DNA of 64,000 bases from Mustelus asterias (lineage: Eukaryota). Positions within the stretch are counted from its first letter, which is position 1. Each line of letters opens with the position of its first letter. Made by a program: the position numbers and the translations under genes. This document shows positions 1-64,000 of this stretch, in pieces. Below the pieces are notes generated by a model. The model had not been told where the DNA came from. It saw only the letters and a program-made list of their open reading frames with translations, and did no database searches. The stretch covers positions 34,534,001 through 34,598,000 of the forward strand of contig NC_135812.1 of the NCBI RefSeq assembly GCF_964213995.1, read 5' to 3'.

Positions 1-387
1 GTTACCGAAATGGTAATAGTTGGTTCTAAAGGTGGCACGGAGTTATGGTCAGAAGCTCAACTCTGCATCAACTATGAGACCAAATAATCAGGTTCAGCCT
101 TGGACCGCTGCCATGTTGAGTGAGAAATCAGTGGTTAGGGAGCAGGGTTTGTGGTGGGGACTGAATAAAACGCCTTTAGTATTCATAATACTTATTGACA
201 GGAAACTCCTGCTCATCCATTACTAAATGTCAGACAAGTAGTTTAATTGTTGTGATAGTACAAGGATCGCGAAGGGTGGTGCTGAGGGAGAGATGGTGTT
301 GTCAATGTACAAATGGAATGTGACAAAAAAACATTGCCCTCTTTCAACCATTCCCAAACTAAACTCTTGATTTCTAGGTAACAATAT

Positions 388-1622
388 CATACAGTCATAG
401 ATGTTTACAGCATGGAAACAGGCCCTTCGGCCCAACTTGTCCATGCCGCCCCTTTTCTTTAAACGCCTAATTGCCAATTGCCAACTCCCAATTAATTCCC
501 AATTGCCCGCATTTGGCCCATATTCCTCTATATCCATCTTACCTATGTAACTGTATAAATGCTTTCTAAAAGACAAAATTGTACCTGCCTCTACTACTGC
601 CTCTGGCAGCTTGTTCCAGACACTCACCATCCTCTGTGTGAAAAAATTGCCCCTCTGGACACTTTTGTATCTCTCCCCTCTCTGCCCTCTAGTTTTAGAC
701 TTCCCTTCCTTTGGGTTGATCTATGCCCCTCATTATTTTATAGACCTTTATAAGATCACCCCTCAGCCTTCTACACTCCAGAGAAAAAAGTCCCAGTCTA
801 TCCAACCTCTCCTTATAACACAAGCCATCAAGTCCCGGTAGCATTGTAGTAAATTTTTTCTGCATTCTTTCTAGTTCAATAATGTCCTTTCTATGACAGG
901 GTGACCAGAATTGCACACAGTGTTCCAAGTGTGGCCTTGCCAGAGTCTTGTACAACTTCAACAAGACATCCCAACTCCTGTATTCAATGTTCTGACCAAT
1001 GAAACCAAGCATGCCGAATGCCTTCTTCACCACTCTGTCCACCTGTGACTCCACTTTCAATGAGCTATGAACATGTACCCTTAGATCTCTTTGTTCTGTA
1101 ACTCTCCCCATCGCCCTACCATTAACTGAATAAGTCCTGCCCTGGTTCAATCTACCAAAATGCATCACCTCGCATTTATCTAAATTAAATTCCATCTGCC
1201 ATTCGTCAGCCCACTGGCCCAATTGATCAAGATCCCGTTGCAATCCTGGATAACCTTCTTCATTGTCCACTATGCCACCAATCTTAGTGTCATCTGCAAA
1301 CTTACTAACCATGCCTCCTATATTCTCATCCAAATCATTAATATAAATGACAAATAACAGTGGACCCAGCACTGATCCCTGAGGCACACCATTGGTCACA
1401 GGCCTCCAGTTGGAAAAACAACCCTCTACAAACAGCCTCTGGCTTCTACCATCAAGCCAATTTTGTATCCATTTGGCTACCTTACCCTGGATCCCGTGAG
1501 ATTTAATCTTATGCAACAAACTACGATGCGGTACCTTGTCAAAGGCCTTGATAAAGTCCATGTAGACAACATCAACTGCACTACCCTATCTACCTTCTTG
1601 GTTACCCCTTCAAAAAACTCAC
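388..1622 (-). mobile_element. CR1-clade LINE (HER1-like), 5'-truncated, RT C-terminal half plus 3' UTR
   Basis: ORF 695-1561: DFIKAFDKVPH...GVPQGSVLGPLLFVIYINDLD...SKFADDTK...LFSLECRRLRGDLI. The CR1 3' tail (ggaaacaggcccttcggccc; ctatga repeats) lies near 390-450. Confidence 0.93.
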
Positions 1623-1837
1623 TCAGTTAAAATCTCTGGCTTTATGTTACCAAAGTCCTACCACTATACCAACTGGCCTATCTCCTCATTGTTCCAGAAC
1701 TAATTTCCTCTTGTTCATTTAGTTCCCAGTGTCATATTTCTCCTCTGTTGTTAGATTTAGACCTAACCAAATCTGTTGTTAGGTCCACCCTAGCTCTCCG
1801 CTCAGGTTACCAGCACTCCCTTGAGTAGGTATTACCA

Positions 1838-2550
1838 TAATACATAGCCTCCCATCCATTGACCCTGTCTGCACTTCCCACTGCCTTGGAAAAGCAGCCA
1901 GTATAATCAAAGACCTCACACACCCCAGACATACTCTATTCCATCTTTTTCTGTTAGGAAAAAAATACAAAAGCCTGAAAACGCATATCGACCGAATCAA
2001 GAACAGCTTCTTCCCTGCTGCCATCAGATTTTTGAGTTGACCTACCTTATATTAAGCTGACCTTTCACTACGTCCCATTTGCAACTGCAACCCCATATTC
2101 TGCACCCTCTCCTTTCTTTCTCCCCATGTACTCTATGTACGCATGCATTATAGAATCCCTACAGTACAGAAGGAGGCCATTTGGCCCACTGAGTCTGCAC
2201 CGACCACAATCCCACCCAGGCCCTATTCTCGTAACCCCACATATTTACCCTGCTAATCCCCTGACACTAGGGTCAATTTACCATGGCCAAGCAACCTAAC
2301 CCACACTGTGGGAGGAAACCGGAGCACCCGGAGGAAACCCACGCAGACACAGGGAGAATGTGCAAACTCCACACAGACAGTGACCCGAGGCCGGAATTGA
2401 ACCTGGGGCCCTGGCGCTATGAGGCAGCAGTGCTAACCACTGTATCACCGTGCCGCCCCATGTATGGGATGTTTTGTCTGTATGGCGCATAAGAAACAAT
2501 ACTTTTCACTGTATCTCAATACATGCGAGAACAATAAATCAAATCAAACA
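1838..2550 (+). mobile_element. Rex1/Babar-type LINE 3' end, interrupted by a SINE
   Basis: Encodes a degenerate ...KYKSLKTHIDRIKNSFFPAAIRFL C-terminus and ends in aataaatcaaatcaaa. The same tail occurs at 7520-7670 and 56720-56900. Confidence 0.7.
2150..2458 (-). mobile_element. HE1-type tRNA-derived V-SINE
   Basis: tRNA-like head (gggcggcacggt...gtggttagcactgctgcc, B-box ggttcaattcc), V-domain core gtgtggagtttgcacattctcc and a CR1-like tail. Confidence 0.9.
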
Positions 2551-3430
2551 TAACCAACACTTCTTTCCTATACATAGATATTTGTTCATTTACAATAAAC
2601 GGGTGTTCCAGTTTGGCATTCCAGTTGATTTTATTGTCTTGCCACACCTCAGTATGGACTCTCCCTGTGGGCTGCAAAGGTTACCGACTCATCTTCTGGC
2701 CTATTGTTCCTGTATTGCTACCTATGAAGAAATATAGTATCTCTTTCTTTTTCCTTCAGATGGCGTTTACACGGTCGTGTGAGGAAACTGGGTGAATTTC
2801 ACGACTATTTTTGATTACAAAAGGAAATCAGCGATGGCCGAGGGTTTTAGTCGTCTCAGAATAACGACACAATGGATCAAAATGATTGTCAAAATATTCA
2901 TCAACTTAAAATAGAATTAACTCCTCCTCCATACTTCAAATGAAATGTTTCACCGAGTGAATTTCAGGCTGGATGTTGGTGATGGTGTAGGCAGTAGTTC
3001 GAGTTATTTACAATTGATCATGGGTCCCTTTGGAACTTATTCTTTGAAAAATTATGTCGACCTCATTCTCGGTTCAAACTACGTGATTTGTCTAATCGTT
3101 ACGTAAAGCTGAATGATTTGTTGAGTTGATCAATTTCAGGAAAAATACAGTAAAGTTGTTTCTGCTAAGCTCTGGTATGATGGCGAGTGGTGTGATGCTG
3201 GATATATTGGGCAGGAGTTTCCGGCTAAGCTCGCCCCAAAACAGGAAAATCCCACTTGAGGGTAACGGACCTTTGCACGGTTCGCAATGTTTATTTACAC
3301 AAGGTTGAGAGATTTCAAGGACTTGTCGTTTCAGTTATTGATATTTTAGAGGGTCTGGAAAATTGACATTTTTTATTGCCCTGGAGTGAAATAAGTTTTT
3401 TTAACATAGAGCAAGGTAATAAATGAAAGA

Positions 3431-3655
3431 ATGACAGGTCAGAGGCTAGGAATCCTGCAGCGAGTTACTCACCTCCTGATTCCCCAAAGCCTGTCCACCA
3501 TCTACAATGTCAGGAGTGTAATGGAATATGCTCCACTTGCCTGGATGAGTCCAGCTCCAACAACACTCAAGCTTGATACCATCCAGGACAAAGCAACCCA
3601 TTTGATTGGCGCCACATCCACCACCATAAACATTCATTCCCTGCACCACCGCTCT
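3431..3655 (+). mobile_element. L2/Crack-like LINE fragment
   Basis: GQRLGILQRVTHLLIPQSLSTIYNVRSVMEYAPLAWMS...LDTIQDKA is an RT thumb region. A near copy lies at 15781-16345. Confidence 0.75.
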
Positions 3656-3949
3656 AAACAGAATCTGATTAGCATATTAAACAGTTATAATAAACCCAGA
3701 ACACTACACGTATTAGCTGCAGGCTGCTGTAGAACCTGCACCCCACCCCCTCCCCATTGGGGAGCCACTTAGAATGGAAGCTTTGCTCCTCCCTAACTGC
3801 TCATCTCTGCAGGTTTCTGATCAAAGTTATGGTATCAAATAGTGGAAGAAGTGAAATACAGAAGAAAGTCTCCTCTTTATATTAATTTCACATTTGGATT
3901 TAAAATATTGCTTTTGACCTGCAGCTCATACGCCAGAATTTTACAGCAC

Positions 3950-4127
3950 CACCCCCCCTCCCTCGTCTCCCCTACCCCCCCCCCCATCCCCCCCCCCCCA
4001 TCCCCCCCCCCCCATCCCCCCCCCCCCCCCCATCCCCCATCCCCCCCCCCCCCATCCCCCCCCCCCCCCCCCCCCCATCCCCCCCCCCCCCCCCCACATC
4101 TCCCCCCCCCCCCCCCCCCCCCCCCCA
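3950..4127. repeat. Poly-C low-complexity tract, roughly (C9-20 AT)n; G-quadruplex-prone on the - strand
   Basis: Long C runs separated by at/ct, seen directly. Confidence 0.9.
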
Positions 4128-4614
4128 CAATGGCCTGTCTCCCCCTGGCACATGGGGCCGACTATTTAAATTGCCATTTACTTCAGAGGGACTGTAATAT
4201 CCCATTGGGCAGGAGGGGTTGTAAAATCCTGGCCACAATTTTGATTGGAGCTTATTGTGACCATGGATATAAAGGGATCCTTCAGCATATGCTAATTTAT
4301 AAATGTGTCCATAATTTATATTCTGAACAAACAGTCGTAAAGAATTCATTCTGAACACAGTGACTGGATCAACAGTGGGTTAACTGGATTGAAAACAGAT
4401 CTTATCAGAACTGTCCTTGTAACATGTTTCTGTGAAAAATAAATTTTTTAGGAAGTGAAAACACAATTGGATGTCAATTTCCAGAAGTATTCTCCTCCTG
4501 GCTTCATTTCACAGTCAAAACTGTACAGGTTAAGAGTTAAAGCTGCAACTGCGTCTTATTTGTCTTTGGATGTTGTGAGACAGTGAGTGTAGGAGTTAAT
4601 AATAATCCCTAATT

Positions 4615-4801
4615 AAGAAATCATAAAAACCCTACAGTGCAGAAAGAGGCCATTTGGCCCATCGAGTCTGCACCGACCACAATCCCACCCAGGCCCTACC
4701 CCATATCCCTACATATTTACCCACTAATCCCTCTAACCTATGGACACTAAGGGGCAATTTTAGCATGGCCAATCAACCTAACCCACACATCTTTGGACTG
4801 T

Positions 4802-4832
<31 letters not shown>

Positions 4833-4940
4833 ACGCAGACACAAGGAGAATGTGCAAACTCCACACAGACAGTGACCCAAGCCGGGAATCGAACCCAGGT
4901 CCCTGGAGCTGTGAAGCAGCAGTGCTAACCACTGTGCTAC
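4615..4940 (-). mobile_element. HE1-type V-SINE
   Basis: Same head, core and tail as the other copies. Confidence 0.9.
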
Positions 4941-5487
4941 AGAGTACGTCAAGAGTATGTTAAATGTCAGCTATTTAGGGAATGCTCAGGGAGTAATTAC
5001 ATTTAGTGTGGATTTCCCTCCTCTGAAACACATGATTGAACAAGTTGGATATTTACAAGATGCCAACTTTCACTGTTGTGCTTCTCTGATCCTAGCTTTA
5101 ACTTGCCACGTTGAGATTTGAATTCACGGCTTATTGCGTTACTAAAGTCCAAAGCCTTAAACAGTAGGATATCGTGTATGCTGTGAGTTTTGTGCTGTAG
5201 ATTTTAGTGATGTCGGTGTAAGGAATTGAGAGATCACCACTCAGCTCTGTAGCTCCAGTGCACTGTATCATTAAATGACAGTTTGTTGTCATGAAGGTTT
5301 CAGCACATAATGTGCGTGTTAGTCACTGGCCTGTGTAGGCTGGTGACGGATTGCTCATTTGAATTATAGGATAAAGCTCAGCACAATACAAGATTCACAT
5401 GATGGCACTGAAGATTCTGAAGATTCACATGATGGCACATTGGCAGAGTGCCACTATATATGGGAAACTGGCACGAGCCACTGCAAT

Positions 5488-5765
5488 GGTAAAGACACAG
5501 TGGTATTGTCACAGGAATAGACCCAGGGTAATGCTTTGGGGACCTGGGCCATGACAGAAGGTAAAATTTGAATTCAATAAAAATAAGTCTGGGATTAAAA
5601 ATCTAATGGTGACCATGACGCCATTGTCAATTGTCATAAAAACCCATCTGGTTCACTAATGTCCTTTAGGGAAGGAAATCTGCCATCCTTACCTGGTCTG
5701 GCCTACATGTGACTCCAGACCCACAGCAATGTGGCTGACTCTCTACTGCCCTCTGAAATGGCCTA
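5488..5765 (+). mobile_element. Second SINE family (tRNA-like head, L2/Crack-type tail)
   Basis: Core aaaacccatctggttcactaatgtcctttagggaaggaaatctgcc...cctggtctggcctacatgtgactccaga recurs at 9715-10075, 10370-10710 and 29745-30100. Confidence 0.75.
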
Positions 5766-5871
5766 TGTGGTTGGGTTTAGGGAAATAATGACACTTTGGA
5801 GAGTCTTATTGCCACTGGAACTGTGGGTAATTCAGTTCTGCTCCAGCCTTTAAAAGGGTGAAACCAGAAAA

Positions 5872-5999
5872 TGGCTGGACTTTTACTGACCTGCCCACCA
5901 CAGGAATCAGAATGGGCAAGGGGCGGAGCACGGGAAGGTCTGTTGACATCGGGGGAGATTTTACAGTTTCGGGATGAGCGTGGCTGTAAAATCCCACCC
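5872..5999. mobile_element. Degenerate Harbinger-type MITE
   Basis: Ends tggctggacttttac ... gtaaaatcccaccc resemble the TIRs and size of the 59453-59581 MITE. Confidence 0.5.
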
Positions 6000-7714
6000 A
6001 AAGTGTCCATCATTTATTTTCTGACAAACTGGACCACCCACAAAAATGTTAGCATCAGCTAGAAGAGTTACTAAATTGCGAGATACATCTGTGGGGAACC
6101 TTTTACAGAAATCATAGCTACAGCAACAAGACCACACTGAAGGCAGGAAGCCATATGAGTGGATTGTTCAGGCCATAAGGACTGAGGTGGCTACAGCTTT
6201 CAGGCCAATGCCCGATAGCCCATATGCCAAGGCGCAGTGCTGGAAGGAGTTTAATGTCTTCTCAAGAGGAGCCAATACACGTTAATTCACCATCAGGCAA
6301 TACAGATCTGATACCACATAGCCTTCACTCATTACCCATCATCCTCTTCTCTTTCACAGTATGGTTGCCAGAGGAACTCATTTATGGAGTCCTTTCCAAA
6401 CACTTACCACCAGGTTAGTCAAAACTACTGTGCTTACTCACATTGCCAGTCACAAAGGCAACAGCTAGTCTTCAAAACCATATCAGTTAAAGAATAGTCA
6501 TGGAATGCATACACTCTTCAGGGAGAAGGCTGTCCCTACACCCATTGGATGGACCACACCCTTCTACCTACAGCAGGGAGAGGCCCAACCTAGATGGGTA
6601 GCCCAGCAGTTTTTACTGGACAAGGGGATAGTCCCCTCCACCCCACCCAGGTCATTCCCCCCTTTACTCCTCCACCTTGGCCTCTTAAGCCCAGTCCCCG
6701 CACCCCTCAACCCCCTTGTGACTTGCCAGCCACAGCCTACTGAGACGTCTCCATAACCTCCTTTACTTTGGAATTGGCTGTGGGTCCCAGCTCTGGCCAC
6801 TGGAATCTGGGACTACACAGTCAGCCAAACAGATTGGCGAGGAGCTCCTCAAGGCGGAAGTTCCTCCCAGGTGGGGACAGAACCCTCTCCCTGAAGCAGC
6901 TAATGTCCCACTGAATGTAGAGTGATGGCACTGCCAGCTTTTTTGGAGGGTGGCAGTGCAGGGAATATAACACAGTGGCAGGGTGTGGTTGAAGGGAGGT
7001 TGGCAGGTGCAGGGAATATAATAGCTTGTAAAATCCAACCTGTTTCAGGTTGATAATGTTCCTGCTGAATTTCCAGGAAAAGCCACCGATGTGAAACATT
7101 TTCTGTTTTTCTTTCCACAGATGCTGCTGGATCTGCTGAGTATTTCCAGCATTCTCTGTTCTAGCTCCAATTTCCAGCATTGGCAGAATCGTGCTTTTGT
7201 ATCCATCTTTCTTTGTGTTCCTGTCTTTGCTGTCTGATTACGCCTCTGTGAAACATCTTGGGACATACTAAACGCAAATTGCCATCACCATCACTTTCTA
7301 TGCTTGCACCATGTTTTACCACTCCTTCCTGAACTGTCGCTTACTTCCAGTTGTCATTCCCTGGTGTGCTTTTCTTAACCTTGCCAACAATACCCCCCTT
7401 CCCCCTCTCTTTTCATTCTTTCAATCCCCAGTTCTTATCCTGTTACCTTTCCCTTTCTTTCTAACTTCCGTCACCTTACCTCGCCTTTCCCATTCATTTC
7501 CCCTCTTTTCTTTCACCTACACCCCAGCTGTGACTGGAACACTATATCCTGCAGCCTTTCCTTTCCTTCTCCCCATGTACTCTATGAACGGTATGCTTTG
7601 CTTGTATAGCACAAGAAACAATACTTTTCACTGCATCCCAATACATGTGACAATAATAAATCAAATCAAATATAATCACTTCCTCCTTCAGGCCGCTGCC
7701 CCCTTTTAATTGTT

Positions 7715-8802
7715 GTGATAGAAAGCAGAGAGTTGGAATAAACGGGTGCTTTTCCGGTTGGCAATCAGTGACTTGTGGCGTGCCGCGGGGATCGGTGCTG
7801 GGGCCTCAACTATTTACCATATACATAGACGATCTGGAGGAGGGGACCGAGTGTAGGGTAACAAAGTTTGCAGATGACACAAAGATGAGTGGGAAAGCAA
7901 ATTGCGTGGAGGACACAGAGAGTCTGCAGAGAGATTTGGATAGGCTAAGTGAGTGGGCAAGGATCTGGCAGATGGAGTATAACGTTGGTAAGTGTGAGGT
8001 TATCCACTTTGGAAGGAATAATAGTAAAATGGACTATTATTTAAACGGTGAAAAATTATAACATGCTACTGTGCAGAGGGACCTGGGGGTCCTTGTGCAT
8101 GAATCACAAAAACTCAGTTTGCAGGTGCAGCAGGTAAGCAAAAAGGCAAATGGAATGTTGGCCTTTATCGTGAGAGGGATGGAGTATAAAAGCAGGGAGG
8201 TCATGCTGCAACTGTACAGGGTACTGGTGAGGCCGCACCTAGAGTACTGTGTACAATTTTGGTCTCCTTATTTAAGAAAGGATATATTAGCTTTGGAGGG
8301 GGTACTGAGAAGGTTCACCAGGTTGATTCTGGAGATGAGGGGGTTAGCTTATGAGGAGAGATTGAGTAGACTGGGTCTGTACTCATTGGAATTTAGAAGG
8401 TTGAGGGGAGATCTTATAGAGACATATAAGATAATGAAGGGGCTAGACAGGGTAGAAGCAGCGAGGTTATTTCCACTTACAATGGACACAAGAACTAGGG
8501 GGCATAGCTTCAAAATACGGGGGAGTCAATTTAGAACAGAGTTGAGGAGGAACTTCTTCTCCCAGAGGGTAGTGAATCTTTGGAATTCTCTGCCCAATGA
8601 AGCAGTAGAGGCTACCTCGTTAAATGTGTTTAAGTCACAGATAGATAGATTTTTAACCATTAAGGGAATTAAGGGTTATGGGGAGTAGACGGGTAAGTGG
8701 AACTGAACCCACTATCAGATCAGCCATGATCTTATTGAATGGCGGAGCAGGCTTGAGGGGCTAGATGGCCTACTCCTGCTCCTATTTCTTATGTTCTTAT
8801 GT
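7715..8802 (+). mobile_element. CR1 LINE 3' part, disrupted RT
   Basis: ORFs 7768-8061 (GVPRGSVLGP...KFADDTK) and 8071-8688 are separated by a stop codon. Tail ttcttatgttcttatg. Confidence 0.93.
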
Positions 8803-8910
8803 AACCAGCTGGCTTCCCACCAGTTAGAAAGAGGGCCCCAGGCTTTCAGAAAGACAGCTGTAGCTGTCACCCATATCTGCCTGTCTGCTACTTAACATTA
8901 GTTAACATTA

Positions 8911-9262
8911 GGGGCGGCACGGTAGCACAGTGGTTAGCACTGCTGCTTCACAGCTCCAGGGACCCGGGTTCGATTCCCGGCTTGGGTCACTGTCTGTGTG
9001 GAGTTTGCACATTCTCCTCGTGTCTGCGTGGGTTTCCTCCGGGTGCTCCGGTTTCCTCCCACAGTCCAAAGATGTGCAGGTTAGGTTGATTGGCCAAGCT
9101 AAACAAATTGCCTTTAGTGTCCTGGGATGCGTAGGTTAGAGGGATTAATGGGTAAATATGTAGGTATATGGGGGTAGGGCCTGGGTGGGATTGTGTTCGG
9201 TGCAGACTCGATGGGCCGAATGGCCTCTTTCTGCGCTGTAGGGTTTCTAAGATTCTAAGATT
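8911..9262 (+). mobile_element. HE1-type V-SINE, full length
   Basis: ggggcggcacggtagcacagtggttagcactgc...ggttcgattcccgg...gatgggccgaatggcctc...ttctaagattctaag. Confidence 0.92.
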
Positions 9263-9714
9263 AACACCCACTGGCTTGAGTTCTTGCTCCACTGGTTCCA
9301 TTTGTTTTACTTCAGTGGGCGTAGGATCAACTGAAGTTGAACCAAGGCAGTGCAAACTTGTATTTCTGCAATTAACTTCATGGGGATGTGTTATAGGGTG
9401 TTCTACCCTTTCCATGAAAAGACAATAAGTCATTCACTGTCAATGATCCACAAAACAGCTTGATGCTATTTGGTTAAACCTGATCTTTATCATTGTTATG
9501 TTTGCGCCCATGATTTAAGGTACCTAAAGAACCACGAGATAGGCGTGGTAACCTGAAACCTGGGAGCTCTTTATTGTAGGTATGCACCATTCCACAGTCA
9601 GATCGAAGGCTGCACAAGCAGGTCCCACACTGGGAGGAGCTAATTCCCCCAGGGCCATCTGATCCACACTCTTAAAGGAGTAGTACGCACCCCAAATCCC
9701 AACATAGCCCAAAA

Positions 9715-10075
9715 GGGGAGGCGATGGCCTAGTGGAGTTATCACTAGACTATTAATCCGGAAAATCAGCTAATGTTCTGGGGACCCAGGTTCAAAACCTG
9801 CCACGGCAGATGGTGGAATTTGAATTCAATAAAAAAAATCTGGAATTAAGAAGCTACTGATGGCCATGAAACCATTGCCGATTGTTGAAAAAACCCATCT
9901 GGTTCACTTGTGTCCTTTAAGGAAGGAAATCTGCCACTCTTACCTGGTCTGGCCAACGTGTGACTCCAGAGCCACAGCAATGTGCTTCACTCTAAACTGC
10001 CCTCGGGCAACTAGAAATGGGCAATAAATGCTGGCCAGCCAGCGATGCCCATGTCCCACCAATGAATAAAGAAAA
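9715..10075 (+). mobile_element. Second SINE family, near full length
   Basis: Head ggggaggcgatggcctagtgg...ggttcaaaacc. Tail gggcaataaatgctggccagccagcgatgcccatgtccc is shared with the L2/Crack-like LINE end at about 16290-16345. Confidence 0.78.
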
Positions 10076-10922
10076 ATTATATATATATTACACAAATAGG
10101 AATGGGTGACAGATTGTTCTATCCTTCACAGGAAAAGACAATAAATCAATCACTGTCAAGGATCCACAAAACAGCTTGATGCAATCTTTATCATCAAATA
10201 CTCCCTTCCTCAATATCCTGAGAATGGGTGTTGCAAGTGCTGGCACAAAGCAGGAACATTTTCGGGTGGTGTAAAGCCAGTCCGTGACTGTTTCACGCTA
10301 GGGGCATCATCTCAGCTGAGGGATATAGTAGAAAATTGGTCCTGTCATTGGAGTAGCTTGGCCTAACGATCTGGAGATGTCGGATCAAGTATCACCATGG
10401 CAGGTGAGGAATTTCAATCCGATAAATTAAAGCTGCTATCACTACTGGGAGCAAAATCATGTGGATTGTTCAAAAACACATCTGGTTCTTTCAAGTCCTT
10501 TAGGGAGAGAAATCTGCTATCCTTACCTGGCCTGGCCTACACTTGACTGCAATCCACAAGCAATATTGTTACCTCTTAACTGCCCTCTGCAACGCCAGAA
10601 CAAGCCTTTCATTGATATTTCACAAGGCACACACATCACCTTCTAAAGAGCAATTAGGCATGGGTAACAACTGCTGACTTCATCAATGATGCCCACCCAA
10701 TAAATGAATTTTTAAAAAAGAGCTCAACTCTGTCCTTTGGCTACTCAGCTCCTGGAGTTTCCAGTATTCCCTCTTCATATCCAGAGGAGTGTCATTTTTC
10801 AGGAATGGAGAAAGGTCATCACAACCAATTGTAGATTAAATTACTGATGGATTTCTAGTTGCTGTCAACTTAGCCCTCACTTTATGAAGCTACATTGTTT
10901 TTGAATTGAGTGATCATTGCCA

Positions 10923-11215
10923 TGGGTGGCACAGTGGTTAGCACTGCTGCCTCACAGCGCCAGGAATGTGGGTTTGATTCCCGGCTTGGGTCACTGTCTG
11001 TGCGAAGTCTGCAGGTTCAACCTGTGTCTGCGTGGGTTTCCTCTGGGTGCTCCGGTTTCCTCCCACAGCCCGAAAGATGTGCTGGTTAGGTGCATTGGCC
11101 ATGCTAAATTCTCCTTCAGTGTACCCGAACAGGTGCCAGAGTGTAACAACTAGGGGATTTTCACAATAACTTCATTGCAGTGTGAATGTAAGCCTACTTG
11201 TGACTCTAATAAGTC
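10923..11215 (+). mobile_element. V-SINE variant with a different 3' tail
   Basis: HE1-like head and core, followed by gtacccgaacaggtgccagagtgt...cttcattgcagtgt. The same variant occurs at 39608-39920. Confidence 0.8.
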
Positions 11216-12466
11216 AATTTACGGGAGTCTTTAAAGTTTTAAAAGATTTTGGTAAAGCTGAATTTCCCCCCAGAGTATTCCACCCCAATGACTGTGCCAC
11301 CTCCGGGTGTAAGGGGGTGTTGTGTCACTCTGGACAAACAGGAATGATTGACTCAATACCATGCAATGTATGTATACAACAATCTTGATCAGACAACTAT
11401 GAAACAATCATATATGATTAAAAAGAAAATTAAAGAAAGATAACTGTATTAAAAAGAAAAAACACAAATATATTTATGTTGTAAGATAGGAATAAAGACA
11501 ACTTTAGATACATACTATATTAAAAATGCGAAAGCCAAATTGTTCTGTTCACTACAGCTCCCCAAGATGGTGAAATTCCCCATTGGTTCCTACATCACCA
11601 AGTCTCGGAATAAACTTACACAGTGGTGGAAACTCCAATCAGTCACTTTGTCAGCAGTCCTCAATCTTCAATAGCTTTGAGTGGTTGACTAATCCACTCC
11701 AGCTGCAGATCTAAATGTTGGATCCTCTGCCCCTTTAAGTCCAATTTCTGGCTCCATTCCAGACTTTTGAGGTTTTATTCAAACTTTCTCAAAACAAGGG
11801 TCTGGTAAACTTGAGTCTTTATCAAATTCTCCATCTCGGTACTTGTGGTAGTGTGGCCTCCTTAAGGGGGTGATCCCTGAGAGCCACATGCTCGGGCCAG
11901 ACCCTATGAAGAGGCAGAACAGGAAGCCAAGCTGATCGGTGCAAGCCCACGCATCCCGGACCAGAGAAGAACCTCAGTTGGAGCTGGGGAGCAGAAAGTG
12001 AGTGGACGTATACTGTAGTTCTGTTAAACCATTGCTTGCACATGTATAAATATTGTTGGTAACAAACGGGCGGCAGGGCAGCACAGTGGTTAGCACTGCT
12101 GCCTCACAGCACCAGGGACCAAGGTCTTGGGACCTACAGTTTATAATATCACTACTGATTACTGTTGATGCATTATATTGGGAGGTCCGACCTGCAAAGA
12201 GTCTCCTGTTCTGGAGTAAGTGTGCCTTTCTTGGCCTGACTTGTTAGAGGTGGTGGGATCACTGGCAGAGGGAAGTTGGAGCCATAGCGTACCTTGGAGT
12301 GTCCTGGCTGGTGATGCTTAATGGCACCTCCTGGGCATGTTGAGGGCACCCGGAAGGGGTTTGACATCCTTGCCTAACCACTCTGGGATCCTGTCCTTGG
12401 CTAAAGCAGTGGAGTGCAGGCCCGAGTACAAATCTGGCTGAAACAGCTGGACCTGAGTCTCCAGGT

Positions 12467-15230
12467 AGGTCATTTAGCCCTTTGAGCCTGCTCCATCATT
12501 CATTATGATCATGGTTGATCATCCAACTCAATAGCCTGTTCCCACTTTCCCCCCATATCCTTGATCCCTTTAACCCCAAGTGCTCCTTCTTGGAAACATA
12601 TTGGTCTCAACTGTTTTCTGTAGTAGCAAATTCCACATGCCCACCCACTCTCTGGGTGAAGAAATTTCTCCTCATCTCAGTCCTAAATGGTCTATCCTGT
12701 ATCCTTAACTATGATTCCTGGTTCTGGACTCCCCCACTCTCAAGAACATCCTTCCTGCATCTACTCTGACTAGTCCTGTTAGAATTTTATAGGTTTCAAT
12801 GAGATTCCCCTCATTCTTCTAAATGCAAGTGAATATAATCCTAACTGACTCAATCTCTCCTCATACGTCAGTCCCACCATCCTGGTATTCAGTCTGGTAA
12901 AGCTTCACTGTACTCCCCCTATAGCAAGAACATCCTTCCTCAGATAAGGAGGCTTAAATTGCACATAATATTCCAGATGTGGCCTCACCAAGACCCTGTA
13001 TAACGACAGCAAGACCATATGTCTTATGGTCTTATGCTCTTATAGCAAGACGTCTCTGCCCCTGAACGTGAATCCTCTCGCTATGAAGGCCAACATTCCA
13101 TTTGCCTTGTTTACTGTCTGCTGCATGTTTATTTTCAGCGACTGGTGTACAAGGACAGCCAGGTCTCATTGCACATTCCCTTCTCTCAATCAATAGTGAT
13201 TCAGATAATAATCTGCCTTCCTGTTTTTGCCACCAAAGTGCATAACCTCACGTTTATCCACATGATACTGCATCTGCCAATCATTTGCCCCCTCACTCAA
13301 CTTGTCCAAATCACACTGAAGGATCTCTGCATCCTCTTCACAGCTCACCCTCCCAGCCAGCATTGTGTCATCTGCAAATTTGGAGATGTTACATTTAGTT
13401 CACTCATTTAAATTGTTAATATACATTTTGAATAGTGGGGGTCCTAGCACCAATCCCTGCGGTACCCTACTAGTCATTGCCTGCCATTTGGAAAAAGATC
13501 TGGTTATTCCTACTCTTTGTTTCCTGAATGCCAACCAGCTTTTTACCTATCTCAATACACCAGTCCCAATCCCATGCACTTTAATTTTACATGCTAATCC
13601 CTTATGTGGGACTTTGTTGGAAGCTTTGTCTAAATAAACCACATCCAGTGGCTGCCCTCATCAACTCCACTAGTTACACCCTTGAAGAACGGGCGGCACG
13701 GTAGCACAACGGGCGGCATGGTAGCACAGTGGTTAGCACTGCTGCTTCACAGCTCCAGGGACCTGGGTTCGATTCCCGGCTTGGGTCACCGTCTGTGTGG
13801 AGTTTGCACACTCTCCTCTTGTCTGCGTGGGTTTCCTCCAGGTGCTCCGGTTTCCTCCCACAGTCCAAAGATGTGCGGGTTAGGTTGATTGGCTATGCTA
13901 AAATTGTCCCTTAGTGTCCTGGGATGCGTAGATTAGAGGGATTAGTGGGTAGGATATGGTGGGGTTGGGCCTGGGTGGGATTGTGGTCGGTGCAGACTCG
14001 ATGGGCCGAATGGCCTCTTTCTGTACTGTAGGGTTTCTATTCTATTCTATGAATTCCAGTAGATTTGTCAAGCATGATTTCTATTTCATAAATCTATGCT
14101 GACTCTGTCCAAATCCACCCCTGTTTACCAAGTGCTCTGTTATAACATCCTTGTTAATGGATTCTAGAATTTTCCCATTACCAGTGTCAAGCTAACTTGT
14201 CTATAATTCCCTGTTTTCTCTCTACCCCCCTTTTTAAATAGTGGGGTTACTTTAGCTACCCTTCAACCTGTAGTAACTGTCACAGAGTCTATAGAATCTT
14301 GGAAGATGACCACCAATACAACCACTATTTCTAGGGCCACTTCCTTAATTATTCTGGGATGTAGATTATAAAGTCCTGGGGATTAATCGGCCATCAGTTC
14401 CCCCAATTAGCTCATTCCCATTTACATCCATTTGTGTGAATGCATTGCACAATAAGACACAAAGACTTAAGGTTTGTCTTTTTAACGTTACTTGTCCCAT
14501 TCTTAGTTTGATTTTGGCCCTTGATTTCTCTGTCCATCACTTTTCTTATTCCCCTTTCTGTCTTTTGTTCTTGTCCTTGAATACCTTCCTCTGATTCTTT
14601 GCATAGGTTCCCATTCCACTGCCATTTTGGTAGATCCCCCACTACCACACCAGAAAATACTCCCCCAAGGACACCAGTCCCAGTCCTGCCCAGGTGTAAA
14701 ACATCCAGTTTGTACTGGTCTCACCGCCCCCAGAACTGGTCCCAATGTTCCTAGAACCTAAAACCCTCTTGCTCACACCATCTCTTCAACCACCTATTCA
14801 CCTAATATATCCTGTTATTTCTGCTCTGATTTGCACGTGGCACTGGTAGTAATCCTGAGATTTGAAGTCCTACTTATCAACTTACTTCCTAACTCCCTAC
14901 AGTTTGCTTTTAGGACCTCATTCCTTTTTCCACCTATACCGTTTGTACCGATGACATTTGCACTTATGTGTACCATGACCACTGGCTGTTCACCGTCCCC
15001 CATCCAGAATGCCCTGTTGCCCCACTGAGAAATCCTTGACCCTAGCATCAGGGAGGCAACATTATATCTTGGAATCTCATTTGTGGCCACAGAAACACTT
15101 ATCGATTCCCCTTACAATTGAATCCCCTATAAATATTGCATTGCCATGCATTTTACTCCTCACCTGTGCAACAGAATCTACTGTGGTTCAAAAAATTGGG
15201 CTGTTGCTGCTTTTCCCTGAGAGGCTTTCC
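12467..15230 (-). mobile_element. Old, degenerate CR1 LINE with internal deletions, containing a SINE insertion
   Basis: CR1-like 3' UTR near 12470-12560, RT-like sequence (tcatctgcaaatt = KFADD on the - strand) near 13368, and ORF1/esterase-like EQPVVMVHISANVIG near 14950. Confidence 0.75.
13691..14050 (+). mobile_element. HE1-type V-SINE with a duplicated 5' head, nested in CR1
   Basis: aacgggcggcacggtagcac followed by aacgggcggcatggtagcac, then a full SINE body. Confidence 0.9.
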
Positions 15231-15780
15231 CCGAGAGCAGGAAGGGGACACCATGACTTTGAGCTCTTCGGCCATGACTTACCCTTTTAAATTAAACCTT
15301 TTGGAAGAGGCTTAATATCAACTAATGTTAATTCCTCTGGAGCCCTTCTTCCTTGCTCCTTGTTACTACAGAATATAGCCCTTACAAACTGCAAACAAGA
15401 AAAATAGTAAATACTTACCTGACCCTAGCCACTACTTATCATTCAGTTCCCTTGTTTGTAGCCTCAATTGCTGCCACAGGGCAAGACCATTCTCTGAAGA
15501 CTTAAAAAGCTAGAAAACCCAAAAGGCAAAAAGCAGTTCTTCCCCTCTGCACCGAATTCTCACTGTGTTCCATATTCCCAGATAACTGCACTCACTCCGA
15601 CTGTATCACACTCAGGATATGCTCTCTCCCACTGCTTATGCACAAAGCTTACTGATCAAAGCAATTACAACTGAACATGACAGGAATCGTGATTATTTTA
15701 AGACAGGTCATTGTTCTTGGCCAATAGGGAGATTGAACCCATGACCTTCATGCTCTAATCATCTGAGTTAATCGGCCAGT

Positions 15781-16345
15781 AATTCTGCAGAGACTAACTC
15801 ACCTCCTGATTCCCTCAAACCTGTCCATCATCTACAAGGCACAAGTCGGGAGTGTGATGGAATTCTTCCCACTTGCCTAGATGAGTTCAACTCTAACAAC
15901 ACTCAAGAATGTCTACACCACCTAGGATAAATCAGCCTGTTTGATTGGCACCCCATCAACCACTTTCAACATCCACACCCTCTACCACTAATGCACAGCT
16001 GTTTGTCCCATCTACAAGATGCACTACAGCAACTCACCAAGCCTCCTTCAACAGCACCTTCCAGACCTACCATCTCCAGCACCTAGAAGGATAAGGGTAG
16101 CAGATTTATGGGAGCACCACCACCTGGAAATTTCCCTCTAAGCCACTCACCATCCTGACTTGGAAATATATCGCCGTTCCTTCACTGTCGCTGAGTCAAA
16201 ATCCCTCCCTAACGGCACTGTGGGTGTACCTACATACAGGGGACTGCAGCGGTTGAAGAAGGTTGCTCACCACTCTCTTCCCAAGAGAAATTAGGAATGG
16301 CAAAAAAAATGCTGACCTAGCCAGCAACTCATCAATCCCATAAAA
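15781..16345 (+). mobile_element. L2/Crack-like LINE 3' end
   Basis: Homologous to 3431-3655 and continues into the 3' UTR (cacctagaaggataagggtagcag...gacttggaaatatatcgccgttccttcactgtcgctg). Confidence 0.75.
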
Positions 16346-16629
16346 TAATTTATAAAGTGCTGATGTCCCTTCTGCTGATGGTATGTGACATTCCTATGGA
16401 TTCTAACCTTCACACTGCGGAATGCTCTTGTGATAGTTTGCAGTGTAAAGAAGTTTGACTTACCCTAGTGGAGCAGTTTTTTCTATTTGTTCATGGGATG
16501 TAGGAGTGGCTGGCTGGGCCAGTATTTATTGCCCATCCCTAAGGGCATTTAAGAGGAATGGCTGTGTGTCTGGAGACGCATGTAGGCCAGACTAGGTATG
16601 GACGACTGATTTCCTTCTCTAAAGGACAT

Positions 16630-17380
16630 TTTGGAAGGTCTAATGCAGAGAGGAATTATACAGTAAATGGCAGAACCCTTAAGAGTGTTGAAAGGCAGAG
16701 GGATCTGGGTGTACAGGTACACAGGTCACTGAAAATGGCAACGCAGGTGGAGAAGGTAGTCAAGAAGGCATATGGCATGCTTGCCTTCATCGGCCGGGGC
16801 ATTGAGTTTAAAAATTGGCAAGTCATGTTGCAGCTTTATAGAACCTTAGTTAGGCCGCACTTGGAATATAGTGTTCAATTCTGGTCGCCACACTACCAGA
16901 AGGACGTGGAGGCTTTGGAGAGGGTACAGAAAAGATTTACCAGAATGTTGCCTAGTATGGAGGGCATTAACTATGAGGAGAGGTTGGAGAAACCTGGTTT
17001 GTATTCACTGGAACGACGGAGGCTGAGGGACGACCTGATAGAAGTCCTCAAGATTATGAGGGGCATGGACAAAGTGGATAGTCAGAAGCTTTTTCCCAGG
17101 GTGCAAGAGTCAATTACTAGGGGGCATAGGTTTAAGGTGCGAGGGGCAAGGTTTAAAGGAGATGTACGAGGCAAATGTTTTACACAGAAGGTGGTGGGTG
17201 CCTGGAACTCACTGCCGGGGGGAGGTAGTGGAAGCAGATATGATAGTGACTTTTAAGGGGCATCTGGACAAATACATGAATAGGATGGGAATAGAGGGAT
17301 ATGGTCCCCGGAATGGTATGTGGTTTTAGTTCAGTTGGGCAGCATGGTTGGTGCAGGTTTGGAGGGCCGAACAGCCTGTG
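16630..17380 (+). mobile_element. CR1 LINE 3' fragment
   Basis: ORF 16558-17256: HFGRSN...RDLGVQVH...LVRPHLEYSVQFWSP...LERRRLRDDLIEV. Confidence 0.92.
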
Positions 17381-17433
17381 TTGCTCATCCAAACCAATGA
17401 GATTCAGCATGTTAGGACAGCCCCCTGCCTCAA

Positions 17434-17738
17434 GTGACCTCCTGATAACTCTCCCCTTAAAGAGGCACAGTACCGCACTTTCCATTAATACTACTTGTCA
17501 CAGCATTGATCACATAGGGTTTTGGGGGAAAATAGCAACATACAAAACAGAGATAAGGATGCTTCTGAACTCCATGACTCCCAGACTCTAACTGCCAGAA
17601 AGCCTGCTTTCCCGCGCTTGATTCACGTTCCTCACCGCGATTGGCCTGATAGGTTGTGTGACCTCCTGATAACTCTCCCCACAAAGAGGCACAGTACCGC
17701 ACTTTCCATTTATACTACTTGTCACAGCATTGATCACA
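17434..17738 (+). repeat. 81-bp direct duplication (17434-17514 and 17658-17738)
   Basis: gtgacctcctgataactctcccc..aaagaggcacagtaccgcactttccatt.atactacttgtcacagcattgatcaca occurs twice, with about 3 mismatches. Confidence 0.95.
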
Positions 17739-17745
17739 ACACAGG
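17687..17745 (+). pseudogene. Candidate signal-peptide exon of the peroxidase (GTVPHFPFILLVTALITTQ)
   Basis: Hydrophobic stretch ending at a strong donor (G|GTGAGT, gt at 17746) in phase 1, which matches the next exon. No in-frame ATG was found. Confidence 0.45.
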
Positions 17746-18668
17746 GTGAGTGTAGACATGGTCAGACAGAAAAAAAACATTTTCATGATGCAGAAGAGCT
17801 TCTTAGTAGCCAATGTTAAGCAAATGCAGAGATTTGTTTAACAGGATATGTAAAATTGCTGATCAATTGACTGAATCCCATTAACTGTAACTGAATTTCA
17901 ATGAATTACAGCAGCAGGAGAAACAAACCAAGTCAGTGGCTTCAATGACTTGCGGGTCATTGGGGAGAGGGAACTGAGAAGAGGGGGAGGGGGGTGATAA
18001 TTAATAATGCAAAGAGGAGGATCTGTAATTAACAGAGGAATGAGGAGGAGCTGTAACTGATAATGAGAGGAGAAACTTTAATTGACAGTGGAGAGGGGAG
18101 AGCAGTTGTTGACAGTGAGGATGACAGCTAAGATGACACAGTGGAGTTGGTAACAGGGTCTGGTGGATTTAGCTGTCATCAAAATGTCTGACCTCTTCCT
18201 CCAAAACTCTCTCTGTTATGTGGGAGACAGAATCGTGTTTAATTCTACAAATTATGACACTTCAGAAAAGAGCATAAAGCTAAAACCACTGATGATGGGT
18301 GTAGCTTAATTTTTATAAACTTTATATTTAATCTTAATTGTTTCCCACAGTCTCTCCTGTCTCTCTGCCTATAATGGTTAAGGTGTACTATTTTTGAGCG
18401 ATGTGCACAAGTTACTTCATTTCATTTTTTGACTCAGTTCATAAGAGTGAAGATAAAAATGTTTCAGAAAAAATGATTTCCTTTAACAGGGACAGTTCCA
18501 TGTATTCACCTTCTCACTCAATCCTTCAGCCACTTCTATCTCCAGAAATGTGTTGATGTATCTCTTGGCCCCATTTACACTATCTGCCTCATTGTAAAGC
18601 CAATTTCAAGTTGAAGCCACCTGGTGTTTCTCAAGACATCTCTGAGTTTTTGTGTGTTTCTGTTGCAG

Positions 18669-18762
18669 AAAGCGAGGAGCCCCTGGGAAGTCCATTCGTA
18701 GAAAGAGCTGTACGTGAAGCTATTGAACTGGTGAACAAAGCTTACAAGGAGACCAGAGCTAA
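18669..18762 (+). pseudogene. Heme peroxidase (MPO/EPX/TPO family) propeptide exon
   Basis: ttgcag| ... |gtaggt, 94 nt. Encodes SEEPLGSPFVERAVREAIELVNKAYKETRA, resembling the MPO propeptide ...SMEEAKQLVDKAYKERR. Confidence 0.85.
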
Positions 18763-19042
18763 GTAGGTTCTTTAACGCAGTGACATTTTCAAGTTGGGCT
18801 CTTCATGAAGGACTCAATGTGAATTCATGTGAAATAAGGACCACCATATTCAGAGTGAGATGAACAGTTTGTGTTTTGTGCTAATTCCTTCGAGGAGCTG
18901 TTGGGCTTATGGTGAATGTCCTTCACTTTATATTGATTTGGTAATAAAGTTTAAAGGAGCAATGTCACAGAGTTGGGGACAGTTGCAGAGAATGAGCCAG
19001 TGAGGTTCTTTCCCTGAATGATGTGGTTCAAAAGCAATCGTG

Positions 19043-19204
19043 ATGTGGAATGCTGGCGTTGGACTGGGGTAAGCACAGTAAGAAGTCTCACAACACTAGG
19101 TTAAAGTCCAACAGGTTTATTTGGAATCACAGCTTTCAGAGTGCTATGATTCACCTGATGAAGGAGCAGCGCCCCGAAAGCTCATGATTCCAAATAAACC
19201 TGTT
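19043..19204 (+). mobile_element. Penelope-like element terminal remnant (inverted repeat) with a hammerhead ribozyme core
   Basis: aacaggtttatttggaatca (19110) is inverted with tgattccaaataaacctgtt (ending 19204). CTGATGA at 19155 and GAAA at 19176. Confidence 0.7.
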
Positions 19205-21189
19205 ACAAAAGCAATCAGACCATGAAGGCTCCAGGAACAATTGCTGATGTTCCACAGGGGGAAACACAATTAATCCAATGACCCGGATTTAGGAGGGATA
19301 TAAATCAGCCTGTAAAATAGTGAGAATAATGAGGATACTGGGTAAGAATGGAACTGCAAACATACCTCCACCATTGAATAATCTGCCCACACTCACTGTA
19401 AAGGCTAACACGATAGGAATGGCCCACTTCGTGAAACAGGCCAAAATGGCCACAAAGTTATCCTAAGCTTAACAGGAGGTGGAACTGAAGAATGTGATGA
19501 TTGTTCCTTTAAGGATCATTCTGCAGAGTAAAGGGTCACATGATCTGGGAACCAATAGGGGAGCTGGGTGGAGAATCACCGGAGTGAGTTCAGGTTTCTG
19601 TTCCAAAATCTTCTCGGGAGCTGACTGCAGCCATGGGGCTGAAAGGCTCTATACAGCCTTTACCTGTAAATAAGCACATTGTTCTCCCCTTAACTGGTGA
19701 ACATGATTTATTACAAGTATATTGCTGCATTGAAAGATGTGTACATTAGGTGAGGAGGACAGTGTGCCTGATTTTCAGCAATTAATTTTAATTACTGGAA
19801 CACCATAAATTGGACACACTACCTTCCATGTCAGATTCTCAATCTGTGTGTTTACAGTAGGTGAGTCTCTGTACCACAAGGGGAGGCTGACATTTGCTCA
19901 GTTATGTTCAATCCATCAATACTTTACTCAGAGTGATACCTGTGATGTGCGTGTAATGACACCAGTTTTCCCAGTCGGAGTGAAGATGATTGGAGAATTC
20001 CTCTGTTAATCATACCTGGAAACAGCACTGCTGTGAGTGACTGGGATTGATTTTGCACACAACATTTATACTATGTAACTATCCTCCACTCACTGCATTC
20101 AGCTGCAGAAATCACCCTGCTTTTATCAGAAAACCTTACTGTAGTTTCAGTCGCGAGTTCTGTTTGCTACGATTGGCAGAGATTCTTTTCAAATAGCCTC
20201 TGTTTCCTCTTTACAAAGTGATAGGGGGACTACTGTGAAAATTAAAGGCATATTTTTCTTCCTGTGTGCTGTGATGTTAGGGGCAAGAGTAAGCTATAAT
20301 GTCATTTTTGCAGAAGATTTATGTTATCTGACTTTGTCCTCTGTAACTTAGGTTCACTTTGGTTCTGGCAAGACACAAACCAAAAGCAAAACTTTGGAAA
20401 GTAATTTTTTTTTTAAAAGTTTGTTTTTAGAAGGGAAAGGATATACTTATCCAAGACACGGTCAGCGTTTATAACTCCAATTGAGTGATCAGTCTAGATG
20501 GAAATGTAAATTGACATCAAACCATCCACTCGAACTTGTTCATGTGAGAGTGTGTGAGTGTGACTGCGAGTGAATGTGTGAGGGTGTGCCAATGTATGAA
20601 TGGGTGAGTGAATGTGTGGGTTTATGAGTGTGTGAGTGTGCATGAATGCCAGTGAGTTTGTGTGTGAGAGAGAGTGTATGTATCTTTCTATTCATTTCTT
20701 TTAAATCTCTTGTTTTTCACATCATGTTGGAATTCATTGTTAACTACTGAAGAAAAACAAAATCCACCATGGTTCTGTTCAAGATCCCAATAAGCTAGTT
20801 AATATGTATTCAACCACACTGTCAAAAACTTGAAAAATTTAATAACATCCAATATATAAATTTACATTCAAAAGTACAAATGCTGTGTGGAGATTTGTTT
20901 TTAAAAAGCAGAAAGGGTTAACTTTTCTGTTGGATTCGAGGGGTGAGTAAAACATTCAAAACGCAGTTTCTTCACCTCACATGATTTTTAAAGGAAAACA
21001 TTCTCAATCAATAGAAACTCTGCTTTCTTAAATTCTTTAGTACTGTTCCTTGTTGTTCTGATTCATGTATTTTGTTTCCTTAGGGATAAAAACAACAAAA
21101 AACCCTTAGTAACATTAACTCTGAAAGAAAGCATACTGCGCCTTAGGTTAATGTTTACAAAGCGATTTTTAAAATCTTGTTTAATACAG

Positions 21190-22075
21190 CAGAGTGCCTA
21201 GAGGAGAATAAAAATGCAGGGGGGAATTTAAAAAGGAAAGCTCGGAAAGCTCATAGAGTGCATGAAAAAGCTTTGGCGAGTAGAATAAAGGAAAACCCAA
21301 AGGGATTGTTTAAAATCTATAAAGAGCAAGAGACTAATTAGGGAAAGAGTGGGGCCAATTGTGGACTATACAGGTAACCTGTGTGTGGACCTGGAAGACA
21401 TGGGTATAGTTTTCAATGAATACTTTGTGTGAGTCTTCACAATGGAAAAAGGAAAATGCAGGTACAGACGTCAGGGTAGAGGACTGTGAAACATTAGAGA
21501 AAATTAACATAGAGAAGAGGTACGGGCATGTTTAGCAGTGTTAGAAGTGGATAAATCCACAGGTCTGGGTGAGATGTATCCCCTGGTGTTGAGGGAGACA
21601 AGGGAGGGGATATCACAGACACCAGCCGTAATTTTCAAATCCTCTCTGGCCACAGGTGAGGTTGTTTATTGTTGTTTTATTGTAAATAGTTTAACTTGTT
21701 TTGGTATGTGGTAAGGGGGGAGGGATGTACTGGTGAGGTGCTTTTAAGGGGATCACATGACCCAATCGGCCAATCAGGACATGGCAAAAATCCTGAGGCT
21801 GAGCGTGAGTTTTCCCCGTCAATCTGAGGCTGGAATTGAAGTAGTGATTGGCGTATTCCTTGCCCTCAGTACATAGTTTATTTATTACAATAAATAGTTT
21901 GTTTAGTTACTAAACTTGGTGGTCACCAATCCTTTGAGATGTTACAGTCCCATTATTAAACGAGGTAGAGATTTATCAGGAAATTATAGGCCAGTTAGTC
22001 TAACTCAGTGGTGGGAAAAAATACTGAGGGACAGAATATATTAGCACTTGGATAGACATGGATTAATCAGGGATA
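21190..22075 (+). mobile_element. Degenerate CR1 ORF2 fragment with an internal solo-LTR-like insert (about 21663-21946)
   Basis: HEKALASRIKENPKG...DKSTGLGEMYPLVLRE-like sequence, resuming at ...GNYRPVSL. The insert is TG...CA with AATAAA at about 21889. Confidence 0.65.
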
Positions 22076-22615
22076 GAGCACTGGTGATGTCATGAGTCAC
22101 ATGCATAGGCTTTAGGCCCAGTCTTATATTAAAGCTTCCAAAATGCACAGTTACAACATAAACTTTCCTGTTGTGCAATGGCAAAGAATTTGTATGTTTT
22201 CTGGTTCCAACTGCGGCCTAGTAACTTCATCCAGCATAGAATAGTTTTGGCCTCAACTGCTTTCTGTGGTAGAAAGTGCCACAGGCTCATACTCTCTGGA
22301 TAAATAAATTTCTCCCAACATTAAGAACTAGACAACAGAGGGTTAAAGCCTTTAGGTTCTGCATGCATGCACAAATCTAAACAGACCTTCTCATAACAGC
22401 TCAAAGATTTCTCTTTCTTTCAGTCTTTCTCTCTCAAAATCTTTTTAAAATCACTATCCTCCAATTCCAAATGACCTTACCTCATGTCTCACCACCACCT
22501 ATTCATTTCAAGGGGTTCAGTTCCTAACTCCCGGGCGTAAACCTGAGTGGGAGAGAGGAACAGGCTCCTCATTTACCCAAGCTGCCCTGTGCATCACGGG
22601 TTCATGATACTACTT

Positions 22616-22871
22616 CATAGAATCATAAAAACCCTGCAGTGCAGAAAGAGGCCATTTGGCCCATCGAGTCTGCACTGACCACAATCCCACCCAGGCCCTA
22701 CCCCCATATCCCTACATATTTACCCGCTAATCTCTCTAACCTATGCACCTCCGGACACTAAGGGGCAATTTTAGCATGGCCAATCAACCTAACCCACACA
22801 TCTTTGGACAGTGGGAGAAAACCGGAGCACCCGGAGAAAACCCACGCAGACACGAGGAGAATGTGCAAACT
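22616..22871 (-). mobile_element. HE1-type V-SINE, 5'-truncated
   Basis: Tail and core only; abuts a CR1. Confidence 0.88.
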
Positions 22872-24045
22872 TCCTCAAAGAACTCAATCAAGTTTGTGAG
22901 ACACGACCTCCACTTCACAAAACCATGCTGCCTATCTCTCATAAGCCTATTTTCTTACAGATGTGAGTACATCCTGTACCTAAGAATCTTCTCCAATAAT
23001 TTCCCCACCACTGATGTAAGGCTCACAGGCCTGTACTTTCCCAGATTGTCTCTTCTGTCCTTCTTAAACAGAGGAACAATGTTAACTACTCTCCAATCCT
23101 CTGGTACCTCGTCCTTGGCTAAAGAGGATACAAAGATTTTGGCCAAAGCCTCAGCAATTTCTTCCCTCGCCTCTTTCAGTATTCTGGGATAGACCTGATC
23201 TGTCCCTGGAGACTTGTCCGCCTTAATGTTTTTCAAAATCTTCAATACCTCCTCCCTTTTTATCTCAACATGTCCTATTATGTCAATATGCTCCTTTCTG
23301 CCCTCACCATCCACCACATCCTTTTCCTTTGTGAATACTGATGCAAAGTACTCGTTAAGGACCTCACCCACCTCATCTGGCTCCATGCACAAATTCCCCA
23401 CCATTGTCTTTGAGTGGACCTATCCTTTCCATTGTTATCCTCTTCCTCCTTATATACACATAAAAAGCCTTGGGATTCTTCTTAATCCTGCCTGCCAATT
23501 TCATTTCATGGCCCCTTTTTGCCCCCCTCAGTCCCTGTTTAAGCTCCTTCTTGCTATCTTTGTATTCCTCAAGAGTCTTATCCATTTCCAATTTCTGCAA
23601 ATTTATGTATGCCTCCTTCTTCTTTTTCACTAAGCTCACAATCTCTCTTGCCATCTTTATACTTCATTTTTACAGCGACATACTTGTCCTGAATTGTTAA
23701 CAACTGACTTTTAAAAGACTCCCACATATCAGATGCGGATTTACCCACAAACAGCCGCCTCCAGTCTACATTCCCTCGCTCCTGTCTAATAATGTTGTTG
23801 TTACCCTTTCCCCAGCTTTGTACTTTCACTCTGGAACTACTTCTATCCTTTTCTACAAGTATCTTGAAACTTGTAGAATTGTGACCACTGTTCCCAAAAT
23901 GGTCCCCTACTGAGACATCAGTCACTTGCCTGGGCTTGTTTCCCAGAATCAGGTCTAAGATAGCCTCTTCCTGAGTTGGACTATCTACCTATTGCCTCAA
24001 GAAGCACCCTTGGACACACTGAACAAACTCTGCCCTGTCCAGGCT
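22872..24045 (-). mobile_element. CR1 ORF2 internal fragment (endonuclease end to RT start)
   Basis: VGDHFGNSGHN, RIKKNPKAFY, LNEYFASVFTKE, KSPGTDQVYPRILKE, VPEDWRVVNIVPLFKK, YRPVSLTSVVGKLLE; frameshifted. Confidence 0.92.
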
Positions 24046-24299
24046 GAGTGACAGGGAGTAGAGTCATGGTGAACGCTGCTTTTCAGAATGGAGGAAGGTA
24101 TATAGTGAGGTTCACTAGGGGTCAGTATTTGGATCACTGCTTTTCATCATCTGTTTGATGATGTGGATATGGGTGTAGATGGCACCCTGATGAACTGTGA
24201 GGAGTGTAGTGATTGACTTCAAGAAGATATAAACAGTCTGGCCTTTGATGATCTGCACCTTTGTTCTGCCGTTCACACATTCTGATCTCTTAATGGACG

Positions 24300-24520
24300 C
24301 TCTTAGCACCTTGCTCAGCCTTTATCATCACCAAATACATTCCCTTTGTCCAAATACAGCCTCCCCCCAAACTCCCCTCCCCATGGTATAAATCTCGTCT
24401 GATTTTCTTTGTCTTTGGCTCTGACAAAGGATCATCCTGGTACAAAACGTTGGCTCTATTCTCTCTCCACAGATGCTGTCAGACCAGTTTTTCCAGCATT
24501 TTCTGTTTTTGTTTCAGATT
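24300..24520 (+). mobile_element. Penelope-like element terminal fragment
   Basis: ctctccacagatgctgtcagacc...tttccagcattttctgtttttgtttcagatt, also seen at 7110-7180. Contains a decayed CTGAcaA...AAACGTT hammerhead-like core. Confidence 0.55.
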
Positions 24521-24595
24521 GTTGTTTAACTGATGCAATTTGTGCATGAATTTTTCAGTGATTTGGAATTGGTAATGAGTGAATGTTTCCTACAG

Positions 24596-24728
24596 GTTTG
24601 TTAACAGCGAGTGACCTCGACACCATCGCAGAGGTCACAGGCTGTCCAGCCATATGTCAGCCCCCAGCCTGTAAAGACGACTGTTGGTGAAACCGATACA
24701 GGACCTTCACCGCTGTGTGCAACAACAG
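24596..24728 (+). pseudogene. Heme peroxidase exon with an in-frame TGA
   Basis: ctacag| ... |gtagga, 133 nt. Encodes LLTASDLDTIAEVTGCPAICQPPACKDDCW*NRYRTFTAVCNNR, matching TPO ...[31 protein letters not shown]. TGA at 24688-24690. Confidence 0.92.
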
Positions 24729-25342
24729 GTAGGAACTGATGGTGCTGCTGACTATTGTCCAGTCTCCTTCCGAGATTAACTGCTAAACACATACAGCCAT
24801 TCACTAAATCTGTCTTCATCCTGATTAATAATAAACTGAGGACTGCATCCACAGAACAATTCAACCAATTCTTTTGAAGAATCCAATGAAGTATAGTCTC
24901 TGTAACATTGTCAATATCCTATTTTCATATAACGATTGGATATGGATTCCAGAGATAATGGGCCATAACTTCCTGGCTCCCCAGGCTAGGACTTGGGGGA
25001 TTATTCAAAGGTGCAGTGGGGAACCCCTCTTGGAAATTCCCAGATAAGGATTTACCCGACACTTGTCCGTAAGCGCTAACTTCCCCTGGACAATTGCGTT
25101 GGGCTGGGTACCATCCAACCAAACGACTTAACTCATGAACTTGACAGTTCTACCCATTTTACATTCATATCTATCTTGAAAGAGTTAGAAGGAAAAAAAG
25201 CGCGTCTAACTTCAGAGTAACTATTTTAAACACTCAGTGAGTCCTGACAGAACACCACCCCCCTCCTCGCAACTAAGCCCCCCCACCCCCCATGGTATTC
25301 CCCACCCACACGGGATTTCCCACACCCCCAAACCGTTGACCT

Positions 25343-25913
25343 GACATCACCATCTCTCAACCCCCTGAGGACCACCCCCTCTGAGGACCACCCCCTCTGA
25401 CCCAAACCACATCCCCTGACCAAAAAGACATCCCCCTCCCGACCAGATGCCTCCAACCTGAATCCCCCTGACTTAACCCTCATTACCTCTGTAACCCCGC
25501 CAACATCCAGATCCCTCTCACATGTCCAGATCCTCCCACTCATGTCCGGATTTCCCCCCCCCCCCACCCCCACCCTCGCTCCCCAGCGTCAGCTACCTCC
25601 ACATGCCTGGATCCCCTCTCCACGTCCAGATCCTCCCCATATCCAGAAACACACACCCCCCTTTTCACATCACCCTCAAGGGTCCAGATCTCCCCCCCCC
25701 CCACCCCACAATGTTCAGATCCCCCCATTTCCAGAACCACAACTACTCTTCATTCATCACCACCCCCCCACCCCACACTGAGGTTGGAGGCATCTGGTCG
25801 GGAGGGGGATGTCTTTTTGGTCAGGGGATGTGGTTTGGGTCAGAGGGGGTGGTCCTCAGAGGGGGTGGTCCTCAGAGGGGGTGGTCCTCAGGGGGTTGAG
25901 AGATGGTGATGTC
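25343..25913. repeat. Near-perfect inverted duplication (25343-25459 and 25781-25913)
   Basis: The right arm is the reverse complement of the left arm plus one extra 16-nt unit (ctctgaggaccacccc). Confidence 0.93.
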
Positions 25914-26784
25914 TGAACCCCTACATCCCAATCACTTACCGTAGAAACTGATCATCTTCCTTTCAATGGGACCTTTAAACTCACCTGCTTTACGGCATCT
26001 AGTGCTGTAAATAAAGGAGGTGTGTGTCCCCTTTCACGTCGCTCCTTTTGCACTTTGCCACTAGAGCCAGGGTCACGCTTTGCTTAGTCAGTCTCACCCA
26101 GCTTGATTCAGTGCTGCAGTTACTTCACCATTCCTGCTCCAAAGCCACCCACCCTCATTTTGCCCAGGGACTTCTCAAGATCATTCCAGGTGCTCCATTG
26201 ATTCAGGAGGGATTGGGTGTAAACTAAGGTGTGACAATGTATATAGGGTGCTGATTTTGGGAGTGGAGTGTGCACCGTTGACTTTCCACCCAGTTGCACT
26301 CGGTGGTGAAACAAAAAATCAAGAGAAATCTATGCACCAATGACCTTTGATGAGGTAAAGGACAGGAGATGTGTGTTGACATGAGTCACATTTCAGACTA
26401 AAGAAGACAAGAATGGTGTCCAGGTCCATACACAGAAGAAACGTTATTTTCTGGTTCACATCAGTTAAAAATAAACATATTTTAGATCCAAAATGCTGGG
26501 GTGTCATCAAGTGTACTTCATGCTATTCTCATGTGAATGGTGGACTGATGCATTATTACTTGGCATATGACTGCAGTGCAGCAGGAAAATGTGGCATTCC
26601 TGGATATATTTTCACATAACAATTAATTCCTAGCTCTTTATGAATAATCTAACAATGGATATAGTCCTATCTTCAGAATGAAAAACTGAATTTGTTCTTT
26701 CAATTGAAGGAAGTCCTAATCCCAACTCCCAGCCCCTTCATCATAAACTTACTGAATGTGACGGCCTGTTATTGTCTTCCTCCC

Positions 26785-26900
26785 TTGCAGCCTTCTCTGT
26801 GAGGGTCAGTAAAATGTCTTCCCAGCCTTTGCTGTGAGGGTCAATAAATGTTTTCCCCCTCCCAATCTTCTCTGTGAGGGTCAGTAAATGTCTTCCTCCT
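26785..26900. repeat. Short tandem repeat, 3 imperfect copies
   Basis: cttctctgtgagggtcagtaaa(a)tgtcttcc occurs three times. Confidence 0.8.
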
Positions 26901-27013
26901 CACAACATCTCTATTGCACCTGTACTCAGCAACATGGATGAACTATTTACAGTCAATAGGTTTGATCTGTACTTTTCAGGGACTTATCAATGATGTTTCT
27001 CCTTGTGTTTCAG

Positions 27014-27219
27014 ATTCTGGTGGGAAAATACAGGAGTTTTTACTGCTAGCCAACGTCAGGCTCTTACCCAAATCTCCATGTCCAGGATCATCTGTGAAAA
27101 CACCGAGATCCAATTAATTCCTCATGATGCCTTTAAGTTCCAACCATTCCCACAAGGATATGTAAACTGCAACCAGATACCAAAGGTAGACCTGAGTGCC
27201 TGGAAGGAGGATGTGCGAG
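27014..27219 (+). pseudogene. Heme peroxidase C-terminal catalytic-domain exon
   Basis: tttcag| ... |gtaggt, 206 nt. Encodes (R)FWWENTGVFTASQRQALTQISMSRIICENTEIQLIPHDAFKFQPFPQGYVNCNQIPKVDLSAWKEDVR, the typical last peroxidase-domain exon of MPO/EPX/TPO. Confidence 0.95.
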
Positions 27220-27394
27220 GTAGGTTATTACAGGGCTGGGCCCAGCCTTCAGAAAGCTGACATTCCAGTTCATTTATGCTTGAATATAAAACTAAGCAAA
27301 TCAGCTGGTGTAAGAAAAGAGCAAAGAGACACTCAGAGCTGGACTCTGAATTTAATTAACTTTTCAAGAGAATGCTGATAAACTCACGGGGGGT

Positions 27395-28410
27395 GGGCAA
27401 TCTTACCAAAAGAATTCTAAGTGCCAAACTAGCATGAGAATGGGAAAGATTGCACCCATTTTCTGGGCAAGCTCCCAAAAGCAATTGTATGGCAGTTAGA
27501 AAACAAAATGGTCCCAAATGTCATTCTCAGCAACAGGGGCAGTGGACAGAGCCTATTCTCACTGGGAAGACAGCTGCTGAGCTGTAGGGGTGCTATTGTG
27601 CATGTGTTTGATCTTCCTGTGCACTGTGTACAAGTGTACACAGTACACTGAGAGATCTGTCACTCCCCCCACCCTTCCAGGTATCGCCAACCACCCTCAA
27701 TTGTGCCCTGGACATTGCCCCACCTCCCAATCACCACCTCCCCCCCGCCACCCCCCCCCCCCCCCCCCCCCCCGCCCCACGATCGCTCCCCACGATCACT
27801 GGTCCCAATCCCACCCCACAGCCGATCGCTAGCCCTGACATCCACCCGCCCTCCGCTGATCACTGGCCCCAGTCCACCCTCTCCTGGCTGATCATTGGCC
27901 TCGGTTCCTCCCATTCAGCCAACACCCGGTGTAGAGTATCCCCCATCTCTCCACCATGGGCCCTCCTCTTCAGGCCGGCCCTGTCTCTTGGCACTATCCA
28001 GTGTCTGGTGAGCAGTGCCAAGGTGCCAGGCTGGCAATGCCCAAGGGGCACGCCTGCTTCTGCCCCCAACCACCTAAGGGGCTTCAATGACCTCTGGTCC
28101 CACCTTTGAGGCTATCAAGTCAGGTCCCTTTTGATTGGGACCATGGTTGATCCACGTCAGTGAGCCCTCCATCGGCAAGACCGTTAAGGCAAGTGAGCGC
28201 AGACAATAGCGTCACACACTGATAATATTGAAATTAGCAAATGAATATTTAAATCAGACTCGCATGCTTCCCAGGTCCAAGGCCGATTATGCCGGCAGAA
28301 CGCAGCCAGTAACGTCGCGAGAAACTGGGCGTGAAGCTGATTTTTCTCCTCTTCCCCAATCTTACTGGCTTGCACCGATCGACCGGCATGATGAGCCGGT
28401 AAGATTGCCC
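27395..28410. mobile_element. Non-autonomous TIR element (Harbinger-type)
   Basis: Perfect 13-bp TIR GGGCAATCTTACC / GGTAAGATTGCCC with a non-coding C-rich interior. Confidence 0.75.
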
Positions 28411-28589
28411 CCATGAACTCTGGCAGCTACTGTATGGAGAGAAAACAGAGTTGATGAGCAGGATTCTCTGATCTCGTCCATACCCGCCCTGCTGCAAGTG
28501 AGAATGGAGAATTTAACACTCCAGGCAAAACTCCATCCCTTTCAGCGGCACTGCAGAATTCCAGCCGCGAACAAGGGTGAAGACTTTTG

Positions 28590-29195
28590 ACGCATGTTTC
28601 CAGCCCGTTTCACTCTTCATCAGAATTAAAGAGACCAGGAATGTGTTGGATATTAAACTGTAGCTGGGAGGGATTGCAATAAGATGTAGCAACCTTAAGA
28701 ATGAGAGGCAGATGGCTTGGTGTGGGAAGGGGGCAGGAGAAGGGAGGGTTTTTTACATTGAGACAATAAATGTATGAGATAAATTTTAAGAAGTATTTAA
28801 GATGGAGGAGAAAGGTCACAATGCAAGGTTGTTGAACTCAGTGTTGTAACATCAGAAGATGAGATTCTGCTCCTCCAGTTTGCACCGATTTCAGTGAAAC
28901 ATTGCAGCAGGCCAAGGGCAGACATGTGGGCATGAGAGCAAGGTGCTGAGTTAAAATGGCACGCAACAGGAAAGCTGGGGTCATGTTTGTGGATTGAGCA
29001 AAGGTCTTTCTCAAAGCGGTCACCAGTCTGTGTTTAGTTTTCCCAATGTAGAGACCACCACGTTGGGAGCAGTGAATACAATAAACCAAACTGAAGGAAG
29101 TGCAGGTGAAACGCCGCTTAACCTGAACGGAATGTTTGGAGCCTTGAACAGTGAGGAGGGAGGAGGTAAAGGGGCAGGAGTTGCACCTTCTGCGA
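28590..29195 (-). mobile_element. Penelope-like retroelement fragment (GIY-YIG endonuclease)
   Basis: VYCIHCSQRGGLYIGKTKHRL (ORF 28838-29089). Downstream on the - strand is CTGATGA...GAAA at 28623-28597. Confidence 0.82.
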
Positions 29196-29197
29196 TT

Positions 29198-29685
29198 GTA
29201 AAGGCATTAGAAAGGGTTTCAGAAAGATTCACGACAATGACTCCAGGGATGAGGAATTTGAGTTGTGTAGATAGATTGGAGAAGTTGGGATTGTTTTCTT
29301 TGGAAAAGAGAAGGTTGAGAGGAAATTTGAATGAGACATTCAAAATAATGAGAGATCTGGACAGAGTAAAGAGAGAGAAAAGTTGTCCCCATTGGTGGAA
29401 GGATCAAGAACCTGAGAGCATAGATTCAATGCAATGGGCAAAGGAAGCAATGCTGACATGAGGAAAACCTTTCTCACACAATGAGTGGTTAAGATCTGGA
29501 ATGCACTGCCTGACAGTATGGTGGAGGCAGGGTCATTGAGAAACGACGGAGAACTGGATTATTATCCAAAAAGAAAGAATGTGCAGCACCATCGGGAGAA
29601 GGTGGGTAATGTGGTCTTTCAGCAAGCCAGTATAGACCGCCTGGCCAAATGGCTTCCTTCTACACTGTAACCATCGTATCATTCT
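29198..29685 (+). mobile_element. Old CR1 3' fragment
   Basis: KALERVSERFTTMTPG...LGLFSLEKRRLRGNL. Confidence 0.85.
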
Positions 29686-29744
29686 AGTCTAAACATAGAG
29701 CTGTGATGTGCATGAAACTTCACATGTTCTCAGTAGCTCCTCGT

Positions 29745-30100
29745 AGGGAGATGGTGGTATAATGGTAATATCACTGGACTAATAATCCAGAGGCCCAGGC
29801 CCTGGGGTCACAGGTTCAAATGCCACTCGTTGGAATTTAAATACAATTGTACATCTGGAATTGAAAGTAATGGTGACATGAAACTGTCATTGATTGCTGT
29901 AAAAACCCAACTGGCTCACTAATGTCCTTTAGGGAAGGAAATCTGCCATCCTTATTTGTCTGGCCTACACGTAACCCACAGCAATGTGGTTGACTCTTAA
30001 ATGCCCTTTAAAATGGCCAAACAAACCATTCAGTTCGAGGGCAATGAGGGAGGGGCAACAAATGCTGGCCCAGCCAGTGATGCTCACATCCAATGAATGT
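29745..30100 (+). mobile_element. Second SINE family copy
   Basis: Same core and tail as 9715-10075. Confidence 0.75.
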
Positions 30101-30153
30101 ATAAGTCTAAACTTTCTTTTTCCTAATTAGTGTTTTTTTTTTACTTTTAACAG

Positions 30154-30314
30154 TGACCCGCTGTGGCCCCGTCCTGTTGTGAAGCACGGCCATTTCTCCA
30201 TCTGTAAATCCTCGGTCAGGTACACCTGTGAGTCGGGATTCAAGTTGGTGGGGATGGATATGATTAAATGTCACAGGAACAGGAAGTGGAACATTAAACC
30301 TCCTCGCTGCATAG
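30154..30314 (+). pseudogene. Sushi/CCP-domain exon of the peroxidase, with a 1-nt frameshift
   Basis: taacag| ... |gtaaga, 161 nt (a phase 1-1 exon needs 3n). Reads VTRCGPV/[P]VVKHGHFSICKSSVRYTCESGFKLVGMDMIKCHRNRKWNIKPPRCI, a C-C-C-W-C sushi pattern. As written it stops at TGA 30180. Confidence 0.88.
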
Positions 30315-31822
30315 GTAAGAACCAAAATCCAGTACCTCGGAATAGCGAGTGCCATTGGTTGGCACAGGGTGAGAGGGGCCGAATATAAACATAACAATGG
30401 TAATTTCCACCTCCACGGCAGGTTACCTTTCAAATCCTCCCTGCCACCTCACCTCCCCAACTTGCTCTTGGTGTCCTGCTCTTTCTGTAAAGGTTAGCAA
30501 CAATGAGGCAGTATTGTTAAATAAATCTTAGATCCTAATGTACAGACAAATGTGATGATCTATTCTTGCAATTCTTTCAGCATCCTAGTGGACTGAACTT
30601 CACCAAACTCAAAATTTCAATGGACCAACAAGACAACAACGTTAACGTGAGATGTCCGCCTTTTCTGTGGAACATCAAATAGCCTTTCCAAACCAAAGAA
30701 AACCAATTTCATGTCCAGTGGGGGATCTTCAAAGATCAGGGACACCATAACTGTCAGAATGGAACAGTGACTTGTCAGATATCTGGGATATTTCTATTCT
30801 CATATCGCCGCAAAGCAAATTGTCACGCAGAATTGGCCCTTCAAAGAAGTGATGTGACAGTGATTACCCCAGATCTGGACAGAAGAAATGGGCACGATAT
30901 TTTATCAGGATTCTTCAATTAAATTCTGGTGATCACATTTGGTTAAAAGTTTGGGAGAGGTACAATATTGCCTCACAGTTATTTTCTGGAACACTTTTAT
31001 TCTTTGCAAATTCAGAAATTTCCTTTGTTTGCAGTCGAAGGTAAAGGGATCTGCCCCTGGGGCAAAAACCTGAGCTGGGAAACCAGGAGCCATTTCCAGA
31101 AGCTTTGCAACACTGAAGCTGCTTTTCGATTGGTAGGTAGAGTAAAGCCACTCAGTTCAGAGGTCTGATCTCGTGACCCGACTCCGTCTCAAACTCTTCT
31201 CCACAAGCATTCCACTGAGGGCTTCTGGGATGATTCATTACCAGTAGATTTGCATCTTACTTTTTCACAAATGCCATTTCTAGCTGAGATATACTTTCAG
31301 ACATGAACCACACTGCAAACACGATTCCCCCAATTCACTCTCTGGGCACTTTACATTCTGATTTGTTTGATCTCTCTCCAATATCTGACCCATTGAAGAA
31401 ATGTTAAAGGATAATCCACAATAGCGCCTCAGGTAGCCATTTATCAGTTTTCTCCCACTCCTTAAAGCACCAATTTGCCCATTGAAGCCCATCCCTTGCA
31501 GACTTTAAGATATCTCTTTGAGACCCAGGTTCAAATATAGTAATGATCACACCATTTGTCCATTCCTTTAATACTTTCACTTCCCTGTTGAAAACCATCT
31601 CATTAAGACTGTCATTCTCCCATTACACAGCCCAGCAATGTATTGAATGTTCCCAATTTTGTCCAACTAGACTGGGATTTTCCAGACCCATCCCCCCCCC
31701 CACCCGAGATCTTGCAGTCCCACCGACAGTCAACGGACTGTTGGCTAGCCCATTGCATCCCCCGCCATGGCATTGTCTGGGAAATGGTTCCAAATAATTT
31801 GCTCTGTCAGCAAAAAAATGAT

Positions 31823-31985
31823 TAGAGTCATAGAGGTTTACAGCATGGAAACAGGCCCTTCGGCCCAACTTGTCCATGCCACCCATATTTTTAAAAAACC
31901 CATAAGCTAATCCAAATTGCCCGCATTTGGCCCATATCCCTCTATACCCATCGTACCCATGTAACTATCTAAATGCTTTTTAAAG
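31823..31985 (-). mobile_element. CR1 3' UTR fragment
   Basis: Near-identical to 390-570. Confidence 0.85.
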
Positions 31986-32810
31986 GATATAGAGGTAGAT
32001 ATAGATTAGTAATGTTTCTTAAAACTTTCTCGGTACTTAAGTGCATTGCCTTTTTTGTCTTGAACTCAAATGACATCTATCAATTTATCTTAAAGATTTA
32101 AACTGTGATATCTCTCAGTGAGACTTCCCCACAACCATTCTCCCTCTAGGCTGTAGAGTTTAAGCCTCTCTCGCAGTTTTTCACACATCAGGAGATGGAA
32201 GGAAGAAAGAGTTGGCACATAAGCAGGAAAGCAAATAAGGATCAAGGGGAGCAAACATGAGCCTAATGGCCTATTCTTATCCTCAATACATAAACTAATG
32301 CACTGGAGAATGTTTTTGTAGTGCAGAGCTGAACACAATACTCCATGTACAGTCCAACCAGTGCATTGTAGACCACAGTGTAATCTCTGAATTCTCTGCC
32401 TGCTGCTGCTCATTCTACAGTCCAGTATTGTATTGCTTCTTCAATTACTTCACCACATGGAACAGACATTTAAGGTGATTGGATAGCAATTCCGAAAGCT
32501 TCTTTTCTAAAGCCCCTTCTACCAATTCAATTCCGTTCACTGCAGGCTTACAACTTTTTCACAGTTAAATTTTATTTGTCATATTTTTGCCTCGTGACTC
32601 AACAACTCTCTCTCAATTGTTTGCTGCATTCTCGGTTTTAACTGGTCCCTCTAATTTTGTGGCAGAAGGTTTTAACTTTGTTAAGTTTTGTGCCTGATAA
32701 TTCCCACCCGGGCAAAACTCCAGACTTTGTCAAGAACCAGATTTGAATAGATTAAAACAGCTTTGTTTCAATTTGCAATGAGCAAATGCGACCTCATGAT
32801 CTTGGGAATA

Positions 32811-33574
32811 CAAAGAACAAAGAACAATACAGCACAGGAACAGGCCCTTCGGCCCTCCAAGCCCGTGCCACTCCCTGGTCCAAACTAGACCATTCTTTTG
32901 TATCCCTCCATTCTCACTCTGTTCATATGGCTATCTAGATAAGTCTTAAACGTTCCCAGTGTGTCCGCCTCCACCACCTTGCCTGGCAGTGCATTCCAGG
33001 CCCCCACCACCCTCTGTGTAAAATATGTCCTTCTGATATCTGTGTTAAACTTCCCCCCCTTCACCTTGAACCTATGACCCCTCGTGAACGTCACCACCGA
33101 CCTGGGGAAAAGCTTCCCACCGTTCACCCTATCTATGCCTTTCATAATTTTATACACCTCTATTAGGTCACCCCTCATCCTCCGTCTTTCCAGTGAGAAC
33201 AACCCCAGTTTACCCAATCTCTCCTCATAACTAAGCCCCTCCATACCAGGCAACATCCTGGTAAACCTCCTCTGTACTCTCTCCAAAGCCTCCACATCCT
33301 TCTGGTAGTGTGGCGACCAGAACTGGACGCAGTATTCCAAATGCGGCCGAACCAACGTTCTATACATCTGCAACATCAGACCCCAACTTTTATACTCTAT
33401 GCCCCGTCCTATAAAGGCAAGCATGCCATATGCCTTCTTCACCACCTTCTCCACCTGTGACGTCACCTTCAAGGATCTGTGGACTTGCACACCCAGGTCC
33501 CTCTGCGTATCTACACCCTTTATGGTTCTGCCATTTATCGTATAGCTCCTCCCTACATTATTTCTACCAAAATG
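32811..33574 (-). mobile_element. CR1 LINE 3' fragment, fused to the Gypsy integrase end
   Basis: ORF 32885-33490; tail (ttctttg)n at 32811-32826. Confidence 0.93.
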
Positions 33575-36094
33575 TTGGTGTGGAGGAGTTGGACCCTTTC
33601 GACCAGGGGGTCCGACTTATGGGTCCTCACGTGCTTCCGGAGCAGGACAGGGCCTGGGGACGTCAGCCACGACGGTAGTGAGGTCCCCGAGGGGGTCTTT
33701 CTGGGGAAAACAAACATTCTTTCATGAGGGGTAGCATTGGTAGCTGTGCAAAGGAGGTGATCTAATCGAGTGTAGTGCATCAAGGAGGACCTCTTGCCAG
33801 CGGGTGACTGGAAGACCTTTAGATCTCAGAGCTAGTAAAACGGCCTTCCAGACTGTCGCGTTCTCCCTCTCTACCTGTTCGTTCCCCCTGGGGTTGTAGC
33901 TGGTGGTCCTACTCGAGGCTATGCCTTTGGAGAGCAGGTACTGTTGCAGCTCATCACTCATAAAGGAGGATCCCCGGTCGCTATGGATATAGCTAGGGAA
34001 ACCAAACAGGGTGAAGAGGCTGTGCAGGGCCCTGACGACCATGGCTGAGGTCATATCCGGGCAGTGAATAACGAAAGGGAAATGTGAATATTCGTCAATG
34101 ATGTTGAGGAAGTATATGTTGCGGTCAGAAGAGGGGAGGGGGCCTTTGAAGTCGACGCTTAGGCGTTCGAAAGGGCGGGTGGCTTTTATGAGGTGAGCTC
34201 TGTCTGGCCGATAGAAGTGCGGCTTGCACTCTACGCAGACCTGGCAGTGTCTGGTTATAGACCTGACTTCCTCAATGGAGTAGGGCAGGTTACAGGCTTT
34301 AATGAAGTGAAAAAAACCTGGTGACGCCCGGGTGGCAGAGGTCGTTGTGGAGAGTCTGCAATTGGTCTATTTGTGCGCTGGCACATATTCCCCGGGACTG
34401 GGCGTCTGGGGACTCATTGAGCTTCCCGGGCCGGTATAAGATGTCGTAATTGTAGGTGGAAAGCTCAATATTTTATCATTTTTGATCTTGCCCCGCTGCG
34501 TGTTATTAAACATGAATGCAACTGACCGTTGGTCCGTGAGTAGGGTGAATCGTTTACCAGCGGAGTAGTGGCGCCAGTGCCATAAAGCCTCCTTTTCGAC
34601 AGAGGAGTGTCGAATTTCAGGGCCTTGGAGGGTTCGTGAGAAGAAGGCCACGGGTCTGCCCGCCTGGTTAAGGGTGGCGGCTAGGGCGATGTCAGACGCA
34701 TCACTCTCCACCTGGAACGGGATGGATTTGTCTACAGCGTGCATCGTGGCCTTCGCGATGTCTGCTTTGATGCAGTCGAAGGCCAGGCGGGCCTCTGCCG
34801 TCAGGGGAAAAGAGGTGGATTTGATGAGCGGACGGGCTTTATCCGCATAATTGGGGACTCACTGGGCGTAATACGAGAAGAAGCCCAGGCATCTCCTCAG
34901 TGCTTTGAGGCTGGTGGGGAGGGGAAGTTCCAGGAGGGGACGCATGCGGTCGGGATCGGGACCGATGACCCCGTTTTCCACAACACAACCAAGGATGGCG
35001 AGGCGGTGTGTGCGGAATACGCACTTCTCCTTATTATAGGTCAGATTTAGGAGTGTGGCGGCGTGGAGGAATTTGTGGAGGTTGGCGTCGTGGTCCTGCT
35101 GATCATGGCCGCAGATGGTGAAGTTATCCAGGTACGGGAAGGTGGCCCACAGCCCGTTCTGGTCTACCATTCGGTCCATCTCACGCTGGAAGACCGAGAC
35201 CCCATTGGTGATGCTGAAGGGGACCCTAAGGAAGTGATAGAGGCGGCCATCCACCTCGAAGGCAGTATATTGGCGGTCTTCCGGATGGATAGGGAGCTGG
35301 TAGAATGCAGATTTTAAGTCGATGGTGGAGAACACCCGATATTGCGCAATCTGATTAACCATGTCAGATATGCGGGGAAGGGGAACGCGTCCAGCTGCGT
35401 GTATCGGTTAATGGTCTGGCTGTAGTCAATGACCATGTGATGTTTCTCCCCAGTCTTAACAACTACTACTTGGGCTCTCCAGGGGCTGGTACTGGCCTCA
35501 ATGATCCCCTCCCCTAGGAGCCGTTGTACTTCGGACCTGATAAAAGCTCTGTCTCCAGCACTCTACCGTCTGCTCTTGGTGGCGATGGGCTTGCAATCGG
35601 GGGTGAGATTTTCAAACAGTGAGGGAGGGGTGACTTTAAGGGTCGGGAGGCTGCAGGTGGTGCGCGGTGGGCGATCTAAGAACTGCTGATTGCAAATAGA
35701 GAGCGGGGGAAAAGGCCCATTGTACTCCATGGTGACGCTCTTAAGGTGACACAGGAAATCTAGCCCCAGGAGTACGGCAGCGCAGAGTTGTGGCAGCACG
35801 AGGAGCCTGAAATTTTTGTACACTGTGCCCCGTACAGTCAGGGTCGCCATGCAGTACCCGAGGACATCCACCGAGTGGGACTTTGAAGCCATGGAGATCG
35901 TTTGCTTCACTGGCAGTACTGAAAGGGTGTCGCGACTCACTGTGTTAAGGTGGATAAAGCTCTCCGTACTCCCACAGTCAAATAAACAGTTTGTAGTGTG
36001 ACCGTTTACCTCGATGTCCATCATGGACCTGGCGAGTTGGTGAGGCCTGGACTGGTCCAGCGTAATCGAAGCCACCGTTGGATTTTGCGACGTG

Positions 36095-36340
36095 GCTGAC
36101 GGCGTCCAAGATGGCGGCCCGCATGGCTCACACGCAGCTGATGGCGTCCAAGATGGCGGCCCGCACGGCCCACATGCAGCTGAAGGCGTCCAAGATGGCG
36201 GCCCGCACGGCTCACACGCGGCTGATGGCGTCCAAGATGGCGGCCCGCATGGCCCACACGCGGCTGAAGGCATCCAAGATGGCGCTCGCACGACTCACAC
36301 ACGGCTACCGGCACCCAAGATGGCGGCTCCCGCGGGTCGC
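36095..36340 (-). repeat. 42-bp minisatellite (about 6 units) in the Gypsy gag-protease linker
   Basis: Unit encodes ACEPCGPPSWTPSA. caagatggcg occurs at 36107, 36149, 36191, 36233, 36275 and 36316. Confidence 0.95.
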
Positions 36341-36853
36341 ATGCGGCGCTACTGGGCTTGGAGGTCGATTTCGCCCTGCATACCTTCACGTAATGGCCCT
36401 TCTTTCCACACTCGGAGCAGATCGCATCCTTCGCCGGGCAGCGTTGACGGGGATGCTTCCCCAGGCCGCAGAAGTAGCACTTCGGGCCTCTGGAGACTGC
36501 CGCAGCGGTTGGGTACAGAGGTGGCGGCGACCGCGGTGTCCACGATGCACCCTCGTGGTCGGGGGTGAAGGCCTCGAGATTACAGAAGGCCACCTCTAAT
36601 GAGTCGGCAAGCGCCACAGTTTTTTGTAGGTCCAGCCCACCCTGTTCCAGCAGTCGTTGTTGGATATAGTTTGACCTGATACCCGTGACATAGGCATCTC
36701 TGATTAAGTCCTCACTGTTTTGGTGGCTGTTACGGCCTTGCAGTTGCAGGCCCTGCCAAGTGCTTGCAGGAATTGATCGCCTGATTCTCCCGGCTGTTGT
36801 CTGCGAGTAACCAGAAGATATCTGGCGTAGATTTCATTAGACTGTTTGTTGTA

Positions 36854-37986
36854 GAACAAAGAACAAAGAACAGTACAGCACAGGACACAGGCCCTTCGGC
36901 CCTCCAAGCCTGTGCCACTCCTTGGTCCAACTAGACCAATCGTTTGTATCCCTCCATTCCCAGGCTGCTCATGTGACTATCCAGGTAAGTCTTAAACGAT
37001 GTCAGTGTGTCTGCCTCCACCACCCTACTTGGCAGTGCATTCCAGGCCCCCACCACCCTCTGTGTAAAAAACATCCCTCTGATATCTGAGTTATACTTCG
37101 CCCCTCTCACCTTGAGCCCGTGACCCCTCGTGATCGTCACTTCTGATCTGGGAAAAAGCTTCCCACTATTCATAGAAATCATAGAAACCCTACAGTGCAG
37201 AAGGAGGCCATTCGGCCCATCGAGTCTGCACCGACCACAATCCCACCCAGGCCCTACCCCCACATATTTACCCGCTAATCCCTCTAACCTACACATCCCA
37301 GGACTCTAAGGGGCAATTTTTAACCTGGCCAATCAACCTAACCCGCACATCTTTGGACTGTGGGAGGAAACCGGAGCACCCGGAGGAAACCCACGCAGAC
37401 ACGAGGAGAATGTGCAAACTCCACACAGACAGTGACCCGAGCCGGGAATCGAACCCGGGACCCTGGAGCTGTGAAGCAGCAGTGCTAACCACTGTGCTAC
37501 CGTTCACCCTATCTATCCCCTTCATAATCTTGTACACCTCTATTAGATCTCCCCTCATTCTCCGTCTTTCCAGGGAGAACAACCCCAGTTTACCCAATCT
37601 CTCCTCATAGCTAAGACCCTCCATACCAGGCAACATCCTGGTAAACCTTCTCTGCACTCTCTCTAACGCCTCCACGTCCTTCTGGTAGTGCGGCGACCAG
37701 AACTGGACGCAGTACTCCAAAAGTGGCCTAACCAGCGTTCTATACAGCTGCATCATCAGACTCCAGCTTTTATACTCTATACCCCATCCTATAAAGGCAA
37801 GCATACCATATGCCTTCTTCACCACCTTCTCCACCTGTGTTGCCACCTTCAAGGATTTGTGGACTTGCACACCTAGGTCCCTTTGTGTTTCTATACTCTT
37901 GATGGCTCTGCCATTTATTGTATAACTCCTCCCTACATTATTTCTTCCAAAATGCATCACTTCGCATTTATCCGGATTAAATTCCA
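36854..37986 (-). mobile_element. CR1 3' fragment inserted into Gypsy gag, flanked by a TTGTA duplication
   Basis: ORF 37289-37987 (MEFNPDKCEVMHFG...). ttgta at 36849-36853 and 37987-37991. Confidence 0.92.
37169..37502 (-). mobile_element. HE1-type V-SINE nested in the CR1 that is nested in the Gypsy element
   Basis: Interrupts aagcttccca|ccgttcaccc, which is contiguous in the sister CR1 at about 33110-33130. Confidence 0.92.
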
Positions 37987-38248
37987 TTGTACTGGCCTTT
38001 TAGAAGTTCGATCGCATCCTTGTAAGTTTCAGCGTCTCTAATCATCGAGAATACTTGATCGCTTACCCGGGCGTGGAGCACGTGTAGCTTTTCGGTTTCG
38101 GTCTGGACGACGGAGGAGGAGGTGAGGAAAGTTTCGAAACAGCGCAGCCAATGATCGAAGCTGTTAGAGGCTCCTACAGCTTGAGGGTCCAGTTCTAATT
38201 TCTCGGGTTTTAGTATCTGCTCCATCCCAAAACTTTTGCTAATAAAAT

Positions 38249-38485
38249 TGATGCACCATCAATCAAGCAAAGACTCGTTTGTATGCAAGAACAAATAGGC
38301 TTTTATTAGCAAAAGACTTGGAGCAAACCCATGCCGATGAACTGGTTCAGAGACTGAGGCAGGGGGTGGGGAGCAGTCGCCTTTATACCTGGACCAGGGG
38401 GGGAGGAGTCCCAGGCAGGTCCAGCAGGGACGCGTCCAGGCATGTCACACACACACAGGCAATAAGCTAACAGTGGTTTACCACA
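38249..38485 (-). repeat. Gypsy 5' LTR (237 bp, TG...CA)
   Basis: The - strand starts TGTGGTAAACC and ends GGTGCATCA, with TATAAA at about 38387-38382 and AATAAA at 38307-38302. Confidence 0.85.
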
Positions 38486-39607
38486 GTGAACACGAGCAAT
38501 TACAAACCGCACTCTCATCATCAGTTTCAAGAATAGAATGTATTTCATTGATTTCTAGTAGATAATGATAACCATCATACGGCTGTCTAACTGTGATCAC
38601 GTGAAGGTATTTCCATGAGATTGAATGTCCAATATTCATACGAGGACACAATGGTTAGTTGCTATAATCAGACTCTCTGCATAAACAATGGCCACCATCT
38701 TCAATCATATGCTGTTGGTAACCAAACATTGAGAGGAGAGAATGAATCAGATTAGTTTAGCAGCTATTTAACTTTAGAAAGGTAAAGGCTCCTATTTGAG
38801 TTCATTACTCTCATGGATCTTATAATTTGTTCTTGTTTATTATTGGCCATTTTCTGTTATCAAACCAGCTTCACAGCAGCTGTGTTGTCAGCGGTTGTCA
38901 GCTTGACTTCCTGTGAAAGCTCTTGGCCAATGAGAACGTTCCTTCACGCCCACTGAGAACCTATCAGAAGTACAAAGATGAGATTGACAGTGTGTCCACC
39001 TGATGATTGGTTATTTATCAATGAGTTTATCATTCAGGCCAGTGACTGCAGTCCAGTCTCCTCACTCTCTAGATCCCAGAGACAGTTCTTCCCCCTCACA
39101 CTGCATGAACTGTAGGTTGTTACTGGTTTTGTTTGAGGCAAACCCTGCACTCTGACAATTGACCCTTTTTCACCATATGCATATGATTTGTAATTTTCTG
39201 CTTTGAAACATATAAATGTTATATATTTTGTTCATAGAGTAATGTTTGGGGACAATTATTAACAGGTTTTAAATGGATATAATTTAGTATAGGTTAAATT
39301 TGATAATGTATCTAAATCATATTTTGAATGACTATTGTAACAAATGGATTCGGAATGAGCTTGTCAGCAATGTAGGGCAAATTGTTCTTTCAAAATCAGT
39401 ATTTCAATAATATCTCAAATGTATCAAAATTTGAAACTTATATTAAAATTACAATAAAATCACACAATCGGTTGTTTCTCGCTGGAGTGTATTCGCTTCT
39501 TGTGTTTCTGTGCTGATTTGCAATAAGTTAAACCAGTTTAACAGGGTTGGGAAATTTGACCTGGGCATACAAAATTATCTAACAGGAATGGTCTAGCTTG
39601 TGCCATA

Positions 39608-39920
39608 AGGGCAGCACGGTGGCACAGTGGTTGGCACTGATGCCTCAGAGAGTCAGGGACCTGCAGTTCAATTCCCGGCTTGAGTCACTGATTGTGTGGA
39701 GTCCGCACGTTCTCCCCGTGTCTGCATGGGTTTCCTCCGGATGCTCCGGTTTCCTCCCACAGTCCGAAAGACATGCTGGTTAGGTGCATTGGCCATGCTA
39801 AATTCTCCTTCAGTGTACCCGAACAGGCGCCAGAGTGTGACGACTCGGGGATTTTCACAGTAACATCATTGCAGTGTTAATGCAAGCCTATTTGTGACAC
39901 TAATAAATAAACTTTAAAAC
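39608..39920 (+). mobile_element. V-SINE variant (same as 10923-11215)
   Basis: HE1-like head and core with the alternative tail ending aataaataaactttaaaactttaaa. Confidence 0.82.
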
Positions 39921-40732
39921 TTTAAACATCTTATGGATTACACCATCAGGCACTTTACTCTTTAGATGCCATTTCATTTGCAAAGATTGTGAAAGAAAAG
40001 CGCATGAACTCATTTGAATTTGCCAGAAATTCTAGAAAGTTCCTGTCTGATCCTGCTTGGTGACTGAAAATAGTCCAGGAGACAACACTGTCAATGACTT
40101 TATCCTATTTGCCCCAGCAGAAGGAGCTCACTGTCAGCGGGACCATACAATCCCATCAGTGGGAATGACTGGAAAATCCCAGCCCTTATACACAGGATCC
40201 CTGTGCCAGCCATGAAGCACTCAAGCTCTCTTCTGAAGTTGGAGTGATTCACTAATTTATCATTTAAACCACCAACTTGTTTCATTGGTTTATATTCCCT
40301 AGGAAAAGCTAAAACAACTTACACCCAACCTATTTCTTTATTTATATAATTTATAAGCATGACGTCTGATTCTCTCAATCTATCTTATTAAAATAACCTG
40401 CCAGCAAGCAATCTCGTCCATTCATTCTCGTCTAACCCTTAAGTCAATCACCCAGATACTTACCCGTCTCTACAGTAGGACACATAGACTAAGAAGATTT
40501 TTTTAATACCCTTTTTGGGTAACCAGGCTATTTTAAACTGAGATTTGTTCTTCCAAAAGTCATCAGAACCATTTCCAAAATGACCAACATTGCACACCTG
40601 GGTGGGAGATCCCCATGTTCTGTGGAGGGGATTCCCCCCACCCCACACCCCCACTCCACCATTGGCTGGTGGCAGGATCTTCTGGTCCTGCTTCCCATTG
40701 TTCACAACCTCTGCCTCTGGGAACGCACAGTG

Positions 40733-42045
40733 AACAAAAAACAAAGAAAATTACAGCACAGGAACAGGCCCTTCGGCCCTCCAAGCCTGCACCGGCCACG
40801 CTGCCCGACTTAACTAAAACCCCCTACCCTTCCAGGGACCATATCCCTCTATTCCCATCTCATTCATGTACTTGTCAAGACGCCCCTTAAAAGTCACTAT
40901 CGTATCCGCCTCCACTACCTCCCCCGGCAACGAGTTCCAGGCACCCACCACTCTCTGTGTAAAACTCTGCCTCGTACATCTCCTTTAAACCTTGCCCCTC
41001 GCACCTTAAACTTATGCCCCTTAGTAATTGGCTTTTCCACCCTGGGAAAAAGCTTCTGACTATCCACTCTGTCCATGCCTCTCATAATTTTGTAGACTTC
41101 TATCAGGTCTCCCCTCAACCTCCGTCGCTCCAGTGAGAACAAACCAAGTTTCTCCAACCTCTCCTCATAGTTAATGCCCTCCATACCAGGCAACATCCTG
41201 GTCAATCTTTTCTGTATCCTCTCCAAAGCCTCCACATCCTTCTGGTAGTGTGGCGACCAGAATTGAACACTATATTCCAAGTGTGGCCTAACTAAGGTTC
41301 TATAAAGCTGCAACATGATTTGCCAATTTTTAAACTCAATACCCCAGCTGATGAAGGCAAGCATGCCGTATGCCTTCTTGACTACCTTCTCCACCTGCAT
41401 TGCCACTTTCAGTGACCTGTGTACCTGTACACCCAGATCCCTTCGCCTATCAATACTCTGAAGGGTTCTGCCATTTACTGTATAGTTCCTATCTGTATTA
41501 GACCTTCCAAAATGCATTACCTCACATTTGTCCTGATTAAACTCCATCTGCCATCTCTCCGTCCAAGTCTCCAACTGATCTATATCCTGATGTATCCTCT
41601 GATGGTCCTCATCGCTATCTGCAAATCCACCAACCTTTGTGTCATCCGCAAACTTACTAATCAACCCAGTTACATTTTCCTCCAAGTCATTTATATATAT
41701 TACAAACAGCAAAGGTCCCTGATCCCTGAGAAACGCCACTTGTCACAGCCCTCTATTCAGAAACGCACCCTTCCACTGCTACCCTCTGTCTTCTTTGCCT
41801 GAGCCAGTTTTGTATCCACCTTGCCAGCTCACCTCTGATCCCATGCGACTTCACCTTCTGCACCAGTCTGCCATGAAGGACCTTGTCAAAGGCCTTACTG
41901 AAGTCCATGTAAACAACATCCACTGCCCTACCCTCATCAATCATCTTTGTCACTGCCTCGAAAAACTCGATCAAGTTCGTGAGACACAACCCCCCCTTCA
42001 CAAAACCACGTTGCCTCTCACTAATACGTCCACTTATTTCCAAGT
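40733..42045 (-). mobile_element. CR1 LINE 3' part (RT), frameshifted
   Basis: ORFs 41753-42043 (QRGFVKGGLCLTNL...YMDFSKAFDKV) and 40915-41739 (SKFADDTK...). Confidence 0.93.
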
Positions 42046-43474
42046 GGGAATAAAAGAAGGGTAACCGTCAACGGGACCAGAAGATCCTGCCAGTGGGAAC
42101 AACCAGAATATCCCACCCCATGTTTTTTCTTGATTCACAGGATATCAGAAATCATTTGTTGTCCATTCCTAACTTCCCGTGAGAAGATCTTGCTGAGCTG
42201 CCTTCCTGAACCATTGCAGTGAATGTGGTGTCAGCACATCTTGAGGGCTCTGAGGGAGGGAGCTCCAGGATTTTAACCCGGGACAGTGAAGGAATGGTGA
42301 TATAACTTCCAATCAGGATGGTGTGTGGCTTGGAGGGAACTTGCAAGTGGTGGTGTTCCCAGGTATCAGCTGCCTGGGTTAATCCTCCCCTCCCCCCACC
42401 CAGGCCAGGCCTGTCAGCTTGACCCCAGTGAAACTCCAGAGTTAACTTAAGGTCTGGGCTCCATCATTAGATGCTTTCTTGAGGACTGGCTGCAGTTCCA
42501 GCAGTGGCCTCTGCCTCCATGGCGCTGTTGGGAACAGAGAACAATATTTGATTGTCAGGCAGCTCTTAGAGGCAGGGCCTCCTCCCCAGATGGAAGCAGG
42601 AAAGACCACCCCAAACCAATTCATGGCCTGGCAGCAGAGGCAGGCTCACGTGCTCACCGAGTAGGGTGACTCGGCCCCTGTAAAATCCAGTCCATTGAAT
42701 ATATTCTAGGCTAAGATAGATAGGCGTTTGAACTGTAGAGAGGTCAAGAGTTATTGTGAACTGGCAGGAAATGAAGTTGAGGCCAAGATCAGATAAGCCA
42801 TGATCCTATTGAATGGTGCAGTAGGCTTGAGTAGCCAATGGCTTATACTTGCTCCTGTTGTTACATTTTTATGTTATTTATGTGGCTGGTCCAGTTAAGT
42901 TTCTGGTCAATGGTATTCCCCCAGATTGAAGATAGTGGGGTATTCAGTAATGGTAGCATGTTTGAATATCAATATGGTCTTATGCTCTTATAGATTCTCT
43001 CTTGTTGGAGCTGGTCATTGCTTGACACTTTTGTGGCATGAGTATTACTTGCCACTTATCAGCCCAAGCCTGAATGCTGTCCATGTCTTGCAGTCTAAGT
43101 ACAGAGACTGTTTCAGTATCTAGGAATCGTAAATGGTGCTGAACAGAGTGCAATCATCAGCAAACATCCCCACTCCGACCCTATGATGGAGGAAAGGTCA
43201 TTGATGAAGCAGCTAAAGGTGATTATGCCAAGGATACTACCCTGAAAAACTCCTACAGCAATACCCTGGAGGTGGAATTATTGACCTACAATGAACACAA
43301 CCTTCTTGCTTTGTGCTATGTATGACTCCAACCAGTGAAGAGCTTTCCTCCAATTCCCACTGACTTCACTGTTGCTGGAAATCCTTGATGCCACGCTCAG
43401 TCAAATGCTGACTTGAAGTCAAGGGTAGTTTCTCGCACCTTTGGAATTCTGTTCTTTTATCCAGCTTTGATTCT

Positions 43475-44800
43475 GTTCTATCTGACACCACTGAGGACAT
43501 TAAGGAATGACCGTATTCCAGCTTGGTGTCCTTTCTCAAATCTCACCTCACCCTCCTCATGCTATCTAGCATGAAGTGTAAGCTACTAATGTGACCATGC
43601 TTTCCACCCCACCCCATTTCCTTCAGCCAAGCCTCGCCTTCTGTGTTTTCAGATATGTAAAAACTGCCACCTGACAGAATCAGGACCACACAGTTAAAGC
43701 TCAACCCTGCTAAACGCAGATTCAGGGTCAACCAGCTTCCTTATGTGGGTCACTTGCTCACAGCTAATGGTGTAAATCCAGATCCAAACAAAACAATGTC
43801 TATACGATGGCCATTTGGCCATTCTGAGGACAAATATGCCTTGCAGTGCTTCCTTAGTATGACAAACTATCTTTCCAAGTTCATTCCTTGTTACAGTGAG
43901 GTCACTGGACCTCTTTGTCAGCTCCTTCAACAAGATGTCGACTGGTGCTGGGAGCATCATACTGTTATATTTAACCAACTCCTCCAATGCTGCAATATAC
44001 CAATGTATGAGTCCCTGTACTCCTATCAGCAGATGCCTTCCAGCATGGACCTGGCACAGTCTGTATCCAGAATGGCAGAGCAGTAGCATTCACATCAAGG
44101 GCCCTCACTGATACTGAGCTCGTTACGCCCAAATCGAGAAGGAACTCTTTGTCCTCGTCTTCGCTTGTCAGAATTTTCATGACCCCATACATGTTCACCC
44201 TGCAACTGATCATCAACCACTTCTTGCAGTTCTTAATACGTCTCTTCACACTGTGTCTGCATGACTACATTCCATGGTGCTCAAACTACAGCAATACAAC
44301 CGCAGTGCTGTCTACAATGTGGTGAGGAACTGTCTACAAGTGTGGTGAGGAACTGTCTACAGGCATGGTGAGGAGTTGTCTACAAGGGTGGTGAGGAGTT
44401 GTCTGCAAGGGTGATGAGGAGTTGTCTACAAGGCTGATGAGTTGTACTTGCTGATGCTCTTTCCAGAGCCTTCCTGCCTAACACTGACCAGATAGATTGT
44501 GAGGAGGACATAACCATACATGTCCTCACATTTTGCCGAAACGAGGAACTTAAGGATGTCTTACAAGCAGATCTCATTCAGGCTGCTGCACAAAATCATT
44601 ACGAAAGGCTGGCCCGAATGCTCAAGGAGATTCCCCATGAGCTCTGCACTTTTCTCCAGGCACAAGGAGCTAACTGGACAGGACAGGCTGATACTGCATC
44701 TCCAGCGATCTGTCATCCCTGCCTCAGTACAGGGATACTACACCCAGCAACTCCAGCATAGGCACCCAGGGTTGGAGGCAACCAGGTACAGACACATTAG
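43475..44800 (+). mobile_element. Old degenerate Gypsy pol fragment (RT, RNase H, start of integrase)
   Basis: LKLNPAKRRFRVNQLPYVGHLLTANGVNPDPNK; FLSMTNYLSKFIP; RYAQIEKELFVLVFACQNFH; TDHQPL; VLADALSRA. Internal tandem repeat of about 23 nt at 44308-44440. Confidence 0.8.
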
Positions 44801-45129
44801 GACAATTCCCATTGCCAAGTCCATCTTGCAACCAAAAATTGAAATCCACCTGAGTGGTGCCCTTATGAAGCTAAGGGGAGGTGGTGGTGTAGTGACGTTG
44901 TCACGAGATTACTAATGCTGAGAACTAGGGGAAGATCAGGGGACCTGGGTTCAAATCCCACCATGGCAGCAGATGAAATAAGAATTCATTAAAAGTCTGG
45001 ATTCTAAAGGCTGAATGCCCTCTGAAATGGGGCGATTAGGGATGAGTAATCACTGCTGGCCCAGCCACTGATGCCCACATCCTGTAAATGGATTTTTTTT
45101 AAAAATCGGTGACAAAGGGCAAAGAGGTA

Positions 45130-48100
45130 TTACAACTGAAATACTCACAGGCCCTTTGGGTTCCTCCATGGGATGGAAGGGTAACTGGAGTGAGATCCAG
45201 AATCTCTCTTCCCCCCCCCCCCCCCCACCCCCATGGTGTTCACTGTCTGAACTATGGAGTGAACATCCTGCACCAAGGTCTCCACCCTCACAGTGTTGGC
45301 CTGGTTGCTGGCACCATTTCCTCAGACAGAAGGCGATGGGACTCCTCCAGTTGGCCTTGCACTCCGAGGAGGGACACTGCATCCCCTCCTGATGTTCGCA
45401 ATTCCGACTTTGCCACTCCAGCACTTGTAGGATGACTAAACCCAGGGCATGTCAGCCAACCAGGGCTCAGCAGAGCCCTGGAATCCGGCATCCCTCCGAG
45501 TGCCGGATCTCTGGGATGTCCTGCCCCTGCCTTCTGTGCATTAACAGAAATGAGGTACTCGCCAGTGAGTGAGCCGGAAAGCTGCCTGCTCATTATTCCT
45601 GCCAAGGTGTGAGTCTCTGAGCTGGCGGAGGGTGTGGGGGACAGCTGGCACATCTTCAATGAGAACATCTGCAAACTTGTCTTTGCAGCTGCGGTTCTTG
45701 GTGGTTTAGTGTCCGACTGAAGGATGGACCAGGCTGCTCGACTGATTCACCTGCGGAATAAGGGAGCTGGAATTAGTGCATGGCAGGGGCATAAGGATGG
45801 AGGAGAAATAACTCATGTGAGGCTAGCAGGATAGATGAATATGTGTCCACCTGCTCCCAGATCACCTTGAGTGTAGGAGCGGTCCAGTTCCTCCCCGCAA
45901 AGCTGGAGGGCTCTCTCAAATGGAGTTAGTACTTTCAGTTTGGTCGTTACTCCTCACACCTGTGCTCTCTCTTTATTGTGAGCCAGTTTGGGCACAGTGT
46001 CAATAGGATGTGTGCCGGGGCAGATGGTAAGGATGCCTGGCAGGTGTGGTTGGTAGGTGGGAGATGGGGTGAGATGGGGAGAGGAGCCGCAGAGGAAATG
46101 AGGCCTTGTGAGGGAGGGCGAGTGGTGGGGCCCCTTGGGGAGCAGCGGGTGAGCTCCCAGTGGGAGAGTTCCCAGTGGGTGTGTGAGTGGATGAGTGGTG
46201 TGTGATGGGTAAGTGGTGACAGATGAGAGGAGTTACTAACCCTGGCTGCACTCATTTTTTTCCCGCACTGGACGCCCGTCCTCCTGTGCAGGCTGCTGGC
46301 ACTGACCCGCACTGCCACTGACCAGTGTTGGCACTGACCCGCACTGCCTCTGACCAGTGTTGGCACTGACCCACACTGCCCCTGACCAGTGTTGGCACTG
46401 ACCCACACTGCCCCTGACCCACACTGCCCCTGACCCACACTGCCCCTGACCCACACTGCCCCTGACCCGCACTACCCCTGACCGGCACTACCCCTGACCC
46501 GCAATGCCCCTGACCAGTGTTGGCACTGACTAGCACTACCCCTGACCAGCACTGCCACTGACCAGCACTGCCACTGACCAGCACTGCCACTGACCAGCAC
46601 TGCCACTGACCTGCACTGCACCTAACCAGCACTGCCCTGGACCAGCACTAACACTGACCCACACTGCCACCGGCCCGTACTGCCACTGACCGGCACTGCC
46701 ATTGACCCTGACCCACACTGTCCCTGACCCGCACTGCCACTGACCAGCACTGCCACTAACCCGCACTGCCACTGACCAGCACTGCCACTGACCCGCACTG
46801 CCCCTAACCCGCACTGCCACAGACCAGCACAGCCCCTGACCCACACTGCCCCTGACCAGCACTGCCACTGACCAGCACTGCCCCTGACCAGCACTGCCCC
46901 TGACCAGCACTGCCACTGACAAGCACTGCCACTGACAAGCACTGCCACAGACCAGCACTGCCCCTCACCCGCACAGTACCTGACCAGCACTGCCCTTGAC
47001 CCGCACTGCCACTGACCCGCACTGCCACTGACCAGCACTGCCACTGAACAGCACAGCCACTGACCCAAACTGCAAATGACCAGCACTGCCCCTGACCCGC
47101 ACTGCCCCTGACCAGCACTGACCCTGAACAGCACTGTCCCTGACCAGCACTGCCACTGACCCGCACTGCCCCTGACCAGCACTCCCCCTGACCAGCACTG
47201 CCACTCACTGGAACTGCCACTGACCAGCACTGCCCCTGACCAGCACTGCCCCTGACCCGCACTGCCCCTGACCAGCACTGCCACTGACCAGCACTGCCAC
47301 TGACCAGCACTGCCCCTGACCAGCACTGCCCCTGACCAGCACTGCCCCTGACCCGCACTGCCCCTGACCAGCACTGCCACTGACCAGCACTGCCACTGAC
47401 AAGCACTGCCACTGACTAGCCCTGCCACTGACCAGCACTGCCCCTCACCCGCACAGTACCTGACCAGCACTGCCCTTGACCCGTACTGCCACTGACCCGC
47501 ACTGCCACTGACCAGCACTGCCACTGAACAGCACAGCCACTGACCCAAACTGCAACTGACCAGCACTGCCCCTGACCCGCACTGCCCCTGAACAGCACTG
47601 ACCCTGAACAGCACTGCCCCTGACCAGCACTGCCACTGACCCGCACTGCCCTAACCAGCACTGCCCCTGACCAGCACTGCCACTCACCCGCACTGCCACT
47701 GACCAGCACTGCCCCTGACCAGCACTGCCCCTGACCCGCACTGCCCCTGACCAGCACTCTCCTGACCCGCACTGCCCCTGACCCGCACTGTCCCTGACCC
47801 GCACTGCCCGTGACCAGCACTGCCCCTGCCCAGCACTGCCCCTGACCAGCACTCCCCTGACAAGCACTGCCACTGACCCGCACTGCCCCTGACCAGCACT
47901 GCCACTGACCAGCACTGCCCCTGACCAGTACTGCCCCTGACCAGTGCTCTCCTGACCAGCACTGCCCCTGACCAGCACTGCCCCTGACCAGCACTGCCCC
48001 TGACCAGCACTGCCACTGACCCGCACTGCCCCTGACCAGCACTGCCCCTGACCAGCACTGCCCCTGACCAGTACTGCCACTGATCCGCACTGCCCCTGAC

Positions 48101-51100
48101 CAGCACTGCCCCTGACCAGCACTGCCCCTGACCCGCACTGCCCCTGACCAGCACTGCCAGTGACCCGCACAACCACTGACCAGCACTGCCACTGACCCGC
48201 ACTGCCCCTGACCAGCACTGCTACTGACCAGCACTGCCACTGACCAGCACTGCCACTGACCCGCACTGCCCCTGACCAGCACTGCCCCTGACCAGCACGG
48301 TTACTGACCAGCACTGCCCCTGAACCGCACTGCCACTGACCAGCACTGCCCCTGATTCACATTGCCACTGACCAGCACTGCCCCTGACCAGCACTGCCCC
48401 TGACCAGCCAGGCCACTGACCCGCACTGCCCTTGACCAGCACTGTCACTGACCAGCACTGCCACTGACCATCACTGCCCCTGACCAGCACTGCCACTGAC
48501 CAGCATTGCCCTTGACCAGCACTGCCACTGACCCGCACTGCCCCTGACCAGCCCTGCCCCTGACCAGTACTGCCACTGATCCGCACTGCCCCTGACCAGC
48601 ACTGCCCCTGACCAGCACTGCCCCTGACTAGCACTGCCACTGACCCGCACTGCCCCTGACCAGCACTGCCCCTGACCAGCACTGCCCCTGACCCGCACTG
48701 CCCCTGACCAGCACTGCCCCTGACCAGCACTGCCATTGACCCGCACTGCCACTGACCAGCACTGCCACTGACCCTCACTGCCACTGACCAGCACTGCCAC
48801 TGACCCGCACTGCCCCTGACCAGCACTGCTACTGACCCGCACTGCCACTGACCAGCACTGCCACTGACCAGCGCTGCCACTGACCAGCACTGCCTCTGAC
48901 CCGCACTGCCCCTGACCAGCACTGCCCCTGACCAGCACGGTTACTGACCAGCACTGCCCCTGACCCGCACTGCCACTGACCAGCACTGCCCCTGACCAGC
49001 ACTGCCCCTGACCAGCACTGCCACTGACCCGCACTGCCCCTGACCAGCACTGCCACTGACCAGCACTGCCACTGACCATCACTGCCCCTGACCAGCACAA
49101 CCACTGACCCACACTGCCACCGGCCCGTACTGCCACTGACCAGCACTGCCATTGACCCTGACCCACACTGTCCCTGACCAGCACTGCCACTGACCAGCAC
49201 TGCCACTAACCCGCACTGCCACTGACCAGCACTGCCACTGACCCGCACTGCCCCTAGCCCGCACTGCCCCTGACCAGTACTGCCACTGATCCGCACTGCC
49301 CCTGACCAGCACTGCCCCTGACCAGCACTGCCACTGACCCGCACTGCCACTGACCCGCACAACCACTGACCAGCACTGCCACTGACCCGCACTGCCCCTG
49401 ACCAGCACTGCTACCGACCCGCACTGCTACTGACCCGCACTGCCACTGACCAGCACTGCCACTGACCAGCACTGCCACTGACCAGCACTGCCACTGACCC
49501 GCACTGCCCCTGACCAGCACGGTTACTGACCAGCACTGCCCCTGAACCGCACTGCCACTGACCAGCACTGCCACTGACCAGCACTGCCCCTGATCCACAT
49601 TGCCACTGACCAGCACTGCCCCTGACCAGCACCGCCCCTGACCAGCCATGCCACTGACCCGCACTGCCCTTGACCAGCACTGCCCCTGACCAGCACTGCC
49701 ACTGACCATCACTGCCCCTGACCATTACTGCCACTGACTAGCATTGCCCTTGACCAGCACTGCCACTGACCCGCACTGCCCCTGACCAGTACTGCCACTG
49801 ATCCGCACTGCCCCTGACCAGCACTGCCCCTGACCTTCACTGCCACTGACCCGCACTGCCCCTGACCAGCACTGCCCCTGACCAGCACTGCTATTGACCA
49901 GCACTGCCACTGACCAGCACTGCCCCTGTCCAGCACTGCCACTGACATGCACTGCCACTGACAAGCACTGCCACTGACCAGCACTGCACCTCACCCGCAC
50001 AGTACCTGACCAGCACTGCCCTTGACCCGCACTGCCACTGACCCAAACAGCCACTGACCAGCACTGCCCCTGACCCGCACTGCCCCTGACTAGCACTGAC
50101 CCTGAACAGCACTGCCCCTGGCCTGCACTGCCACTGACCCGCACTGCCACTGACCAGCACTGCCCCTGACCAGCACTGCCACTCACCCGCACTGCCACTG
50201 ACCAGCACTGCCCCTGACCCGCACTGCCCCTGACCCGCACTGCCCCTGACCAGCACTGCCCCTGACCAGCACTGCCGCTGACCAGCGCTGCCCCTGACCT
50301 GCACTGCCCCTGACCAGCACTCTCCTGACCCGCACTGCCCCTGACCAGCACTGCCCCTGACCAGCACTGCCCCTGACCAGCACTGCCACTGACCAGCACT
50401 CCCCAGACCAGCACTGCCACTGACCCGCACTGCCACTGACCAGCACTGCCACTGACCCGCACTGCCCCTGACCAGCACTGCCCCTGACCAGCACTGCCCC
50501 TGACCAGCACTGCCCCCGACCAGCGCTCTCCTGACCAGCACTGCCCCTGACCAGCACTGCCCCTGACCAGCACTGCCCCTGACCAGCACTGCCCCTGACC
50601 AGCACTGCATCTGACCAGCACTGCCACTGACCCGCACTGCCCCTGACCAGCACTGCCCCTGACCAGCACTGCCCCTGACCAGTACTACCACTGATCCGCC
50701 CAGCCCCTGACCAGCACTGCCCCTGACCAGCACTGCCACTGACCCGCACTGCCCCTGACCAGCACTGCACTGACCCACACTGCCACTGACCCGCAGTGCC
50801 CCTGACCAGCACTGCCACTGACCAGCACTGCCACTGACCAGCACTGCCACTGACCCGCACTGCCCCTGACCAGCACTGTCCCTGACCAGCACGGTTACTG
50901 ACCAGCACTGCCCCTGACCCACACTGCCACTGACCAGCACTGCTATTGACCAGCACTGCCACTGACCAGCACTGCCCCTGTCCAGCACTGCCACTGACCT
51001 GCACTGCCACTGACCAGCACTGCCCCTGACCAGCACTGCCCCTGACCAGCACTGCCCCTGACCAGCACTGCATCTGACCAGCACTGCCACTGACCCGCAC

Positions 51101-54100
51101 TGCCCCTGACCAGCACTGCCCCTGACCAGCACTGCCCCTGACCAGTACTACCACTGATCCGCCCAGCCCCTGACCAGCACTGCCCCTGACCAGCACTGCC
51201 CCTGACCAGCACTGCCCCTGACCAGCACTGCCCCTGACCAGCACTGCATCTGACCAGCACTGCCACTGACCCGCACTGCCCCTGACCAGCACTGCACTGA
51301 CCCACACTGCCACTGACCCGCAGTGCCCCTGACCAGCACTGCTACTGACCCGCACTGCCACTGACCAGCACTGCCACTGACCAGCACTGCCACTGACCAG
51401 CACTGCCACTGACCCGCACTGCCCCTGACCAGCACTGTCCCTGACCAGCACGGTTACTGACCAGCACTGCCCCTGACCCACACTGCCACTGACCAGCACT
51501 GCTATTGACCAGCACTGCCACTGACCAGCACTGCCCCTGTCCAGCACTGCCACTGACCTGCACTGCCACTGACAAGCACTGCCACTGACCAGCACTGCAC
51601 CTCACCCGCACAGTACCTGACCAGCACTGCCCTTGACCCGCACTGCCACTGACCCAAACAGCCACTGACCAGCACTGCCCCTGACCCGCACTGCCCCTGA
51701 CCAGCACTGACCCTGAACAGCACTGCCCCTGGCCAGCACTGCCACTGACCCGCACTGCCACTGACCAGCACTGCCCCTGACCAGCACTGCCACTCACCCG
51801 CACTGCCACTGACCAGCACTGCCCCTGACCCGCACTGCCCCTGACCCGCACTGCCCCTGACCAGAACTGCCCCTGACCTGCACTGCCGCTGACCAGCGCT
51901 GCCCCTGACCCGCACTGCCCCTGACCAGCACTCTCCTGACCCGCACTGCCCCTGACCAGCACTGCCCCTGACCAGCACTGCTCCTGACCAGCACTGCCCC
52001 TGACCAGCACTGCCACTGACCAGCACTCCCCAGACCAGCACTGCCACTGACCCGCACTGCCACTGACCAGCACTGCCACTGACCCGCACTGCCCCTGACC
52101 AGCACTGCCCCTGACCAGCACTGCCCCCGACCAGCGCTCTCCTGACCAGCACTGCCCCTGACCAGCACTGCCCCAGACCAGCACTGCCCCTGACCAGCAC
52201 TGCATCTGACCAGCACTGCCACTGACCCGCACTGCCCCTGACCTGCACTGCCCCTGACCAGCACTGCCCCTGACCAGTACTACCACTGATCCGCCCAGCC
52301 CCTGACCAGCACTGCCCCTGACCAGCACTGCCACTGACCCGCACTGCCCCTGACCAGCACTGCACTGACCCACACTGCCACTGACCAGCACTGCCACTGA
52401 CCAGCACTGCCACTGACCCGCACTGCCCCTGACCAGCACTGCCCCTGACCAGCACGGTTACTGACCAGCACTGCCCCTGACCCACACTGCCACTGACCAG
52501 CACTGCCACTGACCAGCACTGCCACTGACCAGCATTGCCGCTGACCAGCACTGCCCCTGACCAGCACTGCCCCTGACCAGCACTGCCCCTGACCCGCACT
52601 GCCCCTGACCAGCACTGCCTTGACCAGCACTACCACTGACCAGCACTACCACTGACCCGCACTGTCCCTGACCAGCCCTGCCACTGACCAGTGCTTCCAC
52701 TGACCAGCACTGCCACTGACCAGTGCTTCCAATGACCAGCACTACCACTGACACGCACTGCCCCTGACCAGCACTGCTACTGACCCGCACTGCCACTGAC
52801 CAGCACTGCCACTGACCAGCACTGCCTCTGACCCGCACTGCCCCTGACCAGCACTGCCCCTGACCAGCACGGTTACTGACCAGCCCTGCCCCTGACCCGC
52901 ACTGCCACTGACCAGCACTGCCACTGACCAGCACTGCCCCTGATCCACATTGCCACTGACCAGCACTGCCCCTGACCAGCACTGCCCCTGACCAGCACTG
53001 TCACTGACCCGCACTGCCCCTGACCATCACTGCCCCTGACCAGCACAAGCACTGACCCACACTGCCACCGGCCCGTACTGCCACTGACCGGCACTGCCAT
53101 TGACCCTGACCCACACTGTCCCTGACCCGCACTGCCACTGACCAGCACTGCCACTAACCCGCACTGCCACTGACCAGCACTGCCACTGACCCGCACTGCC
53201 CCTAGCCCGCACTGCCCCTGACCAGTACTGCCACTGATCCGCACTGCCCCTGACCAGCACTGCCCCTGACCAGCACTGCCCCTGACCCGCACTGCCCCTG
53301 ACCAGCACTGCCACTGACCTGCACAACCACTGACCAGCACTGCCACTGACCCGCACAACCACTGACCAGCACTGCCACTGACCCGCACTGCCCCTGACCA
53401 GCACTGCTACTGACCCGCACTGCCACTGACCAGCACTGCCACTGACCAGCACTGCCACTGACCAGCACTGCCACTGACCCGCACTGCCCCTGACCAGCAC
53501 TGCCCCTGACCAGCACGGTTACTGACCAGCACTGCCCCTGAACCGCACTGCCACTGACCAGCACTGCCACTGACCAGCACTGCTACTGACCAGCACTGCT
53601 ACTGACCTGCACTGCCACTGACCCACACTGCCACTGACCCACACTGCCACTGACCCACACTGCCACTGACCCACACTGCCACTGACCCGCTCTGCCAGTG
53701 CCCAGCACTGCCACTGAGCCTGACCCACACTGTCCCTGGCCCGCACTGCCATTGACCTGCACTCCCACTGACCCACACTGCCACTGATCAGCACTGCCCC
53801 TGACCAGCACTGCCTCTGACCAGCACTGCCCCTGACCTGCACTGCCCCTGACCAGCACTACCCCTGACCAGCACTGCCACTGACCTGCACTGCCCCTAAC
53901 CAGCACTGCCCCTGACCAGCACTGACCCTGAACAGCACTGCCACTGACCAGCACTGCCACTGACCAGCACTGCCCCTGAGCTGCATTGCCACTGGCCAGC
54001 ACTGCCTCTGACCAACACTGCCCCTGGCCAGCACTGCCACTGACCTGCACTGCCCCTGACCAGCACTGCCACTGACCAGCACTGCCCCTGACCAGCACTG

Positions 54101-55392
54101 CCCCTGACCAGCACTGCCCTGACCTGCACTGCCACTGACCAGCACTGCCACTGAACAGCACTGCCACTGATCAGCAATGACCCTGAACAGCACTGCCTCT
54201 GACCCACACTGCCACTGACCCGCACTGCCCTTGTCCCACACTGTCACTGACCAGCACTGCCTCTGACCAGCACTGCTCCTGGCCAGCACTGCCACTGACT
54301 CGCACTGGCACTGACCAGCTCTGCCCCTGACCAGCACTGCCACTGACCTGCACTGCCCCTGACCAGCACTGCCACTGACCTGCACTGCCACTGACCAGCA
54401 CTGCCCCTGACCAGCACTGCCACTGACCTGCACTGCCACTGACCAGCACTGCCCCTGACCAGCACTGCCACTGACCTGCACTGCCACTGACCAGCACTGC
54501 CACTGACCAGCACTCCCCTGACCAGCACTGCCACTGACCCGCACTGCCACTGACCCGCACTGCCATTGACCTGCACTGCCACTGACCTGCACTGCCACTG
54601 ATCAGCACTGCCACTGACCACCACTGGCACTGATCAGCACTGCCCCTGACCAGCACTACCACTGACCAGCACTACCACTGACCAGCACTGCCACTGACCC
54701 GCACTGTCACTGACCAGCCCTGCCACTGACCAGTGCTTCCACTGACCAGCACTGCCACTGACCAGCACTGCCACTGACCAGTGCTTCCACTGACCAGCAC
54801 TGTCCCTGACCAACACTGCCACTGACCAGTGCTTCCACTGACCCGCACTGCCACTGATTAGCCATGCCATTGACCAGTGTTTCCACTGACCAGCACTGAC
54901 CTTGACCAGTGCTTCCACTGACCAGCACTGCCACTGACCCGCACTGCCACTGACCAGCGCTGACCCTGACCAGCACTGCCCCTGACCAGTGCTGCCACTG
55001 ACCAGCACTGGCACTGACCGGTGCTGCCACCACTTCCCAGGCAGAGTGTGTGACCTCACTGGAAAGACTCTGGCCCATTTGAGGGTACAGCATATCACGC
55101 CTCTCCACCACTGTATCTAGCTCGCTCCTAGTACCCTGGCACTGGCTTCCTCGCTGCCATCCCCTTGGCTAGACTTTGAACAGGTGCCAGGGAGGTGTTT
55201 AACTGCAGCTTCTCCCTGACTGAGATGCCCAGTTGATGTCGGGCGGGTGAATCAGAGACATCTCACCCCAGGCATGGCGGGAATGTCAAGTGCCTAAAAA
55301 TACAGCAGGAGATCCCACCGACTGGGCTGGGGTGATTCTCTCCAGTTTTCTCCCCCAAAACGACACAACCAAAAGAAAGGAAAATTCTGCCC
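45130..55392 (-). mobile_element. PIF/Harbinger-type element carrying a decayed Myb/SANT accessory gene, split by a satellite
   Basis: N-half VERRDMLYPQMGQSLSSEVTHSAWEVVAAPVSAS (55111-55010); C-half VSASSLHRRTGVQCGKKMSAAR|gttagt (46310-46240); next exon KLAHNKE (about 45990). All are homologous to the + copy at 60080-61180. TIR-like gggcagaattttc at 55392-55380. Confidence 0.72.
46299..55020. repeat. 8.7-kb satellite of a 16-bp unit CTGACC(A/C)GCACTGCC(A/C), about 545 units, with higher-order duplication blocks
   Basis: Seen directly. The rare variant cacagtacc recurs at 46972, 47452 (+480), 49998 and 51609. Confidence 0.98.
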
Positions 55393-55556
55393 AAAGATGA
55401 ATTCCCATTGGTAGAAGTACATCATAGATCTGGATGTGAGGATCGAGCTTAAACAATTCAATGATGTTGACAGATTGCATCAACTTGAGTTGTATTTCCT
55501 TCAGATCAGAAGGAGATTTCCTTGAGTTCAGAGGGTTGAGGTGATGATCTGACTGA

Positions 55557-55821
55557 TCCCCAATCCCCACCCAAACCCTTTCCCCACAACCCCCTGCATT
55601 TACCCTCGCTTGGCCCCCTGTCACTAGGGGGCAATTTAGCATGGTCATTCCACTTAACCCGCATATCTCTTGATTGTGGGAGGAAACCGGAGCATCCAGA
55701 GGAAACCCACAAAGACATGGGGAGAATGTACAAACTCCACACAGACAGTGACCCAGCCGGGAATCGAACCCAGGTCCCTGGCGCTGTGAGGCAGCGGTGC
55801 TAGCCACTGTGCCACTGTGCC
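55557..55821 (-). mobile_element. HE1-type V-SINE, older and 3'-truncated
   Basis: Head and V-domain core are recognisable. Confidence 0.85.
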
Positions 55822-56719
55822 AAGAGAATGTGCTCATGCTCAGAGATTGTTGCCCAGAGTTGTGTCAGTGGGTAGGAATATCTCCCCACAGAATACATCA
55901 GTATTTACAGGTTGTTCCCAGAAGAAGGTGTCATTATTAATTTTTTTTTAGTTTTTGCATTTTTCCCTCGGGCACTGTGTCAGTATTTAGAGACTGTTCC
56001 TCAGAGAACTTAAGAGCTTTGTGCCCAGAGGCTGTGTCAGCATTCAGAACTTGTTCCCTGAAGTATTTTTCATTATTTACTGATTGCTCCACCAGAGAAT
56101 ATGTCCGAGCTTTGAAATTGCCCCGCGATAATGTGTCATTCCGAGCTTGTTATCAGAGAGCATACCATTATTTTCAGTTTGATTCCAGGATACTACATCA
56201 GTATTCCCTGTTTGCTGCCTGGAGTCATTTCATTATGTCTCATGTAACAGCCGGGATTTGTTCTAAACTTGGTCATTTTAATGTGTAGCAGGAACCAGAG
56301 GCTTAGACTTCACTTGATAAAAAGTAATGGAGCAAAGTTTGTAATAGATAAATCACACTATTTGAAAGGCATACTTTTTAAAACTGCAAATATTTACTGA
56401 ATTGTCCATGACATTTACATATTTATTTCTGATTAGTACCCCTCTTATTGAAATAAAAGCCTCTGAGGAGGAAAATGTATATTCACAATTTGGGAGATGC
56501 ATATCAATGTATCCATGACATTCCTGCTAAGAATGTAAGTTATTGTGTTGCGTTCCCAGTTCTGTCTTCCACTTGTTTCTATTTTGAGTTTGATTTTGTG
56601 TTTTATTAAGTGTGGTGTTATTTGGAAGGGAAATGGGTCCAATTTGGTGCTCAGCCACTTGTATCATTGCTCTTCAGAAACCTGTGTGAAAACTGACAAC
56701 CGGATGTTTACACTTCATT

Positions 56720-57512
56720 AAGGATTTATTATTGTCACATGTATTGGGATACCATGAAAAGTATTGTTTCATGCGTGCTATACAGACAAAACATACCATT
56801 CATAGAGTACATTGGGGAGAAGGAAAGGATAGGGTGTAGAATATAATGTTGCAGTCATAGCTAGGGTGTAGAGAAAGATCAGCTTAATGTATGATAGGTC
56901 CATTCTTCTCTGATGGCAGCAGGGAAGAAGCTGTTCTTGAGTCAGTTGGTAGGTGACCTCAGACTTTTGTATTTTTTACCCGACAGAATAAGGTGGAAGA
57001 GAGTATGTCCAGGTTGCGTGGGGGCCATGATTATGCTTTTCCAAGGCAGCAGGAAGTGTAGGCGGAGTCAATGGATGGGAGGCTAGTTTGCGTGATGGAC
57101 TGGGCTACATTCACAACCCTTTGTAGTTTATTGCAGTTTTAACAAAGAACAATACAGCACAGGAACAGGCCCTTCGGCCTTCCAAGCCCGTGCCGCTCCC
57201 TGGTCCAAACTAGACCATTCTTTTGTATCCCTCCATTCCCACTCCGTTCATGGCCAGGTTTTGGCCAGAGCAGGAGCCATACCAAGCTGTGATACACCCG
57301 GATGGGATGCTTGCTATGGTGCATCTGTAGAAATAGGTGAGGGTTGTTGCGGACATGCCAAATTCCCTTAACCTCCTGAGAAAGTAAAGGCATTGGTGGG
57401 CTTTCTTCACTATAGCGTCGGCGTGGAGGGACAGGACAGATTCTTGGTGATCTGGACACCGAGAAACTTGAAGCTCTCGACCATAACCACTTCATCCCCG
57501 TTGATGTCGACA
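56720..57512 (-). mobile_element. Rex1/Babar LINE 3' part, with a CR1 3'-end insert at 57140-57252
   Basis: SFKFLGVQITKNLS and KKAHQCLYFLRRLREFGMSATTLTYFYRCTIASIPSGCITAWYGSCS are typical Rex1 C-terminal motifs. Confidence 0.82.
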
Positions 57513-58006
57513 GGATTTTTACAACTGGAAGTGATGATGTCAGGGAGAGGACAACCTGAACCCAGAGGGGGTAAATGGTCCAGCTCAGTATTCTTGTAAC
57601 TATTTATTGTATCACAGATAACATGTAAACTTCAACTCAACTTCCATCACTTCCCACATGCAATTTTCCCTTTAATTCTTCTTAATTTCAAATGGGACTC
57701 ACCCTAGTGAGCCCTCAGGGAAATACATTCCCACCCACACGTATGATCTATTCCACCAGTCGTTATCCTAGAAGTCCCTAAATGCATGCTGCTGATAGTT
57801 CAAAGGTCACTGCCATGGCAATGATTGATGCAAACTCTCTTCTTCCGCTGCCTTTTCCGCACCATTGGCAGACAAAGCAAATCAATAGCAATGACCAATT
57901 GGATTATGACCAACACATGAGACATGATTCCTATCCAAGGATTCGTCTCAACCATAGTTTCCCAATTCTGTAACAGTTTTCCATAATGGGATAATTTTAG
58001 CACTTT

Positions 58007-59009
58007 GGGCCTGATTTTACCATTTTGTTTCTAAGTGCTGAATCTGGGCACAATTCAAATCTGACTTGGAAACCTGTTCTCAGGCACCCCCATACGCACA
58101 TAGCCTGAAAAAAAATTGCGAGTCTGAATTGCGCTGTGGGCGGGGCTTATCGCGTCTGAAATGCTGCAGCTCCAATCGGAGCCTTCAACTGCGCATGTGC
58201 GTGAAAGAAATTTGAAAAAAACACCCCTTTCACATCGCTTCCAGGCCGCAAAAAGTTGATAAAGTGGCCCGGGAGCGAAAGGTGGGAGTGATGGCCCCCA
58301 CAGACATTGCCCCGCCCCCACAACATAACTTTCTCCCTTATCCACCCATCCACCCTGCTACCCAGACCGATTGCGACCCTCTGCCCCCCTTCCCCCCACC
58401 AATCACCCGCAGAGTGGCAGCGGACCATCCCTGCCCCCCACCGATCATTCGCAGAGTGGCAGCAGTCCCCCCTGCCCCTCCGCCCCCCCCCACCGGAGAT
58501 CCATGTGGCCTCCATTTCCCCCCCCAGGGAACATTCGGGCCTCCCTGTCCCCACCCTGCTCACCAGAGGATGATCAGGCCCTCCCCCAACCAGAGATAAA
58601 TCTGACACGCCTCCTCCTCCTCCCCCTCCCCCACCAGAGAATGATCTGGTCCGCTCTCCCCCTCACCACCGATCTGAGTTAGAGAGCCGCCGGAAGCTCT
58701 GAACTTACGTCTTCAGAAGCTGGAGCACCCAAAACAGACCTTTGCCGAGCAGCTCTGTTTCGCGCAGAATCTGGACGCGCGAACGCGATGGTAAAGGGGG
58801 AAATGCTGGTAAAGTTGGGCGGGCAGCCCATTAATTCAATTGAAATGCATGCAAATGCATTTAAATCGCCGTTGCGCCTGTTTCGGGCACTGTTCGGATC
58901 ACAGCCATTTTTGGGCCTTGGTAAAGTGGGCATCTGTGCATTCGCGGGTGTGGATTGTGCTAATTGCCTCACGCCTGACTTTACCTGATGCAATGATAAA
59001 ATTGGGCCC
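58007..59009. mobile_element. Non-autonomous Harbinger-type TIR element (about 1 kb)
   Basis: TIR GGGCCTGATTTTACCATT / AATGATAAAATTGGGCCC (15/18 match), flanked by TTT on both sides. Confidence 0.75.
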
Positions 59010-59452
59010 TTTGTGTATTTTCCCCCTCTTCACTTTGTCTTTGTTTAAATTTCCACAATTGATACTGGGTTACATAAAGGTCATTTAGTAATTTAGTTCT
59101 TGTAGTCTGAACTTTAGGTTCAAATAGGTTCAAATTGGTTCAATACAGCCAGATTTATGAATAAATTATTCCATATTCACATTAGCGAGTGAGTTGGAAA
59201 GATCAATACCACTTCCCTTTTCTAGGTTGTAGGACACAATATACAATAATTCTGTGAAGTTCTTTGGAATGAATAATAAGATTTAGTAAGGACGCTTTCA
59301 GGAGCAGAGATCATGTACTGTTAAAACAATCAATTCATTTAACTTTATCCAGATTCCCTCCACTGGAACATAGGTACGGTGGCCTTAAGTGGACAAAGTG
59401 CACAATTTTCAGTACACTACGTTCTTCCAATTCTTAGTAAATGAGAGGCTTA

Positions 59453-59581
59453 GGGCAGGATTTTCCAGCAGCATTCGCCCCCACGGCCAGAAAAATCCCG
59501 CCCGAGGTAAATGGACATTTGCATGGTCTGTGTCCCGCCTGCTGCAATTCCCGTGATGGGCGGGATGGGAAAATTCCGCCC
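59453..59581. mobile_element. 129-bp PIF/Harbinger MITE with a TTA target-site duplication
   Basis: TTA-GGGCAGGATTTTCC ... GGAAAATTCCGCCC-TTA. Confidence 0.85.
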
Positions 59582-59829
59582 TTAGTGTGCCTCAATGATT
59601 TGTTTCCAAATGAATTGAAATATAATTTTACCATTCAGCTTCACCAGTAATCTATTTGCGTGTTCTGATGTTTGTATTAATTTAACAATGCACTCAATCC
59701 TGTATAATGAGATGTTAGATCCATTCACCAACTGAAAGTGGTTCACTCACAAATAGGATATCATCTAACTTCAAGTCTGGTCTTATTTAACTCACGTTCT
59801 TCACCTGAAATATCAGAATCAGATTCAAT

Positions 59830-62200
59830 GGGCAGAATGATCCAATATTTTGGCAAAATGTCTTCTTGTGTGGGAAAAGGAGGTGATTAGTCCTCCGCCA
59901 GCCATGGTGGGTTTTGTGTCATATTTTTAGCCACTTTGAAAAACAGATTTTTGCTGAGTATGTGATGGCCAGTCACAAACTTCACCACGCCATTAGCTGT
60001 GTGCTTCAGTCAATGGCTCGCTCCATTGAAACGCTGCCCCAGGACTCCCCAACACTGGTTCAAAGTCCACCAGTGAGAAAGGCTGCAAAGATATCAGCCC
60101 CAAGATTCAGTGAGACATCCCTTGGCAGAATGCTGGATGCTGTTGAGGAGCGGCAGCATATCCTGTACCCACAAACAGGGAGAGGACTCTCCAGCAAGGT
60201 CTCCAACACTGTATGGGAGACAGTGGCAGTGCCGGAAAGTGCCAGCTACCTGTAGGGGAGGATGGGCATCCAGTGCAGGAAGAGGATGAATGGTCTTCCC
60301 CGTTCTGCCAGGGTAAGTCAATCTTCTCAGCACTCTGCACTCACCCACTCACACACACACTCACCCACTCACACACACTCACCCACTCACACACACACTC
60401 ACCCACTCACACACACACTCACCCACTCACACACACACTCACCCACTCACACACTCACCCACTCACACAACCACACACACCCACTCACACACTCACCCAC
60501 TCACCCACTCACATACTCACCCACTCACATACTCACCCACTCACACTCACTCACACACCCACTCNNNNNNNNNNNNNNNNNNNNNNNNNNNNNNNNNNNN
60601 NNNNNNNNNNNNNNNNNNNNNNNNNNNNNNNNNNNNNNNNNNNNNNNNNNNNNNNNNNNNNNNNNNNNNNNNNNNNNNNNNNNNNNNNNNNNNNNNNNNN
60701 NNNNNNNNNNNNNNNNNNNNNNNNNNNNNNNNNNNNNNNNNNNNNNNNNNNNNNNNNNNNNNTCGCTCATCCACACATTCACCCACTCACTCACCCACTC
60801 ACACACGACTCACTCACACATCCACAGGGAACTCACTCACTGTCACCTTGACGGACACCACCACTCGACCACTCGCTCTCCCACACACCTCCGTATCTCC
60901 ATTGCAGCTCGTCTCCTCATCGCATTCCTGCTCCCACTCCCCAACCACACATGCCAGGTCTCCTTAACATCTGCCCGGGCATGTGGCCTGCTTACCTTCT
61001 CCCCATCTGTTTTCTTGCAGGACAAGCTGGCTCATAATAAATGGGAGTGATCCCAGACAGACAGAGGGATGCCCGAGTTTAAAATTCACTCGGAACTCAA
61101 GGAGAGAGCCCTCTGGCTGGTCGGGGAGAAAGAGAATTTCTTCTGCACCGAGAGTGAGGTGGGCATCACAAAAACCAAGTGAGGACCCAGAACATCATCG
61201 TCCATCACACCAATCTGACGGGAGTCCTGTCACTTCAGACACCAGCGAAGATGAGTTCTCACAAATGGAGATTGAAGAGGTGTCACAGCTTTCACCAGCA
61301 TCCTCCACCAATGCAGAGACACACATATCAGTGGGACTCAGTATTCAAGAGGCCTCAGGGTCACAGTCTGGTGAGCACCTCACTCTCTCTGATCCACAGC
61401 AGGTGGAGGCTGGAACGTCCCAGGGAGCCAGCATTCGGGGGATTGCTGGAGGCCAGGACACTGCTGAACCCCAATCAGATGATGTCTATCTGGACTCAGT
61501 TGTGCTTCAGTTTCTGAAGCTCCAAAAGCAAAGTCAGGAACATCAGGAATGGATGTCAGCAACACTCCTCGGATTGAAAGGTAGAATGGAGGAGTCGCAC
61601 TGCCTTCTGTCTGAGGACATTGTACCAACACTCTGAGTCAACCAGGTTAACACTGCGAGGGTGACAGATGCACTGGAGACCTTGGTGACAGACCTCGGTC
61701 CTGCTCTAGGCGAGGGCATGAACTCCGTTGTGCATGACAGACACTCCAATGCGCAGGACATGCACTCCATGGTTCAGGCGCTTGTGGGCATCCACATGTG
61801 CCAGCGCCAGAGGACAGTGTGGCTTCCCCACGTGACTCTAACTGTCCCTCTATCCTAAGGAGGAAGCCAGGGGCCCTTGAGCACCCATAGGGAGGATGAG
61901 AAGCTGATGCACAACCCTAGGCCTTCCACCCAGGATACTCCAGGTTTGTCCAGCTCATCTGACTCTCCTCTTCTTGTGACTGTATCAGCTTCAGCCCATT
62001 GCACCACCACACAGCAGCACCCTGAGAGCAGGCCAGGGCCCTCCAAGCATCAGAGGACGCCTGCCAAGGTAATCACAGATAACAGGGCATGGCAAATAGC
62101 AGGCTGCGTCCACCTCTGCTGTGGATCCTGGGGAGACTCCAAAGACGTAATGACAAGGTTAGAAAGGTTAAGAAGGTCTTGTTTCACAGCATGGGGCTGG
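59830..62200 (+). mobile_element. Harbinger-type element with a decayed, intron-containing Myb/SANT (NAIF1/MSANTD-like) gene
   Basis: SAPRFSETSLGRMLDAVEERQHILYPQTG...VWETVAVPESASYL*GRMGIQCRKRMNGLPRSAR|gtaagt (60312). Next exon ttgcag|DKLAHNKWE (61021), then an acidic linker and a coiled-coil-like FLKLQKQSQEHQE. Confidence 0.72.
60338..60845. repeat. (CACT/CA)n compound microsatellite containing an assembly gap (N, 60565-60762)
   Basis: Seen directly; lies in the Myb/SANT intron. Confidence 0.95.
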
Positions 62201-63295
62201 GTGTTAGGCACTTGTAGATAGTGTCAACCTATGCATGTTAGCATTCAGTGCTTTGTCACTGTTGCAAGGGAAGATTTTCCTACTCCCTGGTTTGCTGAAT
62301 GTTCAATGTCCCACGATATTGCCAGATGCTCCTGTATCCATGAGAACATCCACTTCCAAACAGCCAGTGGTCATGTCACACGTGGCTGGGAGCTCTGTCC
62401 AAAAGAGTGTACAAAAATATATTCAGGGTCATCTGCCTCTACATTGACTACATTCTCTCATTCTTTTATTGTGGTATTGTACATGGCACCCTTCTGGCAG
62501 TATTGATCTTTGTAGCTGGATTTGCCAGTGAGTAACATATGCAAGCAAAATGGTTGAATTCTCCACAGGTTTTTCACACTGCTTGTCAGAAGCAGGACAT
62601 TCTTTCCAATGTGGGTTCGCACCCACATCATAGGAACATTCAATGGACATGTTGTAACTCTGTGAGACTGCCTCCTTGCTCGGAAGTGGTTTCCTGGCAC
62701 GAGCTAACAGTGTTCATAGGAGTGTGAAATTGGGAGTATGATACTTCAAGTTGGCAGCCTCAATTGCAGTGCCTCTAGACTCTGAAAACAATCGTCATTT
62801 TTCTAACTACAGCAGCTCCGGAAGATTTCTGACTTTCTCCAGTGCTTTTCCACACGATTGACTCAGAGAGATAACTCGTGCTTTGATTTCTGGTTTGACC
62901 TGTTTAACTTCACTGAAGTCACATTTGGTTGCTAGTTATCTCAATCGCGTGTGACATTTATCAATTTCCATTGATGGAAAGCATGATACATGTCTCATTT
63001 CCTTACAGAAGGCTGTTGTTTCATACAATGTCGTTTTCTTGGGTGTAACTACATTGTTTGTGCGCTAAGTTATTTTCATCCTGCAAAGGCGTAAATGTTC
63101 CCAAGATATCTTTCAAATCTTCACCCACACAGTGGAATTGTAAGACATTTTTTCTCTTTTGCTTTTTTTGATTTCAAAAGCTGCCATTTCGCCTTTGAAA
63201 CCTCCCAACCGCTTTTGCCAATGTGGGAAAAGAGATGATGGCTTTGAGTGCACATCAAATGGTTGTAAATTTCATAGAATTCATATATTTCCAAT

Positions 63296-63605
63296 TTAAT
63301 AGAATCCCTACAGTGCAGAAGGAGGCCATTCGGCCCATCGAGTCTGCACTGACCACAATCCCACCCAGCCTCTATCCCCACAACCCTACTTACCCCCTGA
63401 CACTAAGGGGCAACTTAGCATGGCCAATAAACCTAACCTGCACATCTTTGGACTGTGGGATGAAACTGGAGCACCCGGAGGAAACCCACGCAGGCACGGG
63501 GAGAACGTGCAGATTTCACACAGACAGTGACCCAAGCCGGGAATCGAACCCGGTCCCTGGTGCTGTGGGGCCGCAGTGCTAACCACTGTGCTACCGTGCC
63601 GCCCC
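63296..63605 (-). mobile_element. HE1-type V-SINE
   Basis: Full head, core and tail. Confidence 0.9.
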
Positions 63606-64000
63606 AGCAGTGACTCCTTGATCAGCAGTGTGTGATCAAGCATTTTAAACCGCATTCCTTTTGAAGGAAAACTTCTCTGCAACGATGCGAGAATGATTTA
63701 TTTTTCTTTGGATGGTTATTCTGGTGAAATTGGTTTGTGTGCGTACACTCCTCGAACCTCCCGGCTGCTAATTCCAAAACCATTGTGCCCCATGTGTGTA
63801 TCCAACAAGAGGCTAAAGCTGCAATGTGTGCCGAAAACCTCAACGTCAGATGATGCCTTCAGGCAAACACCTTCCAAAGGTTCTATGCCTGCAAGCAATA
63901 TTTCATATTTTCACCCCCTTTTTCACCGTTGCGGAGTCCTTAGGAAGAGACAGCAAGGCTGAGTCAGAAACCTTTCAGGAGCAGAACCGCACAGTGCGTT

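Follow-up and report, generated by a model that had tools for sequence, protein, structure and literature searches.

Pairing between the LTR and the primer-binding-site position of a Gypsy element in Mustelus asterias and its relatives suggests self-priming

We observed that a Ty3/gypsy element in the window (the whole 64,000-nt stretch of Mustelus asterias DNA analysed here) carries, at the primer-binding-site position, 15 bases that are a perfect complement of a segment of its own long terminal repeat (LTR; Table 1). On the minus strand, the sequence TTTTATTAGCAAAAG (38247-38233; hereafter the site) starts one base past the LTR, and its perfect 15-nt complement, CTTTTGCTAATAAAA (38315-38301; the arm), lies inside the LTR and ends in AATAAAA. 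This pairing keeps a fixed register one base past the terminal CA and covaries across the clade. We suggest that the site likely binds a primer cut from the element's own RNA, namely the 5' copy of the arm, rather than a tRNA (probability about 0.6).

Table 1. Positions of the element's features in the window.
Feature	Coordinates	Strand	Basis or remark
5' LTR, TG...CA	38249..38485	-	237 bp; read from sequence and sister copies
TATA box (TATAAA)	38382..38387	-	sequence
Initiator-like motif, predicted cap at A 38355	38353..38357	-	inferred from spacing
Outer stem, 5' side, predicted to pair over gag start codon	38319..38327	-	fold prediction
LTR arm, predicted self-primer	38301..38315	-	AATAAA at 38307-38302
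RCCT motif directly after arm; predicted cut junction AAA^RCCT	38297..38300	-	cluster comparison
One-base spacer (A) after terminal CA of LTR	38248..38248	-	A in 20/25 clusters
Primer-binding-site position, perfect complement of LTR arm, without TGG	38233..38247	-	
gag N-terminus from ATG 38225	37987..38225	-	
gag-breaking insertion: LINE 3' fragment and nested SINE-like repeat (~37311-37500)	36854..37986	-	
Remaining gag, two CCHC knuckles, frameshifted	36024..36853	-	
Aspartic protease	35752..36018	-	PF13975
Reverse transcriptase (YLDN) and RNase H, with frameshifts and stops	34487..35560	-	PF00078, PF17917, PF17919
Integrase, 3' end removed by second LINE fragment	33575..34366	-	PF00665

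An initial annotation of this DNA had reported the 15-nt complementarity to an LTR segment containing AATAAA and a site that begins 1 nt past the terminal CA with no TGG start; both were confirmed. Because the sequence that the sister copies have in common stops at the CA, the 15-mer occupies the primer-binding-site position; these copies were also used to set the LTR end of the window copy, which has no 3' LTR. The reported YLDN reverse transcriptase (RT) and two zinc knuckles were both present, as was an integrase-last order. The window copy is decayed, with a split gag, frameshifts and stops in pol, and a 3' truncation; its polypurine tract (PPT) and 3' LTR are absent from the window. We take the LINE fragment inside gag to be CR1-like, and a Pfam search of a similar LINE fragment at 32888-33616 gave no match. 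The gag-protease linker contains a 42-nt tandem repeat (5.7 copies, 36090-36327) that encodes Pro/Cys-rich units and whose copy number seems variable between family members. Elsewhere, the window holds a GC-rich satellite at 46296-55030 (545 copies of a 16-bp unit, 84% matches), an inverted repeat at 25361-25879 with 99-nt arms of 99% identity and 321 nt between them, and a perfect inverted repeat of 20 nt with a loop of ~55 nt at 19110-19204.

A search of the same genome with the window element returned 3,697 candidates, 40 of which were scored. We found a second LTR behind a purine tract in 17 of 20 fetched stretches, in elements mostly ~4.3 kb long with 5-bp target duplications, and the 5-bp target-site duplication (TSD) matched in 21/22 LTR pairs of one sister family. 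The gag-PR-RT-RH-IN order between LTRs, the PPT and the TSD identify the element as Ty3/gypsy, and Ty3 Gag-Pol was the best PDB match. Among the protein matches listed, the closest named ones came from rays and sharks (73-82% identity), and many related proteins were 1,175-1,230 aa long. The element Cigr-1 is ~4.2 kb long and has 245-bp LTRs and one open reading frame of ~1,210 codons. This reading frame is near the protein lengths found here. Cigr-1/Mag-related Gypsy clades (GyDB; mollusc and annelid surveys) are non-chromoviral metazoan Gypsy, as the element here appears to be.

Named protein matches included those from cnidarians (Actinostola, Oculina, Xenia), crustaceans (Palaemon, Macrobrachium, Armadillidium), an aphid (Macrosiphum), a trematode (Paragonimus), a nematode (Trichuris), an echinoderm (Apostichopus) and cartilaginous fish, in a comparison of proteins. 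Metagenome contigs supplied 80 related loci, kept out of 345, and genome contigs supplied a further 13. Those 13 (L161-L173) are eukaryotic Gypsy sequence on contigs of prokaryotic genomes or metagenome assemblies, most likely host contamination. No relative was found on the viral contigs searched. In an RT tree, from which one short row was omitted, 28 rows formed one side of a 100/100 branch relative to an outgroup of only four other Gypsy rows. Two loci showed further features: L050 has two 5'-type LTR-plus-site copies 3.5 kb apart with an identical upstream flank, which is a local duplication, and at L182:360-690 (runs X3 and X4) the summed contig depth, which is not copy number, was far greater across the LTR than across gag, suggesting that solo LTRs are numerous.

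We examined 144 loci for covariation between arm and site. A gag start was found in 91; 9 of these lacked a callable junction or upstream DNA and were set aside, which left 82. These 82 loci form 28 gag clusters (6 from this genome, 22 from elsewhere), each represented by its first member. Scored as Watson-Crick pairs with one mismatch allowed, own LTR/site pairs had a mean of 13.4, compared to 6.1 for 756 foreign pairs, and the own site was the best partner of the LTR in 24/28 clusters. None of 100,000 permutations reached the observed pairing sum over the 28 clusters, a value that is optimistic because the clusters are related and two pairs are near-sisters. Shuffled LTRs attained 12 pairs in 1/1,400. 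The clusters that failed were three without pairing, namely L108 (contig too short), L131 and L140 (both long branches in the RT tree), and L163 (11 pairs). Arm and site also change together between the sister families of this genome. Five families of this genome supplied 161 distinct copies; 104 of them had a perfect 13-pair core, and compensated variants within families occurred as 4 single copies and as groups of 3 and 9. The compensatory covariation that the initial annotation had put forward as a check is thus seen both between clusters and within families. In the window, perfect inverted repeats of at least 15 nt with a loop of 30-80 nt number just one besides the arm/site pair. With 1.1e-7 chance matches of the 15-mer expected in the LTR and the permutation result across clusters, we rejected a chance origin. 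The arm/site pairing is a real, lineage-wide feature.

The anatomy of the helix was counted in the 25 clusters with at least 10/12 core pairs. Their 12-pair core (300 cells) comprised 294 Watson-Crick pairs, 6 mismatches and 0 G-U pairs, and these counts were unchanged when the choice of register permitted G-U. An RNA helix maintained by structural selection alone is expected to use G-U pairs, and a site recopied from its primer is not. The absence of G-U from the core therefore matches what recopying from the primer would produce. A small hairpin directly after the arm was present in 16/25 clusters (mean 7, maximum 13 in 300 shuffles) and had 15 G-U in 69 pairs. The arm ends in AAA in 24/25 clusters and is followed by RCCT (R in 23, C in 21, C in 20 and T in 20 of 25). 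The junction CA/N-TTT was almost invariant across the 25 clusters, a count that is partly circular because the junction rule demanded CA-N-T-x-T/A. The loop from the arm to the LTR end measured 23-69 bases. AATAAA or ATTAAA lay within the arm in 17/25 clusters; the arms of the other 8 had no canonical hexamer and carried variants such as GTTAAA instead.

We assessed the site for tRNA complementarity. None of the 25 scored clusters had a post-LTR site starting with TGG. Control Gypsy lineages from the same genome and contig sets had TGG sites, and in the two control lineages tested, complementarity to the own LTR did not exceed 7 nt. One control family (L244-L262) is young; its open reading frames reach 1,996 codons, and its TGG site matches tRNA-Thr(agt) over 11 nt. 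Against a partial set of 61 predicted tRNA sequences (14 anticodon types), the longest complement of the window-copy site was 7 nt, so the host-tRNA match that the initial annotation had named as counting against its reading was not found among these types. The longest tRNA complements in four sister families were 7-10 nt, the 10-nt ones deep in long predicted introns, and an Rfam search at the site returned no family with E below 2.4. A host tRNA fragment or other small RNA could still prime with the LTR complement being incidental, given that half-tRNA priming is known in some copia lineages (PMC6317226, accessible text) and that 14 anticodon types were compared. This is very improbable: the site varies by family and tracks the element's own LTR, and the tRNA and Rfam comparisons also argue against it.

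The predicted position of the arm in the transcript is internal. In 6/6 loci of this genome that were examined, an initiator-like YYAGT follows a TATA box at a spacing of 32-34 nt, and the distance from the predicted cap (at the A of the initiator) to the arm end varies from 50 to 74 nt among these loci. Because the predicted cap is upstream of the arm, the primer would be internal, unlike that of Tf1. TATA and initiator spacing thus agrees with the initial annotation, in which the paired segment was placed away from the cap site. The rows displayed for assembled contigs showed neither a poly(A) end nor a transcript start, which speaks neither for nor against the predicted cap. In the predicted leader of the window copy, the fold contains the 15-pair helix and, over the AUG, an outer stem (z of -2.4 for the 201-nt fold). 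Across the 25 clusters, the outer stem was favored for own pairs (mean -8.2 compared to -6.4 kcal/mol; 2/20,000 permutations). It was strongest in this genome and weak in many metagenome clusters.

These predictions also bear on a purely regulatory role, in which the helix would mask the 5' poly(A) signal (as well as the start codon of gag in the case of this genome) while another RNA primes. The hexamer in most arms, the presence of the complement behind the 5' LTR only, and the permutation support for the outer stem are consistent with such a role. HIV-1 offers a parallel, where a hairpin over AAUAAA represses 5' polyadenylation (PMC2645353, accessible text); the HIV-1 hairpin, however, occurs at both RNA ends and the virus uses a tRNA primer, whereas in this element the pairing partner is found beyond the LTR, at the primer site. 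A regulatory helix gives no reason for a start exactly one base past the LTR, or for zero G-U in 300 cells while the adjacent hairpin uses G-U. In addition, the hexamer is missing from the arm in 8/25 clusters, and no other primer site is evident. We regard regulation alone as improbable. The initial annotation had left self-priming, poly(A) hiding, or both as explanations. The sequence comparisons favor priming; masking cannot be general, because of the clusters with no canonical hexamer in the arm, and is a plausible second role.

Self-priming by the 5' arm would proceed as follows. Transcription would start ~55 bases upstream of the arm end, and folding of the leader would bring the arm into pairing with the site. 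Cleavage of the RNA at AAA^RCCT would follow, with the RNase H of the element as the probable enzyme by analogy with Tf1, and RT would extend the new 3' end through U5, over ~50 bases. The resulting short DNA would transfer to the 3' repeat via the stretch that runs from the cut to the poly(A) site. The primer would later be copied during plus-strand synthesis, so that the site is regenerated from the arm and the helix stays purely Watson-Crick. This helix would, in most families, additionally mask the poly(A) hexamer at the 5' LTR only; the start codon of gag would be covered by the outer stem in this genome.

Alternatively, the primer could be the arm copy in the 3' repeat, or one on a second packaged RNA, whose tail would be trimmed or cut back to the duplex so that the 3' end primes. 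Strong-stop DNA would then reach the cap and the whole R would be used for transfer. Within R, the arm appears to precede the predicted poly(A) site and would thus be present at both RNA ends. A 3' primer accounts equally for the covariation and the Watson-Crick purity, and it explains the retention of 35-60 bases upstream of the arm. We know of no precedent for priming by a 3'-repeat arm. Against it, only ~50 bases separate the 5' arm from the site, onto which the arm is predicted to fold with a probability of 0.61-1.0 per pair, and the conserved RCCT, together with the small hairpin that follows the arm, resembles a cut signal. We typed 108 LTR sequences of a sister family at 16 markers, a set meant to separate a 5' from a 3' primer. 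The haplotypes were mostly tree-like, with about one candidate recombinant per model. In one copy (L397/L495), A-type markers at -60 and -3 are combined with an R and U5 of B type, as a 3' primer would allow, but L495 differs at two U3 markers as well. Discordant shared markers in 20 LTR pairs (10 on 3 U3 markers, 17 on 7 cap-to-arm markers and 6 on 4 post-arm markers) were not enriched in R. Overall, we consider a 3' primer unlikely, although less so than a helix that is regulatory only.

The 5' and 3' LTRs of single insertions with a matching TSD often differed at subfamily markers (L071/L415, L064/L430, L388/L446, L058/L409 and L495). At least two marker differences separated the LTRs in 9/20 pairs, some of them at CpG-type sites. 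It is possible that these differences come from gene conversion or intermolecular plus-strand transfer.

We compared the element to known self-priming systems. Chromodomains and a Tf2-type SH3 domain were absent from 12/12 full-length proteins (no match to PF00385 or PF24626 at E up to 0.1), and the precomputed domains of the 120 protein matches listed included no chromodomain. On the chromodomain test, the element is therefore not Tf1/sushi, which supports the initial annotation on this point. Three chromodomain loci of this genome were tried as a chromovirus outgroup and set aside, since upon extension they gave no pol match, and SH3_Tf2 matches in this genome proved to belong to other elements. 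Tf1/Tf2 of Schizosaccharomyces pombe, Tj1, Tosmo1-3 and the Tf1/sushi chromoviruses share the Ty3/gypsy domain order and the lack of TGG (accessible text of PMC4600332, PMC7175516 and bioRxiv 10.1101/2022.12.06.519325); also shared with Tf1/sushi is a post-LTR site complementary to the 5' LTR in place of a tRNA site. In Tf1, the first 11 bases pair with the primer-binding site (PBS), with the RNase H cut falling between bases 11 and 12 (PMC7175516), and about half of the Tf1 cDNA carries a primer copy (PMC11042837), according to the accessible parts of these papers. The helix here mostly has 12-19 pairs compared to 11 in Tf1, and the arm is predicted to lie 35-60 bases inside the transcript, whereas the Tf1 primer is at the cap. 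Unlike in the Tf1 group, the arm usually contains the poly(A) hexamer. The flanking duplexes of the Tf1 pretzel use LTR sequence downstream of the primer, whereas the outer stem here uses sequence upstream of the arm, and a Tf1-type three-duplex pretzel was not seen in the predicted leader fold of the one copy folded (the window element). Self-priming here is likely a variant of the mechanism known from Tf1, with a different geometry.

Self-priming has likewise been predicted from LTR complementarity for TAR, Houba and Osr-1 (plant Ty1/copia) and for Tcn1 (PMC6317226). TAR, Houba and Osr-1 are outside the chromoviruses, as the element here appears to be on the chromodomain test, but belong to another superfamily. 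Tcn1 is of a chromovirus clade, the hosts of all four are plants or fungi, and the accessible text of PMC6317226 does not mention an overlap with AATAAA. Reports of self-priming in the accessible literature concern Tf1/sushi, Tcn1 and some lineages of plant copia. The accessible text of mollusc and annelid Gypsy surveys (PMC6238403 with four supplements, and PMC8556966) does not mention a PBS. We found no paper describing the arrangement in a non-chromoviral animal Gypsy in the literature outside Repbase and subscription journals, where prior mention is possible.

Demonstrated self-priming rests on Tf1, and the animal cases have so far been tied to sushi-type chromoviruses. As a tentative wider reading, which we hold to be somewhat less probable than not, an animal-wide non-chromoviral Gypsy clade may have independently evolved tRNA-free priming via an internal R segment that bears the poly(A) signal. 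A single helix would in that case control which poly(A) site is chosen, the translation of gag and the initiation of reverse transcription, and a trimmed RNA 3' end might even serve as primer. If self-priming is true, tRNA independence would have arisen a further time, in a separate clade and through an internal primer. Self-priming of this kind would predict a cut at AAA^RCCT and strong-stop DNA of ~25-70 bases, depending on the family, and would offer a natural way to suppress the 5' poly(A) site. Because such elements have no tRNA site, tRNA-based PBS finders would miss them.

Follow-up and report, generated by a model that had tools for sequence, protein, structure and literature searches.

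A 64,000-nucleotide stretch of DNA (the window, to whose first letter all plain positions refer) carries a long tandem array between what look like two halves of one transposon exon, which prompts one to ask if the array arose inside that exon or arrived from elsewhere. We argue that it is a minisatellite grown from 16 bp of Myb/SANT exon sequence in a broken Harbinger copy, and that it was very probably born in place through misalignment of near-repeats. The exon and the array are laid out as follows.

55030..55212, minus strand: N-terminal half of the Myb/SANT exon, with a 14-nt deletion relative to a second copy at 60 kb (nhmmer and alignment)
46302..55029, minus strand: 16-bp minisatellite of ~545 units (Tandem Repeats Finder, TRF, and unit segmentation)
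55014..55029, minus strand: first unit, occupying the place of the single ancestral seed (it aligns with the single unit of 46 other rows)
46241..46301, minus strand: C-terminal half of the Myb/SANT exon, with a 12-nt deletion (nhmmer)
46240-46239, minus strand: putative splice donor of the exon, judged from conservation

The window was compared by nhmmer with a family DNA profile of 45 paralogous exons. Profile positions 4-224 match 55212-55006 (E 1.3e-43) and positions 198-316 match 46320-46214 (E 3.4e-24); the two flank matches are collinear on the profile, and their overlap is confined to the seed. Both peptides that the preliminary description had quoted from the two ends of the array are present on the minus strand, and its view that they are halves of one Myb/SANT domain is upheld. 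In paralogues L257 and L258 a single contiguous match crosses both array flanks, which argues against flanks that are not parts of one element. When the array was sliced out in silico, as had been proposed, the joined peptide scored 85.1 bits against a profile of 25 paralogues, compared with 51.2 and 36.0 bits for the separate halves. The Pfam family expected for the domain, Myb_DNA-bind_5 (PF13873), was recovered in the paralogues (of 14 tested, 3 passed the cut-off and 9 had E<=0.1) but not in the window copy, whose separate exon halves gave zero Pfam matches; the 60-kb copy reached E 0.099, under the cut-off.

Within the window, TRF placed the 16-bp array at 46296-55030 (545.4 copies, 84% matches, 1% indels), in agreement with the ~8.7 kb first reported. 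Segmentation on the minus strand gave 541 units, 517 of them exactly 16 bp long, with a mean pairwise difference among units of 14.8%. The limits first given, 46315-55010, were close but need correction: the unit phase runs from 55029 to 46302, and the DNA added to the exon from 55013 to 46302 (8,712 bp). In the whole 3.68-Gb assembly, all 154 exact matches to the dimer sit in the window array, and because of this we class it as a single-locus minisatellite rather than a satellite family. Satellite DNA forms an abundant family at several loci, or very long arrays; here all exact dimers lie at one 8.7-kb locus, with collapsed or unassembled arrays possible. Of the satellite birth from a Harbinger Myb/SANT exon that had been proposed, the birth in place stands but the term satellite does not. 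The array probably has no function, and none is indicated.

The remainder of the host element is short, and its outer limits are these.

45144..46240, minus strand: rest of the element, a putative intron and the downstream part of the Myb gene (homology to paralogue L258)
55379..55392, minus strand: TIR-like motif at the 5' end of the element, for which no partner was found on the other side

Harbinger elements are defined by a transposase together with a Myb-like ORF (available text of PMC9179366), and the exon family is of Harbinger type, since both a Myb/SANT-like ORF and a DDE transposase (PF13359) occur at family level. A genome-wide first look gave 7,722 candidates for the exon family, and all 150 that were scored had E <= 1.2e-9. 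Of 20 PF13359 transposase loci, picked by us from 150 listed loci of that kind and including two possible near-copies, 11 have the Myb exon at a distance of 2.0-3.4 kb, every pair being convergent. In L258 one end of a transposase adjoins the region homologous to the window copy, and homology of the window copy stops near 45144, just short of the place that the transposase takes in that paralogue. A tblastn search of the window plus 10 kb on either side gave no transposase match. The window copy is a broken, truncated member of the family.

Several further elements were seen during this work. A 129-bp miniature element at 59453-59581 has 14-bp inverted ends that resemble those of the family and a 3-bp duplication on both sides. 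At C2:126292634-126295531 (L259) the same exon is broken downstream of the seed by a 2.9-kb insertion. Remnants of an LTR retroelement lie at 33725-36833 on the minus strand (reverse transcriptase, integrase and weak zinc-knuckle matches) and contain a 42-bp tandem repeat at 36090-36327, possibly a second element-derived minisatellite; a 23-bp tandem repeat of 5.9 copies at 44307-44441 sits in what appears, by eye, to be a retroelement fragment. PF13359 itself gave 10,690 first-look candidates genome-wide, with several open frames longer than 400 aa. The available text of PMC9179366 states that no Harbingers were found in the elephant shark and calls for a check of other cartilaginous fish; if the present genome is a shark's, these candidates bear on that question.

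What the exon looked like before the array can be judged from its paralogues, from two short motifs at the array ends and from the second copy in the window.

55022..55030, minus strand: upstream member of a 9-bp near-direct repeat (near-repeat comparison)
46294..46302, minus strand: downstream member of the near-direct repeat, which is also the incomplete terminal unit (near-repeat comparison)
59830..61663, plus strand: second Myb-only copy, only distantly related, whose one seed lies at 60224-60239 (for comparison only)

Across the 46 other rows of the alignment (45 paralogues, one entered twice), the majority sequence at the seed is one unit followed by a near-copy of the start of the unit, and the array consensus differs from this majority by one CpG-type change. 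Judged by sequence, the array unit is the family's own 16-bp exon sequence. The codons V-A-V-R-V-S that had been read from the unit hold for the last unit alone; two residues are different in the first unit and in the family majority. A near-repeat beside the unit is present as first described, but it measures 9 bp with 1 mismatch in the window copy rather than 6 bp (10 bp in the copy on C7 described below). The 60-kb copy does have a single unit, but it is no proper outgroup, being 65% identical over the exon alignment and in a different clade from the window copy; L070, at 73%, is the nearest paralogue sampled. The single-unit state of the window insertion would accordingly be read from paralogues at most 73% identical to it, and no orthologous empty site of that insertion was found. 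A close relative of the 60-kb copy lies 160 kb off, at C12:34755816-34757126 (82-85% identical, without shared flanks). This near-copy was considered as a segmental duplicate that might hold the empty site, and was set aside when only the 60-kb element and common repeats matched. The intron of the 60-kb copy contains an expanded simple repeat.

According to the model that we favour, the two 9-bp near-identical motifs, 16 bp apart, would have misaligned, so that the DNA between them was doubled. This first doubling would have followed insertion, with either replication slippage or unequal exchange acting on the near-repeats; these data do not separate the two routes from each other or from break repair. 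Two features expected under the published flanking-repeat model are present in the window copy: a unit of 10-100 bp at one locus, and a 5-10-bp direct repeat around the ancestral unit with an incomplete last unit. The coding nature of the seed has no visible part in the birth of the array, because 16 is not divisible by 3 and the 14-nt and 12-nt deletions are present in the gene. Hairpins in the seed were tried as a cause, and their energies (-6.0 and -6.9 kcal/mol) fall among those of undivided copies, which span -0.1 to -11.4, and therefore lend no support.

The closest competitor keeps the same place and seed but attributes the first duplication to repair of a double-strand break, such as abortive gap repair following a transposase cut, or to exchange between paralogous copies. 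Such routes have been proposed, as transposase-induced breaks (PMC6947457) and as unequal crossing-over between element copies (PMC2213677; both sources in their available text), and the family has thousands of paralogues. However, all three duplications known to us have a 16-bp period set by the same near-repeats, far from the ends of the element, and L070 is matched to much the same degree by the two flanks of the window copy (66-68%). We give this version only a slim chance.

Birth in place through near-repeat misalignment also had to be weighed against import, in which a repeat already existing elsewhere entered the exon, by insertion or conversion, at a look-alike site. Across the assembly, 238 of 239 dimers with at most 2 mismatches fall inside the window array, and wider pattern searches returned seven outside loci: four look-alike arrays, one undivided copy (on C5, rejected as a duplication) and two duplications. 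The look-alikes, 16-18-bp arrays without Myb flanks on C15, C415, C2255 and C3, are what gives import its appeal, and since they exist, likeness of the unit alone proves nothing. None of them has the window unit, however (0 exact dimers outside the window), the consensus of the window array is one change from the family majority, and the units of the two outside duplications carry the letters of their own subfamilies. Import is largely refuted by these observations and very improbable, and the fear that the same array would prove widespread with unrelated flanks was not borne out. As candidate births, the arrays on C415, C2255 and C3 were dropped for want of Myb flanks within 1.5 kb (C3 was seen on one flank), as was the array on C15, which is without Myb flanks and abuts an exon of a ligand-gated ion channel. 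That array (C15:2612401-2616559, L134) is a 4.2-kb, 261-unit 16-bp minisatellite starting ~12 bp past the channel exon (PF02931); the gene is presumably of the nicotinic receptor alpha type.

The two outside duplications lie between the same two exon halves as the window array, and both had escaped the preliminary description. At C7:124047009-124047072 (L103) the seed is present as 3 units; a transposase match lies 23 kb from this copy. At C11:73617635-73618472 (L263) it has grown to ~52 units (838 bp), the first of them truncated, and both near-repeats have been lost or overwritten, the downstream one by the array's own variant. The copies in the window, on C7 and on C11 are 62-69% identical pairwise, and the closest relatives of each are undivided. 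In a 72-row tree a single clade for the three was rejected (p-AU 1.66e-5) and three changes were needed. The seed has been duplicated independently three times. These results leave scarcely tenable the proposal that a single duplication in an active master element spread by transposition and was then lost in most copies: the C7 and C11 copies do share one broad clade, and Medicago Harbinger-like elements with variable tandem repeats are described in the available text of PMC2213677, but strongly supported branches force three changes.

How readily the seed duplicates was approached through its undivided copies. At 456 sites the seed is single and intact and keeps its upstream flank; one of these sites is the edge of the window array, and none of 29 further intact-seed copies inspected carried a duplication. 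An early impression that longer near-repeats mark the copies that duplicate (a near-repeat of at least 9 bp in 3 of 43 undivided copies) was abandoned when 12 of 29 undivided copies selected by their seed proved to have one. Because of these 12, set beside only 3 duplications found, the near-repeat permits duplication but is not sufficient for it, nor does it make duplication common. The search patterns themselves demanded the flanking motif, so that finding it in every case is partly built in; since the largest seed subfamily was also left out of the duplication search, the count of three is both biased and a lower bound.

That the array is an assembly artefact has next to no chance of being true, even though independent runs were used to check one junction and the array is spanned by no record, as its units differ by 14.8% on average and independent contigs from two conspecific samples cross the 55.0-kb junction with 0 differences (over 716 and 203 bp). 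These checks of reads and contigs covered the 55.0-kb junction only and used short-read contigs, whose summed depths do not give a copy number. A contig from a second species, organism A, matches 54985-55556 without gaps, differing at 29 of 572 positions, and starts inside the third unit; contigs of organism B cover the flank and stop short of the junction. Because the orthologue in organism A already has the start of the array, the array began before a species split of ~5% divergence, and after insertion of the element, whose terminal branch measures 0.15.

Once the seed had doubled, growth would have continued by more slippage and by block duplications of 0.4-0.9 kb, while variant units took over the interior. 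A diagonal scan revealed block duplications inside the array of 916 bp at 94.5% (offset 1,611), 848 bp at 92% and 439 bp at 94.5%. Runs of identical units reach 13-22, compared with 4-5 in shuffles, although up to 3 near-identical units were allowed in the observed runs and none in the shuffles. The state of the first unit at positions 7-8 is found in 14 units, 11 of them within the first 30 or the last 16, as expected if the interior has turned over. From the blocks and the end pattern together we infer that, once the first doubling had taken place, unequal exchange or conversion was at work.

The frequent variants suggest a possible addition to this scheme. In the window array they are only T-to-G at unit positions 1 (258/541) and 10 (155/541), both of which create G-runs in a unit whose seed is without one. 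The C11 array has the same T-to-G at position 1 in 46 of 51 units, along with changes at positions 13 (43/51) and 15 (19/51), and the position-1 change is absent from the 46 paralogue rows and the 3 units on C7. Windows with a quadruplex score of at least 1.2 make up 14% of the window array and 21% of the C11 array, compared with 1-3% elsewhere in the window and 0% of arrays of unmutated units; strict quadruplex motifs number 10 and 0 in the two arrays, respectively. Quadruplex-linked instability is known at CEB1 (available text of PMC2673046). One could therefore picture the exon as a recurrent minisatellite nursery (1, 3, ~52 and 545 units in a single genome) in which G-run variants drive the escape from short to long arrays, predicted G-quadruplex motifs destabilising replication and feeding expansion, a scheme we think unlikely as it stands. 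The gain of G-runs in both long arrays is a weak lead: it was spotted post hoc, with two arrays to go on; chance would produce a shared site roughly 1 time in 4 (a rough estimate); and each of the five changes also turns A/T into G/C, the outcome expected of GC-biased conversion.

The mechanism favoured here for the first doubling is already published, in the flanking-repeat model of Haber and Louis (1998) and in the slippage at non-contiguous repeats of Taylor and Breden (2000), both known to us through the available text of PMC3389668 and PMC6947457. As in those accounts, a 5-10-bp direct repeat flanks the unit, the last unit is cut short and growth comes afterwards; unlike them, the present case offers three independent events at one homologous seed, beside hundreds of undivided seeds, in one genome. 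Ahmed and Liang (available text of PMC3389668) catalogued 7,276 human loci among human and mouse transposon-derived minisatellites, with hotspots within elements and flanking direct repeats at 300 human loci, and Alu-, B1- and MaLR-derived loci are tabulated in the part of PMC9659126 available. Birth inside a dispersed element after insertion, and in certain regions of it, is common to those loci and ours; here, however, the coding exon of a DNA transposon is the source, and the array has 545 units, whereas most human loci that these models leave unexplained have only two.

Two plant systems come closer in their source, again as far as the available texts describe them. The CficCl-61-40 satellite of Chenopodium goes back to the tnp2 domain of Jozin, a CACTA element (PMC7320549), and, like the present arrays, arose from DNA-transposon coding sequence, repeatedly and from analogous regions of parental elements. 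It is a major multi-locus satellite with a 40-bp unit that starts at a transposase fragment, whereas here the unit is 16 bp, the arrays are each at a single locus and both exon halves are kept. The Medicago PIF/Harbinger element MtPH-A6-4 has 60-bp tandem repeats (PMC2213677), and variable tandem repeats within Harbinger-superfamily elements are common to both cases; those of MtPH-A6-4 occupy subterminal positions and have been propagated along with the subfamily (18 of 23 members), whereas ours are exonic, rare and of separate origins. No report of a minisatellite derived from a Harbinger Myb exon was found in the literature searched, most subscription journals being outside its scope, and the word "Harbinger" is absent from the reviews PMC9659126 and PMC6947457.

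Harbinger Myb exons are an addition to the known sources of minisatellites, with the mechanism unchanged. Minisatellite birth is usually inferred from a single locus. One seed in hundreds of dispersed copies, three births of differing size and an orthologue in a second species amount to a natural replicated experiment, and such a series bears on how often arrays are born and on what allows some of them to grow.
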